Shown here: in pieces, positions 1-64,000 of the stretch | Position numbering within the stretch: the first letter of the stretch is position 1 | Layout of the letters: the number at the start of each line of letters is the position of its first letter | Origin: a virus | DNA: 64,000 nt | Strand: one strand, 5' to 3' | Virus record (IMG/VR): IMGVR_UViG_3300002143_000172 | Span: 32,001-96,000 of that record | Notes under the pieces: model-generated | Told to the model about the DNA's origin: nothing | Databases searched by the model: none | The model's input: the letters and a program-made list of their open reading frames with translations, nothing else | Made by a program: the position numbers and the translations under genes

Positions 1-240
1 ATGTTGTAGCAAACGGACAAGCTCTGCGGCCTGTTCATTACTACATCGCATTGCTTCTTCCAAACACTCATCGTGTTCTTCAATATCTAAAAATTGGAAT
101 TGATGGACTTCTTTGAATTGGTGCTTGGGAGTTGGAAAATCTCCGGGCGGATCACAAATTTGGATCAGCATGGAGTTAGGACCACAATCGTGGTGCCGAC
201 CTTGCTTAATATCAGATAACGCTACATTTTCAATCCACAT
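1..240 (-). CDS. Protein-tyrosine/dual-specificity phosphatase-like protein, runs off left edge (MWIENVALSDIKQGRHHDCGPNSMLIQICDP...)
   Basis: Open frame from ATG at 240 with AGGAG SD; N-terminal pattern resembles phage PTP-like proteins; catalytic motif would lie outside the window. Confidence 0.5.
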   Translation of the reverse strand, partial: MWIENVALSDIKQGRHHDCGPNSMLIQICDPPGDFPTPKHQFKEVHQFQFLDIEEHDECLEEAMRCSNEQAAELVRLLQH

Positions 241-700
241 ACCAAATCTCCTTAAATCCTTCTTCTTCAGTGGGCTCTTCCCAACTGGCAATCATACTGG
301 CAACAACATGTTCCGGAACGATCTTTCCAGACTCCCATCGACTGGATAGTCGACGAACAAGTTCTTTATGTTCAGGTGTACGAAACACCACAGCAATATG
401 TTCATAGTCTGGCAACATACGAAACTTCTTAGCCCGACTAGCAATCGTAGTGCTGGTTTGATCCCAAATAATATCATTGCCCATTTCTCGAATGGCTACA
501 ACATTTGCGGCCATTAAATTAACTGCCTTGGGCATGTATTCTGTAAAAATTTCCGAATAGGTTTTCTTCAAGCGAGCGGCTTCTAATTCAACCCAATAGT
601 CAGTCGATACGATATGACATCTCTTGGCCCATTCTTGATTGGCGATCCAGGTACTTTTGCCCGAACCAGGCACTCCGACCATCTGATAACATCTTAGCAT
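230..700 (-). CDS. AAA_33 / polynucleotide-kinase-like P-loop kinase
   Basis: GVPGSGKST Walker A, IIWDQT, R-rich lid; start moved to 700 because the longer ORF overlaps a tRNA. Confidence 0.75.
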   Translation of the reverse strand: MLRCYQMVGVPGSGKSTWIANQEWAKRCHIVSTDYWVELEAARLKKTYSEIFTEYMPKAVNLMAANVVAIREMGNDIIWDQTSTTIASRAKKFRMLPDYEHIAVVFRTPEHKELVRRLSSRWESGKIVPEHVVASMIASWEEPTEEEGFKEIWYVD

Positions 701-721
701 ATAATACTTTCTAAAATAGGT

Positions 722-796
722 TGGTCCCGCTAGGAGGAATCGAACCTCCATCTTAACCTTAGGAGTGTTTTATTCTATCCATTGAACTATAGCGAG
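722..796 (-). tRNA. tRNA-Arg(CCT)
   Basis: Cloverleaf, loop CTCCTAA, encoded CCA; anticodon stem weak. Confidence 0.75.
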
Positions 797-809
797 GGGT
801 TAATAACAC

Positions 810-838
810 ATTATAGCATGATAAATGATTTGTGTCAA
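810..838 (-). promoter_or_regulatory. sigma70-type promoter
   Basis: TTGACA-17-TATAAT. Confidence 0.8.
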
Positions 839-847
839 ATGAAAAAC

Positions 848-903
848 AGGATCCGCTTTTTTCAAAGTTGAAGTTTGATTTTTTAATTTGCTGAAAGGAT
901 CCT
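848..903 (-). ncRNA. Small structured RNA with anticodon-arm mimic, copy 1
   Basis: AGGATCC/GGATCCT closing stem, CAGCAA motif, TCAAA-CTTCAAC-TTTGA; paralogue at 10669-10726. Confidence 0.55.
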
Positions 904-908
904 AAAAC

Positions 909-985
909 TGGTTGCAGTGGCAGGATTCGAACCTGCGATTCCCGGCTTATGAGACCGGACGGATAGACCACTTCCATACACTGCG
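909..985 (-). tRNA. tRNA-Met(CAT), initiator-like
   Basis: CAT anticodon, C1:A72 mismatch, CCA. Confidence 0.85.
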
Positions 986-990
986 ATAAT

Positions 991-1024
991 TGGTGGAGGA
1001 GACAGGGATCGAACCGATATCTCC
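991..1024 (-). pseudogene. 3' half of a tRNA-Ala-like gene
   Basis: GGTTCGATCCC...CTCCACCA with no 5' half adjacent. Confidence 0.7.
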
Positions 1025-1536
1025 TAAATGGTGGAGGTTAAGGGGATCGAACCCTTAACTCTGCCTTGCAAAGGCAGCGTGTTCCCATTAGCACTAAACC
1101 CCCATTTGTATTCAACTGCTTGCTCTATTAAAGGAGCAACTTCGTCTTTCCATTTGCTATGTACCATTTCGTGATGATTTGGACATAATGGTATTAAGTT
1201 CTGCGGATCGTTATTATCGTGATTCTCATCTATATGATGTATTGCTACAATCTTATCAAATCCGCAAATAACACATTCGTGTTTCCAATGCTGTAAAGCA
1301 ATAGTCTTATAATGCGTAGCATTATCATTCCACCACTCTTGTCTATTGTTAGCACAACTACGACTACAGAACTTTGCTCGTTCATATGTCTTAGTTTTTA
1401 TGCGTCCTTCAAATATAAACTCTGTACCACAGCGTTCACATTCTTTAGTATGTTTTGCAACAGGACCAAATCGTTTATCGTTCTTTTCCTGTTGTAGGAG
1501 TTTGTATTGTTCAGTGTTATATTTTCCGTTGTTCAT
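1024..1536 (-). CDS. HNH homing endonuclease
   Basis: CxxC motifs, KFCSRSCAN, IHHID...N...NLIPLCPNHH; C-terminus reads through tRNA-Ala. Confidence 0.85.
   Translation of the reverse strand: MNNGKYNTEQYKLLQQEKNDKRFGPVAKHTKECERCGTEFIFEGRIKTKTYERAKFCSRSCANNRQEWWNDNATHYKTIALQHWKHECVICGFDKIVAIHHIDENHDNNDPQNLIPLCPNHHEMVHSKWKDEVAPLIEQAVEYKWGFSANGNTLPLQGRVKGSIPLTSTI
1029..1103 (-). tRNA. tRNA-Ala(TGC)
   Basis: G3:U70, loop TTTGCAA, CCA. Confidence 0.9.
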
Positions 1537-1567
1537 ACTTTATTTATCATAAAGTGCGAAATACGAA

Positions 1568-1596
1568 CGCTGTTCTATCAACTGAGCTACACCCCC
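1568..1596 (-). pseudogene. 5' half of a tRNA-Ala-like gene
   Basis: GGGGGTGTAGCTCAGTTGATAGAACAGCG then breaks into the HNH leader. Confidence 0.7.
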
Positions 1597-1637
1597 ATTT
1601 ATTCTTTTCTGCTAACAATCCTACAAGGGAACAAACT

Positions 1638-1714
1638 TGGTCGGAGTACAAGGATTCGAACCTTGGACCTCCTGGTCCCAAACCAGGCGCACTACCAGGC
1701 TGTGCTACACTCCG
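1638..1714 (-). tRNA. tRNA-Pro(TGG)
   Basis: Canonical cloverleaf, loop TTTGGGA. Confidence 0.92.
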
Positions 1715-1721
1715 AATATTC

Positions 1722-1796
1722 TGGTGGGTGATGAGAGGATCGAACTCCCGACAAACTGCGTGTAAGGCAGCGACTCTACCGCTGAGCTAATCACCC
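1722..1796 (-). tRNA. tRNA-Val(TAC)
   Basis: Cloverleaf, loop CTTACAC. Confidence 0.92.
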
Positions 1797-1801
1797 AAAT
1801 A

Positions 1802-1875
1802 TGGAGCGGGATGGGAGAATCGAACTCCCAACTTCAGTTTGGAAAACTGAGGTAATACCATTTTACGAATCCCGC
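1802..1875 (-). tRNA. tRNA-Gly(TCC)
   Basis: Cloverleaf, loop TTTCCAA, U73. Confidence 0.92.
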
Positions 1876-2016
1876 ACTCTCTAATCAAATACATCCATGC
1901 CGTTTTCCTAGAGGGTGGCCGTTCCCAATACCTAGACTACATCTAAGTTAAATGTGTTTTAAAAAAGTTTATCACAGATATTTAGTTTATCAATTTAGTG
2001 GTATATAAATATCTTG

Positions 2017-2697
2017 ATGAATATCGATCACAATCCTTATCAATGCTACGCCAATCAAGAATTGAAATGGCTCCCAATGGATACGGAAAATTTGTATAAA
2101 CGAAATCTCAAAGTTAACTATTTTCTTCTTGAAAAATTTAATTGGCTAAATTCAAATTTTACTTATAAATTTAACAGCCAAGGATTTCGTTGCGATGAGT
2201 TTACTAACAGTCCTTCTATTGTTTTTTTAGGATGTAGTATAACAGTAGGCATTGGAATACCTGTAGAAACAACCTGGGCAAGTTTAGTATCTAATCAATT
2301 AAATCTTTCTTGTTATAACTTAGGTATAGGCGGCTCATCAAACAATACTGCATTTCGATTAGCACATATATGGTTAAAAAAAATTAAACCTAAAGTGGTT
2401 GTATTTTGTCAAACCTATCCAGAAAGATTAGAAGTGTTTAACGAAAATGGAATAATATCTAATATAGCATCGGATTGCGGTGAGTTTTATAATCACTGGT
2501 TGTCCAATGAAAACAACAGCGCATTAAACCAAATTAAAAACAGGTTAGCAATTCAACAGTTATGCAATTCTTTTGATATTAAATTTGTGCATACCAGTGT
2601 GCATAATTTTGAATTTATTGATCAAGCAAGAGACCTGGCACATCCAGGAATTACATCAAATCAAAAGTTTTCGAAGTTAGTGCTAGAACTGATATAG
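2017..2697 (+). CDS. SGNH-like hypothetical protein
   Basis: FLGCSITVG and DLAHPG motifs; TAAATA 5 nt before ATG. Confidence 0.6.
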   Translation: MNIDHNPYQCYANQELKWLPMDTENLYKRNLKVNYFLLEKFNWLNSNFTYKFNSQGFRCDEFTNSPSIVFLGCSITVGIGIPVETTWASLVSNQLNLSCYNLGIGGSSNNTAFRLAHIWLKKIKPKVVVFCQTYPERLEVFNENGIISNIASDCGEFYNHWLSNENNSALNQIKNRLAIQQLCNSFDIKFVHTSVHNFEFIDQARDLAHPGITSNQKFSKLVLELI

Positions 2698-2704
2698 TTA
2701 TAAA

Positions 2705-2910
2705 AGTGTTACTGCCACTTCCACCACAGAAGCCCAATAACTGAGTAGTTACCCTGTCCATAACATTTATTCTTATGGGATGGCGTTAGACCACACCCTA
2801 GACAGTTCTCGGTATTCCCTAAAGAGGAACCGTAAGGTCAAGTTCTAGTGTACCCCCTGGTCTCTCGTTACAGGGACGCTCTTTTATTTACGGCAAAGAG
2901 TAAACCGGGT
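2705..2910 (-). ncRNA. Putative ~200-nt structured ncRNA
   Basis: GC-richer non-coding tract directly 3' of tRNA-Thr with several hairpins. Confidence 0.45.
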
Positions 2911-2915
2911 TATTC

Positions 2916-2989
2916 TGGTGCCCCTTGACAGAATCGAACTGCCATCAACGGATTACAAAACCATTGTATTACCATTATACTAAAGGGGC
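2916..2989 (-). tRNA. tRNA-Thr(TGT)
   Basis: Cloverleaf, loop TTTGTAA. Confidence 0.9.
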
Positions 2990-3017
2990 CTTAAGTTTTT
3001 TGTAACACTTCATTATT

Positions 3018-3257
3018 TCACTTATTTTTAGATCCTAATTTATATTCTAAATCTTTAGAAGCATCTAGTATTGTATCTTCGGTGCTCAATATATCTTGAT
3101 ACTCATTCTTACTTACACCTGTATTATCTTCTACCGGAGTATCTGGAATTAGTTTCTTCATATATGTTGGAACATGTTTCCCAAAGATACTTTCAAAATT
3201 ATTATCAAAAGTTTTCCCATCCACACTTTTTGGACGAGGCCTCGAACCTTTACTCAT
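3018..3257 (-). CDS. Hypothetical protein (MSKGSRPRP...)
   Basis: ORF coupled to the omega gene. Confidence 0.6.
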   Translation of the reverse strand: MSKGSRPRPKSVDGKTFDNNFESIFGKHVPTYMKKLIPDTPVEDNTGVSKNEYQDILSTEDTILDASKDLEYKLGSKNK

Positions 3258-3481
3258 CTAATCTTCCTTAAATGATCTCTACCAATTTTACCTTCTTCAA
3301 TTTCTTTTAAGGCCAATACTGCGGCGGTACTTCCGTTGTTGTTTTCTACCAACGGCATTGCACCACGCTTCAATTCTCGAACACGGGTTGATGCAATTAA
3401 TACCAAGTCAAATCTACTGCCCCCAACATTCTTAACACATTTTTCAATGTCGTTCATTGTTCGTTCTAGTTTTTTTGTCAT
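3254..3481 (-). CDS. rpoZ: RNA polymerase omega subunit homologue
   Basis: SRFDLVLIASTRVREL...ALKEIEEGKI matches the RpoZ pattern; start at 3481 after tRNA-Leu. Confidence 0.85.
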   Translation of the reverse strand: MTKKLERTMNDIEKCVKNVGGSRFDLVLIASTRVRELKRGAMPLVENNNGSTAAVLALKEIEEGKIGRDHLRKIR

Positions 3482-3503
3482 AGTTGCCTTAGTTAAAAAA
3501 TTG

Positions 3504-3587
3504 TGGTGCCCCAGGCGAGACTCGAACTCGCAACCCTTTCGGGGACGGCTTCTAAGACCGCTGTGTAAACCATTCCACCACCGGGGC
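3504..3587 (-). tRNA. tRNA-Leu(TAG), long variable arm
   Basis: Canonical class II cloverleaf. Confidence 0.92.
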
Positions 3588-3645
3588 ATAATAAAATACA
3601 TTGTAGCAGGATATTTATATCTTGTCAACCTGCTTAAAACAAAAT

Positions 3646-3722
3646 TGGTGGGCCAGATCGGATTCGAACCGATGATCAACGGCTTATGAGGCCGCTGCTT
3701 TAGGCCTCTAAGCTACTGGCCC
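3646..3722 (-). tRNA. tRNA(CAT), probably Ile2 (lysidine type)
   Basis: CAT anticodon, GGGCC acceptor; Ile2 versus elongator Met uncertain. Confidence 0.8.
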
Positions 3723-3745
3723 AATTTTAAATACTAAATATTGTT

Positions 3746-4321
3746 ATGAACTTTAACATCTCTGTAGATACACAGTATGGCATAATGCTTAGTGGCGGTA
3801 TTGATAGTGCTATATTGTTCTATCTGTTAATTAAAGAGGAACCAAAAATAAGACTCCAACCGTTTACTATTCCCAAAGTTGACGGCGCATACTTATATGC
3901 TGATCCGCTCATTGATTATTTTAATAATAAATTTAACTTAACAATTCCACACACGATTAAAGTAGGTGATCCGACTTTACATCACACAAAACAGGGTCAA
4001 AGTGGATATACTGATATTCGAAAGTTTTATAAAAATATACAGATCGTATTCTGTGCTCTTAACGCAGTTCCTTTAGAATTACAAGACGGTCGTCATCCTA
4101 TAAGGCTGATGCACGGACCTACTAACCTTAAATTGCCATTTGTTAATATGTTCAAGGATCAAATTCTTCAAATTATGTATGATGAAGGGCAAACTGATCT
4201 TATTGATCTCACCCATTCGTGTACAGAAAGAACTGTGGGACGATGTAATCATTGTTGGCAATGCGGTGAACGCAGTTGGGCATTTAATAAACTAAACAAA
4301 GTTGATACCGGAACAAAATAA
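3746..4321 (+). CDS. QueC-like PP-loop ATPase
   Basis: SGGIDS PP-loop; C-terminal SC...CNHCWQC Zn motif. Confidence 0.7.
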   Translation: MNFNISVDTQYGIMLSGGIDSAILFYLLIKEEPKIRLQPFTIPKVDGAYLYADPLIDYFNNKFNLTIPHTIKVGDPTLHHTKQGQSGYTDIRKFYKNIQIVFCALNAVPLELQDGRHPIRLMHGPTNLKLPFVNMFKDQILQIMYDEGQTDLIDLTHSCTERTVGRCNHCWQCGERSWAFNKLNKVDTGTK

Positions 4322-4323
4322 CA

Positions 4324-4397
4324 TGGTGCCCGGAGCCGGACTCGAACTTGTGATAAAGGCTTATCAAGCCTCCGTTATACCGTTTAACTACAGAGCT
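4324..4397 (-). pseudogene. Chimeric tRNA: 5' Ile(GAT) joined to a Leu-type 3' end at the T-loop
   Basis: Acceptor and T stems do not pair; junction at GTTCGA. Confidence 0.7.
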
Positions 4398-4409
4398 GTC
4401 TTACTAACT

Positions 4410-4708
4410 TGGTGCTCCGAGCCGGAATCGAACCGGCACGCCATTACAGCGAGGGATTTTCTTACCACTATAGTTTTCACTACCTTTGCAGTTTGGTGGT
4501 CTGGACTATACCTTCATCATAGCATTACTGCCTTAGATGCTCGCCGTCTAGTCTCTACACGTTCAAAGTAATTTCTTACTAAGCTTCGCTCGGTATTAGC
4601 ATGTTAAAGCCTTCACCGAATTTGACGAGTTCTACTCCCGGCATTTCCACCGGGGCACTCAAATTTTACTCTCAAGTCCCTTGTGTCTACCTATTTCACC
4701 ATCAGAGC
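4410..4708 (-). tRNA. tRNA-Leu(TAA) split by a group I intron (exons 4674-4708 and 4410-4460)
   Basis: Spliced loop GGGA-CTT|AAAA-TCCC; acceptor GCTCTGA/TCGGAGC. Confidence 0.9.
4461..4673 (-). mobile_element. Group I intron, 213 nt, no ORF
   Basis: P/Q/R/S-like motifs AAATTCGGTGAA, AATACCGAGC, GTAGAGACTAGACGG, AAGGTATAGTCC; inserted after a U and ends in G. Confidence 0.9.
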
Positions 4709-5293
4709 AATTAATCTTTTCATTCTTTCGTAGTTGCCGCCTTTTGCAGCTAGTCCTACTTCTAATAATGCTTGTCGTATGTTACTACATTTTGCATATG
4801 CTGTCAATAGCTCTTGGTCAGTTACTTTAACTTTCCCCGAGTTGATATTTCTACCTCTCCATGTTGGAGTTAATGCATGACAGTTACAACATAATAGTTT
4901 AAGATTTTCCCTTGTATTATGTTTGTTATCACCGTCGACATGCTCTAATTCTAACGGTATAGGACTGGACTGCCACTCGGTCAATCCACACCCTTCACAT
5001 TGGTAACCTCGCTCTTGTATAAGAGCCGATTTGTGATTACCAATACCATCGTACTCAAATTTTGTATTGGAATAATTACCTTTATTCCAATTCATTTTAG
5101 TTTTGGTGTCCGCTGGCAAATTTGCATACCTGATTTTTGCAGGCAAACGATTACCTAACTCGTATACTGCTTTAGTTCTTTCTGAGTTAATTGCTTTAAG
5201 TACACTGCATCCTGCGGGTCTGGCGCAACAGCAATTTTTACCATTTTTTAAAACAAACTTAGATGCAGTGTTGCATCCGTAATCACATAACAT
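4691..5293 (-). CDS. HNH homing endonuclease
   Basis: CEGCG...LELEHVDGDNKHN...NLKLLCCNCH; stop codon lies inside tRNA-Leu exon 1. Confidence 0.88.
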   Translation of the reverse strand: MLCDYGCNTASKFVLKNGKNCCCARPAGCSVLKAINSERTKAVYELGNRLPAKIRYANLPADTKTKMNWNKGNYSNTKFEYDGIGNHKSALIQERGYQCEGCGLTEWQSSPIPLELEHVDGDNKHNTRENLKLLCCNCHALTPTWRGRNINSGKVKVTDQELLTAYAKCSNIRQALLEVGLAAKGGNYERMKRLIALMVK

Positions 5294-5370
5294 AACATAC
5301 TCCTGTTATGTGTATTTAGTAGGTAGGCACAGAATGCTTAACTTAAACTACCAATTACTCTATAAAAACT

Positions 5371-5438
5371 TGGTACACCGTGCGGAATGCGTACCCGCCG
5401 TGAAAGGGTGATGTCCTAGGCCTCTAGACGAACGGGAC
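5371..5438 (-). pseudogene. tRNA-Glu(TTC) pseudogene/chimera lacking a T-loop
   Basis: Canonical Glu 5' half GTCCCGTTCGTCTAGAGGCCTAGGAC...CTTTCAC; 3' part mismatched. Confidence 0.7.
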
Positions 5439-5455
5439 AAAAATGTTACTTTTAA

Positions 5456-5467
5456 TTTTTAAAGAGC
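5456..5467 (-). promoter_or_regulatory. boxA-like antitermination site
   Basis: GCTCTTTAAAAA just downstream of a promoter; rrn boxA consensus is TGCTCTTTAACA. Confidence 0.55.
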
Positions 5468-5492
5468 GTGTTAATTTCTTAACTTATGCATT

Positions 5493-5521
5493 ATTATAGC
5501 ATACTACTGCAGGTGTGTCAA
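5493..5521 (-). promoter_or_regulatory. sigma70-type promoter
   Basis: TTGACA-17-TATAAT. Confidence 0.8.
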
Positions 5522-6195
5522 GCAGTTTTAACGCTTTGGGAAGGTAATATAAAGTTTCCCGCCTGTGCTTTTTCGATAACTTGCGAAAAATTCATCGATA
5601 AACATTTCAACCTTAGGAACACCCGCTGTTTATCATTGTTCCTTACACCGTGTATGGTATGACCGTTAAACATGCTTGGGTGATCTAGACTGTAATTATA
5701 ACTATAAATTAGATCTCTTTTTGGTATTACTGGATAACTTGTTGCCCGCTGCCAAACAGACCCCGGTGGCATCCTGTAAAAATCAATTGGACTTGCATCA
5801 CTATCGGGTAAGATCGGGAACATGATCCCACAATACATATGAAAGTCTATGTGAGGTACAAAATTATAACCTGGACCATAGATTAAGATATCTACATCGG
5901 CTCCCTGCAACGGTTGGTCAAAGTTGAATTGTTCCACTAATTTTTTTATCGGATCAAAATCTTTTACATGTTTACCCAATGTAAAATAGGTATCGATCGA
6001 ATCAAATAGTCCAGCTGAATCTTCCTTAAACCGTTTATTGTGCGTCATGTTGTTTGATGCGTGTTTATTGGAAAACTTATTCATTAGTTTGCCAAAACTG
6101 ACTTGGTATTGTTTTACACTTTCATACCAATCTTTTAACTCTTCTCGATCGTATGTTATTTCGTCAAACACTACATGATGATCGAATACTTGCAT
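5518..6195 (-). CDS. 2OG-Fe(II) oxygenase-like protein
   Basis: PHID...HGVRN...R facial-triad pattern. Confidence 0.6.
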   Translation of the reverse strand: MQVFDHHVVFDEITYDREELKDWYESVKQYQVSFGKLMNKFSNKHASNNMTHNKRFKEDSAGLFDSIDTYFTLGKHVKDFDPIKKLVEQFNFDQPLQGADVDILIYGPGYNFVPHIDFHMYCGIMFPILPDSDASPIDFYRMPPGSVWQRATSYPVIPKRDLIYSYNYSLDHPSMFNGHTIHGVRNNDKQRVFLRLKCLSMNFSQVIEKAQAGNFILPSQSVKTA

Positions 6196-6217
6196 GGAAT
6201 TATTTAGTAACCTAACT

Positions 6218-6291
6218 TGGTGCTCAAGAATAGAATCGAACTATTGATTGCTCCTTACCATGGAGCCGTTATTCCATTTAACTACAAGAGC
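6218..6291 (-). tRNA. tRNA-Thr(GGT)
   Basis: Loop ATGGTAA; two U-U mismatches in acceptor. Confidence 0.8.
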
Positions 6292-6298
6292 AAAAATA

Positions 6299-6390
6299 TG
6301 GTGGAGAGTGAGAGATTCGAACTCTCGGACCCACTTGCGTGGATCGACAGGTTAGCAACCTGCTGCCTTAGACCACTCGGCCAACTCTCC
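6299..6390 (-). tRNA. tRNA-Ser(GCT)
   Basis: Class II cloverleaf, loop TTGCTAA. Confidence 0.9.
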
Positions 6391-6400
6391 TAAATCTATT

Positions 6401-6497
6401 CGGTACGACCGGTAGGGTTCGAACCTACAAGGGCTATGTCTAAGACGGTGCCCCATCCTGCTCAACGCAGAGGTCTGCCAATTCCACTCACGGTCGC
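6401..6497 (-). ncRNA. tRNA-like RNA with aberrant anticodon arm
   Basis: Acceptor, D and T arms present; 4-bp/5-nt hairpin plus extra arm replace the anticodon arm; ends ACCG. Confidence 0.6.
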
Positions 6498-6503
6498 AAG
6501 TAT

Positions 6504-6532
6504 ATTATATACTTATCCGTGGTACTTGTCAA
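6504..6532 (-). promoter_or_regulatory. sigma70-type promoter
   Basis: TTGACA-17-TATAAT. Confidence 0.75.
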
Positions 6533-6541
6533 CTAAAATAT

Positions 6542-6616
6542 TGGTCCGCCCACCAGGAATCGAACCTGGAATCACACTTTAGAAGAATGTTGTTATATCC
6601 ATTTAACTATGGGCAG
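6542..6616 (-). tRNA. tRNA-Arg(TCT)
   Basis: Loop CTTCTAA, CCA. Confidence 0.9.
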
Positions 6617-6711
6617 TGAGTCTCTAGTATAACATACTATTTTGTTTATGTCAATTCTGCTCATATAAATAGCTTTATGAATGTTATTTTTTGGAACGGC
6701 GGAATTAAAAT

Positions 6712-6785
6712 TGGCAGGGGCACTAGGGATCGAACCTAGACTAACAGAGTCAAAGTCTGTTGTGCTACCATTACACAATGCCCCA
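6712..6785 (-). tRNA. tRNA-Gln(TTG)
   Basis: Loop CTTTGAC, G73. Confidence 0.9.
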
Positions 6786-6947
6786 ACAAAAAGGTTTTCA
6801 AGAGCCCAACTATCCTCCTGGGAGGACTCATTGGATTGTCTCGACAAGGCAAGTTTATACAACCGTCATCGCCGTCTGCGGTGTCATACAGCCAACCAAA
6901 ACTGTACTAGGCTTGCGGGACTCGAACCTTGCGTCTATCTTGAAATT

Positions 6948-7022
6948 TGGTAGTAATGGAAAGAGTCGAACTTTCACAGCGCACCGTATGAAGGTGTTGC
7001 ACTACCATTATGCTACATTACC
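6948..7022 (-). tRNA. tRNA-Met(CAT)
   Basis: Loop TTCATAC, CCA. Confidence 0.85.
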
Positions 7023-7094
7023 ATATGTAAACACACTCAGAGGAGGCGTTCTCCGGCGCCGGAGTACCAAGCTGATCGTAAATGTGTTTGCATA

Positions 7095-7168
7095 TGGTAG
7101 GACCACCCGGACTCGAACCGGGATAGATCGGTTAAAAGCCGACTATTCTACCTTTGAATTATGATCCC
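7095..7168 (-). tRNA. tRNA-Lys(TTT)
   Basis: Loop CTTTTAA. Confidence 0.9.
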
Positions 7169-7172
7169 GTAT

Positions 7173-7247
7173 TGGTCCATGCTCTGAGAATCGAACTCAG
7201 TTCCTCCGGTTAAGAGCCGGTTACTTCGCCACTAAAGTTTAGCATGG
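7173..7247 (-). tRNA. tRNA-Lys(CTT)
   Basis: Loop CTCTTAA. Confidence 0.88.
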
Positions 7248-7329
7248 GTTGTGTATTAAATTGATTTAATGTGCCAACCCTAGACCAATACGGGATCTAG
7301 AGCGACACTATCGTTTACCTCGTTTCATG

Positions 7330-7458
7330 TCAATCTCCTTTTTTGATATTACGATTTTGTGCTTGGCGTTCTGATTTCCAGAACACTCGTTTCCAATCTT
7401 TCAAATGCTTCCACCATTGTGGAGGCGCTGTCAAGTTACCCTTTTTGACATTTGCCAT
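7330..7458 (-). CDS. 42-aa basic Trp-rich small protein (MANVKKGNLTAPPQWWKHLKDWKRVFWKSERQ...)
   Basis: AAGGA SD, clean ORF below track cutoff. Confidence 0.65.
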   Translation of the reverse strand: MANVKKGNLTAPPQWWKHLKDWKRVFWKSERQAQNRNIKKGD

Positions 7459-7485
7459 ACTGGTTCCTTTTTTAATTTAAAACTA

Positions 7486-8130
7486 TTATTTGCTGTGCAG
7501 TAAATTTACAAACTCTAACAATAGAGCATGATGTCTGCGATTATGCCAATGCTCCGGCATCCATGTATAACTGTCATACCAAAATTTTTCACTTTCTAAA
7601 TGACAGCCCATTAAACCTAAATTTCCCTGTATTATTGCCATAGGGTCTCCGTTGGCATAGGTAGCAACGGTAGTAAACTTTGTTTGATCTCCAATGAAAC
7701 AACATCCGTCATTGTAGAACATCTTGTCCGACTGTCCATTCCAGGTAACTGATATTGCTTTAGTATGTGGTCTATGAGTATCTGCGGTAGGTTGCTTGTA
7801 ATACTGTACAGCGTCTACATCCTCAAGCAGATCAAAGTAATAATGATTGGCCCAATATGCGCCCATACATATTCCTAGATACTTGCCCCCACTATTAACA
7901 AACTCTTTAATAAGATCGGCGTTATTTTTTAGCAGATAATCGTAGCTATCGGAATTTCCAAAACCACCGGGAAATGCAACTATATCAACATCATTGAAAA
8001 AATCTTCTTCTAGCTCGTGCTTGGTAAAGATTTTAAAATCATAATGGCTTTTAAGTGCTTGCATGATACCATTGCCCGACTGTACAGAACACATCGGTTG
8101 ATGTATGAACAGTGCAATCTTAGGTTTCAT
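7486..8130 (-). CDS. BPL_N / class I glutamine amidotransferase-like protein
   Basis: FPGG, GGKYLGICMGAY, HLE; start MKPKIAL after TAAATA. Confidence 0.8.
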   Translation of the reverse strand: MKPKIALFIHQPMCSVQSGNGIMQALKSHYDFKIFTKHELEEDFFNDVDIVAFPGGFGNSDSYDYLLKNNADLIKEFVNSGGKYLGICMGAYWANHYYFDLLEDVDAVQYYKQPTADTHRPHTKAISVTWNGQSDKMFYNDGCCFIGDQTKFTTVATYANGDPMAIIQGNLGLMGCHLESEKFWYDSYTWMPEHWHNRRHHALLLEFVNLLHSK

Positions 8131-8143
8131 AACTTTATTTATA

Positions 8144-8219
8144 TGGCACCCCCGGAGAGAATCGAACTCCCATTCCTGCGTTCGTAGCACAGTGTATGAA
8201 TCCATTATACGACAGGGGT
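8144..8219 (-). tRNA. tRNA-Arg(ACG)
   Basis: Loop CTACGAA. Confidence 0.9.
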
Positions 8220-8231
8220 ATAAATAATTTT

Positions 8232-9437
8232 ATGAAAAACTGGGAAAATGTTAAAAAACTGCACATAGAAATAAGTTCTCAATGTAACGCTGTATGTCCT
8301 ATGTGTACTCGGTATCCAACCGCTAGTTACTTTGAGCACCCGCATATACAGAAAGACTGGATGTGGACTGTAGACACAGTAAAACAACGACTACCTAAAG
8401 AAGATTTAATAGGTATAACTTCATACCTTATCAATGGCACCTTTGGAGATTTTATTATGAACTCCGAAGCAATAGAAATAATACAGTATCTAAATGAATG
8501 TTCACCCGATGCTAGTCTTTATATCAATACCAACGGTTCTGCTAGAAACGCAAGTTGGTGGAAAGAACTTGCAAAGATTCCTAATGTAGTAGTAAATTTT
8601 GCAATCGACGGATTAGAAGATACTCATTCACTTTACAGGAGAAACACTAGCTGGTCTAAGATTATTGACAATGCTAAAACATTTATAAATTCGGGCGGTC
8701 ATGCAGAATGGACAATGATTATATTTGAGCATAATAAGCATCAAGTTGATGCTTGCTTTAATCTCAGCACAACTATTGGATTTAAATCATTTACCAGCCG
8801 AAATAGCGACCGAATCAATACTGATGTTCTTGATAAAAATGGCCTTAGTAAATACGGAATAAAATCTGCCGATCCTACCATTACCAGTTATCGATCCTAC
8901 CATCAATTACAGTGGAAAGAAACTATATTAAAGAAAGGTCAGTTTTACGCAAAGCAAACATACCAAACCGGCGCATTGCCTAGTATAGACTCATGCTCGA
9001 GTATTTCGGAAAGTTCGGTATACATAGGATCAAATTGGTCCGTAATGCCGTGTTGTTTCTTAGGAAACATTACGATGGGTAGGCAGACTGATCATAGGTG
9101 GGCAAATTTCTTAGATGCACTCACTAACGCAGGATTTTCCTTAACCGACTTTGATGCAACAAGTACCAAAACAGTTCGTCAAGTATTTGAGCAAGGGTTT
9201 GACTGGGTATACAATCGCATATTAACCGACAATGCGTTAGTTGCTTGTTCAACAAATTGTCATCCTGTGGACAGTGCATTTCAGAGAAGTATGGCAAGTC
9301 GTCAACATGAAACCCTTAAAAATATGGTGCCGCCCCCAGGGATCGAACCTGGTTCCTCGGTGCTTCAAACCGGTGCTATGACCACATCAGCTAAAGCGGC
9401 ATTGGTACCAGCGGAGGGTATCGAACCCTCTCACTGA
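8232..9437 (+). CDS. Radical SAM protein (SPASM-like C-terminus)
   Basis: CNAVCPMC, NTNG, IDG, MPCC; tail runs antisense through tRNA-Phe. Confidence 0.85.
   Translation: MKNWENVKKLHIEISSQCNAVCPMCTRYPTASYFEHPHIQKDWMWTVDTVKQRLPKEDLIGITSYLINGTFGDFIMNSEAIEIIQYLNECSPDASLYINTNGSARNASWWKELAKIPNVVVNFAIDGLEDTHSLYRRNTSWSKIIDNAKTFINSGGHAEWTMIIFEHNKHQVDACFNLSTTIGFKSFTSRNSDRINTDVLDKNGLSKYGIKSADPTITSYRSYHQLQWKETILKKGQFYAKQTYQTGALPSIDSCSSISESSVYIGSNWSVMPCCFLGNITMGRQTDHRWANFLDALTNAGFSLTDFDATSTKTVRQVFEQGFDWVYNRILTDNALVACSTNCHPVDSAFQRSMASRQHETLKNMVPPPGIEPGSSVLQTGAMTTSAKAALVPAEGIEPSH
9325..9400 (-). tRNA. tRNA-Phe(GAA)
   Basis: Loop TTGAAGC. Confidence 0.88.
9403..9434 (-). pseudogene. Isolated tRNA 3' half
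   Basis: T arm plus GCTGGTACCA, no 5' half. Confidence 0.65.
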
Positions 9438-9447
9438 TGTTATCTAT

Positions 9448-9524
9448 TGGTACCTCCGGCGGGAGTCGAACCCCCAACCACCTGCTTCTAAGGCAAGCCG
9501 CACTACCAATTAGCGTACGAAGGC
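9448..9524 (-). tRNA. tRNA-Leu(TAG), short variable region
   Basis: Loop CTTAGAA, 77 nt. Confidence 0.8.
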
Positions 9525-9529
9525 ATATA

Positions 9530-9606
9530 TGGTACCCCGTGTCTGATTCGAACAGACATCCAACTCCTTTTGAGAGAATTCGCACTACCAATTAGCGTAA
9601 CGGGGC
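9530..9606 (-). tRNA. tRNA-Leu(CAA), short variable region
   Basis: Loop CTCAAAA, 77 nt. Confidence 0.8.
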
Positions 9607-9616
9607 ATAAAAACTT

Positions 9617-9692
9617 TGGGGTGCTCTATGAGGATCGAACTCATACTACCGGGGTCACAGACCAGTGTGCAGGCCACTACACTAAGAACACC
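9617..9692 (-). tRNA. tRNA-His(GTG)
   Basis: G-1, C73, loop CTGTGAC. Confidence 0.9.
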
Positions 9693-9698
9693 ATTGTT

Positions 9699-9775
9699 TG
9701 GAGCACAGGGTGGGACTCGAACCCACGACTTTACGGATTTGCAATCCGCTACATTGGCCGCTCTGTCACCTGTGC
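9699..9775 (-). tRNA. tRNA-Cys(GCA)
   Basis: Loop TTGCAAA, U73. Confidence 0.9.
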
Positions 9776-9782
9776 ATATAAT

Positions 9783-9856
9783 TGGAGCGGGTAGCGAGAA
9801 TCGAACTCGCGATTAAACTTCGGCAAAGTTTTAGGTTACCATTACATCATACCCGC
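9783..9856 (-). tRNA. tRNA-Gly(GCC)
   Basis: Loop TTGCCGA, U73. Confidence 0.9.
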
Positions 9857-9864
9857 ATTGTTTG

Positions 9865-10464
9865 TTAGCCAAATAATATTTTTTTGGCATCTTTAAAATA
9901 TGTATTACTTTGAATATTTTCCATTATTCTTAGAGTTAATACAACTCTAAGTGAGTTTGATCGACTATTGTCAAAATCATGAAAAATATCTGTGTTAAAC
10001 AATATACATTCATTTGATTTTGCGACCATACTTTTTATCGGTGTATGTTTTGTTTTATCGAAACCAGCACATTCTCTTGAAGTTTTTTTCTGCAAATTGT
10101 CTATTAGATACTCTTTTAAATCTTCATCACTATACCAATTAGTAACACACGCTTCGTCTAAAATTTGAACGGTATAGTTGATACTAAATCGATCAGACAT
10201 TCCGTCCTTGTGTGCCCTGTAATATCCACCGGGCTTTGTCATAAACAAACTAACACGATGTGGCCTTAATGGCATTTGCTTTGCCATTGGTAGTAATGAA
10301 AGAAGATGATTCGCTTGATCTTTTGGAAAAGGGTAATGAATAAAAGTCTCATTATCCTCGATTGAAGGCATATTCTTTTTACAATAGTCAACGATCTTAT
10401 CTAGCCCGTCGTGGGTAAATCTAATATAGTACGGACTGCAATCTTCGATTATTGTATAGGTCAT
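9865..10464 (-). CDS. 2OG-Fe(II) oxygenase-like protein
   Basis: AHKD...FNTDIFH...R pattern. Confidence 0.6.
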   Translation of the reverse strand: MTYTIIEDCSPYYIRFTHDGLDKIVDYCKKNMPSIEDNETFIHYPFPKDQANHLLSLLPMAKQMPLRPHRVSLFMTKPGGYYRAHKDGMSDRFSINYTVQILDEACVTNWYSDEDLKEYLIDNLQKKTSRECAGFDKTKHTPIKSMVAKSNECILFNTDIFHDFDNSRSNSLRVVLTLRIMENIQSNTYFKDAKKILFG

Positions 10465-10487
10465 ATAACTATTTACAATCTAAAATT

Positions 10488-10579
10488 TGGCGGAAGACGG
10501 AGGAGTCGAACCCCATCCCATTTCTGAGAACCCAGTTTTCAAGGCTGGTCGGCGCACCAACGCACCTGCATCATCTTCC
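10488..10579 (-). tRNA. tRNA-Ser(TGA), 8/4 allo-tRNA/selC-like fold
   Basis: 8-bp acceptor, 6-bp D stem with 4-nt loop, 4-bp T stem, G73, long variable arm. Confidence 0.8.
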
Positions 10580-10585
10580 ATAACT

Positions 10586-10659
10586 TGGTCCTCTCGTATG
10601 GAATCGAACCATCATCTACCGGTTATCAGCCGATTGCTCTACCATTGAGCTACAAGAGG
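10586..10659 (-). tRNA. tRNA-Ile(GAT)
   Basis: Loop CTGATAA. Confidence 0.9.
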
Positions 10660-10668
10660 AAATAAAAC

Positions 10669-10726
10669 AGGATGCATTTTTGGCTTTTTTTCAAGAAAAG
10701 ATTTTTAAATTTGCTGGAAGCATCCT
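10669..10726 (-). ncRNA. Small structured RNA with anticodon-arm mimic, copy 2
   Basis: AGGATGC/GCATCCT stem, CAGCAA motif, CTTTT-CTTGAAA-AAAAG. Confidence 0.55.
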
Positions 10727-10732
10727 AAAACT

Positions 10733-10807
10733 TGGCGGTCTGTGGGGGAATCGAACCCCCGTAAGTGGATAGACAATCCACAGTAATAACCTCTATACGA
10801 ACAGACC
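10733..10807 (-). tRNA. tRNA-Asp(GTC)
   Basis: Loop TTGTCTA, G73. Confidence 0.88.
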
Positions 10808-10812
10808 TAAAC

Positions 10813-10887
10813 TGGTACTGCGTACGGGAATCGAACCCGTCTCTTTGGCTTGAAGGGCCAAGGACCTACCCAGAAGTCCAACGCAGT
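10813..10887 (-). tRNA. tRNA-Glu(TTC), C33 variant
   Basis: Stem TTGGC/GCCAA, loop CCTTCAA. Confidence 0.8.
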
Positions 10888-10894
10888 GTAAAAT

Positions 10895-10970
10895 TGGTCT
10901 CGCATGAAGGACTCGAACCTTCGAAATCCTGGCCCCAAACCAGGTGGCATAGCCGCTAACCGAATGCGAG
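10895..10970 (-). tRNA. tRNA-Pro(TGG), second divergent copy
   Basis: Loop TTTGGGG. Confidence 0.88.
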
Positions 10971-10977
10971 ATAAACT

Positions 10978-11052
10978 TGGCGTACCGGGAGGGATTTGAA
11001 CCCCCACTAGCAGTTTTGGAGACTGTCGTGCTGCCGTTAACACTACCGATAC
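10978..11052 (-). tRNA. tRNA-Trp(CCA)
   Basis: Loop CTCCAAA, G73. Confidence 0.9.
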
Positions 11053-11098
11053 ATAACTTGGTGGACTCAACAAGCTCATGCTTGCATTTGTCCTTAAT

Positions 11099-11173
11099 TG
11101 GTGGAGGCCGAGGGAATCGAACCCTTCTAGTCACGATGCTTGCAAGGCAACGCCGTAGCCCATTACTGCCCCC
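11099..11173 (-). tRNA. tRNA-Ala(TGC), reduced D arm
   Basis: G3:U70, loop CTTGCAA, short D region. Confidence 0.75.
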
Positions 11174-11178
11174 AATTG

Positions 11179-11721
11179 TTAGACGACAAGTAATTCTTGC
11201 CATCTTATAACTTTTGATTCATCATAAACATCACGCTTACCTTTTCTTGCGTTTTCGCTTGCCGGTAAGTACTGTAAATTGTCTTGATGATGTAGTCCTC
11301 CGTTTGCTAACGGAATCCTATGATCAACTTGATATCCTTCCGGAACAAATTGATAAATTTTTCTGATTAAATCTAAATCAGCATTGTCAGGTATAGCATT
11401 TCTTTTCCGTGCTCTGTAAGCATAGACATTTGCTTTATTACCTGCTCTTTTATGTTCTTCAGTCACTCTGCCTCTATGGTCCCAGTAAGCATTTCTAGCT
11501 TCTGAAATTTTAGCAGAATGTTCTTGTGTCCTAGGAGGAAGTTTTACACCCTTTCTGTTCGGCATTTTAGACTTACCAGAAACAATAGCTTTCTTAACAC
11601 CGTTAGCAATTTTTTCTTTAGTATCTGCTGTTCTAATTCTACTGTTAGCACATGCTCTTGAGCAAAATTTTCCAGATCCAAAAGATCCATTGTGTGTAGT
11701 GTTACATTTCAGACATTTCAT
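11179..11721 (-). CDS. HNH homing endonuclease
   Basis: KFCSRACAN, NUMOD-like basic region, VDHRIPL..GGLH...NLQYL..SEN..K. Confidence 0.88.
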   Translation of the reverse strand: MKCLKCNTTHNGSFGSGKFCSRACANSRIRTADTKEKIANGVKKAIVSGKSKMPNRKGVKLPPRTQEHSAKISEARNAYWDHRGRVTEEHKRAGNKANVYAYRARKRNAIPDNADLDLIRKIYQFVPEGYQVDHRIPLANGGLHHQDNLQYLPASENARKGKRDVYDESKVIRWQELLVV

Positions 11722-11776
11722 ATTAGTTCTCCTAATTGTATTTATACAATCGTACTCAGCTAATACAAATTACATT

Positions 11777-11852
11777 TGGCTCCCCAGGTATGGATCGAAC
11801 ATACGACATCTTCGTTAACAGCGAAGCGCAACTACCTCTGTGCTACTGGGGA
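11777..11852 (-). tRNA. tRNA-Asn(GTT)
   Basis: Loop CTGTTAA, G73. Confidence 0.9.
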
Positions 11853-11886
11853 ATAAATTAGTGAAGGATTTCACGGAATAGAAAAT

Positions 11887-11974
11887 TGGTGAAGAATGAT
11901 GGAATCGAACCACTTGCCGCCACCCCGCTTAACAATGGCCACCGGGTTACAGCCGGCGACGGGGAACATCCTCC
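11887..11974 (-). tRNA. Tyr(GTA) tRNA-like RNA lacking a D arm
   Basis: Acceptor, anticodon arm with loop CTGTAAC, T arm, ACCA; D arm replaced by TTCCCCGT. Confidence 0.65.
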
Positions 11975-12237
11975 AAAACACACTCTAGCAGTTTATCTTT
12001 CTGCCTCTTTGTACTATGTACTCGGAACGAATGTGTGTATTAAAACAAACTGACTAGCTACGCTCCGACACTAACTTCACAGGTTAGCCGTGTGCCAATT
12101 TGCTTTAATACGAACTAATTTTTAGTCCCACAAGAGGGATTCCATCCTAGTCGCCGCCCGTTTAAGACTTGTTTTAAGTGCGTCTTCAGGACCTCGTTTC
12201 CTGGGCATTGCTGCTCTTACTTTCACACTTTGCGATT

Positions 12238-12390
12238 CTAACGACCTCCGCAGAGTATCTCTCGCTTTCTCATAGTTTCATAACTTTCTACAGCTCTTGT
12301 TAACTTGTTCTGAATAAGTTGTTTAACCTGTTCAGGAGTTAGCGTATGCTGTCGAAGCCAATCTACTTCTTTAATCTTTTTCTCTATCAT
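12238..12390 (-). CDS. 50-aa hypothetical protein (MIEKKIKEVDWLRQHTLTPEQVKQLI...)
   Basis: AGGAG SD, clean ORF. Confidence 0.55.
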   Translation of the reverse strand: MIEKKIKEVDWLRQHTLTPEQVKQLIQNKLTRAVESYETMRKREILCGGR

Positions 12391-12763
12391 TTCTCTCCTG
12401 CTCTACAAATTGTTCAAATCTTGTTGCTAGGTCATCATTTGCAGGATCTGTTGGTATGTTGTATGCGTGTATTCTGCGATGGCAGTTAGCACACACTACA
12501 ACACACTTTCTTAGTTCCCTTAAAACAGAACTTATACTTTTTGTTATTTGTCTAATAACCCCTACCTCTTTCTGGCTAGGATCACTATGATGGAAATCTA
12601 AACAAGCAGAGTCGGTCTCGCCGCATCTACTACATTTTAGTGTTCCTTTCCATTCCTGGAAAACATCAAGTAATTCTTTGTATCTGTTTTTTTGATACTC
12701 TAACAACCTTTCTTTGTTCTTTTCGTAAAACTCTTTTCTCTTCTGTTTGTGTTCTTGTTCCAT
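12371..12763 (-). CDS. HNH endonuclease
   Basis: CSRCG...LDFHH.DP..K...KCVVVCANCHR; AGGAG SD and TATAAATA late promoter. Confidence 0.88.
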   Translation of the reverse strand: MEQEHKQKRKEFYEKNKERLLEYQKNRYKELLDVFQEWKGTLKCSRCGETDSACLDFHHSDPSQKEVGVIRQITKSISSVLRELRKCVVVCANCHRRIHAYNIPTDPANDDLATRFEQFVEQERNDREKD

Positions 12764-12829
12764 AAAGTATCTCCTGATACTGTATTTATACAAAAACACA
12801 TTGTTTTTTGTAATATTTTTAAGGACTAC

Positions 12830-12866
12830 AAAAAACGAAACCCCAGGGTTTTTAATCCTGGGGTCC
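12830..12866 (-). terminator. Intrinsic terminator of the attenuator
   Basis: GACCCCAGG-ATTAAAAAC-CCTGGGGTT-TCGTTTTTT. Confidence 0.85.
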
Positions 12867-12890
12867 TTGAAGTTGTTGTGTATTTTTGTG

Positions 12891-13022
12891 TTACACTACA
12901 CGCTCCCGGGACCCCTGGCAAATCTCTGGTGTACGATCATTACTTGATAGTAACCAAGAGGTGGGCATAAAGCCTGCCTGTTTGGCATCTAATCTATAAT
13001 AATGTATCGAACAGTTTTTCAT
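12891..13022 (-). CDS. Putative attenuator leader peptide MKNCSIHYYRLDAKQAGFMPTSWLLSSNDRTPEICQGSRERVV
   Basis: 43 codons, all 20 amino acids, 35 distinct codons; 3' part complementary to the terminator 5' arm. Confidence 0.75.
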   Translation of the reverse strand: MKNCSIHYYRLDAKQAGFMPTSWLLSSNDRTPEICQGSRERVV

Positions 13023-13080
13023 TTGCTTTCTCTTTATTTCCTAAAAATTTACAAACAGCATTATTGCTGCCTATGTGTTA

Positions 13081-13109
13081 ATTATACAGTTATTTAGCAT
13101 CGCTGTCAA
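13081..13109 (-). promoter_or_regulatory. sigma70 promoter (proximal) of the tRNA array, with embedded TAAATA
   Basis: TTGACA-GCGATGCTAAATAACTG-TATAAT. Confidence 0.88.
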
Positions 13110-13170
13110 CCTCTTTTTATATTTTTGACAAAAAAGATTTTTAACAACTCTTCTTCCTAACCATGTGTCT

Positions 13171-13199
13171 ATTGTATATTTATTTAGCATCGCTGTCAA
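13171..13199 (-). promoter_or_regulatory. sigma70 promoter (distal), tandem duplicate
   Basis: TTGACA-17-TACAAT; shares GTTGACAGCGATGCTAAATAA with the proximal promoter. Confidence 0.85.
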
Positions 13200-13234
13200 C
13201 CCCTATATTTGTGGCAAAAATGCCACACTGCGAA

Positions 13235-13999
13235 TTATGCTAATTCATCTTTGATTGGCAAGGACACATGTCGTTGATGTCCGGTTGTGTTTACATAACC
13301 ATCTTGTTTATCGTTTGGACCAGCTAACATGAATGTGTGAAATCCATCCATGATGTAATGTCTGCAAAGATTTCTTTCAACCTGTGCTCCGTCTAATTTA
13401 TTAGCCCAGGGGGCAACATGATCTATGATTGCCTCATATCCTCCGTAGCGTAACCAGTCTTCCATCCTGTGTACACTGGGCTGGAATGTAAATCCGAGGC
13501 CCCATTCTCCATGCATACAGTTGTTAACATTCCAAAATGTAGTATCGTCTAGAGTAAACTGCCTGTGGTATGGAGGAAGTATCCTTGAATGATTTGTTAA
13601 GTTGTTGGGATCCTGGCTTGCAGGTTCCCAAGTAGGGTCGTACTCAGTAAGCCAAACATTTATACAGCAATCATCTGCTTCGAGTATCTTAATGCTAGGT
13701 TCAATAAAACTGTCACGAATAAAAACAAAGTCATCTTCACAATGGAAAACATAGGGAGTGCCGATCAATGGATAATATGTATCGATATTTTTCAATTGCC
13801 CCTGTCTACCTACGGTGTTGATTAAGTCTAATTTTGTAAATGGCAAAATCTCACGAACCCATTCTAGATCCATATCACTATCTTCAACAATGATTCCGTG
13901 TTCAATCGGATAGGTGTTATGTTTGACAAAAGTTTCCAAACACACCTTTAGTAGATCGTGCCGTTTACAGCTGGTTAAAAAGAAGGTTACATTACTCAT
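13235..13999 (-). CDS. GT2-like glycosyltransferase
   Basis: TSCKRHDLL, IVEDS, FHCEDDF. Confidence 0.75.
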   Translation of the reverse strand: MSNVTFFLTSCKRHDLLKVCLETFVKHNTYPIEHGIIVEDSDMDLEWVREILPFTKLDLINTVGRQGQLKNIDTYYPLIGTPYVFHCEDDFVFIRDSFIEPSIKILEADDCCINVWLTEYDPTWEPASQDPNNLTNHSRILPPYHRQFTLDDTTFWNVNNCMHGEWGLGFTFQPSVHRMEDWLRYGGYEAIIDHVAPWANKLDGAQVERNLCRHYIMDGFHTFMLAGPNDKQDGYVNTTGHQRHVSLPIKDELA

Positions 14000-14089
14000 G
14001 CGTCTATTTAAACACACTTCACTGGTCTTGTCAAATAATTTGACAACAAGTTAAGTATGTGCTTAAATATACGATTATGAGGACACCAC

Positions 14090-14815
14090 ATGAGTAGAAC
14101 TCCAGACATTATTAGACAGATCCATACAGTTGAAGAAACATCAATCCGATTATTCGGAGATTGGGAAAGTACAGAAGCAGACATCCTAAGTACATCCTGG
14201 TTAAATTCTTTGGCGCTTGATCATAAATTACCCGACGAAATTAAAACAATGGACGGCATGAGTGGTAAGAAGTACCGATACCTTATTAATAATCTAGTTG
14301 GACTATTGCCCGATGCCCGATATTTAGAAATTGGTAGTTGGGCAGGTAGTACGGCCTGTAGCGCCATGTGGGGTAATAAATGTAAAGTTACCTGTATTGA
14401 TAATTGGAGTGAGTTTGGCGGCCCAAAAGAAGCGTTTTTTGCCAATACTAAGTATTGCACAACTGATGACATTGATTTCAATTTTATTGAAAGTGATTTT
14501 AGAAAGGTTGACTACTCAAATATCGGAAAACACAATGTCTATATGTTTGACGGCCCCCACAGTGAACAAGATCAATACGACGGAATTGCGTTAGTCGAAG
14601 CCGCCCTCGATGATACATATATTTTAGTTGTAGACGACTACAACGGTAGTCATGTTCGTAAGGGAACACAAGACGCACTTGACAAGTGTGGGCATAAAAT
14701 CCTAGCAAAAATTGAAATCATCACCCACATGGTAGACGGAGAACACGCAATAGTTAGCCATCAGTTTAGTGATTGGCACAACGGGTATCTGTTTGCTGTT
14801 GTAAGCAAAAAGTAA
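14090..14815 (+). CDS. Class I SAM methyltransferase (Methyltransf_24-like)
   Basis: YLEIGSWAGST, FDGPH, VVDD. Confidence 0.8.
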   Translation: MSRTPDIIRQIHTVEETSIRLFGDWESTEADILSTSWLNSLALDHKLPDEIKTMDGMSGKKYRYLINNLVGLLPDARYLEIGSWAGSTACSAMWGNKCKVTCIDNWSEFGGPKEAFFANTKYCTTDDIDFNFIESDFRKVDYSNIGKHNVYMFDGPHSEQDQYDGIALVEAALDDTYILVVDDYNGSHVRKGTQDALDKCGHKILAKIEIITHMVDGEHAIVSHQFSDWHNGYLFAVVSKK

Positions 14816-16257
14816 TGAAAAGACATTTGTTAATTGTATTACGAACTTGTACCAGTGTTAACATGGTCAATGACACTGGGTCTGGCCGTTACATTAAAGT
14901 TCCAAAGGCACAATTAGTCAATGTGTGTGTTAGTAGTCTTGTTGACAGTATCAATCATGTACAAGGACACGATGTTGAGTTAGTAGTGTTAGATGATCAC
15001 AGCGATGACTCCTGCATAGCAGACATAAAAACAATATTATCTCACTGCAAATTTCCCACAACATTTATTCCTGTAGACGGCGGGACTGGAAACGGATATA
15101 CAATGGGGTTGGTCTATCAGGAAGTTGAGAAAAGGTGTAAAGATTTATGGTACCATGTAGAAGATGACTATCTACATGTACCTGAAGCAATACACGATAT
15201 GATTGATACTGTAGATACTTTTGAGCCAATGACTAATAAACTAGTTGCTATCAACCCCCATGATGACATCTGGCGATATAAGCAAGAAATATATCAAAGT
15301 TTTCTATTGTTGGGTCCTTATCGTCATTATCGAACCGTTCGACACACTACCTTTACCTGTTTAGCCAGTAGAGCGTTATTTGATAAGTATCGAAAATATT
15401 TTAATGACCTAGTTACTCTTACCACACAGAAAGAAGTCTGGGTTGAGAATAAGTCAATTAACTTGGTTTGGCAACAACCAGATGTGGCGTTGTTTAGTCC
15501 TATTCCCGGTTTGGGGTTTCATGTCATGGATGAGAGTGGGAAAGATCCTTTCTTTGATATCGGCGATCTTTGGGACAGTGTGCCTCAACTATGGAAAACT
15601 GAAGATCGCCCCAAACTTGCAATAGTTAGTTTATTCAATGACCGTCACCTTGATCTAGCAAGACATACCTGGAATAACAAATTAGAATATGCCAGGAAGC
15701 ACGGATATAGTGCTTACGCAAAAACTGATAATTTTAGTGCTGAACAGGTTCACTTTGATAAGTTTGTTCATATCTTAGATATCATGAATCAATTTCCATA
15801 TTTAGAATGGATCTGGTGGTTAGACAACGATGCTATGATCACAAATTATGACATTCGAGTTGAGGATCTATTGGATAATGCCTATCATGTTATTATGCCC
15901 ACAGACATCGCGGCATTAAACACAGGTAGCTTTATTGTGCGTAACAGTGTTCAAGGACGAGAATGGTTAGAGTTTCTACTGAGTAAAAAAGCAGAATATA
16001 AAAACGATAAGAAATGGTTTGAACAACAGGCCGTTATTGACTTCTATCCCAAGTTTCAAGAACTGTTTAAAATAATTCCACAACAATGGTTGAATTCCTA
16101 TGACTACAGAATGTATAATATAGAAGGAATTGACCTATTAGGACAAGACGGGCAATGGTATCCGGGCGACTTTGTTATACATTGGCCAGGATTACCGAAC
16201 GATACCCGTGTGAAGTTGGCACAGCAATACCAACCGTTAATACAGGATACAAGATGA
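14815..16257 (+). CDS. Two-domain glycosyltransferase (GT-A plus GT34/MNN10-like)
   Basis: VEDDYLH; YARKHGY, WWLDNDA, LNTGSF, EQ, DFVIHWPG. Confidence 0.8.
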   Translation: MKRHLLIVLRTCTSVNMVNDTGSGRYIKVPKAQLVNVCVSSLVDSINHVQGHDVELVVLDDHSDDSCIADIKTILSHCKFPTTFIPVDGGTGNGYTMGLVYQEVEKRCKDLWYHVEDDYLHVPEAIHDMIDTVDTFEPMTNKLVAINPHDDIWRYKQEIYQSFLLLGPYRHYRTVRHTTFTCLASRALFDKYRKYFNDLVTLTTQKEVWVENKSINLVWQQPDVALFSPIPGLGFHVMDESGKDPFFDIGDLWDSVPQLWKTEDRPKLAIVSLFNDRHLDLARHTWNNKLEYARKHGYSAYAKTDNFSAEQVHFDKFVHILDIMNQFPYLEWIWWLDNDAMITNYDIRVEDLLDNAYHVIMPTDIAALNTGSFIVRNSVQGREWLEFLLSKKAEYKNDKKWFEQQAVIDFYPKFQELFKIIPQQWLNSYDYRMYNIEGIDLLGQDGQWYPGDFVIHWPGLPNDTRVKLAQQYQPLIQDTR

Positions 16258-17093
16258 AAGTTTATGATTGTTTTACATTCTTCAACGAATTAGATGTTTT
16301 AGAAATTAGATTACAAGAGTTATGGGATGTAGTTGATGTTTTTGTTCTAGCAGAATCTAACCTAAGTCATAGTGGTAAGCCTAAGGAGTACATCTTTGAA
16401 AATAACAAAGAACGCTTCACTAAGTATGCTAGTAAAATCCGTAGAGTGCAGGTTGACGATATGCCCAATACTCCGGATAGCTGGGTTCGAGAAAAGTTCC
16501 AACGCTTTTGTTTAAACCGGGGACTAAGCGATGCTGCCGCAGAAGATATTATTATTACTAGTGACCTTGACGAGATTCCTCGGGCCGATGCAATAGCAAT
16601 GATCAAAGAAGATGAAAACGATTGGGATCGTTACATCCTTACTATTCCAATGTTTCAATATAAAATCAATTATATGAAAATTCATGAGATTGTTAAACAA
16701 CCCAACATCATGGTTACCCGGGCAAGGGTCTATACCAATCCACAACAAGAACGAGAATATACATTTCCGTGGGTTCCAAAACCCAATAGTCTAGTAATGA
16801 TCGATCACGGCGGCTGGCATTTTACCTACTTTGGTGATAATGAACATTCTATTACTAAAATACAAAACTTTGCACACACGGAAACAGATACCCCAGAAAT
16901 GATCGCTAAACATAACCTTGAATGGTTTGTAAAGAACAAGTGCGGGCATCACGGACCCACACATCCAGAACGGTTTGAGTATGTTATAGTTGATGAATAT
17001 TTTCCAGATTGTATTACACAAAATTTAGATAAATGGCAACATATGATTGTACCAGATGCGGCATTTCATGTAACTGACCTATATAGAGACTAA
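16254..17093 (+). CDS. GT17-like beta-1,4-GlcNAc transferase
   Basis: YDCFTFFNELDVLEIRL, SDLDEIP, GGWHFTY. Confidence 0.85.
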   Translation: MKVYDCFTFFNELDVLEIRLQELWDVVDVFVLAESNLSHSGKPKEYIFENNKERFTKYASKIRRVQVDDMPNTPDSWVREKFQRFCLNRGLSDAAAEDIIITSDLDEIPRADAIAMIKEDENDWDRYILTIPMFQYKINYMKIHEIVKQPNIMVTRARVYTNPQQEREYTFPWVPKPNSLVMIDHGGWHFTYFGDNEHSITKIQNFAHTETDTPEMIAKHNLEWFVKNKCGHHGPTHPERFEYVIVDEYFPDCITQNLDKWQHMIVPDAAFHVTDLYRD

Positions 17094-17809
17094 TGTTAAA
17101 CAATAATTTAATTAAAAAATGTTCCTGCGGCAACGATGTTGACTTTTCGGTGTTATTTGTTAACATGTTAGAAGTTGCCAGTTGCGACCAATGCGATGTT
17201 ATGCATCAATATTTAGAAGGTTGGACTGCTGAAAAATACATCAACTTCTATAAAACAGATTATCACACTGATTATCAAAAAAATAGAGGAACAATGACCT
17301 ATGAAGAACGATACGAGCACGATTGTAAAGTTTCAGATTTAAGACTAGATGCTTATAATCTTCCAGAAGGCTCTGTGGGCTTAGACATAGGAAGTAGTAA
17401 TAGCGCATTTGTTCATAGAGCAATATCTAGAAATCTTAGATTTCTAGGGCTTGAACCAGGTAACAACATTGGAGACGATAGTGTTACTATAAGAGGTACT
17501 CTAGAAACCGCATATTTTAATCCGGAGCATTTTGACTTTGTTACCATGCATGACAGTATTGAACATATGGTCAATGTGAATGGCGCACTGAATTCAGTGT
17601 GGGGTATTTTAAAATATGGTGGACAGGCTATTATTGATCTCCCAGATTATTTTAGTCCCCAGGGTCAGCATCATTGGAAACACATTGAGCATTTGTGGTT
17701 CTTTTCAGAAGAACAGTTTGCCAATGTGTTAACTAACAACGGGTTTGCGGTTACTAACATTACACGACCTATTCCCGGTAAGTTAGTATTTTATGCCAAG
17801 AAAGTATGA
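17093..17809 (+). CDS. SAM-dependent methyltransferase
   Basis: LDIGS, FDFVTMHDSIEH, HLWFFS. Confidence 0.8.
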   Translation: MLNNNLIKKCSCGNDVDFSVLFVNMLEVASCDQCDVMHQYLEGWTAEKYINFYKTDYHTDYQKNRGTMTYEERYEHDCKVSDLRLDAYNLPEGSVGLDIGSSNSAFVHRAISRNLRFLGLEPGNNIGDDSVTIRGTLETAYFNPEHFDFVTMHDSIEHMVNVNGALNSVWGILKYGGQAIIDLPDYFSPQGQHHWKHIEHLWFFSEEQFANVLTNNGFAVTNITRPIPGKLVFYAKKV

Positions 17810-18585
17810 AAACATTTAGCCATTCAGGAACTACCGGTGACACATTTAGTAGTTGTGTTGCAGTTAAGATATTAGGTGGTGGTGAGTTTTATCTTCGCCT
17901 ACATAATCTCGACAATGTATTACGAGAAAAATTAGGATGGGGCCCGGCTGGCGGCAGACATGCAGGTCGTATGACTGAACATGACTACGAGATTATGCGT
18001 GAGTTCATGTTGCATCAAAAATACATCACAGACTTTAAGCCATGGAATGGTGAGCGCATTGACCATGAATTAGAAAATGCTGCCTTACATTTAGAAACAC
18101 ATCGATTTCCTCGAAACTTCCCTAACCAACATGCCCTGGCGCAGGGGATAAATCTGGATCTACACTATCGCGAACTACAAGTTGAGCCATACATGGAATG
18201 CCGAGAAGTACGCAAGTTTCCCGGAAGGCCAATTGTTATCAGTCGAGCTCCACATTATCAAGATGGTAATAAACTAGATAGTCCTGTATGGCGTGACATG
18301 ATTGATCGTGGACTATGCGAGCAAGCTGTGTATGTTGGATTGGAAAATGAACACGCATGGTTCGAAGATTGTTTTAAGGTCAAGGTTCCACATTATCGTA
18401 CGCCCGACTTTATGGAATTGGCCCGAGTTATACAGGGTAGTGAGCTGTTTGTTTGTAGCATGACTGCCCCTTGTGCAGTAGCATTGGCATTAGGTAAAAC
18501 TATGTGGGTTGAAACACGCAAGAACGAATCATTCGAACGCTTAGAGATTAATTACCCCGGCAGGATGAATATTAGGTATTTCTAA
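17806..18585 (+). CDS. Glycosyltransferase-like (GT-B/GT9-like) protein
   Basis: HSGTTGD N-terminus, ELARVIQGSELFV...ALALGK. Confidence 0.5.
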   Translation: MKTFSHSGTTGDTFSSCVAVKILGGGEFYLRLHNLDNVLREKLGWGPAGGRHAGRMTEHDYEIMREFMLHQKYITDFKPWNGERIDHELENAALHLETHRFPRNFPNQHALAQGINLDLHYRELQVEPYMECREVRKFPGRPIVISRAPHYQDGNKLDSPVWRDMIDRGLCEQAVYVGLENEHAWFEDCFKVKVPHYRTPDFMELARVIQGSELFVCSMTAPCAVALALGKTMWVETRKNESFERLEINYPGRMNIRYF

Positions 18586-19313
18586 TGAAGGTTGCGATAA
18601 TAACAGCAGGTCAGCCAAGGTTTACTGATGACTTCGTTACAGTATTAAATCAGTTAAAAGGTTTTAGCACCGCTGATCTTTATATTAATCTATGGGACAG
18701 CGATTGGGTAGACGATGTTGCCCAAGGAGTTAACAAGATCAATAAAATTTTACCCAGTAATGTTATTCTTAAAAAACTACAAATAACAACACCACCTGAT
18801 CGGGCGCTACCTACTTCAAATCGAACTGGTAACTTGCAATGGTGGTATGATCGAAGGGTAGGTCAAATACATTGTTTAAAACTAGCATTTGATTTAATTG
18901 AATCACCGTACGACTTAATTGTAAGAGTTAGACCGGACGGATCTCTAGACAGTGATTTAGATATATCGTTGTTGGACTTCACTGCTAATGATATTATATT
19001 TTGTAATAGATTAGTTGGAGCAAATCAAACAGCTCCTAATGATCAATTCTTTGTAGGAACACACCAGGGTATGGAATTCTTGTGTAACCTGTATCTAGAC
19101 TTTGACAGGTATATGATCGAGGGTTGTCCCGACTGGGAAACTAACGAGCACGAATGGGCATTAGAGCATGTAATACGCTACTATTTTGAATCAAATAATA
19201 AGCCTATAATTCGGGGAAACTTTAATCACGATATTAACCGGGTTGGGAAATCTAAGTATACCACAGACAAACATATACACAATCCAATAGCACCTGACCC
19301 AACAGCAACATAG
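18585..19313 (+). CDS. Glycan-related hypothetical protein
   Basis: AGQPR, YDLIVRVRPD, NDQFFVG. Confidence 0.55.
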   Translation: MKVAIITAGQPRFTDDFVTVLNQLKGFSTADLYINLWDSDWVDDVAQGVNKINKILPSNVILKKLQITTPPDRALPTSNRTGNLQWWYDRRVGQIHCLKLAFDLIESPYDLIVRVRPDGSLDSDLDISLLDFTANDIIFCNRLVGANQTAPNDQFFVGTHQGMEFLCNLYLDFDRYMIEGCPDWETNEHEWALEHVIRYYFESNNKPIIRGNFNHDINRVGKSKYTTDKHIHNPIAPDPTAT

Positions 19314-19322
19314 GATAGACAA

Positions 19323-19790
19323 ATGAAATTAATCGCACATCGAGGACTTATAGATGGTCCTAATGAAGTTTTAGAAAATCGACCCGAACATATCAGAAGA
19401 GCAATAAAGTTAGGCTATGACTGTGAGATTGATTTATGGGTCGCTGATTCAAAATTGTATCTAGGTCACGACACAGCCGATTATCCAATATCTGAAGGAT
19501 TCCTTAAACAAGGTGGTCTGTGGATACATTGTAAAAATGTCGAAGCAGTTGAATATTGCCTCGATGATATTAAATTAAATTATTTTTGGCATGACAAGGA
19601 TGATAGGACAATAACTAGCAAAGGCTATATTTGGACTTATCCAGAAAAAGCTCTAACCAAATGGTCTATAAGATTACTGCCAGAATGGCATGACCCAGAA
19701 TTTAAAACTATTTTAGAAACTACATGCTATGGAATTTGTAGCGACTATGTTGGCCGCATTAAAGATATTATTGCCAACGGCCAAAATTAG
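19323..19790 (+). CDS. PLC-like/glycerophosphodiester phosphodiesterase-like protein
   Basis: IAHRG, ENRP, EIDLW, LGHD, GICSD. Confidence 0.75.
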   Translation: MKLIAHRGLIDGPNEVLENRPEHIRRAIKLGYDCEIDLWVADSKLYLGHDTADYPISEGFLKQGGLWIHCKNVEAVEYCLDDIKLNYFWHDKDDRTITSKGYIWTYPEKALTKWSIRLLPEWHDPEFKTILETTCYGICSDYVGRIKDIIANGQN

Positions 19791-20598
19791 AAATATAAAT
19801 TTTATTGTGCCATCCCGGAACACTACCAGACGACCATTCTTCGCCTGTAGTTAGGTCTTTCCACATACCTAAATGCCTAAATTCTATTTTAAAGCCGCCG
19901 AAGTTGTGTTTGCATCCATTCCGTTCTAGATGTCTGCCTAACAAAGTTTCTGGATGAAATTTAACACCTGCTTTATTATGATCTAGGGCTTGATTATAAA
20001 GATCGCAGTATATTGTCATAGTTTCCGAAGTACCCATTCCAAATAGGTCGCAAATCCAAACACCGTCATGCCCGCATCCTTTATTATCAGGTGTGATAAC
20101 TGTGTTTGGATTATTATCTAGTTTAGTCTTTACATTGGCCGCATCTATTGTACTTGTAACAGCCACATCGGGCCTAGTTCTGATCACTATATCATAGATA
20201 AAATTGTTTTCTGTCTCATACTTTCTACGAGCTTCGTTTGCCATAAAAAGACTGTACATCATTTTCCATAGATTATCTTGTCTAGTTTCGACAGCAAAAT
20301 TAGATTCTATTGGAAAAGTTTTTACAGAACTCTGATCTGCTAATTCTAATGTTACAATAGTATGCCCAGCAGGAAGTAGTTCCTTAAATTTGTTAAGAGC
20401 CCATTCTTTATCTATATGTTGCCACGCTGGTGCAACTACTTGATGTCCCCCGTTGGCTAATAATTCAGCTGTGGGAAAGTTATCTTCCCACATGTATAGG
20501 AAATAATCAACTTGATCGAATCCTTTTAAATTTTCTAAGAATTGATCAAATTCGGAACAAAATCTAGGATCACCCTGAAGTAGTATAGCGGCTCGCAT
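19768..20598 (-). CDS. Glycan-related hypothetical protein, paralogue of 18585..19313
   Basis: QGDPR, YDIVIRTRPD, HPETLL. Confidence 0.55.
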   Translation of the reverse strand: MRAAILLQGDPRFCSEFDQFLENLKGFDQVDYFLYMWEDNFPTAELLANGGHQVVAPAWQHIDKEWALNKFKELLPAGHTIVTLELADQSSVKTFPIESNFAVETRQDNLWKMMYSLFMANEARRKYETENNFIYDIVIRTRPDVAVTSTIDAANVKTKLDNNPNTVITPDNKGCGHDGVWICDLFGMGTSETMTIYCDLYNQALDHNKAGVKFHPETLLGRHLERNGCKHNFGGFKIEFRHLGMWKDLTTGEEWSSGSVPGWHNKIYISNFGRWQ

Positions 20599-20673
20599 TT
20601 GATATTTATCTGATTAAACACGCAGAGAAATATCTTAATGTGAGTTGTAAATAATATATATGGAGTGACACGT

Positions 20674-20952
20674 ATGGGCGATTTCTTTAAATTAGTAGCA
20701 GAACTAGGGTTTCCTATAGCAGGTGCGTGTGCTGCCGGCTATTTTGTTTTCCTTACATTGAAATTCATTCTTGCAGGTGTTACTAGCAGTGTAAATGGTA
20801 TGGGTGGTATTATTAAAGGGCTAGACAGCCGAGTTGATACTATGACCAATCAACTACAGCGTATTGATGTTAAAGTTAGCCATGCATTGGGATTACAACC
20901 AGATTATGATCGTATTTCTCGTGCAGAACAGTCAGATCAAAGAAAGGATTAA
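20674..20952 (+). CDS. Small membrane/coiled-coil protein
   Basis: GFPIA transmembrane segment, coiled coil. Confidence 0.6.
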   Translation: MGDFFKLVAELGFPIAGACAAGYFVFLTLKFILAGVTSSVNGMGGIIKGLDSRVDTMTNQLQRIDVKVSHALGLQPDYDRISRAEQSDQRKD

Positions 20953-21068
20953 TATGTTATCTAAAGAACAAATTCAATTAATACATGCAGTCGGGATCAA
21001 TGTAGATCAAAAATTACAGCCCGAGTTGTACCAGTACCTATGTAATATATTAGAAGGAACTGCGTAAG

Positions 21069-21428
21069 ATGGAAGGCATAGTAGATTTAGTTAATAAGTA
21101 TGGATTTCCTATTGTCGCCGCAGGCGGTATGGGATATTTTATTTACTATGTGTGGACATGGGTAACTACTGAAATTAAACCTGTTATTGGACAAGCCAAT
21201 GGTACCCTTATCGCTCTGATTGATCGTATTCGTATGTTAGACAATGATCTTATACGATTAAATCAAAAAGTAGAAACAGTTATGGAACTACGCGGTAAAA
21301 CTATTGAGCAAGAGCGCATTGAAGCTGATAAAGATATTAATGCTAAACGCAAGAAGATTGTAGAAGAAGAACCAATTGGCAAGCGTAGAGCAACCCCCAA
21401 AGAAATCAAAGAAGCGTCGGGCGATTAA
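21069..21428 (+). CDS. Small membrane/coiled-coil protein, paralogue
   Basis: YGFPIVAAGGMGYF, LIDRIRMLDNDLIRL. Confidence 0.6.
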   Translation: MEGIVDLVNKYGFPIVAAGGMGYFIYYVWTWVTTEIKPVIGQANGTLIALIDRIRMLDNDLIRLNQKVETVMELRGKTIEQERIEADKDINAKRKKIVEEEPIGKRRATPKEIKEASGD

Positions 21429-23480
21429 TTACTTGCTCGTTGCCCTAAAAATTCCGTCCCAATCAGCAGTAAGATTGGCATGACGCATTTCGTTAATTCG
21501 TTCAACCCATAAATCATAGTAGTGGTCCATGTAACCATTGAATTGACCACGCAGTTGGCTAACCGCTAATAAAGCAACATCCCAATTTTGTGTCCTGTAT
21601 GCATAAAGCATAGTATTATGTTGTTCTCTTGCTCGCTCCCACATATCCATATTAAATTCTGGATTATAGAATACTGTGTAAATGGTAACGCCGTCCTTCT
21701 TACCTTTAACAGCGATACAGTCTAGTTCTATAGTAAAGTATTCTCCATCAAGTCTTTCTGCTGTTGTAGGTCCGAGGACAATTAACACACCGTAATTTTT
21801 ACTCTGTCCTTCTAGGCGTGATGAAAGATTAACGGCATCTCCGAGACAGGTGTAATCAAATCTCTGTTCTCCTCCCATATTACCAACTACAACAACACCA
21901 GTATTACAACCAATACCAAGCCCAAAAGGAGGAACCCCTTCTTTACCAATTTCTTCATTAAATATCTTAACTGCATCTAACATCTCCAGTGCGGCTTTAA
22001 CACTATCTTTTGCATGTTTATGGTTGTCTAATGGTGCATTCCAAAAGCTCATAGTAGCATCGCCGATATACTTGTCTAGCGTTCCTTCATTTTCAAGAAT
22101 AACTTTTGTTACTACAGTCATATAACGATTCATGATTTTAGTAAGGCCTTGCACATCGGCGCCATAGTGCTCGCTGATACTAGTAAATCCACGGACATCA
22201 CTAAATTGAATTGTTAAGTCTTGACTATCGCCACCTAGTCTTAGTAAACTAGGATCCTTAACAAGTTTAGCAACCAAGTCCGGACTCAAATAACTACCGA
22301 ATTGTTTTTTAATCTGTTGCTTTTGTAAGAACTCACTGACGAACTTGACCATGTAGGCATGCAGAGCGACCAAAACTATGCCAACGGCAAAAGCAGTACT
22401 GTCGAATAGGTAAAGGTAATGGCTGTAAGCAAACATGCTACCGTAGATAACACCGCCAACCACAACAACCGTTGCCACAATACCTACATAAGTCCACCTC
22501 ATTAAAAATATTAAAAGAATACCTGCAAACAACATAGAATAAGTTTCTAACTCATCTGCATATCCGGGTCGCTGTATGCTAGTTCCGGAAATCATTGTTC
22601 CCAACAAACTAGCCTGTAGATCCTGGGGCCATATTTCTCCACGGCTAGTAGCAACGGGTTGTACTAGCCCGGCGGCGCTTAATCCTACGATAACAATCTC
22701 ACCGTTAAAATCTTTGGGCAATTTTGCCAGGCTGTGTTGTTTAGGTTGTTGGCTCCAATCGATCCATATTCGACTTAGTGAATCTACTGTGATTTTGCTT
22801 AACTTAGGAACACGGAGTGCTTCGACTCCCTCTTCACCTATTTTAACCTGTATCTTAGTGTCTCCCACTGCAATACGCAATGCATCTAATGACATAGCAG
22901 GATGTATAGTATCTTCGCTCATAATCAGCAAAGGCATACGGCGAACTACACCGTCAATTTCTGGAAAGGTATTTACGATTCCCTTGCCCGCGGCTTTTTC
23001 TTGTAGCATAGGAAGGTTAGCAATGATACCGGGATACTCAACCATTGTGCCGCCGGGTGCGTTCCCAATAACCTGCACTGCTGTTCCAAAGGTTTTATTT
23101 TTACCTTTGACGCTGGCAACTTCGGGTAATACTACAGGATATTTTTCTAGTACTTGGGCCAGTTGATTATCTTGACCAAACCTGTCTTTCTCAGGCATGA
23201 GGATATTAAGGACAACGAGTCCAGCATTTCTATCATACAGGTCTTTAATAATATTAGCATAGGTGCCCCTTGGAAAAGGAAATTGACCATACTTGTCTAA
23301 CGCATCTTCGTCAATATTAACCGTATGTACAGCGATATCTTTAACAGGCTGGCTAGTTACCAATTGATCAAAATAGCGTAGTCTTACAGATTCTATAAAA
23401 CTAGGATCTGTCCATCTTAAACATACCATTATGGCTAAGGTGATTAGTGCTGTCCACGGATTCAGTAATAGTTTTTTCAT
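21429..23480 (-). CDS. CHASE2-domain class III adenylate/guanylate cyclase
   Basis: CHASE2 (VNIDE, DGVVRR), TM helices, FSDVRGFT, DKYIGDA, GDAVNLSSRLEG. Confidence 0.92.
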   Translation of the reverse strand: MKKLLLNPWTALITLAIMVCLRWTDPSFIESVRLRYFDQLVTSQPVKDIAVHTVNIDEDALDKYGQFPFPRGTYANIIKDLYDRNAGLVVLNILMPEKDRFGQDNQLAQVLEKYPVVLPEVASVKGKNKTFGTAVQVIGNAPGGTMVEYPGIIANLPMLQEKAAGKGIVNTFPEIDGVVRRMPLLIMSEDTIHPAMSLDALRIAVGDTKIQVKIGEEGVEALRVPKLSKITVDSLSRIWIDWSQQPKQHSLAKLPKDFNGEIVIVGLSAAGLVQPVATSRGEIWPQDLQASLLGTMISGTSIQRPGYADELETYSMLFAGILLIFLMRWTYVGIVATVVVVGGVIYGSMFAYSHYLYLFDSTAFAVGIVLVALHAYMVKFVSEFLQKQQIKKQFGSYLSPDLVAKLVKDPSLLRLGGDSQDLTIQFSDVRGFTSISEHYGADVQGLTKIMNRYMTVVTKVILENEGTLDKYIGDATMSFWNAPLDNHKHAKDSVKAALEMLDAVKIFNEEIGKEGVPPFGLGIGCNTGVVVVGNMGGEQRFDYTCLGDAVNLSSRLEGQSKNYGVLIVLGPTTAERLDGEYFTIELDCIAVKGKKDGVTIYTVFYNPEFNMDMWERAREQHNTMLYAYRTQNWDVALLAVSQLRGQFNGYMDHYYDLWVERINEMRHANLTADWDGIFRATSK

Positions 23481-23532
23481 AGTCAAATATTTAGTCAAGA
23501 TAATAGGGCCGAAGCCCTATCGATTGTTAATG

Positions 23533-24522
23533 TTACTTAACCTGTTGTGCCCAATCTTTGCGGATCTGCGTTTTAACATGTTCGGGTAAAGGAACATAGT
23601 CTAGCTCAATTGCCGATTTGTTACCTTTAGTAAATGCCCAGTCAAAGAACTTAACTACTTCTTTAGTGTTAGCATTGCCTTCTTTAAATATCAGAATAAA
23701 TGTAGCCGCTGTTATTGGCCAGCCACCTTTGTTGTTTAAGTTAACAGCCATACCTGGTGTTTTCCAATCTGCTGACTTTGCGGCTTCGGCAAAAGTTGTA
23801 TCATCTGGTTCTACTGGTTTGCCTTTCTTATCTAGCATACGAACATAGTTCATCTTAGCCTGTTTAACATACGCATACTCTACATAACCGATCGTACCCT
23901 GTAATTGCTGTGTAAATGCCGCAACCCCTGCATTGCCTTTGCCAGCTGTGGTCTGTTGTGATTTCCAACTAACTGCCTTACCGGCGCCTATTTCATTTTT
24001 AAATTCTGTGCTAACCTGTGATAGATAGTCTGTAAAAACCGCTGTTGTTCCGCTACCATCTGCACGAACAACACGAATTATTGATTGGTCAGGAAGCGAA
24101 AGTTTTGGATTCAGCTTCTTGATCGCAGGATCGTTCCAATTGTTAATCTTACCCTGGAAAATATCTGCTAGTGTTTTTCCATCTAGAACTAATTGCCCAA
24201 TTTCAATACCTTTGATATTAATAACAGGAACCACTCCGCCGATCGCGGTAGGGAATTGATTATAGCCTTTGACTTTTATTTCTTCTGCGGTCATTGGATC
24301 GTCTGTTGCACCAAAATCGAGAGTTTTAGCCTCCATTTGTTTAATGCCGCCGGCTGAACCAATTGCTTGGTAATTTATTTTAATGCCGGTTTCTCTGTGG
24401 TATTCACCTGCCCATTTACTATAGATAGGTGCGGCAAATGTTGACCCGCCGCCGTTGATTACTGTCTGTGCCTGTGTGGACATTGCCACCATTGATAATA
24501 GAATAGCAAATAATTTTTTCAC
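23533..24522 (-). CDS. pstS: Phosphate ABC transporter substrate-binding protein
   Basis: GGGSTF, NYQAIGS, DFGATD, RADGSGTT, GYVEY. Confidence 0.95.
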   Translation of the reverse strand: MKKLFAILLSMVAMSTQAQTVINGGGSTFAAPIYSKWAGEYHRETGIKINYQAIGSAGGIKQMEAKTLDFGATDDPMTAEEIKVKGYNQFPTAIGGVVPVINIKGIEIGQLVLDGKTLADIFQGKINNWNDPAIKKLNPKLSLPDQSIIRVVRADGSGTTAVFTDYLSQVSTEFKNEIGAGKAVSWKSQQTTAGKGNAGVAAFTQQLQGTIGYVEYAYVKQAKMNYVRMLDKKGKPVEPDDTTFAEAAKSADWKTPGMAVNLNNKGGWPITAATFILIFKEGNANTKEVVKFFDWAFTKGNKSAIELDYVPLPEHVKTQIRKDWAQQVK

Positions 24523-24585
24523 TGTAAATCTCCTTTAGTTAGTGAATATGTGTGCGATCGCACATTACTATTTAAACACAAAGAG

Positions 24586-24603
24586 ATTACAATATTATTA
24601 CAA
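24586..24603 (-). promoter_or_regulatory. Pho box-like direct repeat
   Basis: TTGTAAT-AATA-TTGTAAT, 11-nt period, upstream of pstS. Confidence 0.6.
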
Positions 24604-24610
24604 TAATCAA

Positions 24611-24640
24611 GAAAAAAGCCCATACCGGGCTTTTTCTTTT
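24611..24640. terminator. Bidirectional intrinsic terminator
   Basis: AAAAAAGCCC-ATACC-GGGCTTTTT. Confidence 0.7.
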
Positions 24641-24653
24641 TTGCTATATGTAA

Positions 24654-25805
24654 TTACTGTTGACCTTGCGTCACGCTAACTGAACATCCGCTCAATGTGG
24701 CACATTGTTGAGTGATATTGATATTTTGTGCTGAAGAACCTTGTTGTACTACTCCGACAGTACTGGCACCACCAACATTGGTTAGATTGATAGTGGCTTT
24801 ATGACTACCTGCATCCCTTTGATTTACAGTGACACTATGGCCGTTGCCACTTAGTGCAAGGTCAAGGTAACTGCCGTTTCCTTGTTGACTGATATCAAAC
24901 ACATTGCTGTTACCATTTACTACTCCAAAGAATATCTTTTCGCCGTTGCCACTTTGTTTTAATGACCCTTGATTACTGTTGCCTACGATATCAATTAACG
25001 CAAAGTGTCCAGAAGAACTAGCACCGTCATTACTTTGTTTAGCGACTACGGTATTGGTATTTCCCGAGACATTCAATCCTAGATAGTGACCGCCGCTTTC
25101 GCTACCATCCTGTAGCCCTGTACTAGGACTCCGTGCTTGCCATACACTGATCGTATTAGAGTCCCCGGCTATGCTAAATTCAATTTGATTTTTCCCGCCC
25201 CCATCACCTTGTTTGATATTAATATTATTACTGCTACCGTTAAGAACAGCATAGTTGGCTCCCAACCCGCTTATCCGATTATAAAAACCTGTTTGCTCTA
25301 TTGTTGTACTGTTATTAGCACTACCTGTCTTAACATCTAAGTTAATTGAATTATTATTGAATAAGTTACCTACATTGGTTTTTGCACTATTGACCACTAT
25401 TGTCTGTGGATTAGTGATATTACTATCATATGATACAGAGCCACCGCCCACTATTACTGGCGGTGGAGGTGGACTGGCAAAACTATAATATCTTCCTGAG
25501 TCCGGCCAAGCTACATTGCCACTACTATCCCTTGTATAAAGTAATAAGGTATCACTGTCGGGTTGTGTGGCATGGTCAATTACATAGCTAGTGCCAGCAC
25601 ATTCTGCGCTAGTACAAGTTGCTGTCCATCCGGATAGATTGTTAAGTCCTTGGGCTACTAATGAATCAAACTCATTGGGATTATTTCCGCGATAGACAAA
25701 TATATAATCACTACCCTGTCCGCTAACATTCATAGCAGGGCCAACCGAAACAGCGCGGACATTGCTAGATATCAGTAAGAGTAGGATTAGTAAAAACTTT
25801 TTCAT
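24654..25805 (-). CDS. Secreted curlin-like repeat protein
   Basis: Signal peptide; repeated QxGxxN beta-solenoid motifs. Confidence 0.65.
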   Translation of the reverse strand: MKKFLLILLLLISSNVRAVSVGPAMNVSGQGSDYIFVYRGNNPNEFDSLVAQGLNNLSGWTATCTSAECAGTSYVIDHATQPDSDTLLLYTRDSSGNVAWPDSGRYYSFASPPPPPVIVGGGSVSYDSNITNPQTIVVNSAKTNVGNLFNNNSINLDVKTGSANNSTTIEQTGFYNRISGLGANYAVLNGSSNNINIKQGDGGGKNQIEFSIAGDSNTISVWQARSPSTGLQDGSESGGHYLGLNVSGNTNTVVAKQSNDGASSSGHFALIDIVGNSNQGSLKQSGNGEKIFFGVVNGNSNVFDISQQGNGSYLDLALSGNGHSVTVNQRDAGSHKATINLTNVGGASTVGVVQQGSSAQNINITQQCATLSGCSVSVTQGQQ

Positions 25806-26932
25806 CTGTAGCTCTGATTAATAACAATCGTTCCGTATGATTTACTGCTTTGGCTGTTAAAGTTGTAAGCATCAGTCTGTCGATCTTGCGTCACTATAAC
25901 CAATGCTTGTGAGTCCATGGATAGTTTTATGTCTACGAAATTACCGGCATTCTGTGTCGTGCTGGTATAACCCCATCCTATTTGCAGAGTCTGGCTGGCA
26001 TCTTTCCAGACTTTATATACATGGTCATTTCCAGTCGATAGATCAGTCACTGCTATATCTAATGATTTAGTATCGATCATCGCCTTGTTTCGATCTCCAT
26101 CTTCTTGTTCTTGCCTTGCCCGCCCCTGTCTTTGTTTATCTTGCTGATCTTTTGAAGCCTGTTGTTCTTCTTTACCGTGATCTTTATCGTCTTTATCATC
26201 TTTGCCGTCTTTATTGCCCTGTCGATCCTTAGTCTTATCCACGGCTGCTCTTGCTGCCGCTACGATGTTCTTACCACCTTCTGTTTTAGGTTGATTTAAT
26301 AATAAGTTTGTACCTATGGCCGTACCTGTTAAACTAACAACTATTGGAGGACTAGGTGCCGCGCCCAGTGTTTCGACCATAGTAGCTTGGAAAGGTTTAT
26401 CCATGGTAACTGTGCCATTACCACTATTAACATCGATCCTACCACTACTACATTTTCCACCCATTGGATCGCAGCCTGCATTTGGCATCAATATGACCAT
26501 AGATGATCCTATTTCATTCACTGCCATAACAAAGTCTGTGCCTCGTACAGCAATGCTAGCCGTAGGTGTTTTAATGTTTACTGACTTGGGATCGTTGTGT
26601 GCTATCTTGCCAGATGCATATCTGACTGTGCCTGCGGCTGCTTTGAGTCCTAACTTACCTGCACCGCTTTTAGGATCGTATACAAAATCGTCTATAACTA
26701 GTGCGCTATGCTCTGTAACTTTAACACTGGTATCATCTTTAAAAATAATAGTAAGACTACCATTTTTAGTTTCTATTTTATCATTCATCTCTATCTCTGC
26801 GCCTTTAGCTACAGAGATAGTTTCCTTACCTCGTTTGATTTGTGCTGATCCTGAAAGTTCAGTCACAGATCCTATACCTGCGTAACATTCTCCCGCAAGA
26901 AATAGTCCCAAGAGAAAGAGAGCAAGTCTCAT
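25802..26932 (-). CDS. FecR-domain secreted protein
   Basis: Signal peptide; D.IET..G...I.F.DDT, TPTASIAVRGTDF. Confidence 0.85.
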   Translation of the reverse strand: MRLALFLLGLFLAGECYAGIGSVTELSGSAQIKRGKETISVAKGAEIEMNDKIETKNGSLTIIFKDDTSVKVTEHSALVIDDFVYDPKSGAGKLGLKAAAGTVRYASGKIAHNDPKSVNIKTPTASIAVRGTDFVMAVNEIGSSMVILMPNAGCDPMGGKCSSGRIDVNSGNGTVTMDKPFQATMVETLGAAPSPPIVVSLTGTAIGTNLLLNQPKTEGGKNIVAAARAAVDKTKDRQGNKDGKDDKDDKDHGKEEQQASKDQQDKQRQGRARQEQEDGDRNKAMIDTKSLDIAVTDLSTGNDHVYKVWKDASQTLQIGWGYTSTTQNAGNFVDIKLSMDSQALVIVTQDRQTDAYNFNSQSSKSYGTIVINQSYR

Positions 26933-26941
26933 TTTGCTCCT

Positions 26942-27751
26942 TTAGTTCTTTTGCAGTATATTAAATGTACCGCTAGTTGTTCCCGAAGTCTTGATGTTAA
27001 GGTAATTGTTAACACTTCCACTTTGCTCAATGTTCATTGTAGAACCAGTAGTTGATGCCATATCTAAAGCAATATGACTACCGCCGACCGCTGTGCTCTT
27101 TTGAGAAATATTAAATGTGTTACTATCACCAGTTAGACTAATAACCTGACTATGGTCATTACCAAGTTGATCAATAACAAAAGTGTTGGTATTGCCAGTT
27201 ACATCAATATGGCTAAACAAGTTGTCACCTGTACCCCTGTACTGAATGGAGTTCGTGTTGCCGGTAACTCTCCAGTTTATATCTGCTGCCTTACATCCTG
27301 TAAGTGCGGTGCTTCCATCACTAGCTGTTCCGTATCCGCAAGCGGCATCGACAATGTTGCTATCACCTAGTTGACGAATGGTAACTGTAGCACCTTGACT
27401 AGAACCAGATGTTGCATTAGTAACTTCTAAGTTAAGTGTATTGTTGTCACCACTCTGTATAGTGATAATACTTTGATCGATACCCCTCAAACGAACTGCT
27501 CGGCTGGCATCACCTGCGGTGTTACCCGACCCTTCTTGTGTCATATTGACATTGGGATTGGCACCACTTTGATCTAAATAGATCTTGTTGGTTGTTCCAC
27601 TTAATGCCGCTGTGGCTGCTGAAGTGGCTGTTCCGGGAGCATTCATCGATGGAATGGTCGGAGATGTCGGTGCAGTTACCGTAGTCTGTGCCATACTAAC
27701 CATAGGTAGTAAGCAGGTTGCTATTAGTAATGCTATTAGTGTTTTTTTCAT
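26942..27751 (-). CDS. Secreted curlin-like repeat protein
   Basis: Signal peptide; QSG.N, QEGSGN, QLGDSN, QLGNDH repeats. Confidence 0.65.
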   Translation of the reverse strand: MKKTLIALLIATCLLPMVSMAQTTVTAPTSPTIPSMNAPGTATSAATAALSGTTNKIYLDQSGANPNVNMTQEGSGNTAGDASRAVRLRGIDQSIITIQSGDNNTLNLEVTNATSGSSQGATVTIRQLGDSNIVDAACGYGTASDGSTALTGCKAADINWRVTGNTNSIQYRGTGDNLFSHIDVTGNTNTFVIDQLGNDHSQVISLTGDSNTFNISQKSTAVGGSHIALDMASTTGSTMNIEQSGSVNNYLNIKTSGTTSGTFNILQKN

Positions 27752-27803
27752 AATTTTGGTCCTTTAAGGTTGGTGTTAGTGTAAATTACCTTCCTATGTT
27801 ATT

Positions 27804-28658
27804 TTACTTAATTGGGTCCTTTTCAAACTTTAATCCTAAGTCCGATTTAGTTTCCGTAGGAACCTCCTTGTACTTCCACAGTCCTTGTTGCTCACCCTTC
27901 TTTAACATCTCGGTTATCCCAGTTTCAATAGCTGAACGCAGAGCATAGTTACCGGGTTCGTTAAATGTTTGGCTTGAATCAAATTCAAATGCTTCTGTTG
28001 CTTTGTTAAAAAATTTCAACGCAGTTATACCATCACTGGTGCTGAGTAGGTTCTTTTCTATCGTAACCGTGGTTAATATCTCTCCGCTGGTTACACTGAC
28101 TAATCGTAAACTAATCACAACAAGATCTTGTGTGTATTGCGTAAATGGGCCTATGCCTAAAAATCTGGCACCGGTTCCCCCTGTCAGAGTATTTGAATTA
28201 TAGTCAATTATACCACCTTCAATAATAACACCAGCTAGGGTTAATGGGGGCAACATCTTTGCCTTGTCGCCATCATAAATCTCGCGTGTCTGCTTGATCA
28301 TCTGTCTTTCTTTTAACAGGTTATCTAGCCCCACACGCTCAACAACGGTAAACCATTTTCCATTACTTGCTTCCTTCAAACTCTTGATCATGTATGCTTC
28401 AGCGCCTTGTGTAACTGCGGTGCTGAACAAACTCAATGTAGAGCTAGGTTTTCTCTGTCCTGTTAAATCTTTAAATCCATAAACTGCTACTGTGATAGGA
28501 GGACCTGCTGGTTCTGGAATATCTTTAAAGCCTTTGTTGATCATTCCAGAAACAGTGGCTTCGCCTTCGATACCAATATCACTCAACGGTCGTATAGTTG
28601 AACAACCTACAAGTGCTGTTAGTGCCAGCGTTAAAAGTGTATTTTTAAATAAGTTCAT
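27804..28658 (-). CDS. csgG: Curli secretion channel lipoprotein CsgG
   Basis: Lipobox LVGC; VAVYGFKDLTGQRK, STAVTQG, WFTVVERVGLDNLLKERQ. Confidence 0.92.
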   Translation of the reverse strand: MNLFKNTLLTLALTALVGCSTIRPLSDIGIEGEATVSGMINKGFKDIPEPAGPPITVAVYGFKDLTGQRKPSSTLSLFSTAVTQGAEAYMIKSLKEASNGKWFTVVERVGLDNLLKERQMIKQTREIYDGDKAKMLPPLTLAGVIIEGGIIDYNSNTLTGGTGARFLGIGPFTQYTQDLVVISLRLVSVTSGEILTTVTIEKNLLSTSDGITALKFFNKATEAFEFDSSQTFNEPGNYALRSAIETGITEMLKKGEQQGLWKYKEVPTETKSDLGLKFEKDPIK

Positions 28659-28667
28659 TGATACCCT

Positions 28668-29144
28668 TTAAAATCCAAAACTAGCAATTGGTACTATAAC
28701 CGTTGTTACGGTTCCCTTAGAATCAACGACAGTTAATGTAACTTTATCAATAGTCTTTGTCCAAGTTACTGTGTTGCCGTCTAGCAAGAAATTACCTGTA
28801 GTTGGGTTAGTACATCCGGGTATTGTTCCACCATCTGCTGCCGCACAGTTATTTTTAAATAGGTTGTTACTTAATTGAGTTGATAACTGTGCGTAAACTT
28901 GGCTTTGGAACAAGCTCATAAATCTATTCAAAGGGGTATTTAAAAGTTCAGATTCTGCTTTTGCGATGTCTGATTTCTTTTGGGCGTCAATTGTGTCTCT
29001 GCGTGACTTTTCAATGCTGTCAATAGTCAACACATGACTGCTGTACCCTGCGCCACTAAAGGCGGGGTTCTTAAATTGTTGAACTAATTCGGCCGATGCG
29101 GTTCCGCTTAGTAACAAGCATAACGATACTAAGTGTAATCTCAT
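28668..29144 (-). CDS. csgF: Curli assembly protein CsgF-like
   Basis: Signal peptide then ELVQQFKNPAFSG; next to csgG. Confidence 0.8.
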   Translation of the reverse strand: MRLHLVSLCLLLSGTASAELVQQFKNPAFSGAGYSSHVLTIDSIEKSRRDTIDAQKKSDIAKAESELLNTPLNRFMSLFQSQVYAQLSTQLSNNLFKNNCAAADGGTIPGCTNPTTGNFLLDGNTVTWTKTIDKVTLTVVDSKGTVTTVIVPIASFGF

Positions 29145-29190
29145 GAATAACTCCTTTTACCAAGTATTTAGTAATTTTTAAGGAAAATTA

Positions 29191-29562
29191 TTAGAGTATT
29201 AAGAGGTACCAGGCGATTGCTATGTAGGATATTTGGTGAGCCATTTGGTCTAGACCAAATTGATTCCAAAATAGTGGTTTGGTATTATCTTTACAGCCGT
29301 ATCTAACCTTGGTGTAGTCAACTAGATAATGGTATATGCCCTCTATGGCTACTATTGCTAGGAGAGTTAGGGGTGCTATTGGATGTATGAACGAAAACAA
29401 CAGTAGCACAACTAAAGACGATAGCATATGGTCTCTAGTATGTGTCATTCCAATCGGATCTAACCATACACCCTTTTTAATGGTCTGCATGTAAGTTTGA
29501 ATCTTAAAGTCAGCAAACCAGTGCTTGACTTGTAGAAGGAATAGGAGTAATAGGATTTCCAT
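29191..29562 (-). CDS. DUF3307-like membrane protein
   Basis: HWFADF, HYLVDYTK, GLDQMAH. Confidence 0.75.
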   Translation of the reverse strand: MEILLLLFLLQVKHWFADFKIQTYMQTIKKGVWLDPIGMTHTRDHMLSSLVVLLLFSFIHPIAPLTLLAIVAIEGIYHYLVDYTKVRYGCKDNTKPLFWNQFGLDQMAHQISYIAIAWYLLIL

Positions 29563-29616
29563 CGTTAAGTATTTATATATCTACTTAACTTATGTATATA
29601 CTTATTTGAGCAAAAA

Positions 29617-30888
29617 TTACACAGTAGGCTGGTCTTGGGCTGTTTTTACAATACTTGTTTGTGGATATGCATATTGCCCGTCGTTGGCAATAGGATATGC
29701 TGTGCCTACGTGTAGACGCAAACCGCCAGCATTTAGGCTTGCATTATCCACAAAGAAGGTGAAAGTTGCAGGATTTATGGTAAGATCTATGTATAAAATA
29801 CCAGAATCTGTTTTATGTGCCATGTAGTTGTTTAGTACACCTACACCATATAATTGCTTTGCTTTACCAGAATTACCGCTTGTGATCGCTGTAACGACTG
29901 CTCCTGCATATTCCGGAACCTTAATAAAGATTTGATCTAGTACTTCGGTTAACTTTGCTTTGTATACAGCCTGCATGTCTGGAGTAAGTTTACCGTACAA
30001 TGTAATTAACCCATCAAGGTTAATACCTGATTTGGTTATCAGTCCTTTGGGAATCTTAGGTACTGCCGATGCTTTTGATTTAGCTTCAACTGTTGGAACT
30101 GGTTGTTCTGGTACCTCTGGCTGCGGAGCTATTACCGGCTGTGGAGCCACCGGTGTAGTTGGTTGTGTAGGAGCACTAGTAGGTTCTGCAGGCTGATCGT
30201 CTGCATAAGGTTTGAATGTTTTTATAAAATCGTTAACAGCATTTTGATAACCAGTACCTGGTTTAACTTGTCGATCAGTGAACCGTCCAGCACCGCCATC
30301 TGTTGTCTTAACTTCAACTGTGCCAAAATTTACAATCTCAATGTCACCTTTGTTTCCAGATGGGTTTTTAATGCGAGGACTTAACACTTTAAGCATAAAT
30401 TCGCCCTTGCCTTTACCTATGCTAGCAACTTGTAGCAAGTCGTCTGTTAATTCTTTAATAGCAGGATTATTGGAATAACCTCTTACAATTTGGTCAATTG
30501 TATGTGTGCCTTTTAGTAATAGGTCCACATTGATAAGACCCCCATCTTTCCACTGCGTTAACATGGATTTTTTATATTCCACCGGAGCATCAAGGCTAAC
30601 GATATATTTGGCCAGTAGTTCTTTGGCCGCCACAACATCTGCATCGGACCAAGAACCTAAATCAGTTAGTGCAGATTTTCTACGGCCGCCTAATTTAACA
30701 GTTGATAGAACATCATTAATTTCGTCTAATGCATGTTGTGTTTGTTCATCTGGTTCGAGTTCTTTAATCTTATGGACAATTGCCAGTTTAAGACTATACA
30801 ATGGATCCGATGTAGGGTCTCCAGGAGTAACCTGTGCAGGCGCCTGGTTTTTTGCTTCAATTAGTTTAAAGAATTCTTTTGCTCTCAT
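29617..30888 (-). CDS. Hypothetical protein with PD-(D/E)xK-like motif and Pro-rich linker
   Basis: GKGEF...GDIEI...VEVK. Confidence 0.5.
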   Translation of the reverse strand: MRAKEFFKLIEAKNQAPAQVTPGDPTSDPLYSLKLAIVHKIKELEPDEQTQHALDEINDVLSTVKLGGRRKSALTDLGSWSDADVVAAKELLAKYIVSLDAPVEYKKSMLTQWKDGGLINVDLLLKGTHTIDQIVRGYSNNPAIKELTDDLLQVASIGKGKGEFMLKVLSPRIKNPSGNKGDIEIVNFGTVEVKTTDGGAGRFTDRQVKPGTGYQNAVNDFIKTFKPYADDQPAEPTSAPTQPTTPVAPQPVIAPQPEVPEQPVPTVEAKSKASAVPKIPKGLITKSGINLDGLITLYGKLTPDMQAVYKAKLTEVLDQIFIKVPEYAGAVVTAITSGNSGKAKQLYGVGVLNNYMAHKTDSGILYIDLTINPATFTFFVDNASLNAGGLRLHVGTAYPIANDGQYAYPQTSIVKTAQDQPTV

Positions 30889-30897
30889 AATGAATAT

Positions 30898-31572
30898 TTA
30901 GCCAATTTCCGGGAACAACATTTCTTGTACATAGGCCTTAGCTTCTTCTTCGGTAAACCCTAGATGCTGTAAACTAGCAGGGGTTCGGGGATTTTGCTTT
31001 TGATAGTAGCAATAGCGATTATGTGACATATGATAGTCATTTGGCCATTCTTGCGTGTCACCCACGGTATCTAGGTAGTATTTTAGGGTAGTTAGCCCTA
31101 CATCAATAAACTCGTCTAATTCTTCAGAGTTTACAGCGCCAATGGCTACCATGTGATTACTAAAGATATATCTGGCCCATTCCGGTAGATCTCTGGGCTT
31201 ATTCCAGTCAATTCCAGCTACTTTATTGGCAAACCAACGGCACATTGGGTGGTTTTGATCCCCGGATGCACTGTAGTCGTGGAAAGCACCGCTTACCTTA
31301 GTGGGCCCGCATACAATGTCGAATCCGTAAATTGGACTAGAATCGTTAGTATGGGGGAATATGGTAACATGGAGAAGATAGAGCTTTTTAGATTCTCTCG
31401 CATCGATAGTACTTATATGCGCCCTACGATACCGTGAACTAGTGAATACGATATCATTAGAATTAATTTTACTATTTGGACGAACTTCTACAACTTCGCC
31501 ACTTTCTCTTAACTGCTTTTCTATTTTACCTGCACAGGCAATTACTTTGTCAAACAACGAGCTCATTATCAT
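30898..31572 (-). CDS. Ferredoxin-dependent bilin reductase (PcyA/PcyX-like)
   Basis: RRAHI, LHVTIFP, PIYGFDIV, GAFHDYS, YCYYQKQNPRT. Confidence 0.88.
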   Translation of the reverse strand: MIMSSLFDKVIACAGKIEKQLRESGEVVEVRPNSKINSNDIVFTSSRYRRAHISTIDARESKKLYLLHVTIFPHTNDSSPIYGFDIVCGPTKVSGAFHDYSASGDQNHPMCRWFANKVAGIDWNKPRDLPEWARYIFSNHMVAIGAVNSEELDEFIDVGLTTLKYYLDTVGDTQEWPNDYHMSHNRYCYYQKQNPRTPASLQHLGFTEEEAKAYVQEMLFPEIG

Positions 31573-32089
31573 ATTCCTTCATCATGCGTATTGCCCAATC
31601 GAAGGCTATGTTAGCTTCATCTCCCATGCTGTCGTTTAACTTAGCACGGATGTTGGTCATCAAAGTTTTTGTATCTTCAAATTCTAAAGCACGGTGACTG
31701 CCTGGAACAATTTTCTTAATCATCTGTCCACCAAACATATCACCCATGTGCCATGTGTATAGATGCGCCATTACCTTATTGGGGTCTTTACTAATACTCA
31801 ATAGATAATTATGATAATCTTGTACCACGGGTCTATAATCTGGACGAGTTTGATCTTTGGACATTTCGCAGTAGTCTTGATAGATGTAGTATGTTCTACG
31901 AAGATCTGGAAGATCATTTAGAAGTCCACAGGCACCGGCAGCGCCTTCTATCGTTCCATAGAACAATGTTTTTTGATATGTCCAATCTACCCACAAACTA
32001 AAAGGCAATGTCTTTGCGAACACTGCCTTCATAAATTCAGTTGACTCTGCTTGTTTGTGTTTTTCTTGTGTTAATTCTTTTAAGCTCAT
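31550..32089 (-). CDS. Heme oxygenase
   Basis: LKELTQEKHKQAE, AHLYTWHMGDMFGGQMI, EANIAF. Confidence 0.9.
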   Translation of the reverse strand: MSLKELTQEKHKQAESTEFMKAVFAKTLPFSLWVDWTYQKTLFYGTIEGAAGACGLLNDLPDLRRTYYIYQDYCEMSKDQTRPDYRPVVQDYHNYLLSISKDPNKVMAHLYTWHMGDMFGGQMIKKIVPGSHRALEFEDTKTLMTNIRAKLNDSMGDEANIAFDWAIRMMKEYDNELVV

Positions 32090-32394
32090 TCAGCCTCCAT
32101 TTTTACTACTAAGGGGAATCCATTTGCCCGTGCCATCTGTGTGGCATCCATAGTTTTTTGTTCTGCGATCTCGTGTGAATAAGTTCCGGCGATAGCACTG
32201 CCTTCGTGATGGACTTTGATCGTTAATTCAACAGCGGCAGGTTCTGGATGTTTAAAAACCCTAACCAACATGGCTACTACAAATTCTACAGGAGTTACAT
32301 CATCGTTACAAACGATGACATTAAATTTACTAGGTTCCTTAGGTTTACGGATACTAGTTTTTTTCTTCTCAATAACTTCGGTGTCTGTAGTCAT
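32086..32394 (-). CDS. clpS: Clp protease adaptor ClpS
   Basis: NDDVTPVEFVV, VHHEG, AEQK, GFPL. Confidence 0.92.
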   Translation of the reverse strand: MTTDTEVIEKKKTSIRKPKEPSKFNVIVCNDDVTPVEFVVAMLVRVFKHPEPAAVELTIKVHHEGSAIAGTYSHEIAEQKTMDATQMARANGFPLVVKMEAE

Positions 32395-32420
32395 AATCTC
32401 TATTTTTAAAAAGTTTTAAA

Positions 32421-32442
32421 ATGGGGGCAGGAATGCCCCCAT
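32421..32442. terminator. Hairpin/terminator after hsp20
   Basis: ATGGGGGCA-GGAA-TGCCCCCAT. Confidence 0.6.
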
Positions 32443-32448
32443 TGCTAA

Positions 32449-32883
32449 TTACTTAGCAGTGATTTTTAGCACCCGTGGCTTTAATGCTTCGGGGATAACA
32501 CGCTTGAGTTCGATAGTTAGCACACCATTCTTAATAGTTAGCTCACCGACCTCCATGTGTTCTGCTAGGGTCCAGGAACGAGTAAAATCTCGTGTCGCTA
32601 GTCCGCGGTGCAAATAAGCTGGTTCTTGTAGCTCAACTTCTTTGTGCTGACCCTTAACGATCATTTGAGTTTGATCAAGTTCAACTGTAATTTCTTCCTT
32701 TTCAAATCCAGTAACAGCAATTTCGATCTCATAGGTATCGTCATCGTGTTTTAGGATATTGTAAGGGGGATAGTTTTGATTAATTTGATTTGCAAAACGA
32801 TGTTCAAAATCGTTAAAAAGTGTATCAAAACCTAGAAGTGCTCTGTTGAGCGAGTTAGTATCGAAGCGTACAATTTGATTCAT
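32449..32883 (-). CDS. Small heat shock protein (IbpA-like Hsp20)
   Basis: NYPPYNI, YLHRGLA.R.F, NGVLTI. Confidence 0.93.
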   Translation of the reverse strand: MNQIVRFDTNSLNRALLGFDTLFNDFEHRFANQINQNYPPYNILKHDDDTYEIEIAVTGFEKEEITVELDQTQMIVKGQHKEVELQEPAYLHRGLATRDFTRSWTLAEHMEVGELTIKNGVLTIELKRVIPEALKPRVLKITAK

Positions 32884-32965
32884 AATTTTCTCCTTTAATA
32901 AGTAAGAATCATTTGGGCTCTATGCCCAGCGTAGCAGCCATTAGGTCTACTACACAGTTATTTAT

Positions 32966-34278
32966 TATAGATGAAATCAAAGTATTTGTCAAATTGATTT
33001 TTGAAACAACCAAAGATCTTCAAAATTTCCATCTCTAGTTTTTTTGGCTTGTCTAGAGCCCGAAATAGCACTCCACTGAACTTTATAATGTGTTGCTTTA
33101 CCAAAGTGCGCTTCTGCGATATCACGCATGTCTTGACTAATTGTAACTTCTTCTTTGGCCTTATTCCTATAGTTACTAATAACAAATGCAAGGCGGCCAT
33201 CGGGCTTTAACACTTGTTTAGCAATCATAATTGTAGATTCCCAATAGTTAAGTAACCAATCTTCGTAGTTTGGATAGTTGGTAAAACTCTGTTCTTCACC
33301 TGGATAAATTTCTAAATCGTAGTAGGGCGGACTGAACAAGACTGCGTCTACTTGTTCTTTATACTTCTCACCAAACTGATGTCGTTTGTTTAATTCTTCA
33401 CTTGGACACAAGTACAAGTCTATTTCTTTGTCGGCAATTTCAAATAAACTAGCATCTCTGTATTTTTGCCATTCAGCATGTAACTTGTTTCCGTTATCTA
33501 CTACTTCTGGAATAACATCTGTACTAATAAACTTCTTCCAATTACTATTATAAAATCCAAGCTGATAAGCGTTCCAGCCCATACACGGCGCAAAGATTGT
33601 ATCACCTTCAAATAGTTCTTCCATAATACCCCGGTAAGTTACAGGGTTAAAAATACTAGCACGATTACAGCCCATCATAAAGTCTGTCCAGAACTGTCCA
33701 TAATCGCTATCGATCTTACAGATGTGATCAAAGAATGCCGGCCCAACTAAACTATTGCGTAGTTTGAAATCTTCAAACATAGCCTTCATTAGGCCAACGA
33801 CATATTCAAAGTCGTTACTGTATAACTTCTTAGTGTTATAGAAATTTTCAAAGTTTATATTTTTACAAAGTCTGCCATACTTAGAATGAGTGCGCCCAGC
33901 AAATGTATTACCTTCTAATATACTAGCCGGTGGAATCTGAAAATAGAAATTCATATCGGTAATTGCTACCGTACGACGGTACCATGATTCTAGTACCACT
34001 TCGGGTTCTTGTACTATCATCTTGTACAATTTTAGTTTATAATCGTTTAATCTAGCCGCACGATTATCCTTCTTTGCTACACGAGTAACAAAAGTATCTA
34101 GATCACTGCGTACAACAAAATTACCAGAAGTATCGCTACCGTTAAGTACAGATAGTTTTGCAGAAAAGTCGTTAAACGAGACATTTTTTTGTAAGTTGAA
34201 TAAGTTTAAGAATTGTTGTAAGGTATATTTCATAGTCACGTATTTATAATATAGATGAAATCAAAGTATTTGTCAAAT
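32966..34278. repeat. 29-bp direct repeat (promoter) flanking the MTase gene: 32966-32994 and 34250-34278
   Basis: TATAGATGAAATCAAAGTATTTGTCAAAT occurs twice. Confidence 0.85.
32989..34233 (-). CDS. Amino-methyltransferase-type DNA methyltransferase
   Basis: APCMGW, FSPPYYDLEIY, LKPDG. Confidence 0.75.
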   Translation of the reverse strand: MKYTLQQFLNLFNLQKNVSFNDFSAKLSVLNGSDTSGNFVVRSDLDTFVTRVAKKDNRAARLNDYKLKLYKMIVQEPEVVLESWYRRTVAITDMNFYFQIPPASILEGNTFAGRTHSKYGRLCKNINFENFYNTKKLYSNDFEYVVGLMKAMFEDFKLRNSLVGPAFFDHICKIDSDYGQFWTDFMMGCNRASIFNPVTYRGIMEELFEGDTIFAPCMGWNAYQLGFYNSNWKKFISTDVIPEVVDNGNKLHAEWQKYRDASLFEIADKEIDLYLCPSEELNKRHQFGEKYKEQVDAVLFSPPYYDLEIYPGEEQSFTNYPNYEDWLLNYWESTIMIAKQVLKPDGRLAFVISNYRNKAKEEVTISQDMRDIAEAHFGKATHYKVQWSAISGSRQAKKTRDGNFEDLWLFQKSI

Positions 34279-34289
34279 GAATTGTATTT

Positions 34290-34577
34290 TTATAAGTCAT
34301 CATCGATAACATGATCTGCTACTCCGTTTGGGATTTTATCCAAATAGTGTTGTTTATAGGCCGCCTTTTCTTTTTCTAAATCGTATGTACTAATGACAGA
34401 TTCGTTAAGAGCCTTGTAAATTGGATGTAGTAATTTTTCCATTATCCTGCGGCTCATTTCTTCTAATACTTGTTCTGTATCTTTACCTTGTGCAATCTGC
34501 ATCATAGCGTGGCCGTGTTCAAACATAGCCACTCGTTTAGACCACTCTTCATAACTTTCGTTTGTATATGGCTTCAT
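34290..34577 (-). CDS. Stand-alone glutamyl-tRNA reductase dimerisation-domain-like protein
   Basis: AMMQIAQGKDTEQVLEEMSRRIMEKLLHP resembles the HemA C-terminus. Confidence 0.65.
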   Translation of the reverse strand: MKPYTNESYEEWSKRVAMFEHGHAMMQIAQGKDTEQVLEEMSRRIMEKLLHPIYKALNESVISTYDLEKEKAAYKQHYLDKIPNGVADHVIDDDL

Positions 34578-34807
34578 CCGCTCCACCTTAGCAAGAACAA
34601 GGTCAAATACTTCGGCTCTTTAAAAATAAAGGTGGTATTTCCAAACATACTGCTCATGGCCCATTTGCGACCGTTGTCCCAGTCCACGCTATCAGTGCCC
34701 CACCCACCTGCTCCTACATTGTCGTGGCACCATTGTTCCATCTTACTGTTAAGGTGATACCGGTTTCTGCCAACGGTAATACAGTGTGTGCGCGGAATCA
34801 TGACCAT
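34574..34807 (-). CDS. Small F-x-L-R-W family protein
   Basis: EQWC...FKE...FLLRWS. Confidence 0.65.
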   Translation of the reverse strand: MVMIPRTHCITVGRNRYHLNSKMEQWCHDNVGAGGWGTDSVDWDNGRKWAMSSMFGNTTFIFKEPKYLTLFLLRWSG

Positions 34808-35082
34808 CTTAATATAAACATTGTAGCGTCTTTCGGATCTTCAAAAATAAAGTGCCTACCGTTTCGATAGTAAGTACCTTTTGTATTTTCTTCAACCCAA
34901 TAGGTAATATCAACTGCGTGATGATTGTCTATGAATTTAGCTAAGTTAACCAATTGCCAACCTTGTTCCTCGAGCATGGTTACTCGTATACCCCAAAGTA
35001 TTTCTGCATCGATCTCTCGGGCCATTTGGTTAGCCATCTTGTTGGCTAGTTCTTCCTCTAATGGCATATTAGAAATATTCAT
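34798..35082 (-). CDS. Small F-x-L-R-W family protein
   Basis: FEDPKDATMFILRWS. Confidence 0.65.
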   Translation of the reverse strand: MNISNMPLEEELANKMANQMAREIDAEILWGIRVTMLEEQGWQLVNLAKFIDNHHAVDITYWVEENTKGTYYRNGRHFIFEDPKDATMFILRWS

Positions 35083-35290
35083 CTGGTTCCGCAAAGTAAT
35101 CCCAACCTTTCCCACCTAGCATTTTCAGTAGGTCCCATTTGTCTTCTTCACGCTTACACGCTTCGGGCATAGCATCACTACCCACTACACACTCGCATTG
35201 GGCACAAAAATAATTCACTCCGTATGTAGGTTCGTCATAGTAGGCAACTCCGCCACAGGGTAATACCATATAGTCCGAATAATCAATCAT
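35069..35290 (-). CDS. Small Cys-rich hypothetical protein
   Basis: LPCGG...CAQC..VVGS. Confidence 0.6.
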   Translation of the reverse strand: MIDYSDYMVLPCGGVAYYDEPTYGVNYFCAQCECVVGSDAMPEACKREEDKWDLLKMLGGKGWDYFAEPDEYF

Positions 35291-35529
35291 GAGAACCTCA
35301 ACAAAAACATTAGATACTTTTTTTCATCTACAATTTTAGTAGGTCCAGCTAGACCGGGACCGTATATACCAGTATGAATCAGCATCGGAACCCAATCTAT
35401 TCCATGTTCGGAAATCATATGAGATTTCAATGCCCTGGTGTCAAGTAGAAGTTCAATAGGAGCTGTTGCCTCCCATCGGTCTATAGCTTTGAAAAATGCG
35501 TCATCATTTATTGTATGTGTCATGACCAC
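35287..35529 (-). CDS. Small F-x-L-R-F family protein
   Basis: IVDEKKYLMFLLRFS. Confidence 0.65.
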   Translation of the reverse strand: MVMTHTINDDAFFKAIDRWEATAPIELLLDTRALKSHMISEHGIDWVPMLIHTGIYGPGLAGPTKIVDEKKYLMFLLRFS

Positions 35530-35789
35530 CTCAGGATAAACATGGTCATATCTCTCTCATCTTTAAAGTAGAACTTCTTTTTCTTTTCAAACCAACGGGC
35601 ACCACTTTTTCCAAATTGTTCTTTGGACCATTCTATAGCAGGAGTGACGGTATCATCATACTTATTTTTTTCAGTAACGGGCAATGATACCCAATGGTAT
35701 TCCATCCCCCAGCCGCTAGCTTTTCCTGTTCGCATGGGCTCGAGCTCGGACTCCAGCTGGATACCGTTAAAAATATTAGCTATACTCAT
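35520..35789 (-). CDS. Small F-x-L-R-W family protein
   Basis: FKDERDMTMFILRWS. Confidence 0.65.
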   Translation of the reverse strand: MSIANIFNGIQLESELEPMRTGKASGWGMEYHWVSLPVTEKNKYDDTVTPAIEWSKEQFGKSGARWFEKKKKFYFKDERDMTMFILRWS

Positions 35790-36075
35790 TTGCCCACCGT
35801 AATATAAACCATGTTAAATCTTTCTTATCACGGAACCAAATCTTGGCATTGTTAGTGTACCATCTCTGATTTGGAAAAATAATCCCCGGTCGACTAACAT
35901 CAATCTTTACAGGACCGAAAGTGTTAACACACCATTCAACCATATGGTTCCATCTGCGTTCTTCTTCATCGAGCACCTCGATAAGATTAATTATCCCTTC
36001 ATGTTCGGGATGTCCGATACCTACTACATGGTATTCAAACCCGTAGACATTACCGCGATATGTAGTAAGGTTCAT
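35776..36075 (-). CDS. Small F-x-L-R-W family protein
   Basis: EWCVNTFG...FRDKKDLTWFILRWA. Confidence 0.65.
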   Translation of the reverse strand: MNLTTYRGNVYGFEYHVVGIGHPEHEGIINLIEVLDEEERRWNHMVEWCVNTFGPVKIDVSRPGIIFPNQRWYTNNAKIWFRDKKDLTWFILRWANEYS

Positions 36076-36263
36076 TAAGGCCCCCACTTTAACAGAAACA
36101 TAAGATGGTCCTGTTTATTTAAAAAGTATATTTTAGGAAACCTACAGAAATATCTATTGCTATTGCCGTAGGTCTCTTCAAGCCACTCTAGTATTTCTCT
36201 AGAAAGAAAACTACCATTGAGTTCAATTACATGATACTCGTGATCTAAAGTGATCGTTGGCAT
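36075..36263 (-). CDS. Small F-x-L-K-W family protein
   Basis: EWLEETYG...FLNKQDHLMFLLKWG. Confidence 0.65.
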   Translation of the reverse strand: MPTITLDHEYHVIELNGSFLSREILEWLEETYGNSNRYFCRFPKIYFLNKQDHLMFLLKWGP

Positions 36264-36266
36264 CGA

Positions 36267-37082
36267 TCATACTTCAAAAGTAAAGTTAGGATCAAAGCCA
36301 TTTCCCTCTTCCCAAGGACAGTAGCCCCGCGGGTTACAGATTACACGGGCGCCCCCGATCATGTAGTCAACTGGATCATGCATATGACCATGCACCCAGA
36401 ACTTAATCTGCGGATGATCTAAAATCAAATCACTCAGGTCAGATGCATAGGCACCGTTAACCACAGTATCATGCAGATACTTTGCGTTAACACTGGCAAA
36501 GCTAGGGGCCATGTGTGTAATGACCACAATGGGTTTATCCTTATTCAATTCCAAAATAGTTCCAAAATACTGCTTAGTCTTGAAATGTGCCGTTGCGGTA
36601 TCTTCCGGAGTTAACTTGTGATAGAGATTCTTTGCAGGATAAAAATTTTGAATAACCCGGTAGTCATTCATAACTCCCTTAATCGTGTATCTAGTCACAT
36701 GATCCCCCTTGTTAAGGTCTGTCCAAAGGGTAGCACCCAAAAATAGCACACCTTTGTACTCCTCAACTTCGTTCTCCAACAGGCTAACATTCTTTGGAAG
36801 GACTGATTTGAGTAGGTTGTAGGTCTTGTCAAAGCGGCCGCCGTAATGGTCGTGATTTCCCATAATCATAAACACCTTTTCGTATTTGGCAGTCACAAAT
36901 TCAAAAAAGTCCGAGCAAGGGAATCCACCGGGCTGCCGGTCCAGAAGCTTGGTGCTGTGAAATTCTTTGTGAAGATTTCGGGCCTCACAAGCATCTCCGG
37001 CAATGATCAGCACTTCTCCCCCTGGAAGATCTAGGTACTTAGATATATCAAGATGGAGGTCGCTAACTAGTGAGATTTTCAT
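36267..37082 (-). CDS. Calcineurin-like metallophosphoesterase
   Basis: SDLH, AGD, GNHD, ITHMAP, HGHMH, NPRGY. Confidence 0.9.
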   Translation of the reverse strand: MKISLVSDLHLDISKYLDLPGGEVLIIAGDACEARNLHKEFHSTKLLDRQPGGFPCSDFFEFVTAKYEKVFMIMGNHDHYGGRFDKTYNLLKSVLPKNVSLLENEVEEYKGVLFLGATLWTDLNKGDHVTRYTIKGVMNDYRVIQNFYPAKNLYHKLTPEDTATAHFKTKQYFGTILELNKDKPIVVITHMAPSFASVNAKYLHDTVVNGAYASDLSDLILDHPQIKFWVHGHMHDPVDYMIGGARVICNPRGYCPWEEGNGFDPNFTFEV

Positions 37083-37146
37083 TGTATACATCCGGTAAAA
37101 TTAATTATTATTATACAATGAAAATTGGTTTTTTGTCAAGAGAAAA

Positions 37147-37347
37147 TTATCGAGCAACAGCCTTAAAGATTCCAGTCCAGCGTTCAATATCATCCGCAGT
37201 GGGGGTAGCTTCGGGCAAAGATACATCCTGCTTTAGTATTTCTTCGTTATTTAGAGATTTGGTTATCAACAGCTCTGCACCTCGTTTGGATATTCTCCTA
37301 ACTGTTAATGTATAGATTCCATCTTTTAATTTATAAAGTTCTTCCAT
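37147..37347 (-). CDS. Hypothetical protein
   Basis: Paralogue at 38908..39069. Confidence 0.6.
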   Translation of the reverse strand: MEELYKLKDGIYTLTVRRISKRGAELLITKSLNNEEILKQDVSLPEATPTADDIERWTGIFKAVAR

Positions 37348-38381
37348 TACCGATTTTCCCAGTGTTTGTAAATATTATCCAACGCTTGTTCTGCCGCTAT
37401 TTCAATCTGTTTTAGGTATCCAACAGGGTCATTTAATAAAAATTGATCTTGTGCATCTAGATATGTTTTTAGATTTCGTTGTATAAAATCTTTCCAATGC
37501 CGGTTCAACTCGTTACCTAATAATGATGAAATCTGATCAGCCAATTCGTCGGGCTTGTTTTCTAAAATAGCACGATAAGGCAATACACTACACTCGTTGT
37601 CTACATAATGTCTGTAGGAATTTACTATCTTATACGGAGCATGTTTATGTTCTGGAATTGTTTCTATTACACAATTAACTATATCTTTCTTTTTAACAAA
37701 ACTCTCATCTATATGATGAATCAGTTTATAGTATTTCAGCATGGTCCTAAAAATAGCATAGGCAACTATTGGAAAATACTCCTGTCTTTTTCTATTTTTA
37801 AGAACATGCGCCGCAATGTCTTTGTATTGTTCTCCAAACTTCGATGTTAAATTTTTAACACATTTTGAAATCCAAGTTCGATTATTAAAAAAATCCTCAT
37901 CGACAAAAGCAGGAGGAGTAGAATCTAATCTATTTTTTAATTGTTGTAACAATGTTATCACGAGTTTTTCTTTTACAGATTCTTGTGTGATTACTAATAT
38001 GCGACAATTTGGAAATAGATTCCTATACAGGGGTATATTGCTAAAGTCGTGAGTCCAAACAACTTCGGGCTGACAGTCTACAGTTTGATACTGATCAGTT
38101 ATAAGATCTTTGTAGTATGTTAATTTTTCTTCTGGAGTATTGAATTGAGATTGGAAACGCATCCCACAATCTAAATAATCTCTCCTCTCTATTTTTTTAA
38201 TCGACTCTGCATGAGCATGTCCCGAAGAAGACAGAACTACATCACTTTCTATATTATAATGTATTTTAGACACTAGATTAAAAATAAAATTTCCGCCGGC
38301 ACCCGGATGGAATATTATAAATTTATGGGGGAGGGCAAATATAGAAGTATTATTCAACATCGTAATCAATATTGGTAACAA
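37347..38381 (-). CDS. Hypothetical protein, P-loop/sulfotransferase-like
   Basis: HPGAGGNF near N-terminus; start uncertain. Confidence 0.45.
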   Translation of the reverse strand: MLPILITMLNNTSIFALPHKFIIFHPGAGGNFIFNLVSKIHYNIESDVVLSSSGHAHAESIKKIERRDYLDCGMRFQSQFNTPEEKLTYYKDLITDQYQTVDCQPEVVWTHDFSNIPLYRNLFPNCRILVITQESVKEKLVITLLQQLKNRLDSTPPAFVDEDFFNNRTWISKCVKNLTSKFGEQYKDIAAHVLKNRKRQEYFPIVAYAIFRTMLKYYKLIHHIDESFVKKKDIVNCVIETIPEHKHAPYKIVNSYRHYVDNECSVLPYRAILENKPDELADQISSLLGNELNRHWKDFIQRNLKTYLDAQDQFLLNDPVGYLKQIEIAAEQALDNIYKHWENR

Positions 38382-38856
38382 ATTCCTGCATCTTTAGATG
38401 CTCTCGATTTTTTACATATATGCCAGGACTGCGTGAACCGATTCCAGAAACATCAAAATAGTTGTTAAATTTAACACCAAATTTACTAAAGTCAACATTG
38501 GTATCTTTATGGGCACCGATGGTTATTATAAAGTTAGGTTTGCGTACATTGTTCTTTACCAATCGATTCATCAAACTATAAGTAGTCTCGGCGCCCTTGC
38601 TAAATCCGTAGAGTTCATAGTAGCCTGCTGAGTTATTGATAATATTGTAGGCCACGGTTTCTTGTCGCCAAGAAACAACTATTGGGAGTAGTTTCCTAGA
38701 TTTGGCAAATTTAAAAAATGCCTGATGATCAAATGTTTCGTTTAGACCTGTAAAGCCGATTATGAAACCGTAATAAGTTGGCCGCGATGCTTCAACTGCG
38801 GTTGTGATACTACCAAATATTAAAATAATAAAAACATTTATGATAAACTTTTTCAT
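38350..38856 (-). CDS. Secreted alpha/beta-hydrolase-like protein
   Basis: Signal peptide, GFSKG nucleophile elbow. Confidence 0.5.
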   Translation of the reverse strand: MKKFIINVFIILIFGSITTAVEASRPTYYGFIIGFTGLNETFDHQAFFKFAKSRKLLPIVVSWRQETVAYNIINNSAGYYELYGFSKGAETTYSLMNRLVKNNVRKPNFIITIGAHKDTNVDFSKFGVKFNNYFDVSGIGSRSPGIYVKNREHLKMQEFVTNIDYDVE

Positions 38857-38907
38857 TAGGCATATGGATTGATTAAGTTAAAATTAATATTTCGTTTATT
38901 CTTTTCA

Positions 38908-39069
38908 TTAATTCCAGCTCACATTATAAGTTTCAGGAAGTGACACATCCTGTTTTAATACTTCTTCGTTACTGGGAGATTTGGTTATTAATAGTTCTGC
39001 GCCTCTTTTGGAAATTTTTTTAACTATTAAGGTATGTGCAGAACTATCTATTCTATAAAGCTCTGACAT
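38908..39069 (-). CDS. 53-aa paralogue of 37147..37347
   Basis: ISKRGAELLITKS..NEE.LKQDVSLPE shared. Confidence 0.6.
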   Translation of the reverse strand: MSELYRIDSSAHTLIVKKISKRGAELLITKSPSNEEVLKQDVSLPETYNVSWN

Positions 39070-39071
39070 CT

Positions 39072-39542
39072 TTAAATATCTTTTAGCATCTTATAAAATT
39101 GAGGCATAAAATCAACGGATTTTGCACTTGCCAATCTAGCGGCATTATCCACATGAACAAAACTGGTTATTTGGTTAGCACCTAATTTCTTAGACATTTT
39201 TTCAAATTCATAATGCATTATCTTGTATAAGCCTCTTTTTCTGTATGCTTGATCGATAGCACTAAGCACAATAAATGTTTGTCGTTGATCGCTTTTATAA
39301 TTAAACATAATATGGCCAACGATTTTTTTATCGATTTCTATATATATAGCTTGAGTTTTTGAATTATATCCCGGCCAGGAAACTCCGTGACCATTTTCTA
39401 TCAGCTCAGCTAACTGTTTATAAAAAAACGACATTAGTTCTGTAGGTCCTAACCCTGTTTGATTACAAAATTTAATATCTACAGTCGCACCCTTTTTATC
39501 AGTTGCGGTTCCTAATGAAGTTACAGTAAAATTTGTGGTCAT
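39072..39542 (-). CDS. GNAT acetyltransferase
   Basis: YRKRGLY, VHVDN. Confidence 0.75.
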   Translation of the reverse strand: MTTNFTVTSLGTATDKKGATVDIKFCNQTGLGPTELMSFFYKQLAELIENGHGVSWPGYNSKTQAIYIEIDKKIVGHIMFNYKSDQRQTFIVLSAIDQAYRKRGLYKIMHYEFEKMSKKLGANQITSFVHVDNAARLASAKSVDFMPQFYKMLKDI

Positions 39543-39579
39543 TTAACACCTTGAATTATCATGGTATTTATTTACAGGT

Positions 39580-40110
39580 CTATCGAGGCCTAATTTTTAG
39601 TTTGGTATAGATATTTTGTACACCCACTGACTGACGAATAGCATCTTGTAGTGCATCATGGAGGCCCCCTTTAGGCATATCTGGATCAAATCCTAAATCA
39701 AAGATTGTGCGTGTATCGCGGATTTGCCAGTAATTCCAGGGCAGAGGTTTTCCAAGCTGGCGATAGATATTTTCTAGGATAGTGATATCGAAGGTAGAAC
39801 CGTGTGCCCAAAATGCATCACAGCCCCAGGCAAACTTATGAAATCGGTCCATTGCTTCTACAAGGGGAACTCGATTGTCCGGACTAAATGCTTCTTCCAT
39901 TACTTTGGCATCTTGCTTAGCCCACCAATCTAGTGTGTTTGGATCTACTTCCCGGCCGAGAGCATCCTGATCGTCGATATTGATACGCATATAGAGTTTG
40001 TCGCTATATCCGTTTCCGTAGGGATTAAAGTGTACAGCGCCCAATGAAAGGACAACTGCATTTGGGGAAACTGCCATAGTTTCCATATCTACCATAAGAT
40101 GTTTGGCCAT
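39580..40110 (-). CDS. DEDDh 3'-5' exonuclease (Rv2179c-like)
   Basis: MVDMET, FDITIL, RDTRT, HDALQDA. Confidence 0.88.
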   Translation of the reverse strand: MAKHLMVDMETMAVSPNAVVLSLGAVHFNPYGNGYSDKLYMRINIDDQDALGREVDPNTLDWWAKQDAKVMEEAFSPDNRVPLVEAMDRFHKFAWGCDAFWAHGSTFDITILENIYRQLGKPLPWNYWQIRDTRTIFDLGFDPDMPKGGLHDALQDAIRQSVGVQNIYTKLKIRPR

Positions 40111-40216
40111 TGTAGTCTTTCTATTAAAATACTATTATACTGTTTTCTTTTATCTAAGTCAACTGAAATTAAACATTAAATACAGTTATTATTTGATAAG
40201 TAACCTAAAGGACCAA

Positions 40217-40813
40217 ATGACACAAGATCTAGCGCAACCTCTAAAGGTAATCCAAGATTCCATCCCCACGGATATCGCTTATCAAGTAAGGGCCGAATTT
40301 GAAACAGCAGATTACGACAAAATTATCCAAGAACGAACAAGACAGTTTGCTAGAGAATTTCCGGAACCTTTACCAAATATGCCTGGTGCCGATGAAATTT
40401 ATTATTCTGAATGCTATCGTTCAAAATACTTAGAAAATAGTCCACTTGTATTAGAAACATTCAATCAACATCTAAAGCCTATTATCGAAGCAGAAACGAA
40501 TAAAGTTATTATTGATGCAGACCTACGATGCTACAAGATGACCGAAGGGGGGCATTTTAGAATACACAGAGATTCAAATAGATCCGACATTGGATTTATA
40601 CTTTATCTAAGCGAGAACTGGAAGTGGGATTGGGGTGGACTGTTGCTAGTGGTGCAGGACGACGATACTGCAACTGTTACTATTCCAAAGTTTAATCAAC
40701 TAGTCATTATGGATCACAAATATAGTCAGATGCCGCATTGCGTGACTCCAATAACTAGGTTTGCCAAAGAACCTAGATTTATACTAGTTGGATTTTTAAG
40801 ATCTAAAGATTAG
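40217..40813 (+). CDS. 2OG-Fe(II) oxygenase (prolyl hydroxylase-like)
   Basis: HRD, YLS..W..DWGG, PHCVTP, R. Confidence 0.8.
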   Translation: MTQDLAQPLKVIQDSIPTDIAYQVRAEFETADYDKIIQERTRQFAREFPEPLPNMPGADEIYYSECYRSKYLENSPLVLETFNQHLKPIIEAETNKVIIDADLRCYKMTEGGHFRIHRDSNRSDIGFILYLSENWKWDWGGLLLVVQDDDTATVTIPKFNQLVIMDHKYSQMPHCVTPITRFAKEPRFILVGFLRSKD

Positions 40814-41049
40814 TATAATTTTTTTGGAAGTTGCTGATCGGAAAGCTTCTTTAGCCAGCGGGCTCTAGCCGCGCCCTTCTTTCTCTTGCGGGCAGTAGTT
40901 GGCTTTTCATAAAACATTCTACTCTTAAGCTCTTCTAATTTTCCAGAGTCGTCAACTTTCTGTTTAAACTTGCGTAGTGCAACATTTATAGGCATAGTGT
41001 CTGTTAAGACAACTTTAATACCTTGAATTATTTCTTTACTTTTGCTCAT
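40810..41049 (-). CDS. rpsU: Ribosomal protein bS21
   Basis: ALRKFKQKV...L.ELK.R.FYEKPT..RKRKK.AA.AR. Confidence 0.9.
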   Translation of the reverse strand: MSKSKEIIQGIKVVLTDTMPINVALRKFKQKVDDSGKLEELKSRMFYEKPTTARKRKKGAARARWLKKLSDQQLPKKLY

Positions 41050-42265
41050 TTTTCTCTTTTTTATCGAATATCATCACCGCAGGGGTTCCGGAAATTGTTT
41101 CTTTACTTATCACTATCTTGTTTAAACCACGCTCAACTAAGTTCATAGCGTCAAATTGATAGGGTAATAGTGTTTTTTCTAGAATATTCTTAAGGCCGCG
41201 AGCATTAGTTTTTAGCTCTTTGGCTCTTCTCGCAATCTCTTTTAAAGCCGATGTTTCAAATTGTAGATCGATCCCATCAATTTCAAAAATATACTGATAC
41301 TGCTTGCTAGGACTATTTTTTGTTTCTGTAAGTATTTGTACCAGTTGATTTTCAGTTAGTTCATCTACATTGGTAATGATTCCAAATCTTCCAACAAATT
41401 CTGGAATAAATCCGTATTGTATTAAATCTTTAGGAATCACTTCTCGATAGTGGTCTGACTGTTGTGATGCTGTAGGAATTGCTGAATGGAATCCGACTCC
41501 TCTATTTTCTAATCTTGATTTAACGATCTTTTCTAATCCAACAAATGACCCGCCGCAGATAAACAAGATTCCCGATGTATCAATTTCTTGCATATCACCG
41601 CCCGGGTGCTTTCTCTTTCCGGTGTGCGGTACTCGCATAATACTACCTTCGATCATCTTTAGCAGAGCTTGTTGTACACCCTCTCCACTTACATCTCGAC
41701 TAATATTGACACTTTCACCTTTCCGAGCAATCTTATCAATTTCGTCAATGTAAACGATTCCTCTGCTGGCTTTTTCTATATCTCCGTCTGCTTCATTAAT
41801 AAGTCGTAGTAGAATACTTTCAACATCGTCGCCCACATATCCTGCTTCTGTAACACTAGTGGCATCGCAAATTGCAAAAGGTAGATCTAGAAATTCAGCA
41901 ATTTTTCGGGCTAGCATTGTTTTGCCGCATCCTGTTGGTCCCAGGAGTAGCACATTAGTTTTTTCTAATTTGATGTCTTTGCTAGGATTAAAAATTCGTT
42001 TGAAATGTTGACTAATTGCCACACTTAAACTTATCTTTGCATCTTCCTGTCCTGTAATGTATTCGTCGAGATAGTCTTTAATTAAGCAAGGATTTAACAC
42101 TTTCTTGTCTGACGGGAACGCTTTAATCTTTTCATCCTCTAAGATGTTAACACAAAGATCTATGCAATCATTACATATGGCGGCGTGATCACCAACGATC
42201 AACTTCGTAACATCTTCTTTGCTTTTGCCGCAAAAATCACAACTGTGGTTCACTTGTTTTGGCAC
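41036..42265 (-). CDS. clpX: ATP-dependent Clp protease ATPase ClpX
   Basis: C4 Zn finger, GPTGCGKT, TEAGYVGDDVE, DEIDK, RDVSGEGVQQ, RKHP. Confidence 0.95.
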   Translation of the reverse strand: MPKQVNHSCDFCGKSKEDVTKLIVGDHAAICNDCIDLCVNILEDEKIKAFPSDKKVLNPCLIKDYLDEYITGQEDAKISLSVAISQHFKRIFNPSKDIKLEKTNVLLLGPTGCGKTMLARKIAEFLDLPFAICDATSVTEAGYVGDDVESILLRLINEADGDIEKASRGIVYIDEIDKIARKGESVNISRDVSGEGVQQALLKMIEGSIMRVPHTGKRKHPGGDMQEIDTSGILFICGGSFVGLEKIVKSRLENRGVGFHSAIPTASQQSDHYREVIPKDLIQYGFIPEFVGRFGIITNVDELTENQLVQILTETKNSPSKQYQYIFEIDGIDLQFETSALKEIARRAKELKTNARGLKNILEKTLLPYQFDAMNLVERGLNKIVISKETISGTPAVMIFDKKEKNEQK

Positions 42266-42650
42266 TGTTTAATACGCTCTCTAAAAAATGTTCTATATGA
42301 GTTACCCTATTTGAATTAATGTGATCATAAATTCCCGAAAGATTTACATCTTCAGTTTTATAATAAACACCATTTCTACTTAGGATATATCCGCTCAAAG
42401 CCTGCGTAATAATATTTACACAATCAATGTTTATATACTTATACTCAGATCGGTTAAGGGCGTACAAAAACCAAACAATATTAGCTTCACTGCTATACAC
42501 ATACAAATTTAAATCTTCTGGGACATCGTGAGTTGCTAACCACTTACTAACAAAATCTTGTTCTTCCTCTGACATGTGAATTAGGAATATACTTTTATTG
42601 CTATTCTCAAAAATGTCAGGTGGGGTAATTAGAGTAATATTTCCCTGCAC
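42237..42650 (-). CDS. Hypothetical protein
   Basis: ORF in operon. Confidence 0.6.
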   Translation of the reverse strand: MQGNITLITPPDIFENSNKSIFLIHMSEEEQDFVSKWLATHDVPEDLNLYVYSSEANIVWFLYALNRSEYKYINIDCVNIITQALSGYILSRNGVYYKTEDVNLSGIYDHINSNRVTHIEHFLESVLNSAKTSEPQL

Positions 42651-42652
42651 AG

Positions 42653-43951
42653 TTATTCCTTATTGGGTAGTTTGGTCTTGGACCAAAGTCCACTTTGACC
42701 TTGTTCTTCATTCTGAACATAGAGAGTAGAATCAACCGCAGTTTCTACTTTAGGAGGGACAGCGCCTCTACGGTAAGTCTGCCCGTTTACAGTAACATAC
42801 TCCCCGCTTGCAAATTGTTTCTCTTCAAGTTTGGGTAATGTTGGTTCTTCCAGCTTCTGTTGCACAACTTCCTCAGTAATCGAAGTCATGGTTTCTGGAG
42901 ACTTGAACACTTTCACTTCTGGAAGATTTTTACGAGACCTAGAAATAATGGTCCTAATAGATTTACTAGGTTTGGCAAGTTCGGCCGTTTGTTGGACTGG
43001 CTTAACAACGGGTTCTGTGACAGTGGGGTCCTGGACAGCTATGACTGACTCAGTTCCTAGTGGGCTGTCACCCTCCGCCAATTCTTCAGTTGGAATAGGA
43101 GCAGTGGGCACGGGAACAACACCTACGATAGTACCTTCACTGTCTTGTATTAGATCGCCTTCTTTTTGTTGATCGCTTTTTCTAAATTGAGCAAAACTAT
43201 ATTGGCTTGCTAGTAGTAGTATAACCGCTAGAGGATCGAATACTACGATAAGGATAATAATGACCCATGTAACAGCCTTTTCTAATACTGCTTGCTCTGT
43301 GTCGCCATAGATAAACGATGCGATGTATTTTATTGGACCAACTTCGGCTTCGACTTTTCTAACCTCTGCCGCAATTGGAGCTCGTTCTTCATTAAGTGCG
43401 GTAACCTTTTTCTGTTCAGTTTCGATCTCAGCAAGTAACCTAGTGCGTTCTTTCCGTTGAGTACGCCGTATCGCCACAGCCTTATCCGCACCTTTCTCGT
43501 CTGAACTTCGACCCATAACTTGATCAACAGCCTCGTCCATTTGCTTAAGAGCCTTGCGGTTAACATCTATATTTTCCTTTGATACTTTAATTTTTTCATC
43601 ATAAACTGATATCTTGGCTAAAACATCACCGCTGACTAAACTTTGCTCACTGTGTGCTTTAGACAAGAAACCAAAAATACCCATGCTGGTAATCAGCATC
43701 AGCACCATGATAGCAACGCCCAGATAGATTCTAATGGGCCAGGGAGATAATTCCCAATTTTGTTTGAGCCATAGTGTTGCGGAGATCTTTCCAATGCCCA
43801 ATGCAATTCCCATAATAACTACAGGAATAACTGCGGCGGCAAAAATTGCAGTGAGACCTAGGATACTGTAGTATTCTGCAACTACTGAAATTGCTAGCCC
43901 GCTAATCAAGGCGAGGAATGCTATAAACTTCTCATTTGTTGTTGGTTTCAT
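42653..43951 (-). CDS. Membrane protein with coiled coil
   Basis: N-terminal TM helices, GIFGFLSKAH, EVGPIKYIA, VFDPLAV. Confidence 0.7.
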   Translation of the reverse strand: MKPTTNEKFIAFLALISGLAISVVAEYYSILGLTAIFAAAVIPVVIMGIALGIGKISATLWLKQNWELSPWPIRIYLGVAIMVLMLITSMGIFGFLSKAHSEQSLVSGDVLAKISVYDEKIKVSKENIDVNRKALKQMDEAVDQVMGRSSDEKGADKAVAIRRTQRKERTRLLAEIETEQKKVTALNEERAPIAAEVRKVEAEVGPIKYIASFIYGDTEQAVLEKAVTWVIIILIVVFDPLAVILLLASQYSFAQFRKSDQQKEGDLIQDSEGTIVGVVPVPTAPIPTEELAEGDSPLGTESVIAVQDPTVTEPVVKPVQQTAELAKPSKSIRTIISRSRKNLPEVKVFKSPETMTSITEEVVQQKLEEPTLPKLEEKQFASGEYVTVNGQTYRRGAVPPKVETAVDSTLYVQNEEQGQSGLWSKTKLPNKE

Positions 43952-43962
43952 ATTATCTATAT

Positions 43963-44487
43963 TTATTCAAATAATCCTTTCCAAGTTTTTATTAAAATCT
44001 TTGGTTTTCTTTGGATATTCTTTTCGTCGTTTATGTTTCCAATTGGTTTATCACCCACAAGTTCAACATATTTTTTAATTAGGTAAGTTTCCATTGCAAG
44101 TACTTCGTCCCACCAATTGATAGTTATAAACGGATATTGTGTGCAGTCGTACACAGTAATGGTGAGTTTTGTATGATCGATTCCAAATCCATACAAAATT
44201 TCAAAGGCTTCTTCAGTAATTCGAAAGGCAGATCCACTGTTCCCGGTGAGTCTCTTATTACCCCAACTTTTACAATTTCCAATTTGTCGATAAAGGCGCT
44301 CACCGTAATTTTTAGAATTATCTCCGCTCATTCCATATTTGATAACAATACCGTTATACACAATACGATACAAGTATTTTCTTATTTTGAATTGTTTCAA
44401 AATCCTCGAAATATCAAACGGAACATCGAGCGTATGCCCTAATATAGTATGTTGGGGAATTAAATTCCAATTTATTGATGTATCCAT
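43963..44487 (-). CDS. Hypothetical protein, possibly GIY-YIG-like
   Basis: YLY...IKYG.S...ERL.RQ. Confidence 0.45.
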   Translation of the reverse strand: MDTSINWNLIPQHTILGHTLDVPFDISRILKQFKIRKYLYRIVYNGIVIKYGMSGDNSKNYGERLYRQIGNCKSWGNKRLTGNSGSAFRITEEAFEILYGFGIDHTKLTITVYDCTQYPFITINWWDEVLAMETYLIKKYVELVGDKPIGNINDEKNIQRKPKILIKTWKGLFE

Positions 44488-44489
44488 AT

Positions 44490-44879
44490 TTATCGCCTCA
44501 TTCTGCTAATATCTCTAGCCTGTTCATCACTAAAAACAGGTATAGCATTGCTCTTATGCATGGTACCTATACCAATAATTTTATTTCCAGTATAGACCTT
44601 GTCGGGCGCCTTAGTGCATGGCTCCCAAGTCGTTATTAGGCTGGGGATTTTTGGATCGTTAGCACCACGATAACTAGGCCTAGGTGCAGTATAGGGTTCT
44701 GCAGATAGCCCACGATTTTTCTTCCTAGCCGCAGTTTCTACTTCGTGCTTCTTTAGCAGTTCTTTCCAAGAAGCATCAAGGTCTCGAGCTTTTTTAGCCG
44801 CTTCAGCAGTTCGAAACTTACGCTTGCCCTTTTTCTTTCCGGTCGTAGATAACCACGGACCTTCGAGGTGCATGGTCAT
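44490..44879 (-). CDS. Phage hypothetical protein
   Basis: YTG...IGIGTMHKSNAIPVF motif. Confidence 0.65.
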   Translation of the reverse strand: MTMHLEGPWLSTTGKKKGKRKFRTAEAAKKARDLDASWKELLKKHEVETAARKKNRGLSAEPYTAPRPSYRGANDPKIPSLITTWEPCTKAPDKVYTGNKIIGIGTMHKSNAIPVFSDEQARDISRMRR

Positions 44880-44884
44880 AGCTA

Positions 44885-45211
44885 TTAAGCAACAACAGGT
44901 TCTGCAATGATGATAGGCTGAGCCAGTGTGGCTTCAATTTCTTTCTGGTGCTTTTTAGGCAATCCAGTGAAACGAAGAATTGTGCCGTCTGCAGAAATCT
45001 TAAATGATCCTGCAACAACCCAAATCTGCTCACCGCCGGCTTGTACACCTGCGAGCTTTCGTACTACACCGTTAAGTGTGCCGTTAGCAGTATACTTTCC
45101 AATATTCCAATGATAAGTGGCTTTATTACCATTCCAGGTTTGACCAAAGATATCTCCAGAATTTTTAGTACAAAAACTCTTCAATGCTTCAACAGTTTTT
45201 TCAGCGGACAT
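44885..45211 (-). CDS. Hypothetical protein
   Basis: AGGAG SD before MSAEKT. Confidence 0.6.
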   Translation of the reverse strand: MSAEKTVEALKSFCTKNSGDIFGQTWNGNKATYHWNIGKYTANGTLNGVVRKLAGVQAGGEQIWVVAGSFKISADGTILRFTGLPKKHQKEIEATLAQPIIIAEPVVA

Positions 45212-45299
45212 GTTAATCTCCTTATGTGTATGTCTAGTTACTATTATATGGTAAACCCAATAAAAGAGCAACCACTTTTTTAACCAAATAAATATTTCC

Positions 45300-46673
45300 A
45301 TGACGAAACTAGTAATATTTGATCTCGACGGTGTGCTAATTGAAAGTCGAGAATTGCATTACCAAAGTCTCAACGATGCCCTGCGTAGCATTGATCCAAA
45401 ATATGTAATAACCAGAGATGAACATCTATCAGTTTACGACGGGCTCAATACAACCAAAAAGCTAAAGATGCTGTCCGAAACTAAAGGACTGCCTGCCGAA
45501 TACCACGATATGGTTTGGCAAAGAAAACAAATGGCAACCTTTGAGCTTATTAAAAAGTTTGGACTAGATGATAATCTAATTAACATATTTTCCAAATTAA
45601 AATCTCTAGGTTATCTAATTGCTGTAGCCAGCAATAGCATTAGAGAAACGGTTAAGTTAAGTTTGTTAAAAATTGGTGTTATGGAATATGTTGATTACTA
45701 TGTCAGCAATCAAGATGTGACACACCCAAAACCATTTCCGGAAATGTATTGGAAGTGCATGAGCACATTAAAGGCCTTGCCAAAAGATACACTGATCGTC
45801 GAAGACAGTCATATTGGCAGGCAAGGTGCGTTGGACAGCGGTGCCATATTACTAGCCGTAGAAGACTCTCATGATGTTACATGGGATAAGATTGATAAGA
45901 GATTACAACAAATGAGTTCTCAAATGACAACAAACAACATCCCTTGGAAAGACAGCAGATTGAATGTATTAGTTCCCATGGCAGGTGCGGGCAGTAGATT
46001 TGCACAACAAGGATACACATTTCCAAAACCGTTAATTGAAGTTAATGGAAAGCCGATGATCCAAGCTGTTGTAGAGAATCTGAACATTGACGCACACTAT
46101 ATTTTCATTGTTCAGCAAGAGCATTATGAAAAGTATAATCTCAAGTACTTGCTAAACCTAATTGCTCCAGGTTGCGACATTGTTCAGATTAATGGAATCA
46201 CGGAAGGCGCGGCCTGTTCAACATTGCTGGCCAAAGAATACATTGATAGTGATGCTCCGTTAGTCATGGCTAACAGCGATCAATATGTTGAATGGAACAG
46301 CAACGAATGTATGTATGCCTTTACCGCAGATGCTATCGATGGCGGAATTATTACTTTCGAAGCGAGTCATCCAAAATGGAGTTATGCTAAACTAGGCACC
46401 GATGGGTTTGTTAGCGAAGTAGCCGAAAAGAAAGTTATCAGTAACGAAGCCACCGTAGGAATCTACTATTGGAAGAAAGGCAGTGACTATGTTAAGTATG
46501 CAGAACAAATGATTGAAAAGAATATCCGTGTTAATAACGAATTTTATGTTTGCCCTGTGTTCAATGAAGCAATTGAAGATGGCAAAAAGATTAAGGTCAA
46601 GCGTGTTGAAAAAATGTGGGGTATTGGTACGCCCGAAGATTTAGAACATTTCTTAAAATATCACGAACAGTGA
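45300..46673 (+). CDS. HAD phosphatase fused to a sugar-nucleotidyltransferase-like domain
   Basis: FDLDGVL, KPFPE, VEDS; PMAGAGSRF...PKPLI, GTPEDL. Confidence 0.88.
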   Translation: MTKLVIFDLDGVLIESRELHYQSLNDALRSIDPKYVITRDEHLSVYDGLNTTKKLKMLSETKGLPAEYHDMVWQRKQMATFELIKKFGLDDNLINIFSKLKSLGYLIAVASNSIRETVKLSLLKIGVMEYVDYYVSNQDVTHPKPFPEMYWKCMSTLKALPKDTLIVEDSHIGRQGALDSGAILLAVEDSHDVTWDKIDKRLQQMSSQMTTNNIPWKDSRLNVLVPMAGAGSRFAQQGYTFPKPLIEVNGKPMIQAVVENLNIDAHYIFIVQQEHYEKYNLKYLLNLIAPGCDIVQINGITEGAACSTLLAKEYIDSDAPLVMANSDQYVEWNSNECMYAFTADAIDGGIITFEASHPKWSYAKLGTDGFVSEVAEKKVISNEATVGIYYWKKGSDYVKYAEQMIEKNIRVNNEFYVCPVFNEAIEDGKKIKVKRVEKMWGIGTPEDLEHFLKYHEQ

Positions 46674-47378
46674 TCAATTGCGGATTTTTAGTAAACGCAA
46701 CAATTCAAAAATTTTAATCCACATCCACCCTATATCAAATTCAAACCAGCGGCGACTAAGACGAGGATTGCCGGGTTCAAGATGATGATTATTGTGCAGA
46801 CATTCACCGCCAATAAGAATGCCCCAAGGACTAATGTTCCTACTTTGATCTTTAGTTTCACCATTACGATACCCCCACCAGTGACCTAGCCCGTTGATAA
46901 CGCCAGCGGCCCAGAATGGAATCCATATCATTTGAATACTCCACACTAGCAGTCCCCATGGGCCAAAAAGAACAAGGTCTATGACCAGCATTAAAGCTAT
47001 GCCCAGGCGACTGTGTGGAGTATATATTTTTTGTTCAATCCAATCATCGGGTGTACCTACACCATACTGTTGAATCATTTTAGAATCTTTACTTGCAGAG
47101 TGGTACAGGACTGCACCCTTAGATAACACACGCCAAATTCCATATACATGGGGGCTATGTGGATCACCTTCAACATCACTAAACCTATGATGCTTGCGAT
47201 GTATAGCAACCCATTGTTTAGTAACCATGCCCGTTGTCATCCAGAGCCAAAACCGCATCAAGTGGCTTAACACGGGATGGAATTCTAATCCCTTGTGTGC
47301 CTGGCCTCTGTGAAGGAATACCGTGACACAAATTATTGTAATGTGAGTAACTATTAAAGTATATAGGAATAGATTCAT
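46674..47378 (-). CDS. Acyl-lipid (delta-9-like) fatty acid desaturase
   Basis: His boxes HRGQAH, HRKHH, HNNHH. Confidence 0.9.
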   Translation of the reverse strand: MNLFLYTLIVTHITIICVTVFLHRGQAHKGLEFHPVLSHLMRFWLWMTTGMVTKQWVAIHRKHHRFSDVEGDPHSPHVYGIWRVLSKGAVLYHSASKDSKMIQQYGVGTPDDWIEQKIYTPHSRLGIALMLVIDLVLFGPWGLLVWSIQMIWIPFWAAGVINGLGHWWGYRNGETKDQSRNISPWGILIGGECLHNNHHLEPGNPRLSRRWFEFDIGWMWIKIFELLRLLKIRN

Positions 47379-47409
47379 ACTATTACTTATAACTCTAGAT
47401 AAGGCGATA

Positions 47410-47982
47410 TTATGCCCATATTACTTCGCAACCATTAACTACTTCTGTTTTAGTAATTGCTAGTTTTTCTTTTAAGAGATCTTCCGGAATGCTGATAATA
47501 TCTCGATTCATTTTTTTCTCATCTAGCCTACCTGCCTCAAGCCACTTATGTCGTTCATTGAGCAAATGCTCCAAAATGACTTTAACATTATCGGGTTGAC
47601 TAACATCATACATCCGGATCAATTCTAGATTAGCTTTATTTCGAGTAGATAAAATATACCTCGGATACTCGAGATTGCCCATGGCATGGAATTGGAAAAC
47701 GGCATCTGGGTAAAGTCCTGACCGCTTTTTCTTTTCAACCCGACTACACTTTTGCTCGATAATAACTTCGTTGGATTTAGCGTCCTCACCATTCCTGGAA
47801 AAGTTAATATTGTAATCTGCATCGTATTTCGACACAACTTCGTGAATACAAAGCGAACTTAAAGTATCGTTGTCTAGCACATCAATTTTATGCTTTTTAT
47901 ATGCTTCTTCTCGTAGTTCAAAGATCTTTTTTCGAACTTCGTTAAGATCTGCAATAACGGATTTATCCAAGTAATTTGCCAT
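47410..47982 (-). CDS. Hypothetical protein, possible PD-(D/E)xK nuclease
   Basis: GEDA...IEQK. Confidence 0.45.
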   Translation of the reverse strand: MANYLDKSVIADLNEVRKKIFELREEAYKKHKIDVLDNDTLSSLCIHEVVSKYDADYNINFSRNGEDAKSNEVIIEQKCSRVEKKKRSGLYPDAVFQFHAMGNLEYPRYILSTRNKANLELIRMYDVSQPDNVKVILEHLLNERHKWLEAGRLDEKKMNRDIISIPEDLLKEKLAITKTEVVNGCEVIWA

Positions 47983-48034
47983 AGTTTTTTACCTTTCTGC
48001 TAATATTGTAACAGACCAATGACTTATTGTCAAG

Positions 48035-48448
48035 TTATTTGGTTTGTTCACCTAAAATCTTATATCCCTTGCCCGTAGGATGTATTCTGTCTGGACTCAT
48101 ATGTGCTTCTGGTCTATTAAGTATCGTATCGCCATATTCTTTGGCAATGCGTTCGATTGCATCTTGGGGGATTGGCTTTCGGTCCTTACCGGGACTGATC
48201 CAAAATACTCGTTGACCTTTTATTGCGGCCCGCATCTTACGCAACTCTTGCTCAGTTTTTACACCCTTGTGATCGTTAGCGCCTAAACTAATAATTACAG
48301 TTTTAGAAGGTTCTGCAGATGCCTTGTCCAAATAATCTTTATTCCATTGCCAACTGTTCCAGCCGCCGTGAGCATAGGCTACGCATTCTGGTCTAGCCAT
48401 ATGTGTACCGACTGCAATACTATCACCGATAATGAGACATTCTACCAT
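48035..48448 (-). CDS. SGNH/GDSL hydrolase
   Basis: IGDSIA, LGAND, DRIHP. Confidence 0.8.
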   Translation of the reverse strand: MVECLIIGDSIAVGTHMARPECVAYAHGGWNSWQWNKDYLDKASAEPSKTVIISLGANDHKGVKTEQELRKMRAAIKGQRVFWISPGKDRKPIPQDAIERIAKEYGDTILNRPEAHMSPDRIHPTGKGYKILGEQTK

Positions 48449-48470
48449 ACTAGTTCCCTGTTATTAAAAA

Positions 48471-48497
48471 CAAAAAGGACCATTACGGTCCTTTTTG
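48471..48497. terminator. Intrinsic terminator
   Basis: CAAAAAGGACC-ATTAC-GGTCCTTTTTG. Confidence 0.75.
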
Positions 48498-48525
48498 ATT
48501 TACTCTGTCTAATCTTTAAAATTGA

Positions 48526-49239
48526 TTAGAATGCTTTTGATACTGATACAACAACTGCGTCTTTGTACAACTTCTGACCAGCAATAGTATTAGCTGTTTT
48601 AGCAGATGCACTTAGTCCATTGTTGGTGTAGTAATGAGCACCAACACCGTAACCTGCTAGGTTATATGTTGCACCAACTTTGATATCATCGTAGCCAAGT
48701 GCTGAATGATTCTCAACAATGGTACGACCGTAGTGTGCGTTAGCAGTCAAGTTCTTAGTGATTGGATAAGCTAAGTCAGCTTGAAGGTATTGTGAACCTT
48801 TACTGTTAACTGCGCCAAAGTAGTCGCTCAATGAACGGCTATACTTAACACTAACTGGACCTGTGGCAACACCTACGAATACTTCGTTTGTATTGGCGTT
48901 GGATGAGAACTTATTGCCAGCTTGTGAATAAAAATAGTTATAGGTACCAACATCAACTGTTACACCTTTCATTACTTCTTTCTTGTAGCCAGCATATAGA
49001 TCACTTTCTAGGCCAGTGCTGTCTGTGTACATATTGCTACTGACATTGCTGTTCCAGTTACCGACATAAAAACCACTCTTGTCAGCATAATCGATGCCGC
49101 CTTGTAGAGCTACCGATTTCTGTGTTTGACTGATACCACGGAAACGGTAATCACTTGTTGCACCTAGATTACCTGATACTTGTGCTTGGGCGGCAGTTAC
49201 ACCTGCTACCAACAATACTGCTAATAATAACTTCTTCAT
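48526..49239 (-). CDS. TorF/TIGR02001-like outer-membrane porin
   Basis: Signal peptide, SDYRFRGISQT, QGGIDY, C-terminal Phe. Confidence 0.85.
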   Translation of the reverse strand: MKKLLLAVLLVAGVTAAQAQVSGNLGATSDYRFRGISQTQKSVALQGGIDYADKSGFYVGNWNSNVSSNMYTDSTGLESDLYAGYKKEVMKGVTVDVGTYNYFYSQAGNKFSSNANTNEVFVGVATGPVSVKYSRSLSDYFGAVNSKGSQYLQADLAYPITKNLTANAHYGRTIVENHSALGYDDIKVGATYNLAGYGVGAHYYTNNGLSASAKTANTIAGQKLYKDAVVVSVSKAF

Positions 49240-49350
49240 AATTTTACATTCCTTTTTATAGATGACTGCTACGAGTCATTAGTTACATTTTATTTATTTT
49301 AGGTCTATTTGTCAAGTAAATTATTGGTATATCTTCGCCAATAATCTATC

Positions 49351-49887
49351 TTATCTAGTAGCTTCGAGGTACTTCATTACATTTTCTGGACTACTTTCGC
49401 CGTAAGGATCATCTGGATGATTATCTTCACGACCAGGTTCTGTAAATAGCTTGTCACGAACCATGTCAGTTAATACAGCGGCATAGCGATGACTACGCAG
49501 TCCAAATCCAATATTGGATTTACTTACCAACATTCCCATCAATCGAGTGAAGTCGCCATTACCATCGGCTAACATCTTCACTTTTTTAATTCCTAACTGT
49601 CGAGCCCATTCGTTCATTACAAACGCATCGTTAACGCTGATACAATAGATCTCATCGATACCAAATGCTTTGAATTCGTCGTACTTTTCTTCAAAGCCCG
49701 GTAGTTGGTGAGTCGAGCATGTAGGGGTAAAGGCGCCCGGCAGGCTAAAAATGATTACTCGTTTGCCACCAAATAAATCTTTAGTGGTCTTGTGAACAAA
49801 CTCACCACCAATTGGACAACCACCACCTTCGGGCGGTTCATCTCCTTGCCTAAGTGCGAATGTTACTTCTGGTGCAAAATATGGCAT
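49351..49887 (-). CDS. Peroxiredoxin (Prx5 type)
   Basis: PGAFTPTCS, SVNDAFVM. Confidence 0.92.
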   Translation of the reverse strand: MPYFAPEVTFALRQGDEPPEGGGCPIGGEFVHKTTKDLFGGKRVIIFSLPGAFTPTCSTHQLPGFEEKYDEFKAFGIDEIYCISVNDAFVMNEWARQLGIKKVKMLADGNGDFTRLMGMLVSKSNIGFGLRSHRYAAVLTDMVRDKLFTEPGREDNHPDDPYGESSPENVMKYLEATR

Positions 49888-49988
49888 AATCTGTGTCTCC
49901 TAAAGTATTAGTTATCACTAGATCGTAGGGGTGATAAAAAAATAGGTCCTCACAGGACCTATTTTAATAGTAAAGTTTGTATTAGAAC

Positions 49989-51497
49989 TTATAAGTTCAT
50001 GAGTTTATTATAATATTCTTGGTATAGGAGTTCACTTTTTAATTTATACAAGTCCCAGTTTAAATCTTTATGTGGAACATTAAAAATTTCATCATCAGTT
50101 ACACCATACCATAATAAACTTTGCGTAGACCATATATTAACTTTTTTATGCTTTTCGATCATTGCAGTTGCTTCTTTGACAACTTCAGCAGCAGAATATG
50201 TAGTCCAATTATCGTTTTCCCAGATTAGTTGACCAAATTGTCCTACTTCTCCGGTAAACCTAAATCCATACTTTTCTGCATTTTTATCAAATTCAGATTG
50301 TATAGTATATCGACTTTTATCGTTTCCGGGTCCGAACAACCCTAATGGGTTAAATTGTATAGAGTGCATTTTATTATCGAGATACCATTGAGCAGTATCT
50401 ATAATATTTTCTCTAGTATCACCGGTAATTCCTACAATAAAATTAGTATGCATGGGAATTTTTCCTCCCCATATATTGTGATACAATTCTGGTATCCACC
50501 CTTTAGCGGTTGTGCCGCTCCAACCTTTTCCTACTAATTTACTAGCACTAGGATGAAATGTTTCAATTCCGTGATATGCACCAAACAGTCCCGATTCCTG
50601 TAATAAAGGAGCCATATTAGGGAAGCGATGAATTAAGTCGGCTCTCAGATATGCGCTATACTTTATTTTAAACGGTAGACGCTGTACCATATTATAGAAT
50701 TCCTGCATTTTGAACTCGGTGTCATTAAATGTATCATCTAGCATGTAATAATTAGTAGTTCCAAAATTCTCGTAATTATATCGAATTTCATCTTCGATAT
50801 AATTCATTCCCCGGATATAATCAAGTTTCTTTTTACCTAGGTGAGGATATTGACAAAATCTGCAGGCAAATATACATCCTCTACTTACATCAAGCGGTAA
50901 TGGTTCGTTTCGAAGGATAACATCTTGTGCGGTCCACTTAAAATCATCTTCTTCAATATTATACTTAGGATTTCTTGCTCGATCATATAACATTCTATGC
51001 TTACGCTTCTCTGTCCCCCAGTTCGGATATATGAGCTGGCCAAGTGGGGGAGGAGTACTAATTTTCAGATGCTCAAGGTATTCTAAGAATACATCTTCTG
51101 TTGCAGTTGTATAACTCATAATAGTAGCGTCTACTACTCCCCAACCCGCAACACGGTCGCTGGCATATCCGCCTAGCACTATTTTTATAGTAGGATATTC
51201 TTTCTTAATTCGTTTGATAATATTCAAGCAATGTTCCGGTATCTTACCCCATACACCGTTAGACCATTTATAGTTAGACATTGACATGAAAGTCATTGAC
51301 ACTGCTAGTATTTTTGTACATGGAGTAATAAACTTTGTCGTAGCGGCATACAGTTGCTCTTCAGTGAACTTTTCAACAAAGTCAATAACCTGTGCGGCAT
51401 GACCGTTTTTGCGTATCCAGTGGGCTACTTTATATGGTCCGATATATCGAGATACCATATGCCACTTTATCCCACCATTCCAAAAAATTACATCCAT
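49989..51497 (-). CDS. B12-binding-type radical SAM protein
   Basis: SRGCIFACRFC, DDTFND, GIET. Confidence 0.85.
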   Translation of the reverse strand: MDVIFWNGGIKWHMVSRYIGPYKVAHWIRKNGHAAQVIDFVEKFTEEQLYAATTKFITPCTKILAVSMTFMSMSNYKWSNGVWGKIPEHCLNIIKRIKKEYPTIKIVLGGYASDRVAGWGVVDATIMSYTTATEDVFLEYLEHLKISTPPPLGQLIYPNWGTEKRKHRMLYDRARNPKYNIEEDDFKWTAQDVILRNEPLPLDVSRGCIFACRFCQYPHLGKKKLDYIRGMNYIEDEIRYNYENFGTTNYYMLDDTFNDTEFKMQEFYNMVQRLPFKIKYSAYLRADLIHRFPNMAPLLQESGLFGAYHGIETFHPSASKLVGKGWSGTTAKGWIPELYHNIWGGKIPMHTNFIVGITGDTRENIIDTAQWYLDNKMHSIQFNPLGLFGPGNDKSRYTIQSEFDKNAEKYGFRFTGEVGQFGQLIWENDNWTTYSAAEVVKEATAMIEKHKKVNIWSTQSLLWYGVTDDEIFNVPHKDLNWDLYKLKSELLYQEYYNKLMNL

Positions 51498-51547
51498 TTA
51501 AAATTTCCTCATTGCAGACTATTTACCGTGTATGTATTACACAGAAA

Positions 51548-51573
51548 AAGAAAGCACCCGAAGGTGCTTTCTT
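51548..51573 (-). terminator. Terminator after tmRNA coding piece
   Basis: AAGAAAGCACC-TTCG-GGTGCTTTCTT. Confidence 0.85.
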
Positions 51574-51574
51574 G

Positions 51575-51916
51575 CTATTTTCGGTTACAAGGTATAACTA
51601 CCTCGTGGAGGTTACGCCGCTAGGCGAACTTCTCCAAAAAATGCGTCGTTTGCATTTATGGTTTTTGCTTGATTTACAGTCATCGCCTACTGTGTTGCCT
51701 CTTTCGCTATCTCACCATGTCGAAACCGGTCGGGCCCATTAGGGAATATATTATCTTGGCTCCTGCTGTTAGGCTATCAACACTCAAGTTCCGCCCTCAT
51801 CATAATCTATGATTAGTTTGGGCTTCAGATTGGATCATAATATACTCTCTGGTGGACCCGAGGGGAATTGAACCCCCGTCCACGATGCCTTCACTACGAA
51901 GGAATTACAACAATTC
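51575..51916 (-). ncRNA. ssrA: Circularly permuted (two-piece) tmRNA; tag ANDAFFGEVRLAA at 51612-51653
   Basis: Acceptor piece ...GGGGGTTCAATTCCCCTCGGGTCCACCA (ends 51850) precedes coding piece GGGCCCGACCGGTTTCGAC (starts 51737); G3:U pair. Confidence 0.9.
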
Positions 51917-51917
51917 T

Positions 51918-52121
51918 TTACTGCGGCTGAATATTAGCCGCTTGCAAACCTTTTTGTCCTTGTACTACATCGAACGATACTGTTTGATTCTCTGTTAGAA
52001 CTTTGAAGCCCGAAGTTTGAATTTCACTGTAGTGGGCAAATAAATCTGCACCACCTTTGTCTGGAGTAATAAACCCAAAACCTTTGGTTTCATTAAACCA
52101 TTTTACTTTACCTGTTGCCAT
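51918..52121 (-). CDS. Cold-shock protein
   Basis: GKVKWFN..KGFGFI, FAHYS. Confidence 0.95.
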
Positions 52122-52176
52122 TTTACTAATTACCTTATTAAAAAACTATTATACTATATTTATTGGATTGTGTCAA

Positions 52177-53325
52177 TCAGGGAGTGAACACCGGAAAACC
52201 CCTAGTCTGTATTAATCTATACATTACAGTATCTTCTCTGAATTTTAATAGGTTATTTCGTACTTGTTTAATTCTCTGATTCATTAATTCGTGGTACCTG
52301 TTTCGGTACAGTTCCGTCTCAGGTCTCCGATAAATCCAGGCGTGTTTATCGGACCTATCCAATCTTTCTGGTTTCAATACTTGAAATCGATCAGTCCAGT
52401 TATCATATAACTTATATCGTAGTTTTTTCTGTTGTTGCTGATAAAAATTTTGCCAAGCAACGGCATTCTTTTTAATCGCATGACTGAATTTTATTTCGGC
52501 GTATTCTGGATCTTGTTGGAACACTAGAATCGTTTGGTAAGCCATTTCAAGTGCTAATATTGGAAATTCAGGAGACCAATAAAAAAATTCAACCCCAGTA
52601 GGATTGTCGGGATGCGGGCAACCCATAGCAGTACAAGCGTCACTAAATGACACCATGGTGCCTTGTGACTCTGTAAACACAACATTGGGTTTATCTACTC
52701 CGTAAATTCCGCCTACTGTCTTTCCTTCGCTTATTAGTTTCTCTTCCGAAGGAGACCAAGTCCATAACGAAGGTAATTCGATATCGTGCCAATGGTTAAC
52801 TTTTTTAAATAAATCTGGCAAACGATCGACTGCATCTTCTGTTAACCAATTTACTACCTTGATGTTAATTTCCGGATGTGATCGTGCAACTTCATCTAAC
52901 ACAGGTTTAATAGCATAATCCCACTCACTTAGATAATTGTATGCTGTGATATCATCGGTATTAGGTGTATAAATTCCCTTGGCAGGGTCTAACACATCGG
53001 TACACCATTTGACACACAATTCGTCTAGTTTAATCCCGTTGTCTAAAAATGCTCTCAATACATTATAGCTATCTGAACCACCTGAGAAGTATAAAATAAG
53101 ATAGTCATATTTGTCTCTAAGTTGTTGTGCTCGAGTTTTATATAATTGATTAAGGCTATACTTTCCTAGCAATGATCTATCAAAGCTGTCCCAGACATCA
53201 TTAAAGAAATTAAAACTAACCGGAGCATTTATTTCTGTCGCATATACGAGTGCTTCGTATTTGTTATCAAATACACTATCTTGTACTTCCCAAACTCCCT
53301 GAACTGATTTTCTTATATCTTTCAT
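52177..53325 (-). CDS. PP-loop / asparagine-synthase-like adenylating enzyme
   Basis: LYFSGGSDS, GVDKP. Confidence 0.65.
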   Translation of the reverse strand: MKDIRKSVQGVWEVQDSVFDNKYEALVYATEINAPVSFNFFNDVWDSFDRSLLGKYSLNQLYKTRAQQLRDKYDYLILYFSGGSDSYNVLRAFLDNGIKLDELCVKWCTDVLDPAKGIYTPNTDDITAYNYLSEWDYAIKPVLDEVARSHPEINIKVVNWLTEDAVDRLPDLFKKVNHWHDIELPSLWTWSPSEEKLISEGKTVGGIYGVDKPNVVFTESQGTMVSFSDACTAMGCPHPDNPTGVEFFYWSPEFPILALEMAYQTILVFQQDPEYAEIKFSHAIKKNAVAWQNFYQQQQKKLRYKLYDNWTDRFQVLKPERLDRSDKHAWIYRRPETELYRNRYHELMNQRIKQVRNNLLKFREDTVMYRLIQTRGFPVFTP

Positions 53326-54050
53326 ACTACATTCCGATCTAAGTTATAAGAGTTAACCAATGAATCATATAATTTCATAGTTTCTGCTAAATTTAACACC
53401 AGACTTCTTAAATCTCTATGTTGGTCATATGTTGTGACCTGATAATCAAATCCAAGGTCAGCACGGCCTGTTACTAATTCATCAAAGTCTATGTAGATAC
53501 CATTTCCGGCCTTCACGCACCTGTCCTGCATTTTTTCTAATCGAGCTAAAGTATAAAAACAAAATTCAAAATATGTTTTATCAATCTTTAATGGACGAGA
53601 TTTTGTTTCATCGTCATGATTCAGGTATGTCATAGTAATACATCTGCTTAACAGCTGATCAAATCTATTGATCCTACGCAGACATAGTACTTGTCTATCA
53701 GATAATACGCTAACAGCTTCTGGGAAAAAATCAAATGTACTATTTGAAGTAGTGATGATACTAGGAGTAATATCAGCATACTCGAGAAACTTTTTATATC
53801 TGTGTTGTATAATTAAAGTTTGGGTATAGTTATCGAGATTGGGGCCTCGAGTTTTCCTAGTCTTTAATACCTGATGTTGTTGAGCAACGGGCATCCTTGA
53901 GGCATATGGTATATTGGCGTTGTTTATACCATGACTGAAGGTATTAAAAAATTCTCCAAAATTATGATACCCTCTTTTTTCAAAAATTCCAGCTAATAAT
54001 TTTGAACCCGATCTAGGAAATGCTAATATTGTTTTTTTGTTTGTGTCCAT
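53322..54050 (-). CDS. Sulfotransferase-like P-loop protein
   Basis: PRSGS, GEFFN, LRR.N.FDQLLS. Confidence 0.6.
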   Translation of the reverse strand: MDTNKKTILAFPRSGSKLLAGIFEKRGYHNFGEFFNTFSHGINNANIPYASRMPVAQQHQVLKTRKTRGPNLDNYTQTLIIQHRYKKFLEYADITPSIITTSNSTFDFFPEAVSVLSDRQVLCLRRINRFDQLLSRCITMTYLNHDDETKSRPLKIDKTYFEFCFYTLARLEKMQDRCVKAGNGIYIDFDELVTGRADLGFDYQVTTYDQHRDLRSLVLNLAETMKLYDSLVNSYNLDRNVV

Positions 54051-54538
54051 GTTCTTCTATATCCGTAGGCTAATAACGGTTTCTTAATATCTAAATTTAA
54101 TGTGCTAACAATATATGAAGAAAATGTATTACAATTTTGTGTGAGCAATTTAAATTCAGCAATTGGATACTCTTCACAGGCCTGCACAATATCTTCATAT
54201 TTAAATGTAGATTTACTCTTGCCTACAATTCTTGGAATTGCACCAAACCATTTTGCATCAGGAATACGATCACTAATGATAGGGCCTTTATCGCAATATC
54301 CCATACCATCACGAATCCAGAGAACATTTGCATTCTGAACTTCTACGGTTTCTATGTCAGTTTTTTCAGCTACTAGCCACTTGTTGTGTTTGCCAGACCA
54401 GAAGGTGATCCACGAGTGTGTTCCTCCTAGATATCCCTTCATCGCCCATGCTTGAGCGTGGATGTAATAAACATATTCTTTGTCTAGCGGAAGACTAACT
54501 GATGTTTGATCTAATAATCGCCAATCTTTAAACAGCAT
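54023..54538 (-). CDS. Permuted papain-like (DUF3750/PPPDE-like) protein
   Basis: THSW...QNCNTF. Confidence 0.55.
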   Translation of the reverse strand: MLFKDWRLLDQTSVSLPLDKEYVYYIHAQAWAMKGYLGGTHSWITFWSGKHNKWLVAEKTDIETVEVQNANVLWIRDGMGYCDKGPIISDRIPDAKWFGAIPRIVGKSKSTFKYEDIVQACEEYPIAEFKLLTQNCNTFSSYIVSTLNLDIKKPLLAYGYRRTWTQTKKQY

Positions 54539-55334
54539 CCTGCTCCACTTTATAATAATTTAAATGTTGGCGATCATATGCCGCCTGCCAATTAACTACA
54601 TCAGTTTCCCATGTGCCAGTCGGCCTCGGATCATGCATCATATAATTAAATTCGTCTTGCCCTGAAATCATTACTGTACTTTCTGGACTAATTTCTAGTT
54701 TAGGCTTACACTCAGTGCTAACAAATATTAAGCCCATTGCTAATCTAGTTTTATCTGTGGTGTTCTTTGCACTACCATGGATGGTATACGGACTGTGCAT
54801 TAAAATATGCCCTGCGGGTACCGCTGTTTTTATTCTTTCTTTTGGAAGCTCTACATCAACTGTCTGACCACGCATCAAAAGATTTGATTCAGTCTTAACA
54901 TCTTTGTGTCGTGCTTGGAATACTCGATGACTTCCCTGAACATATTCAATACTACCGTGTTCCGGTGTTACATCATCTAGGGCAATCCATACTGTCACAG
55001 CTTTATTTTTATTGTTAAAATTCCAATATGTAGCGTCTTGGTGGAAACTAACATCACGACCATCCCCGGGTTTCTTAATCCACAATAATGCATCCCAACA
55101 ATGAAAATTTGGACCAATTAGTTCAGTTAGGTATTCTACTAATTGCGGGTGACGAGAAATCTCATCAATCCAGGGAAACAGAACATTGCTCTTACATCGA
55201 TAGTCGCTATGCATTAGATCTAACTTATTGTCAGCTTCGAGCATTGCGTCACGATACTTTATAACTTCTTCTGAAGTTAGTACAGGTAATGGGCCTACCC
55301 AGCCTTGGGTTTCTAGTGTGTTTTGTATTGTCAT
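54528..55334 (-). CDS. PhyH-family 2OG-Fe(II) dioxygenase
   Basis: FHQDATYW, TVWIALDD, HGS..N...R. Confidence 0.88.
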   Translation of the reverse strand: MTIQNTLETQGWVGPLPVLTSEEVIKYRDAMLEADNKLDLMHSDYRCKSNVLFPWIDEISRHPQLVEYLTELIGPNFHCWDALLWIKKPGDGRDVSFHQDATYWNFNNKNKAVTVWIALDDVTPEHGSIEYVQGSHRVFQARHKDVKTESNLLMRGQTVDVELPKERIKTAVPAGHILMHSPYTIHGSAKNTTDKTRLAMGLIFVSTECKPKLEISPESTVMISGQDEFNYMMHDPRPTGTWETDVVNWQAAYDRQHLNYYKVEQDAV

Positions 55335-55369
55335 AATGAGTATTTATTTTCCAGTAATAGTGCGTATAT

Positions 55370-55924
55370 TTAATCTGATTTCCACAAGGTATTATTTTCT
55401 ACCATTTCTGCAACAACTCGAATTGGTTCATCAAAACACAATTGAAAATTTAATCGATGGGTTGAACTAGTATTAACTAAGTCATGCCAGCGTCTAGTAT
55501 TAAGCAAACATGGGCGCATATCTTCAAAGGTAGCGGTAGCAACTACGGGTCCTGCCTTTTCATCTCTAAAATATGTTGGGGGGTAATTATCAACTGGCCA
55601 TAGAGGAATACTCAGTACTGTTAGTCGTTTATTAACAACATCGTCAACATGAGTAACCACTGCAGAGCCAGGGGCGTGGCGTATAAATGCTGGCCAAGCC
55701 TGCAATTTTATATTTGTAAATAATCTCTTTACTCCGGGAGAAACAGTCTTGTGCCAGCCCTCCATCTTTCTTGGACCTAATATACCATTCCCGTCTCTTA
55801 TGTTACCCTTTTCACTAAAATAGTCCCAAAATTTCTCAACATTGAGTTCTGCCAGAATTCTTAAACTTTTACAATCTTCTTCATTAAGAATGTGTTCTTT
55901 AAATTGATAAAAATATGGTACCAT
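55370..55924 (-). CDS. 2OG-Fe(II) oxygenase-like protein
   Basis: THVD...LNTRRWH...R.NFQ. Confidence 0.6.
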   Translation of the reverse strand: MVPYFYQFKEHILNEEDCKSLRILAELNVEKFWDYFSEKGNIRDGNGILGPRKMEGWHKTVSPGVKRLFTNIKLQAWPAFIRHAPGSAVVTHVDDVVNKRLTVLSIPLWPVDNYPPTYFRDEKAGPVVATATFEDMRPCLLNTRRWHDLVNTSSTHRLNFQLCFDEPIRVVAEMVENNTLWKSD

Positions 55925-55925
55925 C

Positions 55926-56501
55926 TTAATTACTCCTTTCAATAAGTAATTTCTTTTTTCTTAACAAGTCTATAACCTCTTCCCACGGTTTATTTTCTGT
56001 TATCGGAGTCCTTGCTGAAAAACACCATCTGGGTTCAGCTCTCATTTCAATCGCATGTGGGATACCCGTTTGTACTACCGTAACTTTGTTACCTAAATGA
56101 TATCTTTCTATTTCAATTAATTTATCTTTATCCCATGACATATAAGGAGTCTTTGCAGAAGTATATGATATCTTGGTAACAGTAGTGGGAGTGTTATACC
56201 AAATCATTTCGCTACCGGTTCCTCCAAAACACCAATTTATGGCAAAATTTGTTAATGTCCACGGCTCTAGTTTTAAAATATCTATATGCGCCTGTTTAGT
56301 ACTCGCATGGGATCCTCGATAAAACATCATAAAGGAGGTTACTGGTAATCCTAATGATTTCATGTATTGACGCCATGCCGGACTGCTTACCTGGTCGGCT
56401 GGTTTTGTCCACACTCCAAATTCTCCCTGCGGCACAGGGAACTTAAAGTCGTCCTTAAAACATCCTTTTAGATCTATATCTAGAGTATACCAACATTTCA
56501 T
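55926..56501 (-). CDS. 2OG-Fe(II) oxygenase-like protein
   Basis: AHID...PH...RW..S.R. Confidence 0.55.
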   Translation of the reverse strand: MKCWYTLDIDLKGCFKDDFKFPVPQGEFGVWTKPADQVSSPAWRQYMKSLGLPVTSFMMFYRGSHASTKQAHIDILKLEPWTLTNFAINWCFGGTGSEMIWYNTPTTVTKISYTSAKTPYMSWDKDKLIEIERYHLGNKVTVVQTGIPHAIEMRAEPRWCFSARTPITENKPWEEVIDLLRKKKLLIERSN

Positions 56502-56956
56502 ATCAACATTTTTCCAACAATGACATCTTCATCTTCATATCCTAATCTATGTAAAATAGGGCGAAAATCTGGGTCTCCCTTAACATGCCAGGTAATCTTA
56601 TGAGCATACTTACGCATCTCTTGCTCAGAGTATTTAATTAATCTAACTCCAGTCATGCCCTGTCGATGATCTTTATCTAAAAATAGCACATCGTTTGCGG
56701 CAACAATAGTTTCTTTATAATGAATATGAGGTTTAACAAACCAAGCACTGTAACCAATTAACTTATTAGTTTCGTCGTCTCGTGCTGTTAACAGATAAAA
56801 ATTACCTGTTTTTTCCATCTTGTCATATAACTCCCAGTCGGGTGCTAGTTTAATTTTATCCCTGTGCAATGTTAGCTCTTTATAGTGGTCTTCTAGTAGT
56901 GGCTCCATTTCTGGTCTAACTAATAAAACCGGCTCGCATTGTAATTTTAACGCCAT
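56498..56956 (-). CDS. GNAT acetyltransferase
   Basis: NDVLFL..DHRQG..G..LI. Confidence 0.8.
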   Translation of the reverse strand: MALKLQCEPVLLVRPEMEPLLEDHYKELTLHRDKIKLAPDWELYDKMEKTGNFYLLTARDDETNKLIGYSAWFVKPHIHYKETIVAANDVLFLDKDHRQGMTGVRLIKYSEQEMRKYAHKITWHVKGDPDFRPILHRLGYEDEDVIVGKMLI

Positions 56957-56966
56957 TCCAAAATCC

Positions 56967-57932
56967 TCAAAAATTAAAAGTTGGTGGAAGATATCCTCTC
57001 TTCCAATCAGTGTCAATCCAGACTGCCTTATCGGTCTGTCGTTGCTCGGATGTTCGATAATGCCTCCATGAAGGCATTTTAATTTTTTCCGTTGTATAGA
57101 ATTCATCTTTGGTAAAATCAAAGATTTGATCTTTAATCACCTGCTTATACTTTCTGAAATCATATCCGGGCCATTTTATTTCAGCTGGGGTCGACACAGC
57201 ATAGTTATTCCAATCTGCTCCTGCTCCAAAGTGAAAAAGGTTTACATCTAATATCATGTTGGGGACTTCTAATAACCACATTAGTTGTTCGCTTTGATAA
57301 TTTAAAGTGTAGTCCATCCACCAAAAGAAATCCTTGACATTTTCTATAGATCGAGGGCAGGCCCTAATTAGTTTGGTAAACATTAATCTGCTATTAGAAT
57401 CTAACGAATTTAAAAATTCTGTAGTAGATTGCTTTAACTTTTCTTCGGGGATGGCCTGATAGATATTTGCTCCAAAGACAGGATCCATTAAGTGTCCGGT
57501 GACTACTATTCCGTTTTTAATTGCATCTTTTAACGGATTGTCTGTATAAAAATCCATATTGGTAGTCGTTAACTTGCCCTTAATATGTTTTTCGTAAAAG
57601 TCCGGGTATTCTTTAATACTGTTATCGTCCATCATTACAACTAATTGATCTCGAGGGGCATACTTTAATAGCTCTGATAGAACTAGTGTAGAATCAATGC
57701 CTCCGCTCCAGGTTACATAAATTTGTTTGTAACGGGCATTTTTTAAAATATTTTGAGTACTGTTATAACACAGCTCTGCAACAGTTTTAGGTTGTACTAA
57801 TTTTCCAATAGGAGTAATACATTCAATTTCAGGAATAGAAATCATTTCTCCTGTTCTATCGTAGACATTGTACATGTAGTCAGGAGTGACCATTGTTGGG
57901 GTATATCCTGCATGATGGAAATATTTTTTCAT
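56967..57932 (-). CDS. PP-loop / asparagine-synthase-like protein
   Basis: WSGGIDST, VTG...D. Confidence 0.65.
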   Translation of the reverse strand: MKKYFHHAGYTPTMVTPDYMYNVYDRTGEMISIPEIECITPIGKLVQPKTVAELCYNSTQNILKNARYKQIYVTWSGGIDSTLVLSELLKYAPRDQLVVMMDDNSIKEYPDFYEKHIKGKLTTTNMDFYTDNPLKDAIKNGIVVTGHLMDPVFGANIYQAIPEEKLKQSTTEFLNSLDSNSRLMFTKLIRACPRSIENVKDFFWWMDYTLNYQSEQLMWLLEVPNMILDVNLFHFGAGADWNNYAVSTPAEIKWPGYDFRKYKQVIKDQIFDFTKDEFYTTEKIKMPSWRHYRTSEQRQTDKAVWIDTDWKRGYLPPTFNF

Positions 57933-58120
57933 CTAACAATACCCAACTTTGCCAATTTCAATCTAATCTCTTCGGGGCTCTTTAAAGTGACCCTTTCTTC
58001 AACAGGGGGTTTCCAAGCAGGATATATCAGAGTTAGATTATATGTTTCAGGGGCTTCTGCCCCAACATGGAGATTATATTTAAAATCTTCTTTTTCAAGA
58101 TCTTCTAGGCGATTCAGCAT
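57929..58120 (-). CDS. Hypothetical protein
   Basis: Coupled small ORF. Confidence 0.5.
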   Translation of the reverse strand: MLNRLEDLEKEDFKYNLHVGAEAPETYNLTLIYPAWKPPVEERVTLKSPEEIRLKLAKLGIVR

Positions 58121-58850
58121 TGTTCTTAATTAACCTTATAAATGCTCCGCCTAAATCAAAATATCTCGGTTTGGTATTCCAACTGACTAGCTTTGGGTTG
58201 TCGTGATGTTCACGATGTATCCATTCACCTGCCATGGGAATGACGAATTCTAATAACCAAAGATTTCTTGCGGCAGAGGATTTTCCTTCTTCTAATTGAC
58301 CACGATGTGCAAATATAGTATGCACCCCACTAGTAACTAGATATAGTGTACTCGGTAATGCATACAAATATAAGAAGGGGTCGGCGCCAAATAGTGCCAT
58401 TAGGCAACCGTATGCGATGCTTAAAGTTAGTGAGTGGTTGATAAAGAAAATATGCATTTGATCACGCATCATGCGTAATTGAATTTTAGTGGCTTTAATA
58501 TTCCCCCTATCTGTAAATCTAAAGAAATGCCGCCAGTTAGCATCATATGGATCGTTAGTAGTATCACTAAACATATGATGATTAATATGTACTGTACTCC
58601 AGTGTACGGGAGCCGAATTAAGACTTATGCATCCTACTAGCCCAAAAAACCAATGCCAAAATCTACTACATTCAAATGCAGAATGTGTAAACAGTCTATG
58701 GTATCCTACTGTAACTGTAATCGCTATTGTGATATATAAAACAAAGGATATTAATAACCACATAGGATTATACGGTATATTAATCGCCCACAGAAATGTC
58801 GGAATAAACAACCATGCTCCCAAAGATCTATGCCAGGCTTTTGTTTTCAC
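58095..58850 (-). CDS. Membrane fatty acid desaturase
   Basis: HRLFTH, HINHH, HREHH. Confidence 0.85.
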   Translation of the reverse strand: MKTKAWHRSLGAWLFIPTFLWAINIPYNPMWLLISFVLYITIAITVTVGYHRLFTHSAFECSRFWHWFFGLVGCISLNSAPVHWSTVHINHHMFSDTTNDPYDANWRHFFRFTDRGNIKATKIQLRMMRDQMHIFFINHSLTLSIAYGCLMALFGADPFLYLYALPSTLYLVTSGVHTIFAHRGQLEEGKSSAARNLWLLEFVIPMAGEWIHREHHDNPKLVSWNTKPRYFDLGGAFIRLIKNNAESPRRS

Positions 58851-59350
58851 AGAAATACGACTCCATAAGCTGTAGAATTGTTCGAAGGGATCGCTTCAAC
58901 ATCTCCCGATCGTATACGAATCTGAGTCGGTCCTACAAATATTTTTCCTTTTATAATTAGAGATCCTCTAACTAAAAAAATATTTGTATTATTATCAATA
59001 ATAGTCGATTTACCGGGCTTAAATATTAAACTTCGTAATGTAGGTAATCCGTTTTTATTATATTGATGAGGGATACATAACCATTCGGTTGCAACTGGAA
59101 ATTTTAATTGTAAATGCCCACTTGAACTTGCATTTGCTCCTGCATGTTCTGCATTTAACCAGCCCGGAGTTCGATCGTCTAATTGTTCTCCTGTTTCGAG
59201 TACATGAACTTTAGCACACCCGGCAGTGTAATAATACCATCCAGTTTTTACTAATCCATCTTCACCTATAGGTACTACCCTTGCATCACCGGCGGCGGCC
59301 TGAGCAAGTATAACGACTTTACTAAATGCAGCATGTGGGGTAAATTTCAT
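58847..59350 (-). CDS. Hypothetical protein (cupin-like)
   Basis: Beta-rich ORF in operon. Confidence 0.5.
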   Translation of the reverse strand: MKFTPHAAFSKVVILAQAAAGDARVVPIGEDGLVKTGWYYYTAGCAKVHVLETGEQLDDRTPGWLNAEHAGANASSSGHLQLKFPVATEWLCIPHQYNKNGLPTLRSLIFKPGKSTIIDNNTNIFLVRGSLIIKGKIFVGPTQIRIRSGDVEAIPSNNSTAYGVVFL

Positions 59351-59811
59351 ACAGTTCCTTCAACCATCTCTTCAATAACTTCTTGAATTAATAATTTTAA
59401 TCTGACCCGTTCCTGCGCGGTGTCGGTTGCGGATACCTCAGGAGAAGATCGACCAATCAACGAATTTCGTGTGCTATCTGGTAAATTAATATCCCCAAAC
59501 TGTGATCTAGTAGAGTGTCCTGTAAAATTACTTGACGAATCAATTGTAGAAACCTCATGCACTGTATTAACTAAACTGCTATGATCAAATGAAGAGGGCG
59601 AGGTTGTTAATAATTCTCTTTCCCAATAGTCTTGCGGCGCCGAACATTTTAGTCTGTTTAAAATTGCCTCTTTATCTCCGCTAGCTAAGAATCTAGCATC
59701 AAGTTGTATGTTTAGTTTAATTGGAGTGCATTCAGATCTGTCTGGAATGTATTCTACTGAATATGAACCGTTTGAATTAAAGTTCAAAATATTCATTTTA
59801 AATGCAATCAT
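59347..59811 (-). CDS. Hypothetical protein
   Basis: ORF in operon. Confidence 0.55.
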   Translation of the reverse strand: MIAFKMNILNFNSNGSYSVEYIPDRSECTPIKLNIQLDARFLASGDKEAILNRLKCSAPQDYWERELLTTSPSSFDHSSLVNTVHEVSTIDSSSNFTGHSTRSQFGDINLPDSTRNSLIGRSSPEVSATDTAQERVRLKLLIQEVIEEMVEGTV

Positions 59812-59820
59812 ATGTTTCCT

Positions 59821-60381
59821 TTAGCCGTAATATTGTATAGAACATGTTATTGTTCCAGAAGTAGGATGGAATGTTGATGCAGACCACTTCCAGTATCGAG
59901 AAGTTCCTACAGTTGTAGAAGTCCCAGCCGATCTAATTCCCCCAACGCTGTATCCAGTTACTGACACTTGTTTAAAAGATAGATCGCTATTCGCAGGGGT
60001 AGTAGTTGACCCAAGTTCGAGATGCCAGTGACTAGTACCAGTATCATAATACAGAGCCTGTACTGACATAGTTCCACTAGGAGTTAAAAAAGACCCGCCG
60101 CTGATTGAACCGTATCCACTACCGTACCCGTATACAGACCCTTTTTTCTTGCCGCCTGTCGAAGACCCCACAGTTACCGTAAACGACAATGTCTTATTTC
60201 CCCAAGCCGAATAGTAGTCATGCAGGCTAGTTTGACCAGATGTAGCAATAGTAGTGTTTGGACTAATATTAGGAACATTTGACCCGCCTCGATATAAAGT
60301 ATTAATCGAAACCGGGTTTGAAGTTCCGAAGGCGTTTTTTAAATTAAGAAATGATATTGGTCCCGACGACGGTGTTGGCAT
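59821..60381 (-). CDS. Ser/Thr/Gly-rich probable virion fibre/decoration protein
   Basis: MPTPSSGPIS...LYRGG...SG..SL..Y N-terminal motif; late promoter. Confidence 0.55.
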   Translation of the reverse strand: MPTPSSGPISFLNLKNAFGTSNPVSINTLYRGGSNVPNISPNTTIATSGQTSLHDYYSAWGNKTLSFTVTVGSSTGGKKKGSVYGYGSGYGSISGGSFLTPSGTMSVQALYYDTGTSHWHLELGSTTTPANSDLSFKQVSVTGYSVGGIRSAGTSTTVGTSRYWKWSASTFHPTSGTITCSIQYYG

Positions 60382-60441
60382 AATAGTAGATCCTCACAAA
60401 AGTGTGTTTCTACTATTTAGTACCTTTTAAAACTAGGGAAA

Positions 60442-60765
60442 TTATTGAGAGCAGGTTCGGGTTCTTGTGATTGAACCGTCGGGATTTTGTGTTTCCATCC
60501 ATGGACTACAATTCTGTCCTTGTTGAACGACAATAGGAGGTTGTGGTTGCTGTACTACAATTGGTGGTTGCTGTACAACTACAGGGCGATTGTATATGTC
60601 GTAGATCACAGCGCCTGCTACCGCTCCCCCAATAAAAGGTGCCCAGCCCCAGCTGCCGCTGTGGCGTACCCAATGACCACCACGATATCCACCGTGTCCG
60701 TGATGTTGTGCCATTGCTGGAATTGCTATCGCTGATAGTAACAAAATTGCTAATATTTTTTTCAT
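60442..60765 (-). CDS. Secreted Gly/His/Gln-rich small protein
   Basis: Signal peptide, VVQQPP repeats, Cys pair. Confidence 0.65.
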   Translation of the reverse strand: MKKILAILLLSAIAIPAMAQHHGHGGYRGGHWVRHSGSWGWAPFIGGAVAGAVIYDIYNRPVVVQQPPIVVQQPQPPIVVQQGQNCSPWMETQNPDGSITRTRTCSQ

Positions 60766-60913
60766 TTTATTTCCCCTTGCGTTATATTATATAACGCATT
60801 AACCCTAAAAAAGTTGACAGAATCTCTAGGGCGTGTATATCCTCTGCCAAGACCATCAGCCTCTCACTGACTGCAACCTGCTATGCAAGTTTACCCCTAC
60901 AAGACTAACTTAT

Positions 60914-61201
60914 TTACTCGTCTTTGTCTAAATAAATTCCGTTACTATGGCGTAATCTTGCAATTTCCATATTTTGATGTTGTCGCTTTTCTTGCAAAGT
61001 TAGTTCTTTCCAAACTTTTCTAGGATTGCTACACATATAGCATTTTGGATTACCACAATTCATTGCATGATGCTTGGCAAATTTATGTGGCTCCAAAAAT
61101 GGTACTCCAGAAACTTTAGCAATCTTTACCTGTTTAGCAATAGCATTATCGTCGTTAAGTCTACGCTTGGAATTCTTAAATTTAGTGGTATCGTCACCCA
61201 T
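60914..61201 (-). CDS. Hypothetical basic Zn-binding protein
   Basis: CGNPKCYMCSNPRK. Confidence 0.65.
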   Translation of the reverse strand: MGDDTTKFKNSKRRLNDDNAIAKQVKIAKVSGVPFLEPHKFAKHHAMNCGNPKCYMCSNPRKVWKELTLQEKRQHQNMEIARLRHSNGIYLDKDE

Positions 61202-61244
61202 TCTCGTATCCTTTTTTTAAATATAACATCAAACTAGATTTATG

Positions 61245-62084
61245 TCAAGTCCTGCTTGGACGGAAAGTTCCAACCCATGTAGGGTTGCTTGGAGGACACC
61301 CGCCTGGCCAACTTACGGTAACATCCCCGTCATTTGGATTGTTTCCTGCATTTTTTGGACTTTGATTCCCGCCACACATAGAGAACCCTGCACCCTTCTT
61401 TTGATAAACAAAATTCACATGCCCGTAACTCCAGAGGGCAATATCTCCACATTGTGCTTGTTCATTTGGAATCTTGGTAGCGTTCCATTTACTAGTTTTA
61501 TCTCGTATGTCGTATGCCCATGCTGTTTGGACATATTTGTAGCCCGAAGACTTTAAGGCAAAATTAACAAAGCCCATGCACCATGCTGTTTGGTCAGTGG
61601 TCCATGCACCGGATGCTGGATAGCCTAAACTTTTCCAAATTCCAGTAATGTTAGGATTGCTAGGTTTGCCACCTTGGCCGCTTTCTCTCCACATACCCCT
61701 GCTTGCTTCGTCCAGGGTTTTAGTTAAGAACGAACAAACATCGGAAGAAGATGTAGTTTCAGAAATAATTCCAGTACCGGTTGACTCATCATTAGGTGTG
61801 CCCGGGTAATTAGGTTTAACTCCACCCTCGGCTGCGACCGCATTGTAAGATGCATCGGGATTCTCTATATAGCTACTAGTCTGTGTATTAATCGAACCTT
61901 GCACAGCTTCTGGAAGCTCAACCGACACACTCACACTAACACCTGCAAATGACGCACTTTCTCCGGGTGTCTGCCACAATGCCACTAGTACATTATTTGC
62001 ATAGACATTCGTTGCATGGTAAACATCACCAACTGCATTTAATCCACTATCTTTTTGGGCTCCGCCACCTGGTACATACGGCAT
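61245..62084 (-). CDS. CHAP/TIGR02594-like peptidoglycan hydrolase (possible baseplate hub component)
   Basis: TAWCMGFV, GHV, GGNQ. Confidence 0.75.
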   Translation of the reverse strand: MPYVPGGGAQKDSGLNAVGDVYHATNVYANNVLVALWQTPGESASFAGVSVSVSVELPEAVQGSINTQTSSYIENPDASYNAVAAEGGVKPNYPGTPNDESTGTGIISETTSSSDVCSFLTKTLDEASRGMWRESGQGGKPSNPNITGIWKSLGYPASGAWTTDQTAWCMGFVNFALKSSGYKYVQTAWAYDIRDKTSKWNATKIPNEQAQCGDIALWSYGHVNFVYQKKGAGFSMCGGNQSPKNAGNNPNDGDVTVSWPGGCPPSNPTWVGTFRPSRT

Positions 62085-62107
62085 ACTCTATCTCCTATAT
62101 ACTGTAT

Positions 62108-62395
62108 TTAACGCAATGCGATACCGGTAGTACCTTCTAAATATTGCTTCGATGCCTCGCCCTTGCTTTCTACAATAAAAAATGTATTAGATTTTCTAAG
62201 GGTAATATCCCCATCCTTTCCAAGGAACACCCACGGAATCATTCCTAGGCCCTGGCCGTTCATAGTTAGCGCCAGGGGGCGATTGACCGTAATTGTATCA
62301 GTATCTTCTCTTTCAAACTTAGCAATAATTTCATCACCATTGATTAGCTTGATACTTACTACATCTCCATTGGAGAAACCTTTATTAATTAACAT
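62108..62395 (-). CDS. Sm-like fold hypothetical protein
   Basis: VSIKLINGDEIIA. Confidence 0.55.
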   Translation of the reverse strand: MLINKGFSNGDVVSIKLINGDEIIAKFEREDTDTITVNRPLALTMNGQGLGMIPWVFLGKDGDITLRKSNTFFIVESKGEASKQYLEGTTGIALR

Positions 62396-62404
62396 TTTAT
62401 TCCT

Positions 62405-63265
62405 TTATTTTAAAGCTAGTTCTTTGCGGATTTTCGTAGCGGAGATCTGCGTGATGCTTTCATCAAAGGTTTCTTCGCCTGAAGTATATCCAACCCCTCG
62501 TCCCCAACCAATATGAACAATATTAGGTACTACTTGAATTTCATATTGCCCTTGATAAATCGGATCTAAGTCGCGCTTGATAAATGCTTTAACTTGCTCT
62601 ATGGCAAACGGATTAGATCCTTGCCAACCCTGAACATCTCGAATTTGAATAACGACTTGCCCAGTGCGAGCAATAAGTCGTTCAAACAGAGCACGATGTC
62701 CTTCATGCCACGGTTGCCACCGACCTAACATCTGCACTGTTTCTTTTTGCCAATCAAATGTAGGACGGCGGCGATTGTGTAAGATATGATCGCCGACTAG
62801 TTCTACCCACTTTCCTGCATCTTGTTCAGTAATACGGAAATCATAAACTTCGGGAGGAACAAATGCTTTGTTAGTGTCATCGAATCGACCCTCTTTGATA
62901 GTATCAATCCAGATTGTCCAATCGGCCTTAAAGTTGTTACGCATCTCAACTAACGGAGCAACAAAATCACAGATAACAAAATCCCCATTACATGCGATGG
63001 CAAAATCGAACATTCGAATACTTTGACGGATACGGCCTTCTTTGCTGAAGTCCCAATCGTTAAAACGCTTTCTTATTTCATCTGCGTTAAACCAGTCAAC
63101 TTTTGATTTATAGTACAACGGAACCATTTCCATTGTCGAGGCACGCCATAGCGGCATTGTTTCTACCGAGGAGTTTTCCTCGAGATATTTCTTAAGTCGT
63201 TCGGAAAAATATGTTTTCCCAGAACCGGGTAATCCCATTACTAATATTCTTTTTGTATGATTCAT
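62405..63265 (-). CDS. Adenylylsulfate-kinase-like domain fused to HIGH cytidyltransferase-like domain
   Basis: GLPGSGKT, NADEIR; GRWQPWHEGH. Confidence 0.8.
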   Translation of the reverse strand: MNHTKRILVMGLPGSGKTYFSERLKKYLEENSSVETMPLWRASTMEMVPLYYKSKVDWFNADEIRKRFNDWDFSKEGRIRQSIRMFDFAIACNGDFVICDFVAPLVEMRNNFKADWTIWIDTIKEGRFDDTNKAFVPPEVYDFRITEQDAGKWVELVGDHILHNRRRPTFDWQKETVQMLGRWQPWHEGHRALFERLIARTGQVVIQIRDVQGWQGSNPFAIEQVKAFIKRDLDPIYQGQYEIQVVPNIVHIGWGRGVGYTSGEETFDESITQISATKIRKELALK

Positions 63266-63672
63266 TTTTCTTCTTTCGTAGGTAGTTGGCAAAGTGCTTC
63301 TAACACTTTATAATGCTCGTAGGCTTTCTTTAATGCTTCAAAGTGTTCTAACTTTTCAGGATCGGGTACAAGTATAGCAAGACGCTTTTGTATATCTTCT
63401 AATGCCTTGGCAATGCTAACACCTTTAATCTTAACATCGCCGTCAAATTCTGCATCGCCACTAACTGTTAAACTTGATTGTATACCGGTAGTGGGATAAA
63501 TGTAGGGACTCGTGGTTCCCCAAGTATTACTAGAAATAGTAATATTTCCGTATTGTGGCGTCGTAAGGCAGTTACCAGTAGTAGTATACATTGACGAGAT
63601 GTCTAAAGTAACTGTGTCGTCTGGTGGAAACAGTGGAAATTCTAAATCAAGAGTATTTTTGCTATCATCCAT
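63262..63672 (-). CDS. Hypothetical protein
   Basis: ORF in operon. Confidence 0.6.
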   Translation of the reverse strand: MDDSKNTLDLEFPLFPPDDTVTLDISSMYTTTGNCLTTPQYGNITISSNTWGTTSPYIYPTTGIQSSLTVSGDAEFDGDVKIKGVSIAKALEDIQKRLAILVPDPEKLEHFEALKKAYEHYKVLEALCQLPTKEEK

Positions 63673-63889
63673 TTAAGTGTGCCCGTAGTTCAGTAAACCC
63701 ACCAATTAATGTTCCATCTAAGAAAATCTGTGGGACTGTTCTTGCTGTAGGGATAGCCTCTAACAATTCTTCTTTTGTATAGCCATCGCCTATTTTCTTT
63801 TCTTCAAATTCAATCCCCTTCTGTGTTAACAGGGCCTTTGCCTGATCACAATAGGGACAATGATACTTGGACCATATTATTGCTTTCAT
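63665..63889 (-). CDS. Glutaredoxin
   Basis: CPYC, TVPQIF, IGGF. Confidence 0.95.
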   Translation of the reverse strand: MKAIIWSKYHCPYCDQAKALLTQKGIEFEEKKIGDGYTKEELLEAIPTARTVPQIFLDGTLIGGFTELRAHLNG

Positions 63890-64000
63890 TTTAGCCTTCC
63901 TTTGCTTCTACTAGATAAACATCGCTCATTAAAACTTGTACAGAATGTTCGATGCTTTTAATTATTTGTTCGCTAACAACTTTGGTTGTAGTCTTACCGG

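What the first reader, a model, noticed from the sequence alone, without database searches (positions are those of the whole stretch)
848..903. Repeated ~57-nt RNA displaying an isolated anticodon arm (second copy 10669-10726): possible decoy
Both copies start a few nt after a tRNA CCA and share GTTTTAGGAT(C/G)CTT(T/C)CAGCAAATT...G(G/C)ATCCTGTTTT. The closing stem shows a compensatory change (AGGATCC/GGATCCT vs AGGATGC/GCATCCT). Each encloses a different perfect 5-bp stem with a 7-nt loop of anticodon form C-U-NNN-A: TCAAA-CTTCAAC-TTTGA (UCA) and CTTTT-CTTGAAA-AAAAG (UGA). There is no acceptor CCA or T arm. Inference: decoys for anticodon nucleases or modification enzymes, or ligands of a tRNA-repair/RNA-binding protein through CAGCAA.
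Basis: partly seen in the sequence, partly recalled or inferred. Interest (0 to 1): 0.75.

Follow-up and report, generated by a model that had tools for sequence, protein, structure and literature searches.

The report
Anticodon-arm RNAs partnering Ro60-like protein
The two repeats are genes for ~60-nt RNAs that carry a conserved "handle" plus a copy of a tRNA anticodon arm, and they belong to an uncatalogued RNA family that travels with a Ro60-shaped phage protein, so they are most likely that protein's partner RNAs.

Summary
Both elements lie on the minus strand, 4-5 nt after a tRNA CCA, with a covarying 8-bp closing helix, unpaired CAGCAA, and a 5-bp/7-nt hairpin of anticodon form.

- **More copies:** the same phage has at least three more just outside the window. 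A 57-nt copy (loop CUUGUAA) sits between a promoter and the ribosome-binding site of a DUF2828+DUF7788 gene. Members of 155 nt and about 228 nt follow that gene.
- **The protein:** its AlphaFold model (pLDDT 91.9) matches Ro60 over its full length.
- **Recurrence:** all 35 related viral loci carry the element directly upstream of this gene. Distant ones enlarge it into a full tRNA-like cloverleaf. FelixO1-like, Listeria, Campylobacter and KVP40 phages also have the handle.
- **Anticodon display:** copies in relatives' tRNA arrays show loops for GGU, UUU, CGA and GUU.
- **Databases:** Rfam has no family for it. The best sub-threshold match is Dictyostelium Class I RNA (28 bits, cut-off 41.5).

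My reading is Y-RNA-like partners of a Ro60-like protein, excised from tRNA transcripts. Binding and any decoy role are inferred, not shown. This scan has reported the same family on more than 30 other genomes. A 2024 preprint only guessed that such RNAs exist.

The parts
847..904 (-). Mini handle RNA, copy 1 (58 nt helix to helix), anticodon-form loop CUUCAAC (triplet UCA)
   Evidence: Sequence. CM R1 scores 58.2 bits. RF01414 scores 28.1 bits, below its cut-off. An identical copy is in relative L004.
897..904 (-). Copy 1, 5' strand of the closing helix (UAGGAUCC)
   Evidence: Pairs with 847-854. Helix is 100% paired across 16 homologues, with 3 of 8 pairs changed on both sides.
888..893 (-). 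Copy 1, unpaired CAGCAA motif, 3 nt after the helix
   Evidence: Invariant in alignments A1 and A3. Shared with members in FelixO1-like, Listeria, Campylobacter and KVP40 phages.
862..878 (-). Copy 1 anticodon-arm mimic: UCAAA-CUUCAAC-UUUGA
   Evidence: 5 bp plus a 7-nt Y-U-NNN-R-N loop. Arises in 0.09% of shuffles. Inner helix covaries at 4 of 5 pairs.
847..854 (-). Copy 1, 3' strand of the closing helix (GGAUCCUG), followed by UUUUUC
10668..10727 (-). Mini handle RNA, copy 2 (60 nt), anticodon-form loop CUUGAAA (triplet UGA)
   Evidence: Sequence. CM R1 scores 55.4 bits. RF01414 scores 27.8 bits.
10711..10716 (-). Copy 2, CAGCAA motif
10684..10700 (-). Copy 2 anticodon-arm mimic: CUUUU-CUUGAAA-AAAAG
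   Evidence: Arises in 0.5% of shuffles. Its loop equals that of the neighbouring long Ser/Sec-like tRNA at 10492-10579.
909..985 (-). tRNA-Met directly upstream of copy 1; its 3' processing would free the 5' side of the RNA
   Evidence: ARAGORN and Rfam.
810..838 (-). Perfect sigma-70-type promoter (TTGACA-17-TATAAT) starting 8 nt after copy 1; copy 1 ends a transcription unit
   Evidence: Belongs to a family of 4-5 such promoters in the array.
10733..10807 (-). tRNA-Asp directly upstream of copy 2
10586..10659 (-). tRNA-Ile 8 nt downstream of copy 2; RNase P cleavage at its 5' end would set the 3' end of the RNA (inferred)
   Evidence: Relatives show the same tRNA-element-tRNA packing.
230..751 (-). 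Polynucleotide-kinase-like P-loop kinase, in the same minus-strand gene row as the Ro60-like gene
   Evidence: Pfam AAA_33, E 1.4e-18. phrog_505 polynucleotide kinase, E 1.7e-9.
1..291 (-). 5' part of a DSP/PTP-type phosphatase gene that runs out of the window. Beyond it, outside the window, lie a metallophosphoesterase gene, a promoter, mini copy 3, the DUF2828 Ro60-like gene, and handle RNAs of 155 nt and about 228 nt (phage record 28865-31424).

Best explanation
The two elements are genes for small non-coding RNAs of a widespread, uncatalogued family.

**Design.** Each RNA has a constant "handle": an 8-bp helix joining the two ends (5' UAGG-N4 / N4-CCUG 3'), followed after 3 nt by single-stranded CAGCAA, with U after the 3' CCUG. 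The handle holds a variable module. In this phage the module is cut down to one tRNA anticodon stem-loop.

**Role (inferred).** The handle is the binding site for the phage's Ro60-like ring protein (DUF2828 + vWA/MIDAS), encoded 2.2 kb away. The RNAs would then be to this protein what Y RNAs, especially the tRNA-mimicking YrlA, are to Ro60.

**Making the RNA (inferred).** Copies 1 and 2 are transcribed as part of tRNA precursors. The enzymes that trim the flanking tRNAs would release them.

**The displayed arm (inferred).** It would let the particle engage a factor that reads tRNA anticodon loops, such as a host anticodon nuclease or a modification enzyme, either to sequester it or to bring it to the ring.

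**Shown:** the structure by covariation, the family, the gene linkage and the Ro60 fold. **Not shown:** binding, processing and the role of the arm.
For: 1. **Structure.** The closing helix is 100% paired in 16 distinct homologues, with 3 pairs changed on both sides and 0 of 500 shuffles as good. The inner hairpin is 97.8% paired in 9 copies, with 4 of 5 pairs changed on both sides.
2. **Linkage in this phage.** All five handle-bearing elements in the 159-kb record lie in the tRNA/DUF2828 region. One sits between a promoter and the gene's ribosome-binding site, and two sit right after its stop codon.
3. **Linkage elsewhere.** All 35 related viral loci (51-98% protein identity) carry the element directly upstream of the gene. 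FelixO1-like (4 members), Listeria LP-048 (3), Campylobacter CP81 (1) and KVP40 (1) have it beside the gene or in the adjoining tRNA array.
4. **Protein.** Pfam gives DUF2828 + DUF7788, and PHROGs gives phrog_850 'RNA-binding protein'. The AF2 model has pLDDT 91.9. Foldseek matches Ro60 over its full length: 2i91 TM 0.66-0.67, 1yvp 0.65, phage phiLo Ro60 0.55, E 4e-8 to 1e-6. The MIDAS residues are invariant.
5. **tRNA mimicry.** Distant loci expand the same handle RNA. One form is a cloverleaf with a D-like arm, a CUUGUAA anticodon arm and a GGUUCGAAUCC T arm. Another has a permuted T-arm/acceptor/D-arm module, as in YrlA.
6. **Varying anticodons.** Relatives' tRNA-array copies show loops UUGGUAU, CUUUUAA, CUCGAAA and CUGUUAA. 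CUUUUAA and CUGUUAA are identical to this phage's own tRNA-Lys and tRNA-Asn loops.
7. **Context.** A polynucleotide-kinase-like kinase and two phosphatases sit in the same gene row, and an RNA ligase elsewhere in the record.
8. **Published support.** The family member Bas63 gp130 is Ro60-like and counters the ppl defence. Its authors guessed that some neighbouring 'tRNA' genes are Y RNAs (10.1101/2024.10.10.617714).
9. **Weak hint of expression.** Contigs from four lake metatranscriptomes cover the locus, with very unequal contig depths: about 90 upstream, 800-1500 over the DUF2828 unit and thousands over the 228-nt member.
Against: - No experiment or model here shows that the protein binds these RNAs. 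The link is by gene neighbourhood only.
- Single-sequence folding is no better than shuffles (z -1.03 and -0.45). The RNAs are A/U-rich, and the inner stems are weak.
- My simple scan found no handle element near the DUF2828 gene in 3 of 7 named phages (Citrobacter Ci1, mycobacteriophage LeBron, Bacillus vB_BcoS-136).
- In the closest relatives, the copy next to the gene often has a 4-bp stem and a 7-9-nt loop that is not of strict anticodon form. The anticodon display is therefore not a family-wide rule.
- The Ro60-binding motifs of known Y RNAs (GGUCCGA, GNCGAA) are absent.
- The metatranscriptome data are contigs. They cannot show ends, strand or a discrete 60-nt species.
Confidence: 0.65

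Rival explanations
1. The elements act only in cis, as punctuation of the tRNA operons. They would be processing sites for RNase E or RNase III, or weak terminators, that separate tRNA sub-clusters. No stable trans-acting RNA and no dedicated protein partner would be involved.
For: Both window copies sit tightly between tRNAs and have U-rich flanks (GUUUU before, UGUUUU after). Copy 1 ends 8 nt before a perfect promoter, that is, at the end of a transcription unit.
Against: The terminator scan does not call them, because the loop is 42-44 nt. The U-run is not conserved in FelixO1-like members. The same handle occurs in the 5' leader and after the stop of the DUF2828 gene, away from tRNAs. A mere cleavage site does not explain three things: an invariant unpaired CAGCAA, a covarying inner hairpin, and interchangeable tRNA-like modules.
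Confidence: 0.1
2. The handle is chiefly an autoregulatory operator. The DUF2828 protein would bind the copy in its own 5' leader to control translation, since the ribosome-binding site lies 12 nt after the helix. The copies in the tRNA array would only titrate the protein.
For: In all 35 related loci the element abuts the ribosome-binding site (CCUG followed at once or within about 12 nt by AAAGGAG/AAAGGAA). Metatranscriptome contig depth changes within copy 3 (weak).
Against: This does not explain members placed after the gene, members inside tRNA arrays 10-30 kb away in relatives, or the elaborate tRNA-like and anticodon-arm modules. It is compatible with the main explanation rather than exclusive of it.
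Confidence: 0.1
3. They are true homologues of Dictyostelium Class I RNAs. The two would be one RNA family shared by phages and social amoebae, not merely a look-alike.
For: RF01414 is the best Rfam match of the elements, over the full model length. Scores are 28.1, 27.8 and 27.3 bits, and these are the top three hits in the whole 159-kb record (E 2.5e-4 to 4.1e-4 for that single-family search). A relative scores 31.6 bits. Shared design: about 60 nt, a short covarying end-to-end stem, U-U-(A/C/U)-CAGCAA next to the 5' strand, and 3' CUGU (PMC7919456). DUF2828+DUF7788 proteins exist in eukaryotes such as fungi, plants, green algae and a diatom.
Against: All scores are below Rfam's cut-off of 41.5. 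With all 4227 families over 12.5 kb the hits fall above E 0.05. Both genomes are A/U-rich. I could not establish that any dictyostelid encodes a DUF2828 protein. The published direct Class I binder is an RRM protein, Rnp1A. Convergence on a short motif is possible.
Confidence: 0.25
4. They are decaying remnants of tRNA genes (pseudo-tRNAs) without function.
For: They lie in a tRNA array that also holds tRNA fragments, for example window 987-1025, and they keep an anticodon arm.
Against: Compensatory changes keep both helices intact across copies and genomes. The non-tRNA handle is conserved across distant phage families.
Confidence: 0.03

Closest known systems
Bacterial and phage Ro60 (Rsr) with Y RNAs of the YrlA type (Chen et al. 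2014, PMC4201824; Rfam RF02553), including Thermus phage phiLo Ro60 with Yrl1/Yrl2 (PMC12135203)
   Same: Small RNAs encoded next to a ring-shaped HEAT-repeat + vWA protein. The 5' and 3' ends pair in a terminal stem. The rest of the RNA mimics tRNA, and some relatives here even have the YrlA-like permuted T-arm/acceptor/D-arm order. Several RNA genes occur per locus.
   Different: The protein belongs to another sequence family (DUF2828/DUF7788). It has no TROVE hit and no sequence match to any solved Ro60. The handle is helix + CAGCAA + CCUGU rather than GNCGAA/GGUCCGA. There is no Rfam YrlA match. The window's copies keep only an anticodon arm, a part that YrlA lacks.
Class I RNAs of dictyostelid social amoebae (Rfam RF01414; Kjellin et al. 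2021, PMC7919456)
   Same: Length of about 60 nt. A short covarying stem joins the ends. A conserved single-stranded motif ending in CAGCAA follows the 5' strand directly. The middle is variable and the 3' end is CUGU. It is the best Rfam match of all three mini copies.
   Different: Scores of 27-32 bits are below the cut-off of 41.5. This is a phage, not a eukaryote. Promoters are bacterial and the copies are embedded among tRNAs, with no DUSE element. The known Class I binder is an RRM protein. A DUF2828 protein in dictyostelids was not established here.
Bas63 (Escherichia phage JohannRWettstein) gp130, a Ro60-like counter-defence protein against ppl (PhageMaP preprint, 10.1101/2024.10.10.617714)
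   Same: The protein is described there as Ro60-like, with its gene directly upstream of a tRNA stretch. That is the arrangement I see in a FelixO1-like phage, whose DUF2828 protein is 38-39% identical to ours. The authors speculate that some neighbouring tRNA genes are Y RNAs.
   Different: The preprint identifies no RNA, motif or structure. Here the RNAs are defined, and they are not among the annotated tRNAs. I did not compare our protein with gp130 itself.
tRNA anticodon stem-loop
   Same: A 5-bp stem with a 7-nt loop of form C/U-U-NNN-A-N. Loops in relatives are identical to the phage's own tRNA-Lys (CUUUUAA) and tRNA-Asn (CUGUUAA) loops.
   Different: There is no acceptor stem, CCA, D arm or T arm. 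The stems are A/U-rich, unlike the G/C-rich stems of the phage's real tRNAs.

Membership tests
Y RNA / YrlA (Rfam RF00019, RF02553) | Encoded beside the gene of a Ro60-type ring protein | tested here: met
   Copy 3 lies between the promoter and the ribosome-binding site of the DUF2828 gene. Two larger members follow its stop codon. The window copies lie 2.2 and 12 kb away in the adjoining tRNA array. The protein has the Ro60 fold.
Y RNA / YrlA (Rfam RF00019, RF02553) | Ro60-binding sequence in the terminal helix (GGUCCGA in animals, GNCGAAN0-1G in YrlA/YrlB) | tested here: not met
   No such motif is in any of the three mini copies (sequences; motif from PMC4201824). The conserved unpaired motif is CAGCAA.
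Y RNA / YrlA (Rfam RF00019, RF02553) | Match to the Rfam covariance model | tested here: not met
   No Y_RNA or YrlA hit on the elements at the gathering threshold or at E up to 10.
Y RNA / YrlA (Rfam RF00019, RF02553) | Terminal stem formed by the 5' and 3' ends, enclosing a variable or tRNA-like module | tested here: met
   Covarying 8-bp helix. Modules range from one hairpin to a full or permuted tRNA-like domain in relatives.
Y RNA / YrlA (Rfam RF00019, RF02553) | Physical binding to the Ro60-type protein | not testable with these tools
   No tool on hand models or assays an RNA-protein complex.
Dictyostelid Class I RNA (Rfam RF01414) | 42-65 nt with a short (6-bp) covarying stem joining the 5' and 3' ends | tested here: met
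   57-60 nt with an 8-bp helix, of which the inner 4 bp vary by compensatory change. Definition from PMC7919456.
Dictyostelid Class I RNA (Rfam RF01414) | Conserved 11-nt motif directly after the 5' strand (Rfam consensus CCUUACAGCAA) | tested here: inconclusive
   The copies read (C)CUUUCAGCAA, (G)CUUCCAGCAA and (G)CGUUCAGCAA. CAGCAA is invariant, the preceding U is mostly kept and the rest differs.
Dictyostelid Class I RNA (Rfam RF01414) | 3' end CUGU, whose C pairs with the conserved 5' G | tested here: met
   All copies end ...CCUGU, and the C pairs with G of the 5' UAGG.
Dictyostelid Class I RNA (Rfam RF01414) | Score at or above Rfam's gathering cut-off (41.5 bits) | tested here: not met
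   28.1, 27.8 and 27.3 bits. A relative scores 31.6 bits.
Dictyostelid Class I RNA (Rfam RF01414) | DUSE promoter about 60 nt upstream; occurrence in Dictyostelia | tested here: not met
   This is a phage record. The elements are driven by sigma-70-type promoters or embedded in tRNA transcripts.
tRNA (Rfam RF00005) | Cloverleaf with acceptor stem, D arm and T arm | tested here: not met
   Neither ARAGORN nor Rfam calls the elements. The sequence holds no T-loop or acceptor end.
tRNA (Rfam RF00005) | Anticodon arm: 5-bp stem and 7-nt loop with U33 and purine 37 | tested here: met
   Loops are CUUCAAC, CUUGAAA and CUUGUAA on 5-bp Watson-Crick stems. Relatives carry GGU, UUU, CGA and GUU.
Ro60 / TROVE protein (for the neighbouring gene) | Sequence match to the TROVE domain or to a solved Ro60 | tested here: not met
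   Pfam gives DUF2828 + DUF7788 only. A profile of 63 homologues hits no PDB sequence at E up to 0.01.
Ro60 / TROVE protein (for the neighbouring gene) | Helical-repeat ring followed by a vWA domain with a MIDAS motif | tested here: met
   Foldseek gives full-length matches to Ro60 structures, TM 0.55-0.67, probability 1.00. The C-terminal part matches vWA domains. D270, S272, S274, T342 and D374 are invariant.
Intrinsic terminator | G+C-rich hairpin with a 3-8-nt loop followed by a U-run | tested here: not met
   The scan does not call them, because the loop is 42-44 nt. A U-run follows copies 1 and 2 but not FelixO1-like members.

The most novel reading that the evidence does not exclude
The mini RNAs are a set of handle-tagged baits. 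Each displays the anticodon loop of one tRNA: Ser-UGA, Thr-UGU and UCA here, and Lys-UUU, Asn-GUU, Thr-GGU and Ser-CGA in relatives. The Ro60-like ring would use them to capture, sense or neutralise host anticodon nucleases or other enzymes that read anticodon loops. That would make this a modular counter-defence particle whose specificity is changed by swapping the displayed loop. The same handle in Dictyostelium Class I RNAs would then point to a related particle in eukaryotes.
Probability: 0.2. Interest if true: 0.88.

Novelty: new variant of a known kind. Interest (0 to 1): 0.72.

Why it matters
- **A partner for an orphan protein family.** DUF2828 is large: 6330 cluster representatives at 50% identity and 711 phage records. 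It also occurs in fungi, plants and algae. No RNA partner is known for it. One member is already shown to defeat a bacterial defence system.
- **A testable particle.** A defined partner RNA with a recognisable handle would turn that observation into a Ro60/Y-RNA-like particle that can be tested in cultivable phages of the FelixO1/Bas63, Listeria P100 and KVP40 types.
- **A clear hypothesis for this lineage.** Its bare anticodon arms, with varying triplets, give a concrete idea about tRNA-directed defence and counter-defence.
- **A lead on an old puzzle.** The resemblance to Dictyostelium Class I RNAs offers a concrete lead on RNAs whose function has been open since 2004.
- **Annotation.** These elements are currently either unannotated or covered by spurious small ORFs, for example CP81 ORF140.

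Tried and rejected
- **Megablast against phage records:** window 600-3000 gave only tRNA matches. No close cultured relative was found.
- **Single-sequence folding:** does not single the elements out.
- **Rfam:** the gathering threshold gave nothing at the elements. No family matched the 155-nt and 228-nt members.
- **Model R1:** built from the mini forms, it does not recover the large members in the phage's own record at E up to 1. They were found by a handle-plus-complementarity script instead.
- **Dictyostelid DUF2828:** attempts to learn whether dictyostelids encode it gave no answer. The Atlas returned only viral clusters. The 'longer' homologue search gave fungi, plants, algae and a diatom but no amoeba. 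A protist query was swamped by low-complexity words. Paper searches for DUF2828, PF11443, UCP015417 and DdR-21 found nothing relevant. Avesson 2011 is not held.
- **RtcB:** no match in this 44%-complete record, so this is uninformative.
- **Metatranscriptome contigs:** they cover copy 1 only as part of long contigs of ordinary depth. They say nothing about a discrete small RNA.
- **Simple scan of named phages:** no handle element near the gene in Ci1, LeBron or vB_BcoS-136. Divergent handles may have been missed.
- **Literature search for ACAGCAA with tRNA:** nothing relevant.
- **Source of the arms:** I rejected the idea that the arms are copied from the phage's own tRNAs, because the stems differ entirely and only the loops agree.
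Full report
**What is in the window.** The window is part of a 159-kb freshwater phage record that is about 44% complete. Its first 12 kb hold a minus-strand array of some 30 tRNA genes, broken up by homing-endonuclease-like ORFs and strong promoters.

Both reported elements are real and lie on the minus strand:
- Copy 1 is 847-904. It starts 4 nt after the CCA of tRNA-Met and ends 8 nt before a perfect TTGACA-17-TATAAT promoter.
- Copy 2 is 10668-10727. It starts 5 nt after tRNA-Asp and ends 8 nt before tRNA-Ile.

The shared 24-nt motif is found twice, against none expected. Each RNA reads UAGG-N4, three nucleotides, CAGCAA, an A/U-rich linker, a 5-bp/7-nt hairpin, a linker, N4-CCUG, then U-rich sequence. 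The hairpins are UCAAA-CUUCAAC-UUUGA and CUUUU-CUUGAAA-AAAAG. A hairpin of this exact anticodon form arises in only 0.09% and 0.5% of shuffles of the variable parts. Minimum-free-energy folding alone does not distinguish the elements from shuffles, so the case rests on comparison.

**More copies, and the gene they accompany.** A search of the whole record found a third mini copy 1.3 kb outside the window. It has helix UAGGUUGC/GCAACCUG and hairpin UUCAA-CUUGUAA-UUGAA. It sits between a consensus promoter and the ribosome-binding site of a 463-aa ORF.

That ORF is DUF2828 (PF11443) plus DUF7788 (PF25043), and phrog_850 'RNA-binding protein'. A script that looks for CAGCAA bracketed by complementary strands found two further members directly after the stop codon of the same gene. 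One is 155 nt and the other about 228 nt. It found no credible member anywhere else in the 159 kb.

The gene row upstream encodes a polynucleotide-kinase-like kinase (window 230-751), a DSP/PTP-type phosphatase and a metallophosphoesterase. An Rnl-type RNA ligase lies elsewhere in the record.

**The protein has the Ro60 fold.**
- An AlphaFold2 model built on 63 homologues has mean pLDDT 91.9.
- Foldseek's 13 best matches are all Ro60 structures, aligned over the full length. These include Xenopus Ro60 (2i91 and 1yvp, TM 0.65-0.67), Thermus phage phiLo Ro60 (0.55) and human Ro60. vWA domains follow.
- The MIDAS residues are invariant in the family.
- By sequence the family is separate. There is no TROVE hit in Pfam and no PDB hit with a family profile.
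- The family is large: 6330 cluster representatives and 711 phage records. These include FelixO1-like, KVP40-like, Listeria, Staphylococcus, Campylobacter and cluster-L mycobacteriophages, where it is annotated 'Ro-like RNA binding protein'.
- It also occurs in fungi, plants, green algae and a diatom.

**The RNA travels with the gene.** All 35 related viral loci carry a handle element immediately upstream of the gene. These loci fall into two lineages, at 86-98% and 51-56% protein identity.

Across 16 distinct mini forms the closing helix is 100% paired, with three pairs changed on both sides. No shuffle and no slid register comes close.

The distant lineage has two tandem elements with the same handle:
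- An 81-nt form with three hairpins, the middle one UUUGA-CUUGUAA-UCAAA.
- A roughly 92-nt form that is a complete cloverleaf. The handle helix replaces the acceptor stem. A D-like arm, a UUUGU-CUUGUAA-ACAAA anticodon arm and a GGUUCGAAUCC T arm follow.

Other members of 112-134 nt carry a T arm, a closed acceptor-like hairpin and a D arm in the permuted order known from YrlA.

Named phages confirm the breadth:
- A FelixO1-like coliphage has four members after the gene among its tRNAs. Its handle is AGACC-N2/N2-GGUCUGG, and one member has a permuted tRNA-like core.
- Listeria LP-048 has three in tandem before the gene, with RtcB 1.3 kb downstream.
- Campylobacter CP81 has one before the gene, under an annotated 'hypothetical' ORF.
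- KVP40 has one after a tRNA-Ser.
- Three other phages gave nothing with my simple scan.

**The anticodon arm is real and varies.** I built a covariance model from the mini forms and searched five related long contigs. It found extra copies 15-30 kb from the gene. The three I checked against Rfam lie inside tRNA arrays, each packed between two tRNAs with the same 'CCA-GUUU-UAGG' junction.

Their hairpins are again 5 bp plus 7 nt. The loops are UUGGUAU, CUUUUAA (twice), CUCGAAA and CUGUUAA. Together with this phage's UCA, UGA and UGU, the displayed triplets therefore include GGU, UUU, CGA and GUU. In nine such copies the inner helix is 97.8% paired, and four of five pairs changed on both sides.

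CUUUUAA and CUGUUAA are identical to the loops of this phage's own tRNA-Lys and tRNA-Asn, while the stems are unrelated and A/U-rich.

It is not a family-wide rule. Gene-proximal copies in the closest relatives often have 4-bp stems and 7-9-nt loops.

**Comparison with known RNAs.** Rfam holds no family for these elements.

Known Y RNAs bind Ro60 through GGUCCGA or GNCGAA (PMC4201824; PMC12135203). That motif is absent here, so these are not Y RNAs in the strict sense, though the design is the same.

The best Rfam match is unexpected: RF01414, the Class I RNA of Dictyostelium.
- The match runs over the full model length, at 28.1, 27.8 and 27.3 bits.
- In a single-family search these are the three best matches in the whole record (E 2.5e-4 to 4.1e-4), and the next hit scores 20.8.
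- A relative reaches 31.6 bits.
- The published definition of Class I RNAs fits the phage RNAs point for point (PMC7919456). They are about 60 nt, with a short covarying end-to-end stem, an 11-nt motif ending in CAGCAA next to the 5' strand, a variable middle and a 3' CUGU.

Against this, the scores stay below the curated cut-off of 41.5. They lose significance when all families are searched over 12.5 kb. I also could not establish whether dictyostelids encode a DUF2828 protein. I therefore treat homology as an open possibility of about 25%.

**Expression.** Four lake-water metatranscriptome runs hold contigs at least 90% alike across the locus. One contig spans from inside copy 3 through the DUF2828 gene and the 155-nt member, at depth of about 800-1500. 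The contig over the upstream genes and copy 1 has depth of about 90-150. Short contigs over the 228-nt member reach thousands.

Such unequal depths within 4.4 kb are not what carried-over DNA would give. They fit the strong promoter before copy 3 and an abundant stable RNA after the gene. But contigs cannot show ends, strand or a discrete small RNA, so this is only a hint.

**Mechanism and confidence.** I commit to the following reading, with about 65% confidence as a whole.
- These are partner RNAs of the Ro60-like DUF2828 protein and are recognised through the handle.
- Copies 1 and 2 are made from tRNA precursors by the enzymes that trim the neighbouring tRNAs.
- The variable module presents tRNA features, here a bare anticodon arm, to some factor that reads tRNAs.

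That the particle acts as a decoy or trap for anticodon nucleases is attractive, for three reasons: the RNA-repair-type neighbours, the large tRNA complement of the phage, and the published counter-defence role of the family member Bas63 gp130 against ppl. It is untested, and I give it about 20%. The rivals score lower for the reasons listed under each: pure processing or termination signal, pure autoregulatory operator, and tRNA debris.

**Prior knowledge.** The PhageMaP preprint noted the Ro60-like fold of Bas63 gp130 and guessed that some neighbouring 'tRNA' genes might be Y RNAs. It defined no RNA. A jumbo-phage survey mentions TROVE proteins with a tRNA-like partner only in general terms.

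Earlier reports of this scan describe the same handle family beside DUF2828 genes on more than 30 other genomes, and also note the Class I resemblance. I had reached the same reading before opening them, and I re-tested its main points on this DNA.

What this window adds is a lineage in which the variable module is reduced to an anticodon arm, with a varying triplet and a covarying stem.

Noticed in passing
window 987-1025 (-): Between tRNA-Ala and tRNA-Met lies a tRNA 'minihelix'-like piece. It is a hairpin with a T-loop (UUCGAUC) followed by UCCACCA, with no D arm or anticodon arm. Neither ARAGORN nor Rfam calls it.
   Followed up: no
window 4316-4683 (-): A group I intron (RF00028, 50.2 bits, at the cut-off) sits at 4480-4683, directly beside tRNA-like halves at 4316-4443. 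One of them is a weak tRNA hit (4327-4396, 27 bits). This may be an intron-split tRNA gene that ARAGORN missed.
   Followed up: no
window 10492-10579 (-): A long tRNA-like gene matches the tRNA-Sec model below its cut-off (35.4 bits, cut-off 47). ARAGORN does not call it. Its anticodon loop region reads CUUGAAA, the same loop as mini copy 2, which lies 90 nt upstream.
   Followed up: partly
window 51521-51949 (-): The phage encodes a permuted (two-piece) tmRNA. RF01850 scores 139 bits and RF04321 132 bits. The tag peptide is ANDAFFGEVRLAA.
   Followed up: no
window 810-838, 5493-5521, 6504-6532 (-); also 3600-3628, 6626-6654: A family of perfect or near-perfect TTGACA-17-TATAAT promoters, all on the minus strand, divides the tRNA array into sub-operons.
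   Followed up: partly
window 3746-4321 (+), 7486-8205 (-), 8196-9437 (+): QueC-like, glutamine-amidotransferase-like and radical-SAM ORFs are embedded in the tRNA array. They may form a 7-deazaguanine (queuosine/archaeosine-type) pathway.
   Followed up: no
window 1024-1536, 4691-5293, 11179-11721, 12371-12799 (-): Several HNH-endonuclease-like ORFs are scattered between tRNA sub-clusters.
   Followed up: no
outside the window: L039 15865-16092 (-) and 16101-16255 (-), i.e. phage record 28865-29255: Two large handle-bearing RNAs (about 228 nt and 155 nt) follow the DUF2828 stop codon. After them come a clean terminator, a promoter and another tRNA. No Rfam family matches. Short metatranscriptome contigs over the 228-nt RNA have very high depth.
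   Followed up: partly
L055 3858-3995 (Campylobacter phage CP81): The annotated 'hypothetical protein ORF140' overlaps a 79-nt handle element directly before the DUF2828 gene. It is probably a mis-called ORF.
   Followed up: no

Follow-up and report, generated by a model that had tools for sequence, protein, structure and literature searches.

A probable tyrosine tRNA without a D arm and with a pseudoknotted core in phage and bacterial tRNA arrays

The tyrosine gap of a phage tRNA array

To our knowledge, textbooks and recent papers present every bacterial tRNA as a cloverleaf, and we know of no natural D-armless tRNAs other than those of mitochondria. A 2020 review of non-canonical tRNAs gives D-armless forms for mitochondria only (PMC7609411). 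The closest systems described in bacteria and in alpha-proteobacterial phages are the (8/4) allo-tRNAs and tRNASec-like tRNAs (Mukai et al. 2017; PMC5389517). These comprise Ser, His, Cys, and Sec species, and neither tyrosine nor the absence of a D arm appears in the main text of that paper. A full-text literature search found no description of a D-armless bacterial or phage tRNA or of a pseudoknotted tRNA-Tyr.

The window analyzed here is a stretch of 64,000 nucleotides from a phage contig of IMG/VR (159 kb, ca. 44% complete). Its minus strand carries an array of 30 cloverleaf tRNAs and a permuted tmRNA, at whose upstream end we found an 88-nt gene (11887-11974, read from 11974 to 11887) for a tRNA-Tyr(GUA) with an encoded CCA and no D hairpin, referred to here as the rewired tRNA-Tyr. 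The 31 cloverleaf tRNAs of the whole contig represent 19 amino acids, and tyrosine is the only one without a cloverleaf tRNA; the rewired gene fills this lone gap in the tRNA set of the phage. It had been proposed as the only Tyr anticodon of the window, which holds across the entire 159-kb contig, with the reservation that a cloverleaf tRNA-Tyr may sit in the part of the genome that the contig lacks. No gene for tyrosyl-tRNA synthetase (TyrRS; PF00579) was detected in the 159-kb contig; therefore, charging would fall to the host enzyme.

Standard tools do not recognize the gene. ARAGORN made no call at 11887-11974 in default, -mt, or -ps80 mode, and the Rfam tRNA model (RF00005) gave no match to it, either at its gathering score or at an E value of 10 or less. 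The sole Rfam match was to tRNA-Sec (RF01852), with 25.8 bits (the gathering threshold is 47 bits) and an alignment that places 6 nt where the model has a 16-nt D arm. The minimum free energy fold of the single sequence has a shape unlike a tRNA and an energy no better than that of shuffled sequences (z = 0.02), a value that is uninformative here, since nested folding cannot score a pseudoknot. Rejection by the finders speaks for a decaying tRNA-Tyr pseudogene that has lost its D arm, the alternative that the original prediction had itself named, and one member of the family indicates that dead copies exist: in locus L012 (1144-1232, plus strand) the central rod and the T arm are intact, the acceptor stem is paired at only four of eight positions, and the copy is likely dead.

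Several other elements were observed around the gene. The pair formed by tRNA-Tyr and a tRNA-Asn is bracketed by two HNH homing endonuclease genes (11179-11721 and 12371-12799, both on the minus strand); the two ORFs are HNH endonucleases by PHROGs (E values of 5e-8 and 4e-23) and have no Pfam match. At the head of the array, ca. 0.9 to 1.2 kb upstream of tRNA-Tyr (12830-13205, minus strand), there are two repeated TTGACA-17-TAtAAT-like promoter sites within a duplicated block of ca. 40 nt, followed by an ORF of 43 codons with tandem Tyr codons (MKNCSIHYYRL...) and then by a terminator-like hairpin (CCCCAGG/CCUGGGG and a U run). These elements are probably what the original prediction called an attenuator; a tyrosine-sensing role for them has not been shown, and one of the HNH endonuclease genes separates them from tRNA-Tyr. 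Immediately upstream of the gene, some phage relatives (L011, L018, L019, L021, L032, L041, and others) have an 8-bp hairpin, ACACAUUC and GAGUGUGU closed by a tetraloop such as GAAA or UAAA, which ends 3 to 10 nt 5' of G1 and is preceded by a conserved UUUAAUA. The same hairpin arms are found in the window at 11977-12040 (minus strand) with a loop of roughly 40 nt, and in 31 out of 100 distinct upstream sequences there is a GUGUG no more than 30 nt from G1. This hairpin may be a promoter, a leader, or a processing element.

The array holds further unusual members. A tRNA-Ser(UGA) missed by ARAGORN (10492-10579, minus strand) belongs to the published (8/4) allo-tRNA type: its acceptor, D, and T stems measure 8, 6, and 4 bp, the D loop is UUGG, the extra arm is long, and the 3' end is G73-CCA; it matches the tRNA-Sec model with 35.4 bits (E value of 3e-5). 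The anticodon loop of tRNA-Leu(UAA) (4410-4708, minus strand) is interrupted by a 213-nt group I intron (Rfam Intron_gpI, 50.2 bits at 4480-4683), and ARAGORN calls this gene if introns are allowed. A tRNA-like sequence at 4327-4396 (minus strand) has a GAU anticodon loop and a poor acceptor stem (RF00005, 27 bits for a threshold of 29), and a stretch resembling it comes after the rewired tRNA-Tyr in the relative L011. The tmRNA (51521-51949, minus strand) is of the permuted, two-piece phage type with the tag ANDAFFGEVRLAA (Rfam beta_tmRNA, 139 bits). We also considered an 8/4 form for the tRNA-His of the window and rejected it, as this gene is an ordinary 7/5 tRNA with G-1 and C73.

Secondary structure and covariation

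The sequence and segmentation given in the original prediction are identical to the minus strand from 11974 to 11887. From the 5' end, the acceptor strand GGAGGAUG (8 nt, 11967-11974) pairs with CAUUCUUC (11891-11898), a helix supported by family covariation in which two of the eight pairs are G-U in this gene. It is followed by a UU linker (11965-11966) in the place of positions 8 and 9, conserved in at least 90% of an alignment (A1) of 125 distinct homologues; the linker was fixed by the search pattern used for bacteria and free in that used for phages. Next comes CCCCGU (11959-11964), the 5' strand of a long-range helix that substitutes for the D stem. The anticodon arm (11940-11958) has a stem of 6 bp (CGCCGG/CCGGUG) and the loop CUGUAAC, with the anticodon GUA at 11948-11950. 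Thus, the interval between acceptor and anticodon stems is only 8 nt long (UU plus CCCCGU), and a D hairpin is impossible.

The region between the anticodon and T stems measures 26 nt and makes up a large extra arm. It starts with GCC (11937-11939), the 5' strand of a variable-arm stem whose 3' strand, GGC, is at 11916-11918. Within the loop of this arm are an A/U-rich connector, AUUGUUAA (11929-11936), as read from alignment A1; the 3' strand of the long-range helix, GCGGGG (11923-11928), supported by covariation and RNAalifold; and UGG plus C (11919-11922), inferred to stand in for the D-loop G18 and G19 and position 20. Family-wide, the connector is A/U-rich and mostly 6 to 9 nt long by our reading of the alignment, and the anchored parse described below makes it 1 nt longer by counting the base that pairs with the sixth position of the helix. 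The T arm (11899-11913) has a 4-bp stem (GUGG/CCAU), also paired in the family, and the loop UUCGAUU, and the gene ends with the discriminator A73 and the encoded CCA (11887-11890). Its G+C content is 59%.

A covariance model of the family (R1) has the full-length gene as its sole strong match in the window (87.4 bits, E value of 7e-27), with every helix intact, and the gene meets all the features of this model: an 8-bp acceptor stem, UU, a 6-bp anticodon stem preceded without interruption by a 6-nt strand that pairs into the loop of the variable arm, a variable stem that crosses this pairing, and a T stem of 4 bp. Compared with established classes, it has the 7-nt anticodon loop, U33, purine 37, UUCRAnU-type T loop, and 12-bp acceptor/T branch of a canonical cloverleaf, and it fails the finder and Rfam thresholds and lacks the D stem-loop. 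From the (8/4) allo-tRNA and tRNA-Sec-like class it has the 8/4 branch, the 6-bp anticodon stem, and the long extra arm, and it fails on the long-stem D hairpin with a tetraloop and on the 47-bit score for RF01852. It also fails the features of the D-armless mitochondrial type, namely, a short replacement loop, a reduced size, and detection by mitochondrial models.

The sources of the 125 homologues are phage contigs, one cultured Pseudomonas phage, and tRNA arrays of bacteria, mainly Planctomycetota. The pattern for viral contigs imposed nothing but CUGUAA, GGUGG, and the T loop, to which the bacterial pattern added TTCC; since these letters were set by the searches, their invariance is no evidence. 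In alignment A1, 95.8% of the cells in the named helices are paired, with values from 93 to 99.8% for each of the acceptor, long-range, anticodon, and T helices. The covariation score of the whole structure is 0.684 versus 0.174 for shuffled alignments, was reached by none of 500 shuffles, and falls to 0.126 or less when partners are slid by one to three columns. The shuffle statistics were not corrected for relatedness, and related sequences inflate them. Both-side changes occur at all eight pairs of the acceptor stem (98.5% of cells paired), and all six pairs of the anticodon stem covary (97% of cells paired). The first pair of the T stem is G-U in 69 of the 125 sequences, another standard pair in 34, and unpaired in 22.

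The long-range helix is paired in 99.2% of cases. Its first five pairs (99.8% paired) include two fixed by the patterns, and the three free ones changed on both sides in 43, 65, and 54 sequences, with five to six pair types each; counting all 6 bp, the four unforced pairs have four to six types each, and there are compensatory changes at every position left free by the patterns. Variants such as CCCCG/CGGGG, CCCUA/UAGGG, CCACA/UGUGG, CCAUU/AAUGG, and CCGGC/GCCGG illustrate this exchange, none of 500 shuffles matches it, and slid partners drop to 0.03 to 0.17. The sixth pair (U-G in the window) is kept in 96% of the sequences (CG in 79, UG in 39, GC in 1, and UA in 1); therefore, the helix is 6 bp long and directly adjoins the 6-bp anticodon stem. 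The CCCCG/CGGGG pairing proposed originally is thus real, and the check suggested for it, covariation in homologues, found it conserved and compensated; it was one pair too short, as the helix is CCCCGU/GCGGGG. Without guidance, RNAalifold recovered helices of 8 and 4 bp along with the 12-bp rod, and 20 of these 24 pairs show compensatory changes.

The variable stem required a different treatment because MAFFT misaligned its 3' strand (82.6% paired); hence, we used an anchored parse and a permutation control. At least three contiguous base pairs were found in 122 of the 125 sequences, the stem of the extra arm having 3 to 5 bp, and the mean length was 3.45, compared with 2.56 ± 0.07 when the partners were permuted. 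The second pair of the stem is CG in 69 sequences, UA in 29, and GC in 20, and the 3' strand ends 2 to 3 nt 5' of the T stem in 120 out of 124. The original prediction had drawn this hairpin as GCCA/UGGC, which is the wrong register: relatives with GGC...GCC, GUC...GAC, and GACA...UGUC pair solely in the register of GCC (11939-11937) with GGC (11918-11916). With the 3' strand of the long-range helix lying inside this covarying stem, the two pairings cross each other and make the RNA a genuine pseudoknot, which bears out the suggestion that the core is rebuilt through the enlarged variable arm. Both this secondary structure and its conservation are observed.

These data weigh heavily on the pseudogene alternative. 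The layout recurs in 125 distinct sequences from phages and several bacterial phyla, with every helix compensated, and in the window copy no helix is broken and the score with the family model is the highest. Considering that the long-range pairing is conserved and compensated, the alternative is refuted, and we give decay of the window gene practically no credence.

Distribution and tyrosine identity

The scan of viral contigs recovered at least 119 loci, and the layout was the same in all but three among the matches listed. In prokaryotes (one genome per species and the stricter pattern) we found 34 loci, most of them in Planctomycetota and the rest in a few Alphaproteobacteria, one Spiribacter, and one Rhodothermales. 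They include the chromosome of an isolate, Lacipirellula limnantheis I41, and MAG contigs of megabase size. The members of the family in phages and bacteria are G+C-rich and 83 to 93 nt long. A BLAST search of the locus and the gene against 50,697 phage records revealed no close relative, the matches being just tRNA-Asn in Caulobacter phages and an unannotated copy in Pseudomonas phage SCYZ1; the latter is 76% identical, adjoins a tRNA-Pro, and is also missed by ARAGORN.

The Planctomycetota arrays contain up to 39 genes in 8 kb with a conserved gene order, and the rewired tRNA occupies their Tyr position (loci L131 to L164; for example, L155, 5110-5199, plus strand, in Lacipirellula limnantheis I41). 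The CCA is encoded in the phage copies and absent from those of Planctomycetota. In Lacipirellula the rewired copy is between Leu(CAA) and Glu(CUC) in an 8-kb locus with 27 tRNA genes called by ARAGORN, and a cloverleaf tRNA-Tyr is found elsewhere in the genome, in the usual Thr-Tyr-Gly-Thr cluster. Horizontal transfer of long tRNA arrays, frequently together with homing endonucleases, has been described (PMC8421152).

The distributions of the rewired and cloverleaf forms are observed to be complementary. Of the 90 loci that carry a family member and 10 or more cloverleaf tRNAs, 13 have a cloverleaf tRNA-Tyr, while every other amino acid is represented in 53 to 82. Both forms coexist as separate genes in 14 out of 151 family loci; together with Lacipirellula, this implies that the rewired form is not always the sole tRNA-Tyr.

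Regarding identity, the window gene has the complete bacterial tyrosine set, that is, GUA, A73, G1-C72, and a long variable arm with a stem. The anticodon was imposed by the search patterns; A73 (125 out of 125 sequences) and G1-C72 (124 out of 125) were fixed by none of them. Both A73 and G1-C72 are determinants of bacterial tyrosine tRNAs (PMC9976931).

Scans with other anticodons found the rewired fold with Arg anticodons in 14 viral contigs (L173 to L186), corresponding to nine distinct sequences with UCU and one with CCU, all D-armless, pseudoknotted, and with the 8/4 branch. No rewired fold with any other G34 anticodon appeared in these scans. They also gave one chance match, to an ordinary tRNA, and the patterns bias which relatives could be recovered. 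In the Arg relatives the discriminator and the first pair vary, and UGG is followed by A in 9 of the 10 distinct sequences versus 17 of the 125 Tyr members. The main determinant for ArgRS is A20, directly after G18 and G19 in the D loop (PMC9976931), and the A of the Arg relatives fits both a charged tRNA and UGG as a stand-in for the two D-loop G's. The UGG itself was imposed by the search patterns.

Considering these features, the description of the gene as a Tyr tRNA-like RNA with an 8/4 fold and no D hairpin is upheld by the 8-nt interval, the covariation in 125 homologues, and the place in the array, and the gene is probably a functional tyrosine tRNA with a rewired core, its processing, charging, use on the ribosome, and three-dimensional arrangement being inferred. 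Alternatively, it could be a decoy or sponge, a tRNA-like RNA that mimics tRNA-Tyr to absorb a host factor, such as a nuclease that cuts tRNA-Tyr, and is never used by the ribosome. The fold is most abnormal precisely in the variable and D region, and some arrays retain a cloverleaf tRNA-Tyr, as would suit a decoy. However, a decoy has no need to combine an invariant A73, G1-C72, a 12-bp branch, an encoded CCA, and an anticodon loop of exactly 7 nt; the rewired gene substitutes for the cloverleaf tRNA-Tyr in most arrays instead of being added to it; and the Arg relatives change their identity elements together with the anticodon, as charged tRNAs do. A decoy function thus seems improbable.

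Proposed core and comparison with known systems

A functional rewired tRNA could keep the L shape under a different wiring. The acceptor/T branch would retain the usual 12 bp, divided 8/4. CCCCGU, after the UU linker, is predicted to run directly into the 6-bp anticodon stem while pairing with GCGGGG in the variable-arm loop; as no nucleotide separates these six bases from the anticodon stem, the long-range helix has to stack on that stem. The resulting continuous rod of 12 bp would replace the stacked D and anticodon stems, with the strand from the acceptor stem taking the place of the 3' strand of the D stem and that from the variable loop the place of its 5' strand. UGG would then be found at the site of the D loop, and its two G's probably secure the canonical T loop at the elbow. 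In a normal tRNA, U8 is at the elbow-proximal end, and the UU linker would enter there as well. In such a molecule, the host TyrRS would read GUA, A73, G1-C72, and the extra arm, and EF-Tu would bind the 12-bp acceptor/T branch.

The position of UGG in this model is inferred. It is possible, though we consider it unlikely, that the gene is a working tyrosine tRNA with another core, in which UGG and the next base occupy the groove of the long-range helix, like loop 3 of an H-type pseudoknot; the elbow would then not be firmly fixed or would depend on other bases, resembling the flexible mitochondrial tRNAs without a D arm. A loop of 4 to 5 nt is about what is required to span a helix of 6 bp, and the UGG region has a suitable length. 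Furthermore, UGG is usually followed after only 1 to 2 nt by the 3' strand of the variable stem. The 5' strand of this stem is joined to the anticodon stem without a spacer, and UGG is thus left with little slack to reach the T loop. On the other hand, the canonical T loop UUCGAUU normally requires a G-G partner; this loop is maintained, UGG is the sole conserved unpaired GG, and the A that follows it in the Arg relatives suits a D-loop-like role. The arguments from the T loop and UGG are not decisive, since the patterns fixed both, and the groove geometry cannot be excluded.

The defense nucleases of the PtuAB type (Septu, retron-Eco7) cut tRNA-Tyr in the variable loop. As a hypothesis only, the phage tRNA-Tyr would resist PtuAB because the pseudoknot buries this loop. 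A broader speculation, which we regard as rather unlikely, is that the fold is a second, non-cloverleaf design for an L-shaped elongator tRNA, used by phages and by horizontally spread bacterial tRNA arrays, that spread for tRNA-Tyr in particular because it buries the variable loop, escaping PtuAB while remaining chargeable by the host TyrRS. The rewired fold would provide a testable link to the arms race over the cleavage of tRNA-Tyr by PtuAB, and there are cultured carriers of it, Pseudomonas phage SCYZ1 and Lacipirellula limnantheis I41.

If functional, the family would be a widespread exception to the cloverleaf rule in phages and in the long tRNA arrays of bacteria, in which a D helix can form from strands that flank the anticodon arm on both sides. 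The tRNA sets of phages and arrays would be underannotated; therefore, the "missing" Tyr would not be missing. RNase P, CCA-adding enzymes, modification enzymes, and the bacterial EF-Tu normally read the D/T elbow. With a rewired core, RNase P, TyrRS, EF-Tu, and the ribosome would have to accept more core variation than assumed, which would be useful for the design of orthogonal tRNAs.

Among the known systems, the (8/4) allo-tRNAs and tRNA-Sec share the helix lengths of the rewired tRNA-Tyr (the 8/4 branch and 6 bp in both the D-type helix and the anticodon stem), and the allo-tRNAs also share the long extra arm, the location in phage tRNA clusters, and detection by the tRNA-Sec model alone. 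The connectivity is different, however, since allo-tRNAs are cloverleaves whose D hairpin is normal, with a tetraloop on a long stem, whereas the 3' half of the equivalent helix is in the variable arm of the rewired tRNA, forming a pseudoknot. The class II cloverleaf tRNA-Tyr(GUA) resembles it in the anticodon loop, A73, G1-C72, the UU followed by CC after the acceptor stem, the extra arm, the canonical T loop, and the place in tRNA arrays, but its acceptor/T branch is 7/5, its anticodon stem has 5 bp, and it possesses both a D hairpin and a closed variable hairpin. D-armless mitochondrial tRNAs (metazoan mt-tRNA-Ser(AGY) and nematode mt-tRNAs; PMC7609411) also lack a D hairpin between acceptor and anticodon stems; unlike the rewired tRNA, they belong to organelles, are reduced in size and rich in A/U, have a short loop in place of the arm, and possess neither a long extra arm nor a compensating long-range helix.

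Finally, the tRNA-like domain of tmRNA is aminoacylatable and has the shape of a tRNA with a non-cloverleaf connectivity. The same combination is found in the tRNA-like structures of plant viruses (PMC9976931); the likeness to the rewired tRNA is one of fold, as its charging is inferred. Both mimics are parts of larger RNAs and do not decode through an anticodon, and in the valine-type structures the pseudoknot is in the acceptor arm, whereas the rewired tRNA-Tyr is a free-standing array gene of tRNA size with a normal anticodon arm.

Follow-up and report, generated by a model that had tools for sequence, protein, structure and literature searches.

A candidate ribosome-mediated attenuator with an all-amino-acid leader peptide at the head of tRNA arrays in freshwater phages

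Classical attenuators owe their sensitivity to runs of regulatory codons in a short leader ORF. In leaders of the Tn916 tet(M) orf12, ermK and vmlR type, readthrough of a terminator follows the speed of the ribosome, reporting the general state of translation. Phage tRNA arrays, on the other side, are usually viewed as constitutive cargo serving codon usage or counter-defence. The locus described here brings the two subjects together. Like the trpL, hisL and pheL leaders and the multivalent thrL, ilvL and ilvBN ones, it has a promoter-proximal short ORF that is predicted to be translated, and like the attenuators of amino-acid operons it has a terminator whose 5' arm can alternatively pair upstream and an ORF end placed such that a ribosome could block the antiterminator. 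An original prediction, made from the sequence of one locus, knew of no described equivalent. Our search of the full-text literature, incomplete in its coverage, agrees: it returned no leader containing all amino acids, no attenuator ahead of phage tRNA arrays and no tRNA genes under leader-peptide attenuation, which is absence of evidence only.

The locus lies in a stretch of 64,000 nucleotides (hereafter, the window; positions 32,001 to 96,000 of IMG/VR virus record IMGVR_UViG_3300002143_000172). The record is 159,170 bp long and has one tRNA region, in which ARAGORN finds 31 tRNAs, all on the minus strand. The candidate attenuator is present in a single copy and heads this region. The window also contains a tmRNA of betaproteobacterial type, which hints at a betaproteobacterial host group. 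Two consensus sigma70 promoters, a 43-codon ORF and a strong intrinsic terminator had been predicted, and all are located as described (Table 1). A weak promoter-like site lies 5' of both promoters in the minus-strand region 13261-12830, and a purine-rich stretch separates the 5'-UTR stem-loop from the leader ORF. The Shine-Dalgarno sequence of this ORF is weak, as had been noted. The tRNA array was said to follow the terminator directly, and this had to be corrected, as an HNH homing-endonuclease gene and a conserved 50-aa ORF come first.

Table 1. Coordinates of the features of the candidate attenuator and its downstream region in the window
Feature	Position	Strand	Remarks
Upstream sigma70-type promoter, TTGACA-17-TACAAT	13171..13199	minus	11/12 consensus matches
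Proximal sigma70-type promoter, TTGACA-17-TATAAT	13081..13109	minus	12/12 consensus matches; near-duplicate of the promoter at 13171..13199
5'-UTR stem-loop, GGCAGCA-AUAA-UGCUGUU	13051..13074	minus	shared with the relative L001
Leader ORF, 43 codons + TAA	12891..13022	minus	20 amino acids, 24/24 decoding classes
Block AAUGAUCGUACACCAGAG, codons N-D-R-T-P-E	12924..12941	minus	conserved; 3' limit of the codons at which stalling is predicted to leave the antiterminator free; anchor of the second IMG/VR search
Segment 2, GGGGUCC, 5' strand of the antiterminator outer helix	12909..12915	minus	pairs with 12866-12860
Middle helix around the apical hairpin	12869..12906	minus	GGAG 12906-12903 with CUUC 12872-12869
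Segment 3, GGACCCCAGG	12857..12866	minus	strand common to antiterminator and terminator
Segment 4, CCCUGGGGUU, and U-tract: terminator 3' arm and tail	12830..12848	minus	arm 12848-12839, U-tract to 12830
HNH homing-endonuclease gene	12371..12763	minus	PHROG 2255, E = 7.8e-23
Conserved 50-aa ORF	12238..12390	minus	motif HTLTxEQxKxLIQxKxxRA
First tRNA-like gene	11975-11890	minus	followed by tRNA-Asn at 11852
Proximal tRNA block, ~19 tRNA genes	6712..11975	minus	without near-consensus promoter; presumed regulated target

We confirmed that the 43-codon leader of the window encodes all 20 amino acids with 35 distinct codons, that its five serines use five different codons, and that each of the eight amino acids named as occurring twice (Ile, Pro, Thr, Ala, Gly, Val, Cys and Asn) uses two synonyms. 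Every tRNA decoding class, as defined below, is represented within these 43 codons. When codons were drawn from the usage of this genome, the probability of reaching at least 35 distinct codons was 0.003 and that of reaching 20 kinds of amino acid was 0.02, and among the 150 comparable short ORFs of the genome the leader is the only one with both properties. However, once its amino acids are fixed, 32.5 ± 2.1 distinct codons are expected, so that 35 is unexceptional (P = 0.17). The codon diversity that had been predicted to exceed chance thus does so relative to genome codon usage but not given the amino acids, and the idea that the leader of the window alone displays remarkable synonymous-codon diversity was rejected. 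The window by itself is suggestive at best, and the case therefore rests on its relatives.

A search of IMG/VR with the terminator pattern retrieved at least 119 stretches. Because this set had been obtained through an exact terminator pattern, a second search was anchored on the conserved block AATGATCGNACACCAGAG. It gave 34 further loci, and about 25 new members with different terminators came from it. Among the matches listed, the unit occurs in more than 140 phage contigs, each time heading a tRNA array on the same strand; composition statistics were computed on the 91 distinct copies among these listed matches. A close relative, L001, found by searching with neighbouring genes, has three copies of the promoter, a 52-codon ORF and the same hairpins. 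In practically all loci with enough downstream DNA, the same-strand array, of up to 41 tRNAs, begins 190-1170 nt past the terminator, and in most loci no tRNA lies upstream of the element. Compared across loci, the 2 kb preceding the promoters sort into 24 unrelated groups, hence the conserved neighbour is the tRNA array. Near-consensus sigma70 promoters (one to four within 330 nt) precede all 91 copies, 74 of which have at least two. For 33 of the 91, a distance of 6-10 nt separates the end of the -10 box from the ATG, an arrangement that would yield a leaderless mRNA. As the original prediction had proposed for relatives, the short ORF, the terminator and the competing pairing upstream of the tRNA array are all kept.

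DNA of the element was found in lake and freshwater metagenomes from at least 12 studies. The leader family is abundant in lake metagenomes and unannotated: 12 unnamed predicted proteins, and no more, are on record for it. Neither the region nor its conserved 3' part had a blastn match among 50,697 records of cultured phages, and tblastn of the leader peptide against cultured phages gave chance hits alone (E = 0.8, in Ralstonia phages). Among representative bacterial and archaeal genomes there was one match, an unrelated hairpin in a Lachnospiraceae MAG lacking the leader. Neither the leader peptide nor the downstream small ORF belongs to a family in Pfam or PHROGs, and Rfam, T-box models included, returned nothing for 12830-13080, either at E <= 1 or at gathering thresholds.

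In all 91 distinct copies an ATG-initiated ORF of 35-53 codons is maintained despite many in-frame indels, and it ends 17-28 nt before segment 3. All 20 amino acids are present in 80 of the 91 leaders, 19 in nine and 18 in two. When the columns of the alignment were shuffled, 18% ± 4% of the leaders, and never more than 30%, had the complete set. After clustering leaders less than 50% identical, 16 of 22 clusters have all 20 amino acids and five have 19, very divergent leaders are complete as well, and one peptide of only 35 residues contains all 20. In the independently anchored second set, 22 of 25 leaders are complete, the other three lacking Cys only. Controls behaved differently: all 20 amino acids are found in 1.6% of the other 35-53-codon ORFs of the same loci, in 3.1% of 46-residue windows of long genes, and in 3 of 55 members of a neighbouring small-ORF family (mean 54 aa), for which the mode is 17 kinds. 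A chance origin of the properties of the leader ORF is ruled out by these family data.

The behaviour of rare residues indicates how the complete set is kept. Cys is present in 91/91 leaders, at 1.2 copies per peptide, and yet is distributed over 24 alignment columns with at most 18 occurrences in any one of them. His, Tyr and Phe behave like Cys, with about one copy each at shifting positions, whereas Trp is invariant and fixed in position. A residue lost at one site of the leader has evidently been made good at another, and such compensation indicates selection on the composition of the leader.

To consider codons rather than amino acids, we defined 24 decoding classes, by splitting Leu, Ser, Arg and Ile into two boxes and counting elongator Met apart from the start codon. 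All 24 classes are present in 52 of the 91 leaders and at least 23 in 74, versus 0.05-0.08% of controls covering all 24. Several classes are retained above every one of the shuffled alignments: Ser AGY is found in 98% of leaders (shuffle mean 81%, maximum 90%), Ile AUA in 84% (68%, maximum 76%) and an internal Met in 99% (82%, maximum 91%), while both boxes of Ser, Leu and Arg occur together in 67% (29%, maximum 42%). Beyond classes, synonymous diversity is modestly raised, with a mean z of +1.1 for 23 cluster representatives, and it is above expectation in 96% of all leaders. The high codon diversity predicted for relatives was therefore borne out as completeness of amino acids and decoding classes, but only modestly as synonymous diversity. 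Taken together, completeness above shuffles and controls, with rare residues at shifting sites, suggests that a complete set has been selected for, which is what an attenuator controlled by ribosomes and reporting a shortage of any charged tRNA would require. These comparisons point to the completeness of amino acids and decoding classes, and not to maximal codon diversity, as the trait under selection. Codon usage in leaders also differs from that in phage genes (GAG, 0.90 versus 0.18; GCG, 0.33 versus 0.07; ACT, 0.06 versus 0.39), a difference that is partly due to conserved RNA motifs.

One expectation did not hold. Peptide conservation had been anticipated to be poor, but the leader contains the conserved blocks AKQxGFMPxYW and NDRTPE. 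RNAalifold, run on a codon alignment that was not structure-based, found no conserved helix inside the leader ORF. Since the blocks are more conserved than a pure sensor would need, and no helix internal to the ORF explains them, the peptide or the RNA stretch encoding it may have a further role.

The pairing capacities of the transcript were then compared among copies. The leader-terminator pairing of the original prediction, with its GGAG/CTTC extension, could be recovered: in the window, GGGGTCC (12915-12909) pairs with GGACCCC and GGAG with CTTC, and the minimum-energy structure of the 250-nt transcript (z = -4.4) contains this antiterminator. The stop codon of the leader, at 12893-12891, sits in the apical part of the hairpin inside the middle helix. 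In the competing structure, segment 3 pairs across a loop of 8 nt with segment 4, the terminator 3' arm, which reads CCCTGGGGTT. RNAalifold on a MAFFT alignment recovered the terminator alone; because the variable hairpin had been misaligned by MAFFT, sequences were folded singly. All 89 copies treated in this way form a long hairpin of three tiers, GGGGUCC with GGACCCC, in which segment 2 pairs with segment 3, then GGAG with CUYC, then a variable apical stem holding the stop codon. Mean energies are -21.3 kcal/mol for the long hairpin versus -16.2 kcal/mol for the terminator, the 3' hairpin of which is very highly conserved across the family.

Covariation is found in each tier. The middle helix appears as GGAG/CUCC, GAAG/CUUC, GUGG/CCAC or UUGG/CCAA, and the apical helix as GUGUA/UACAC, GAGUAU/AUACUC, GGUUU/AAACC or CGGAUAC/GUAUCCG. 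For the outer helix, the informative site is position 7 of segment 3. Where segment 3 reads GGACCCC, the partner is G in segment 2 in 28 of 30 copies and in segment 4 in 30 of 30; where it reads GGACCCU, the partner is A in segment 2 in 15 of 18 and in segment 4 in 14 of 17, with G-U in the remaining three. The association of this position with segment 2 (two-by-two counts 28, 2, 3 and 15) gives a Fisher P of 8.5e-8, not corrected for phylogeny, and the A-U state spans at least four peptide clusters. A change from G to A at position 2 of segment 3 is likewise met by C to U in segment 2. GGGGUCC is moreover read in all three frames (57, 21 and 5 copies), indicating that it is conserved as RNA and not as codons. 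The mutually exclusive, covarying antiterminator and terminator that had been predicted are thus upheld by three-way covariation of segments 2, 3 and 4 and by that of the inner helices. Segment 3 is therefore selected to pair with two alternative partners, which is the defining anatomy of an attenuator.

The position of the ORF end relative to these helices determines what a ribosome could do. The stop codon, itself inside the hairpin, follows the start of segment 2 by a median of 21 nt, and from standard ribosome footprint sizes a ribosome terminating there would mask the 5' strand of the antiterminator. The roughly 35 codons that precede segment 2 by 13 nt or more already contain 18-20 kinds of amino acid. 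By the same footprint estimate, the kinds absent from this part are mostly Glu, which lies at the boundary (51/91), and Val, which is found in the last codons only (20/91); stalls at such late Glu or Val codons should not induce readthrough. On the codon alignment described above, no anti-antiterminator or pause hairpin that would synchronise polymerase and ribosome was found in the leader, so that by default an untranslated leader would probably be read through.

At about 55 of 83 loci, the gene behind the switch is a conserved ORF of 49-65 aa that has a good Shine-Dalgarno sequence and begins 19-23 nt past the terminator stem, too close for a promoter to fit in between. In the window, the conserved 50-aa ORF has been displaced by the insertion of the HNH gene, which is not part of the ancestral unit and is absent from L001. 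This gene, with a TATAAATA motif at 12790-12783, lies between the switch and the tRNAs of the window, which counts against the attenuator, as do the promoters of the distal half of the array. No minus-strand promoter matching at least 11/12 positions exists in the window between 12830 and 6654, so the approximately 19 proximal tRNA genes depend on transcription through the switch. The distal ones do not: consensus promoters are located in that half of the array at 6654, 6532, 5521, 3628 and 838, as foreseen in the original prediction, which had internal promoters bypassing the switch from about 6650. Its broader proposal, that the full tRNA set is gated, has to be narrowed to the small ORF together with those proximal tRNA genes that have no promoter of their own.

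We consider that the element is a ribosome-mediated transcription attenuator whose leader would have been selected to contain every amino acid and usually every decoding class, with a probability of about 0.72. Open ORF, completeness, exclusive covarying helices, stop codon position, link to the tRNA array and promoter-less next gene are all read from sequence and comparison. In the mechanism we propose, strong early sigma70 promoters would launch a transcript headed by the leader ORF. Unhindered ribosomes would be at the last ten or so codons, or at the stop codon, while the polymerase makes segments 3 and 4. A ribosome at this place would sit inside the hairpin and hide GGAG along with some or all of GGGGUCC; the blocked antiterminator would leave the terminator free to form, and transcription would end with the release of a leader RNA some 240 nt long. 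If instead a ribosome were held at any of the first 35 codons or so, or were not loaded, GGGGUCC..GGAG could pair with CUYC..GGACCCC as soon as the latter is made; segment 4 would then stay unpaired, and transcription would continue past the terminator into the small ORF and those proximal tRNA genes that lack a promoter. More tRNA would lead to faster leader translation and to more termination, closing a homeostatic loop.

We infer that translation chooses between the folds in this direction, and that the natural trigger is a shortage of charged tRNA, brought about by starvation, host shut-off or tRNA-cleaving defences. Most likely, the phage would induce its own tRNAs once translation of any type of codon slows. 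We also lean towards a more general statement, that this is a natural "omnivalent" attenuator, in which one leader of about 45 codons samples every amino acid and nearly all decoding classes and would let a large group of freshwater phages switch on their tRNA arrays as needed, for instance in a starving host or in one that degrades or cleaves tRNAs. A weak point is sensitivity. Amino acids of the leader are mostly present as single copies, and a single hungry codon may produce a shallow response only.

Some indication of expression came from assembled contigs of public runs. In two lake metatranscriptomes from two studies, contigs of 241-252 nt with one mismatch span 13080 to 12838/12840, beginning at the margin of the -10 box and stopping where the terminator stem ends, at a depth of 613-663 versus 17-58 upstream. 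As unitigs break at branch points and in conserved sequence, this is a weak hint only that terminated leader RNA is abundant in nature. No contig covers 12672-12833; contigs cannot show absence, and this gap is therefore no measure of termination efficiency.

Such a discrete, deeply covered RNA, recovered from about 13080 to about 12838 in both studies, could suggest that the terminated transcript of about 240 nt is itself the product, a trans-acting or dual-function small RNA whose position before the tRNA array reflects co-expression. The strong fold and the very highly conserved 3' hairpin would suit it, and trans-acting small RNAs derived from attenuators are known, rnTrpL being an example (PMC6614838). 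The terminated phage leader may similarly accumulate as a discrete RNA, but Rfam has no match. A small RNA, besides, has no need of an ORF kept open in 91/91 copies, of a complete set of amino acids or of two exclusive helices. We find it unlikely as a replacement for the attenuator; as an additional role of the same transcript it is compatible with it. The apparent abundance of the RNA is equally what would be seen if the locus were simply an early micropeptide gene with its own promoters and terminator, the hairpin stabilising the 3' end and the tRNA array being expressed independently. Conserved peptide blocks, the invariant Trp and the 12 products of gene callers all go in this direction. 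Nevertheless, a functional peptide, which would here be one without Pfam or PHROG family, leaves unexplained why Cys, His, Tyr and Phe each persist in about one copy and yet move, and why 24/24 classes are reached. Nor does it account for covariation of segment 3 with both its upstream partner and the terminator arm, for GGGGUCC being conserved across three reading frames, or for a promoter-less gene starting 19-23 nt past the terminator. We hold this reading to be quite improbable.

The remaining possibility retains an attenuator but changes its signal: it would respond to general translational capacity, or to a ligand or protein binding the AAUGAUCGYACACCAGAG block, and not to the supply of individual tRNAs. 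That the ribosome-free default fold is the antiterminator, that one conserved block is without explanation and that codon runs are absent would all be consistent with it. For such a sensor, however, every amino acid and decoding class would be needless, and yet they are kept against drift; we give this version very little credit. Compensated completeness and two-partner covariation, considered jointly, are explained by none of these alternatives.

If the tRNA-supply attenuator is real, phage tRNA arrays possess a built-in sensor and are expressed on demand through translation feedback, and the reason why phages carry tRNAs becomes testable, by asking which shortage induces the array. Both the composition of a peptide (one of everything) and its sequence appear to be under selection here. 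The leader would then be a clean example of codon-level sensing and, for synthetic biology, a compact universal reporter of aminoacyl-tRNA supply.

Compared with known systems, the anatomical features of an attenuator are all found (ORF, terminator, shared strand and ORF end), whereas clustered cognate codons are not. The leaders of amino-acid operons contain runs of one to three regulatory amino acids, while the phage leader has about one codon for each amino acid or class. The target also differs, being tRNA genes in the phage and biosynthetic enzymes in the operons. With no 1:2 anti-antiterminator found, the phage leader would probably be read through when not translated, in contrast to the termination that occurs in amino-acid operons. 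Leaders of the Tn916 tet(M) orf12, ermK and vmlR type sense ribosomes affected by a drug, or a small number of rare codons, control resistance genes and, unlike the phage leader, lack compositional completeness. The T-box riboswitch resembles our proposal in that a choice between terminator and antiterminator reports tRNA charging, but it binds one specific uncharged tRNA directly and without translation, whereas the phage element keeps an ORF and has no T-box match. What is new with respect to the trp/his/ilv type is thus the complete codon set, the tRNA genes as target, the phage as owner and, probably, the default state.

Some related loci carry leaders that differ in layout from that of the window. 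In 33 of 91 cases, among them L102, L016 and L089, a gap of 6-10 nt separates the -10 box from the downstream ATG of the leader, so that these versions would be expected to be translated as leaderless mRNAs. In the window, about 52 nt of 5' UTR, including a stem-loop, precede the ATG. In the leader of L140 (IMGVR_UViG_3300008110_005229), the sequence ...GCCAGGG is joined directly to ACCCTGGGGTTTTT, and therefore the 3' part of the antiterminator is gone together with segment 3, the strand that antiterminator and terminator share. L140 is a natural deletion derivative, and looks like the product of recombination between segment 2 (the antiterminator 5' strand) and segment 4 (the terminator 3' arm).

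Within the leader ORF, the block AAUGAUCGYACACCAGAG (12924-12941, minus strand), encoding N-D-R-T-P-E and containing an ACCA, hardly varies in nucleotide sequence, third codon positions included. Its location coincides with the point where the switch is decided. A pairing partner for the block was looked for and none was found; it might be a pause site, act through a nascent-peptide effect, or be a binding site.

Directly 3' of the terminator, most relatives carry a member of a 49-65-aa ORF family for which neither Pfam nor PHROG gave a match. If the attenuator model is true, this ORF would be co-regulated with the tRNA array. The HNH gene listed in the table is absent from L001, a 90%-identical relative; ahead of it stand an AGGAG Shine-Dalgarno sequence and, at 12790-12783, the motif TATAAATA. 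Further into the tRNA region, ARAGORN made no call for the tRNA-like gene, and a group I intron match was seen at 4480-4683 (minus strand), borderline with an Rfam score of 50.2 versus a gathering threshold of 50.

Additional features of the window, with the matches or observations that define them
Feature	Position	Strand	Evidence
tRNA-like gene	11890-11975	-	Weak Rfam tRNA-Sec match, 25.8 bits, E = 0.045
Conserved small ORF	12238-12390	-	49-65-aa family, motif HTLTxEQxxKLIQDKFERAR, about 55 related loci
HNH homing-endonuclease gene	12371-12763	-	Inserted exactly between attenuator and conserved small ORF
689-aa protein, CHASE2 sensor and adenylate/guanylate cyclase domains	21429-23498	-	Pfam E = 1.9e-34 and 2.5e-18
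tmRNA, betaproteobacterial two-piece (permuted) type	51547-51949	-	RF01850, 139 bits; RF04321, 132 bits

The tag peptide of the phage tmRNA, as read by ARAGORN, is ANDAFFGEVRLAA. This tmRNA hints at a second translation-rescue function in the phage genome, and also at a betaproteobacterial host.
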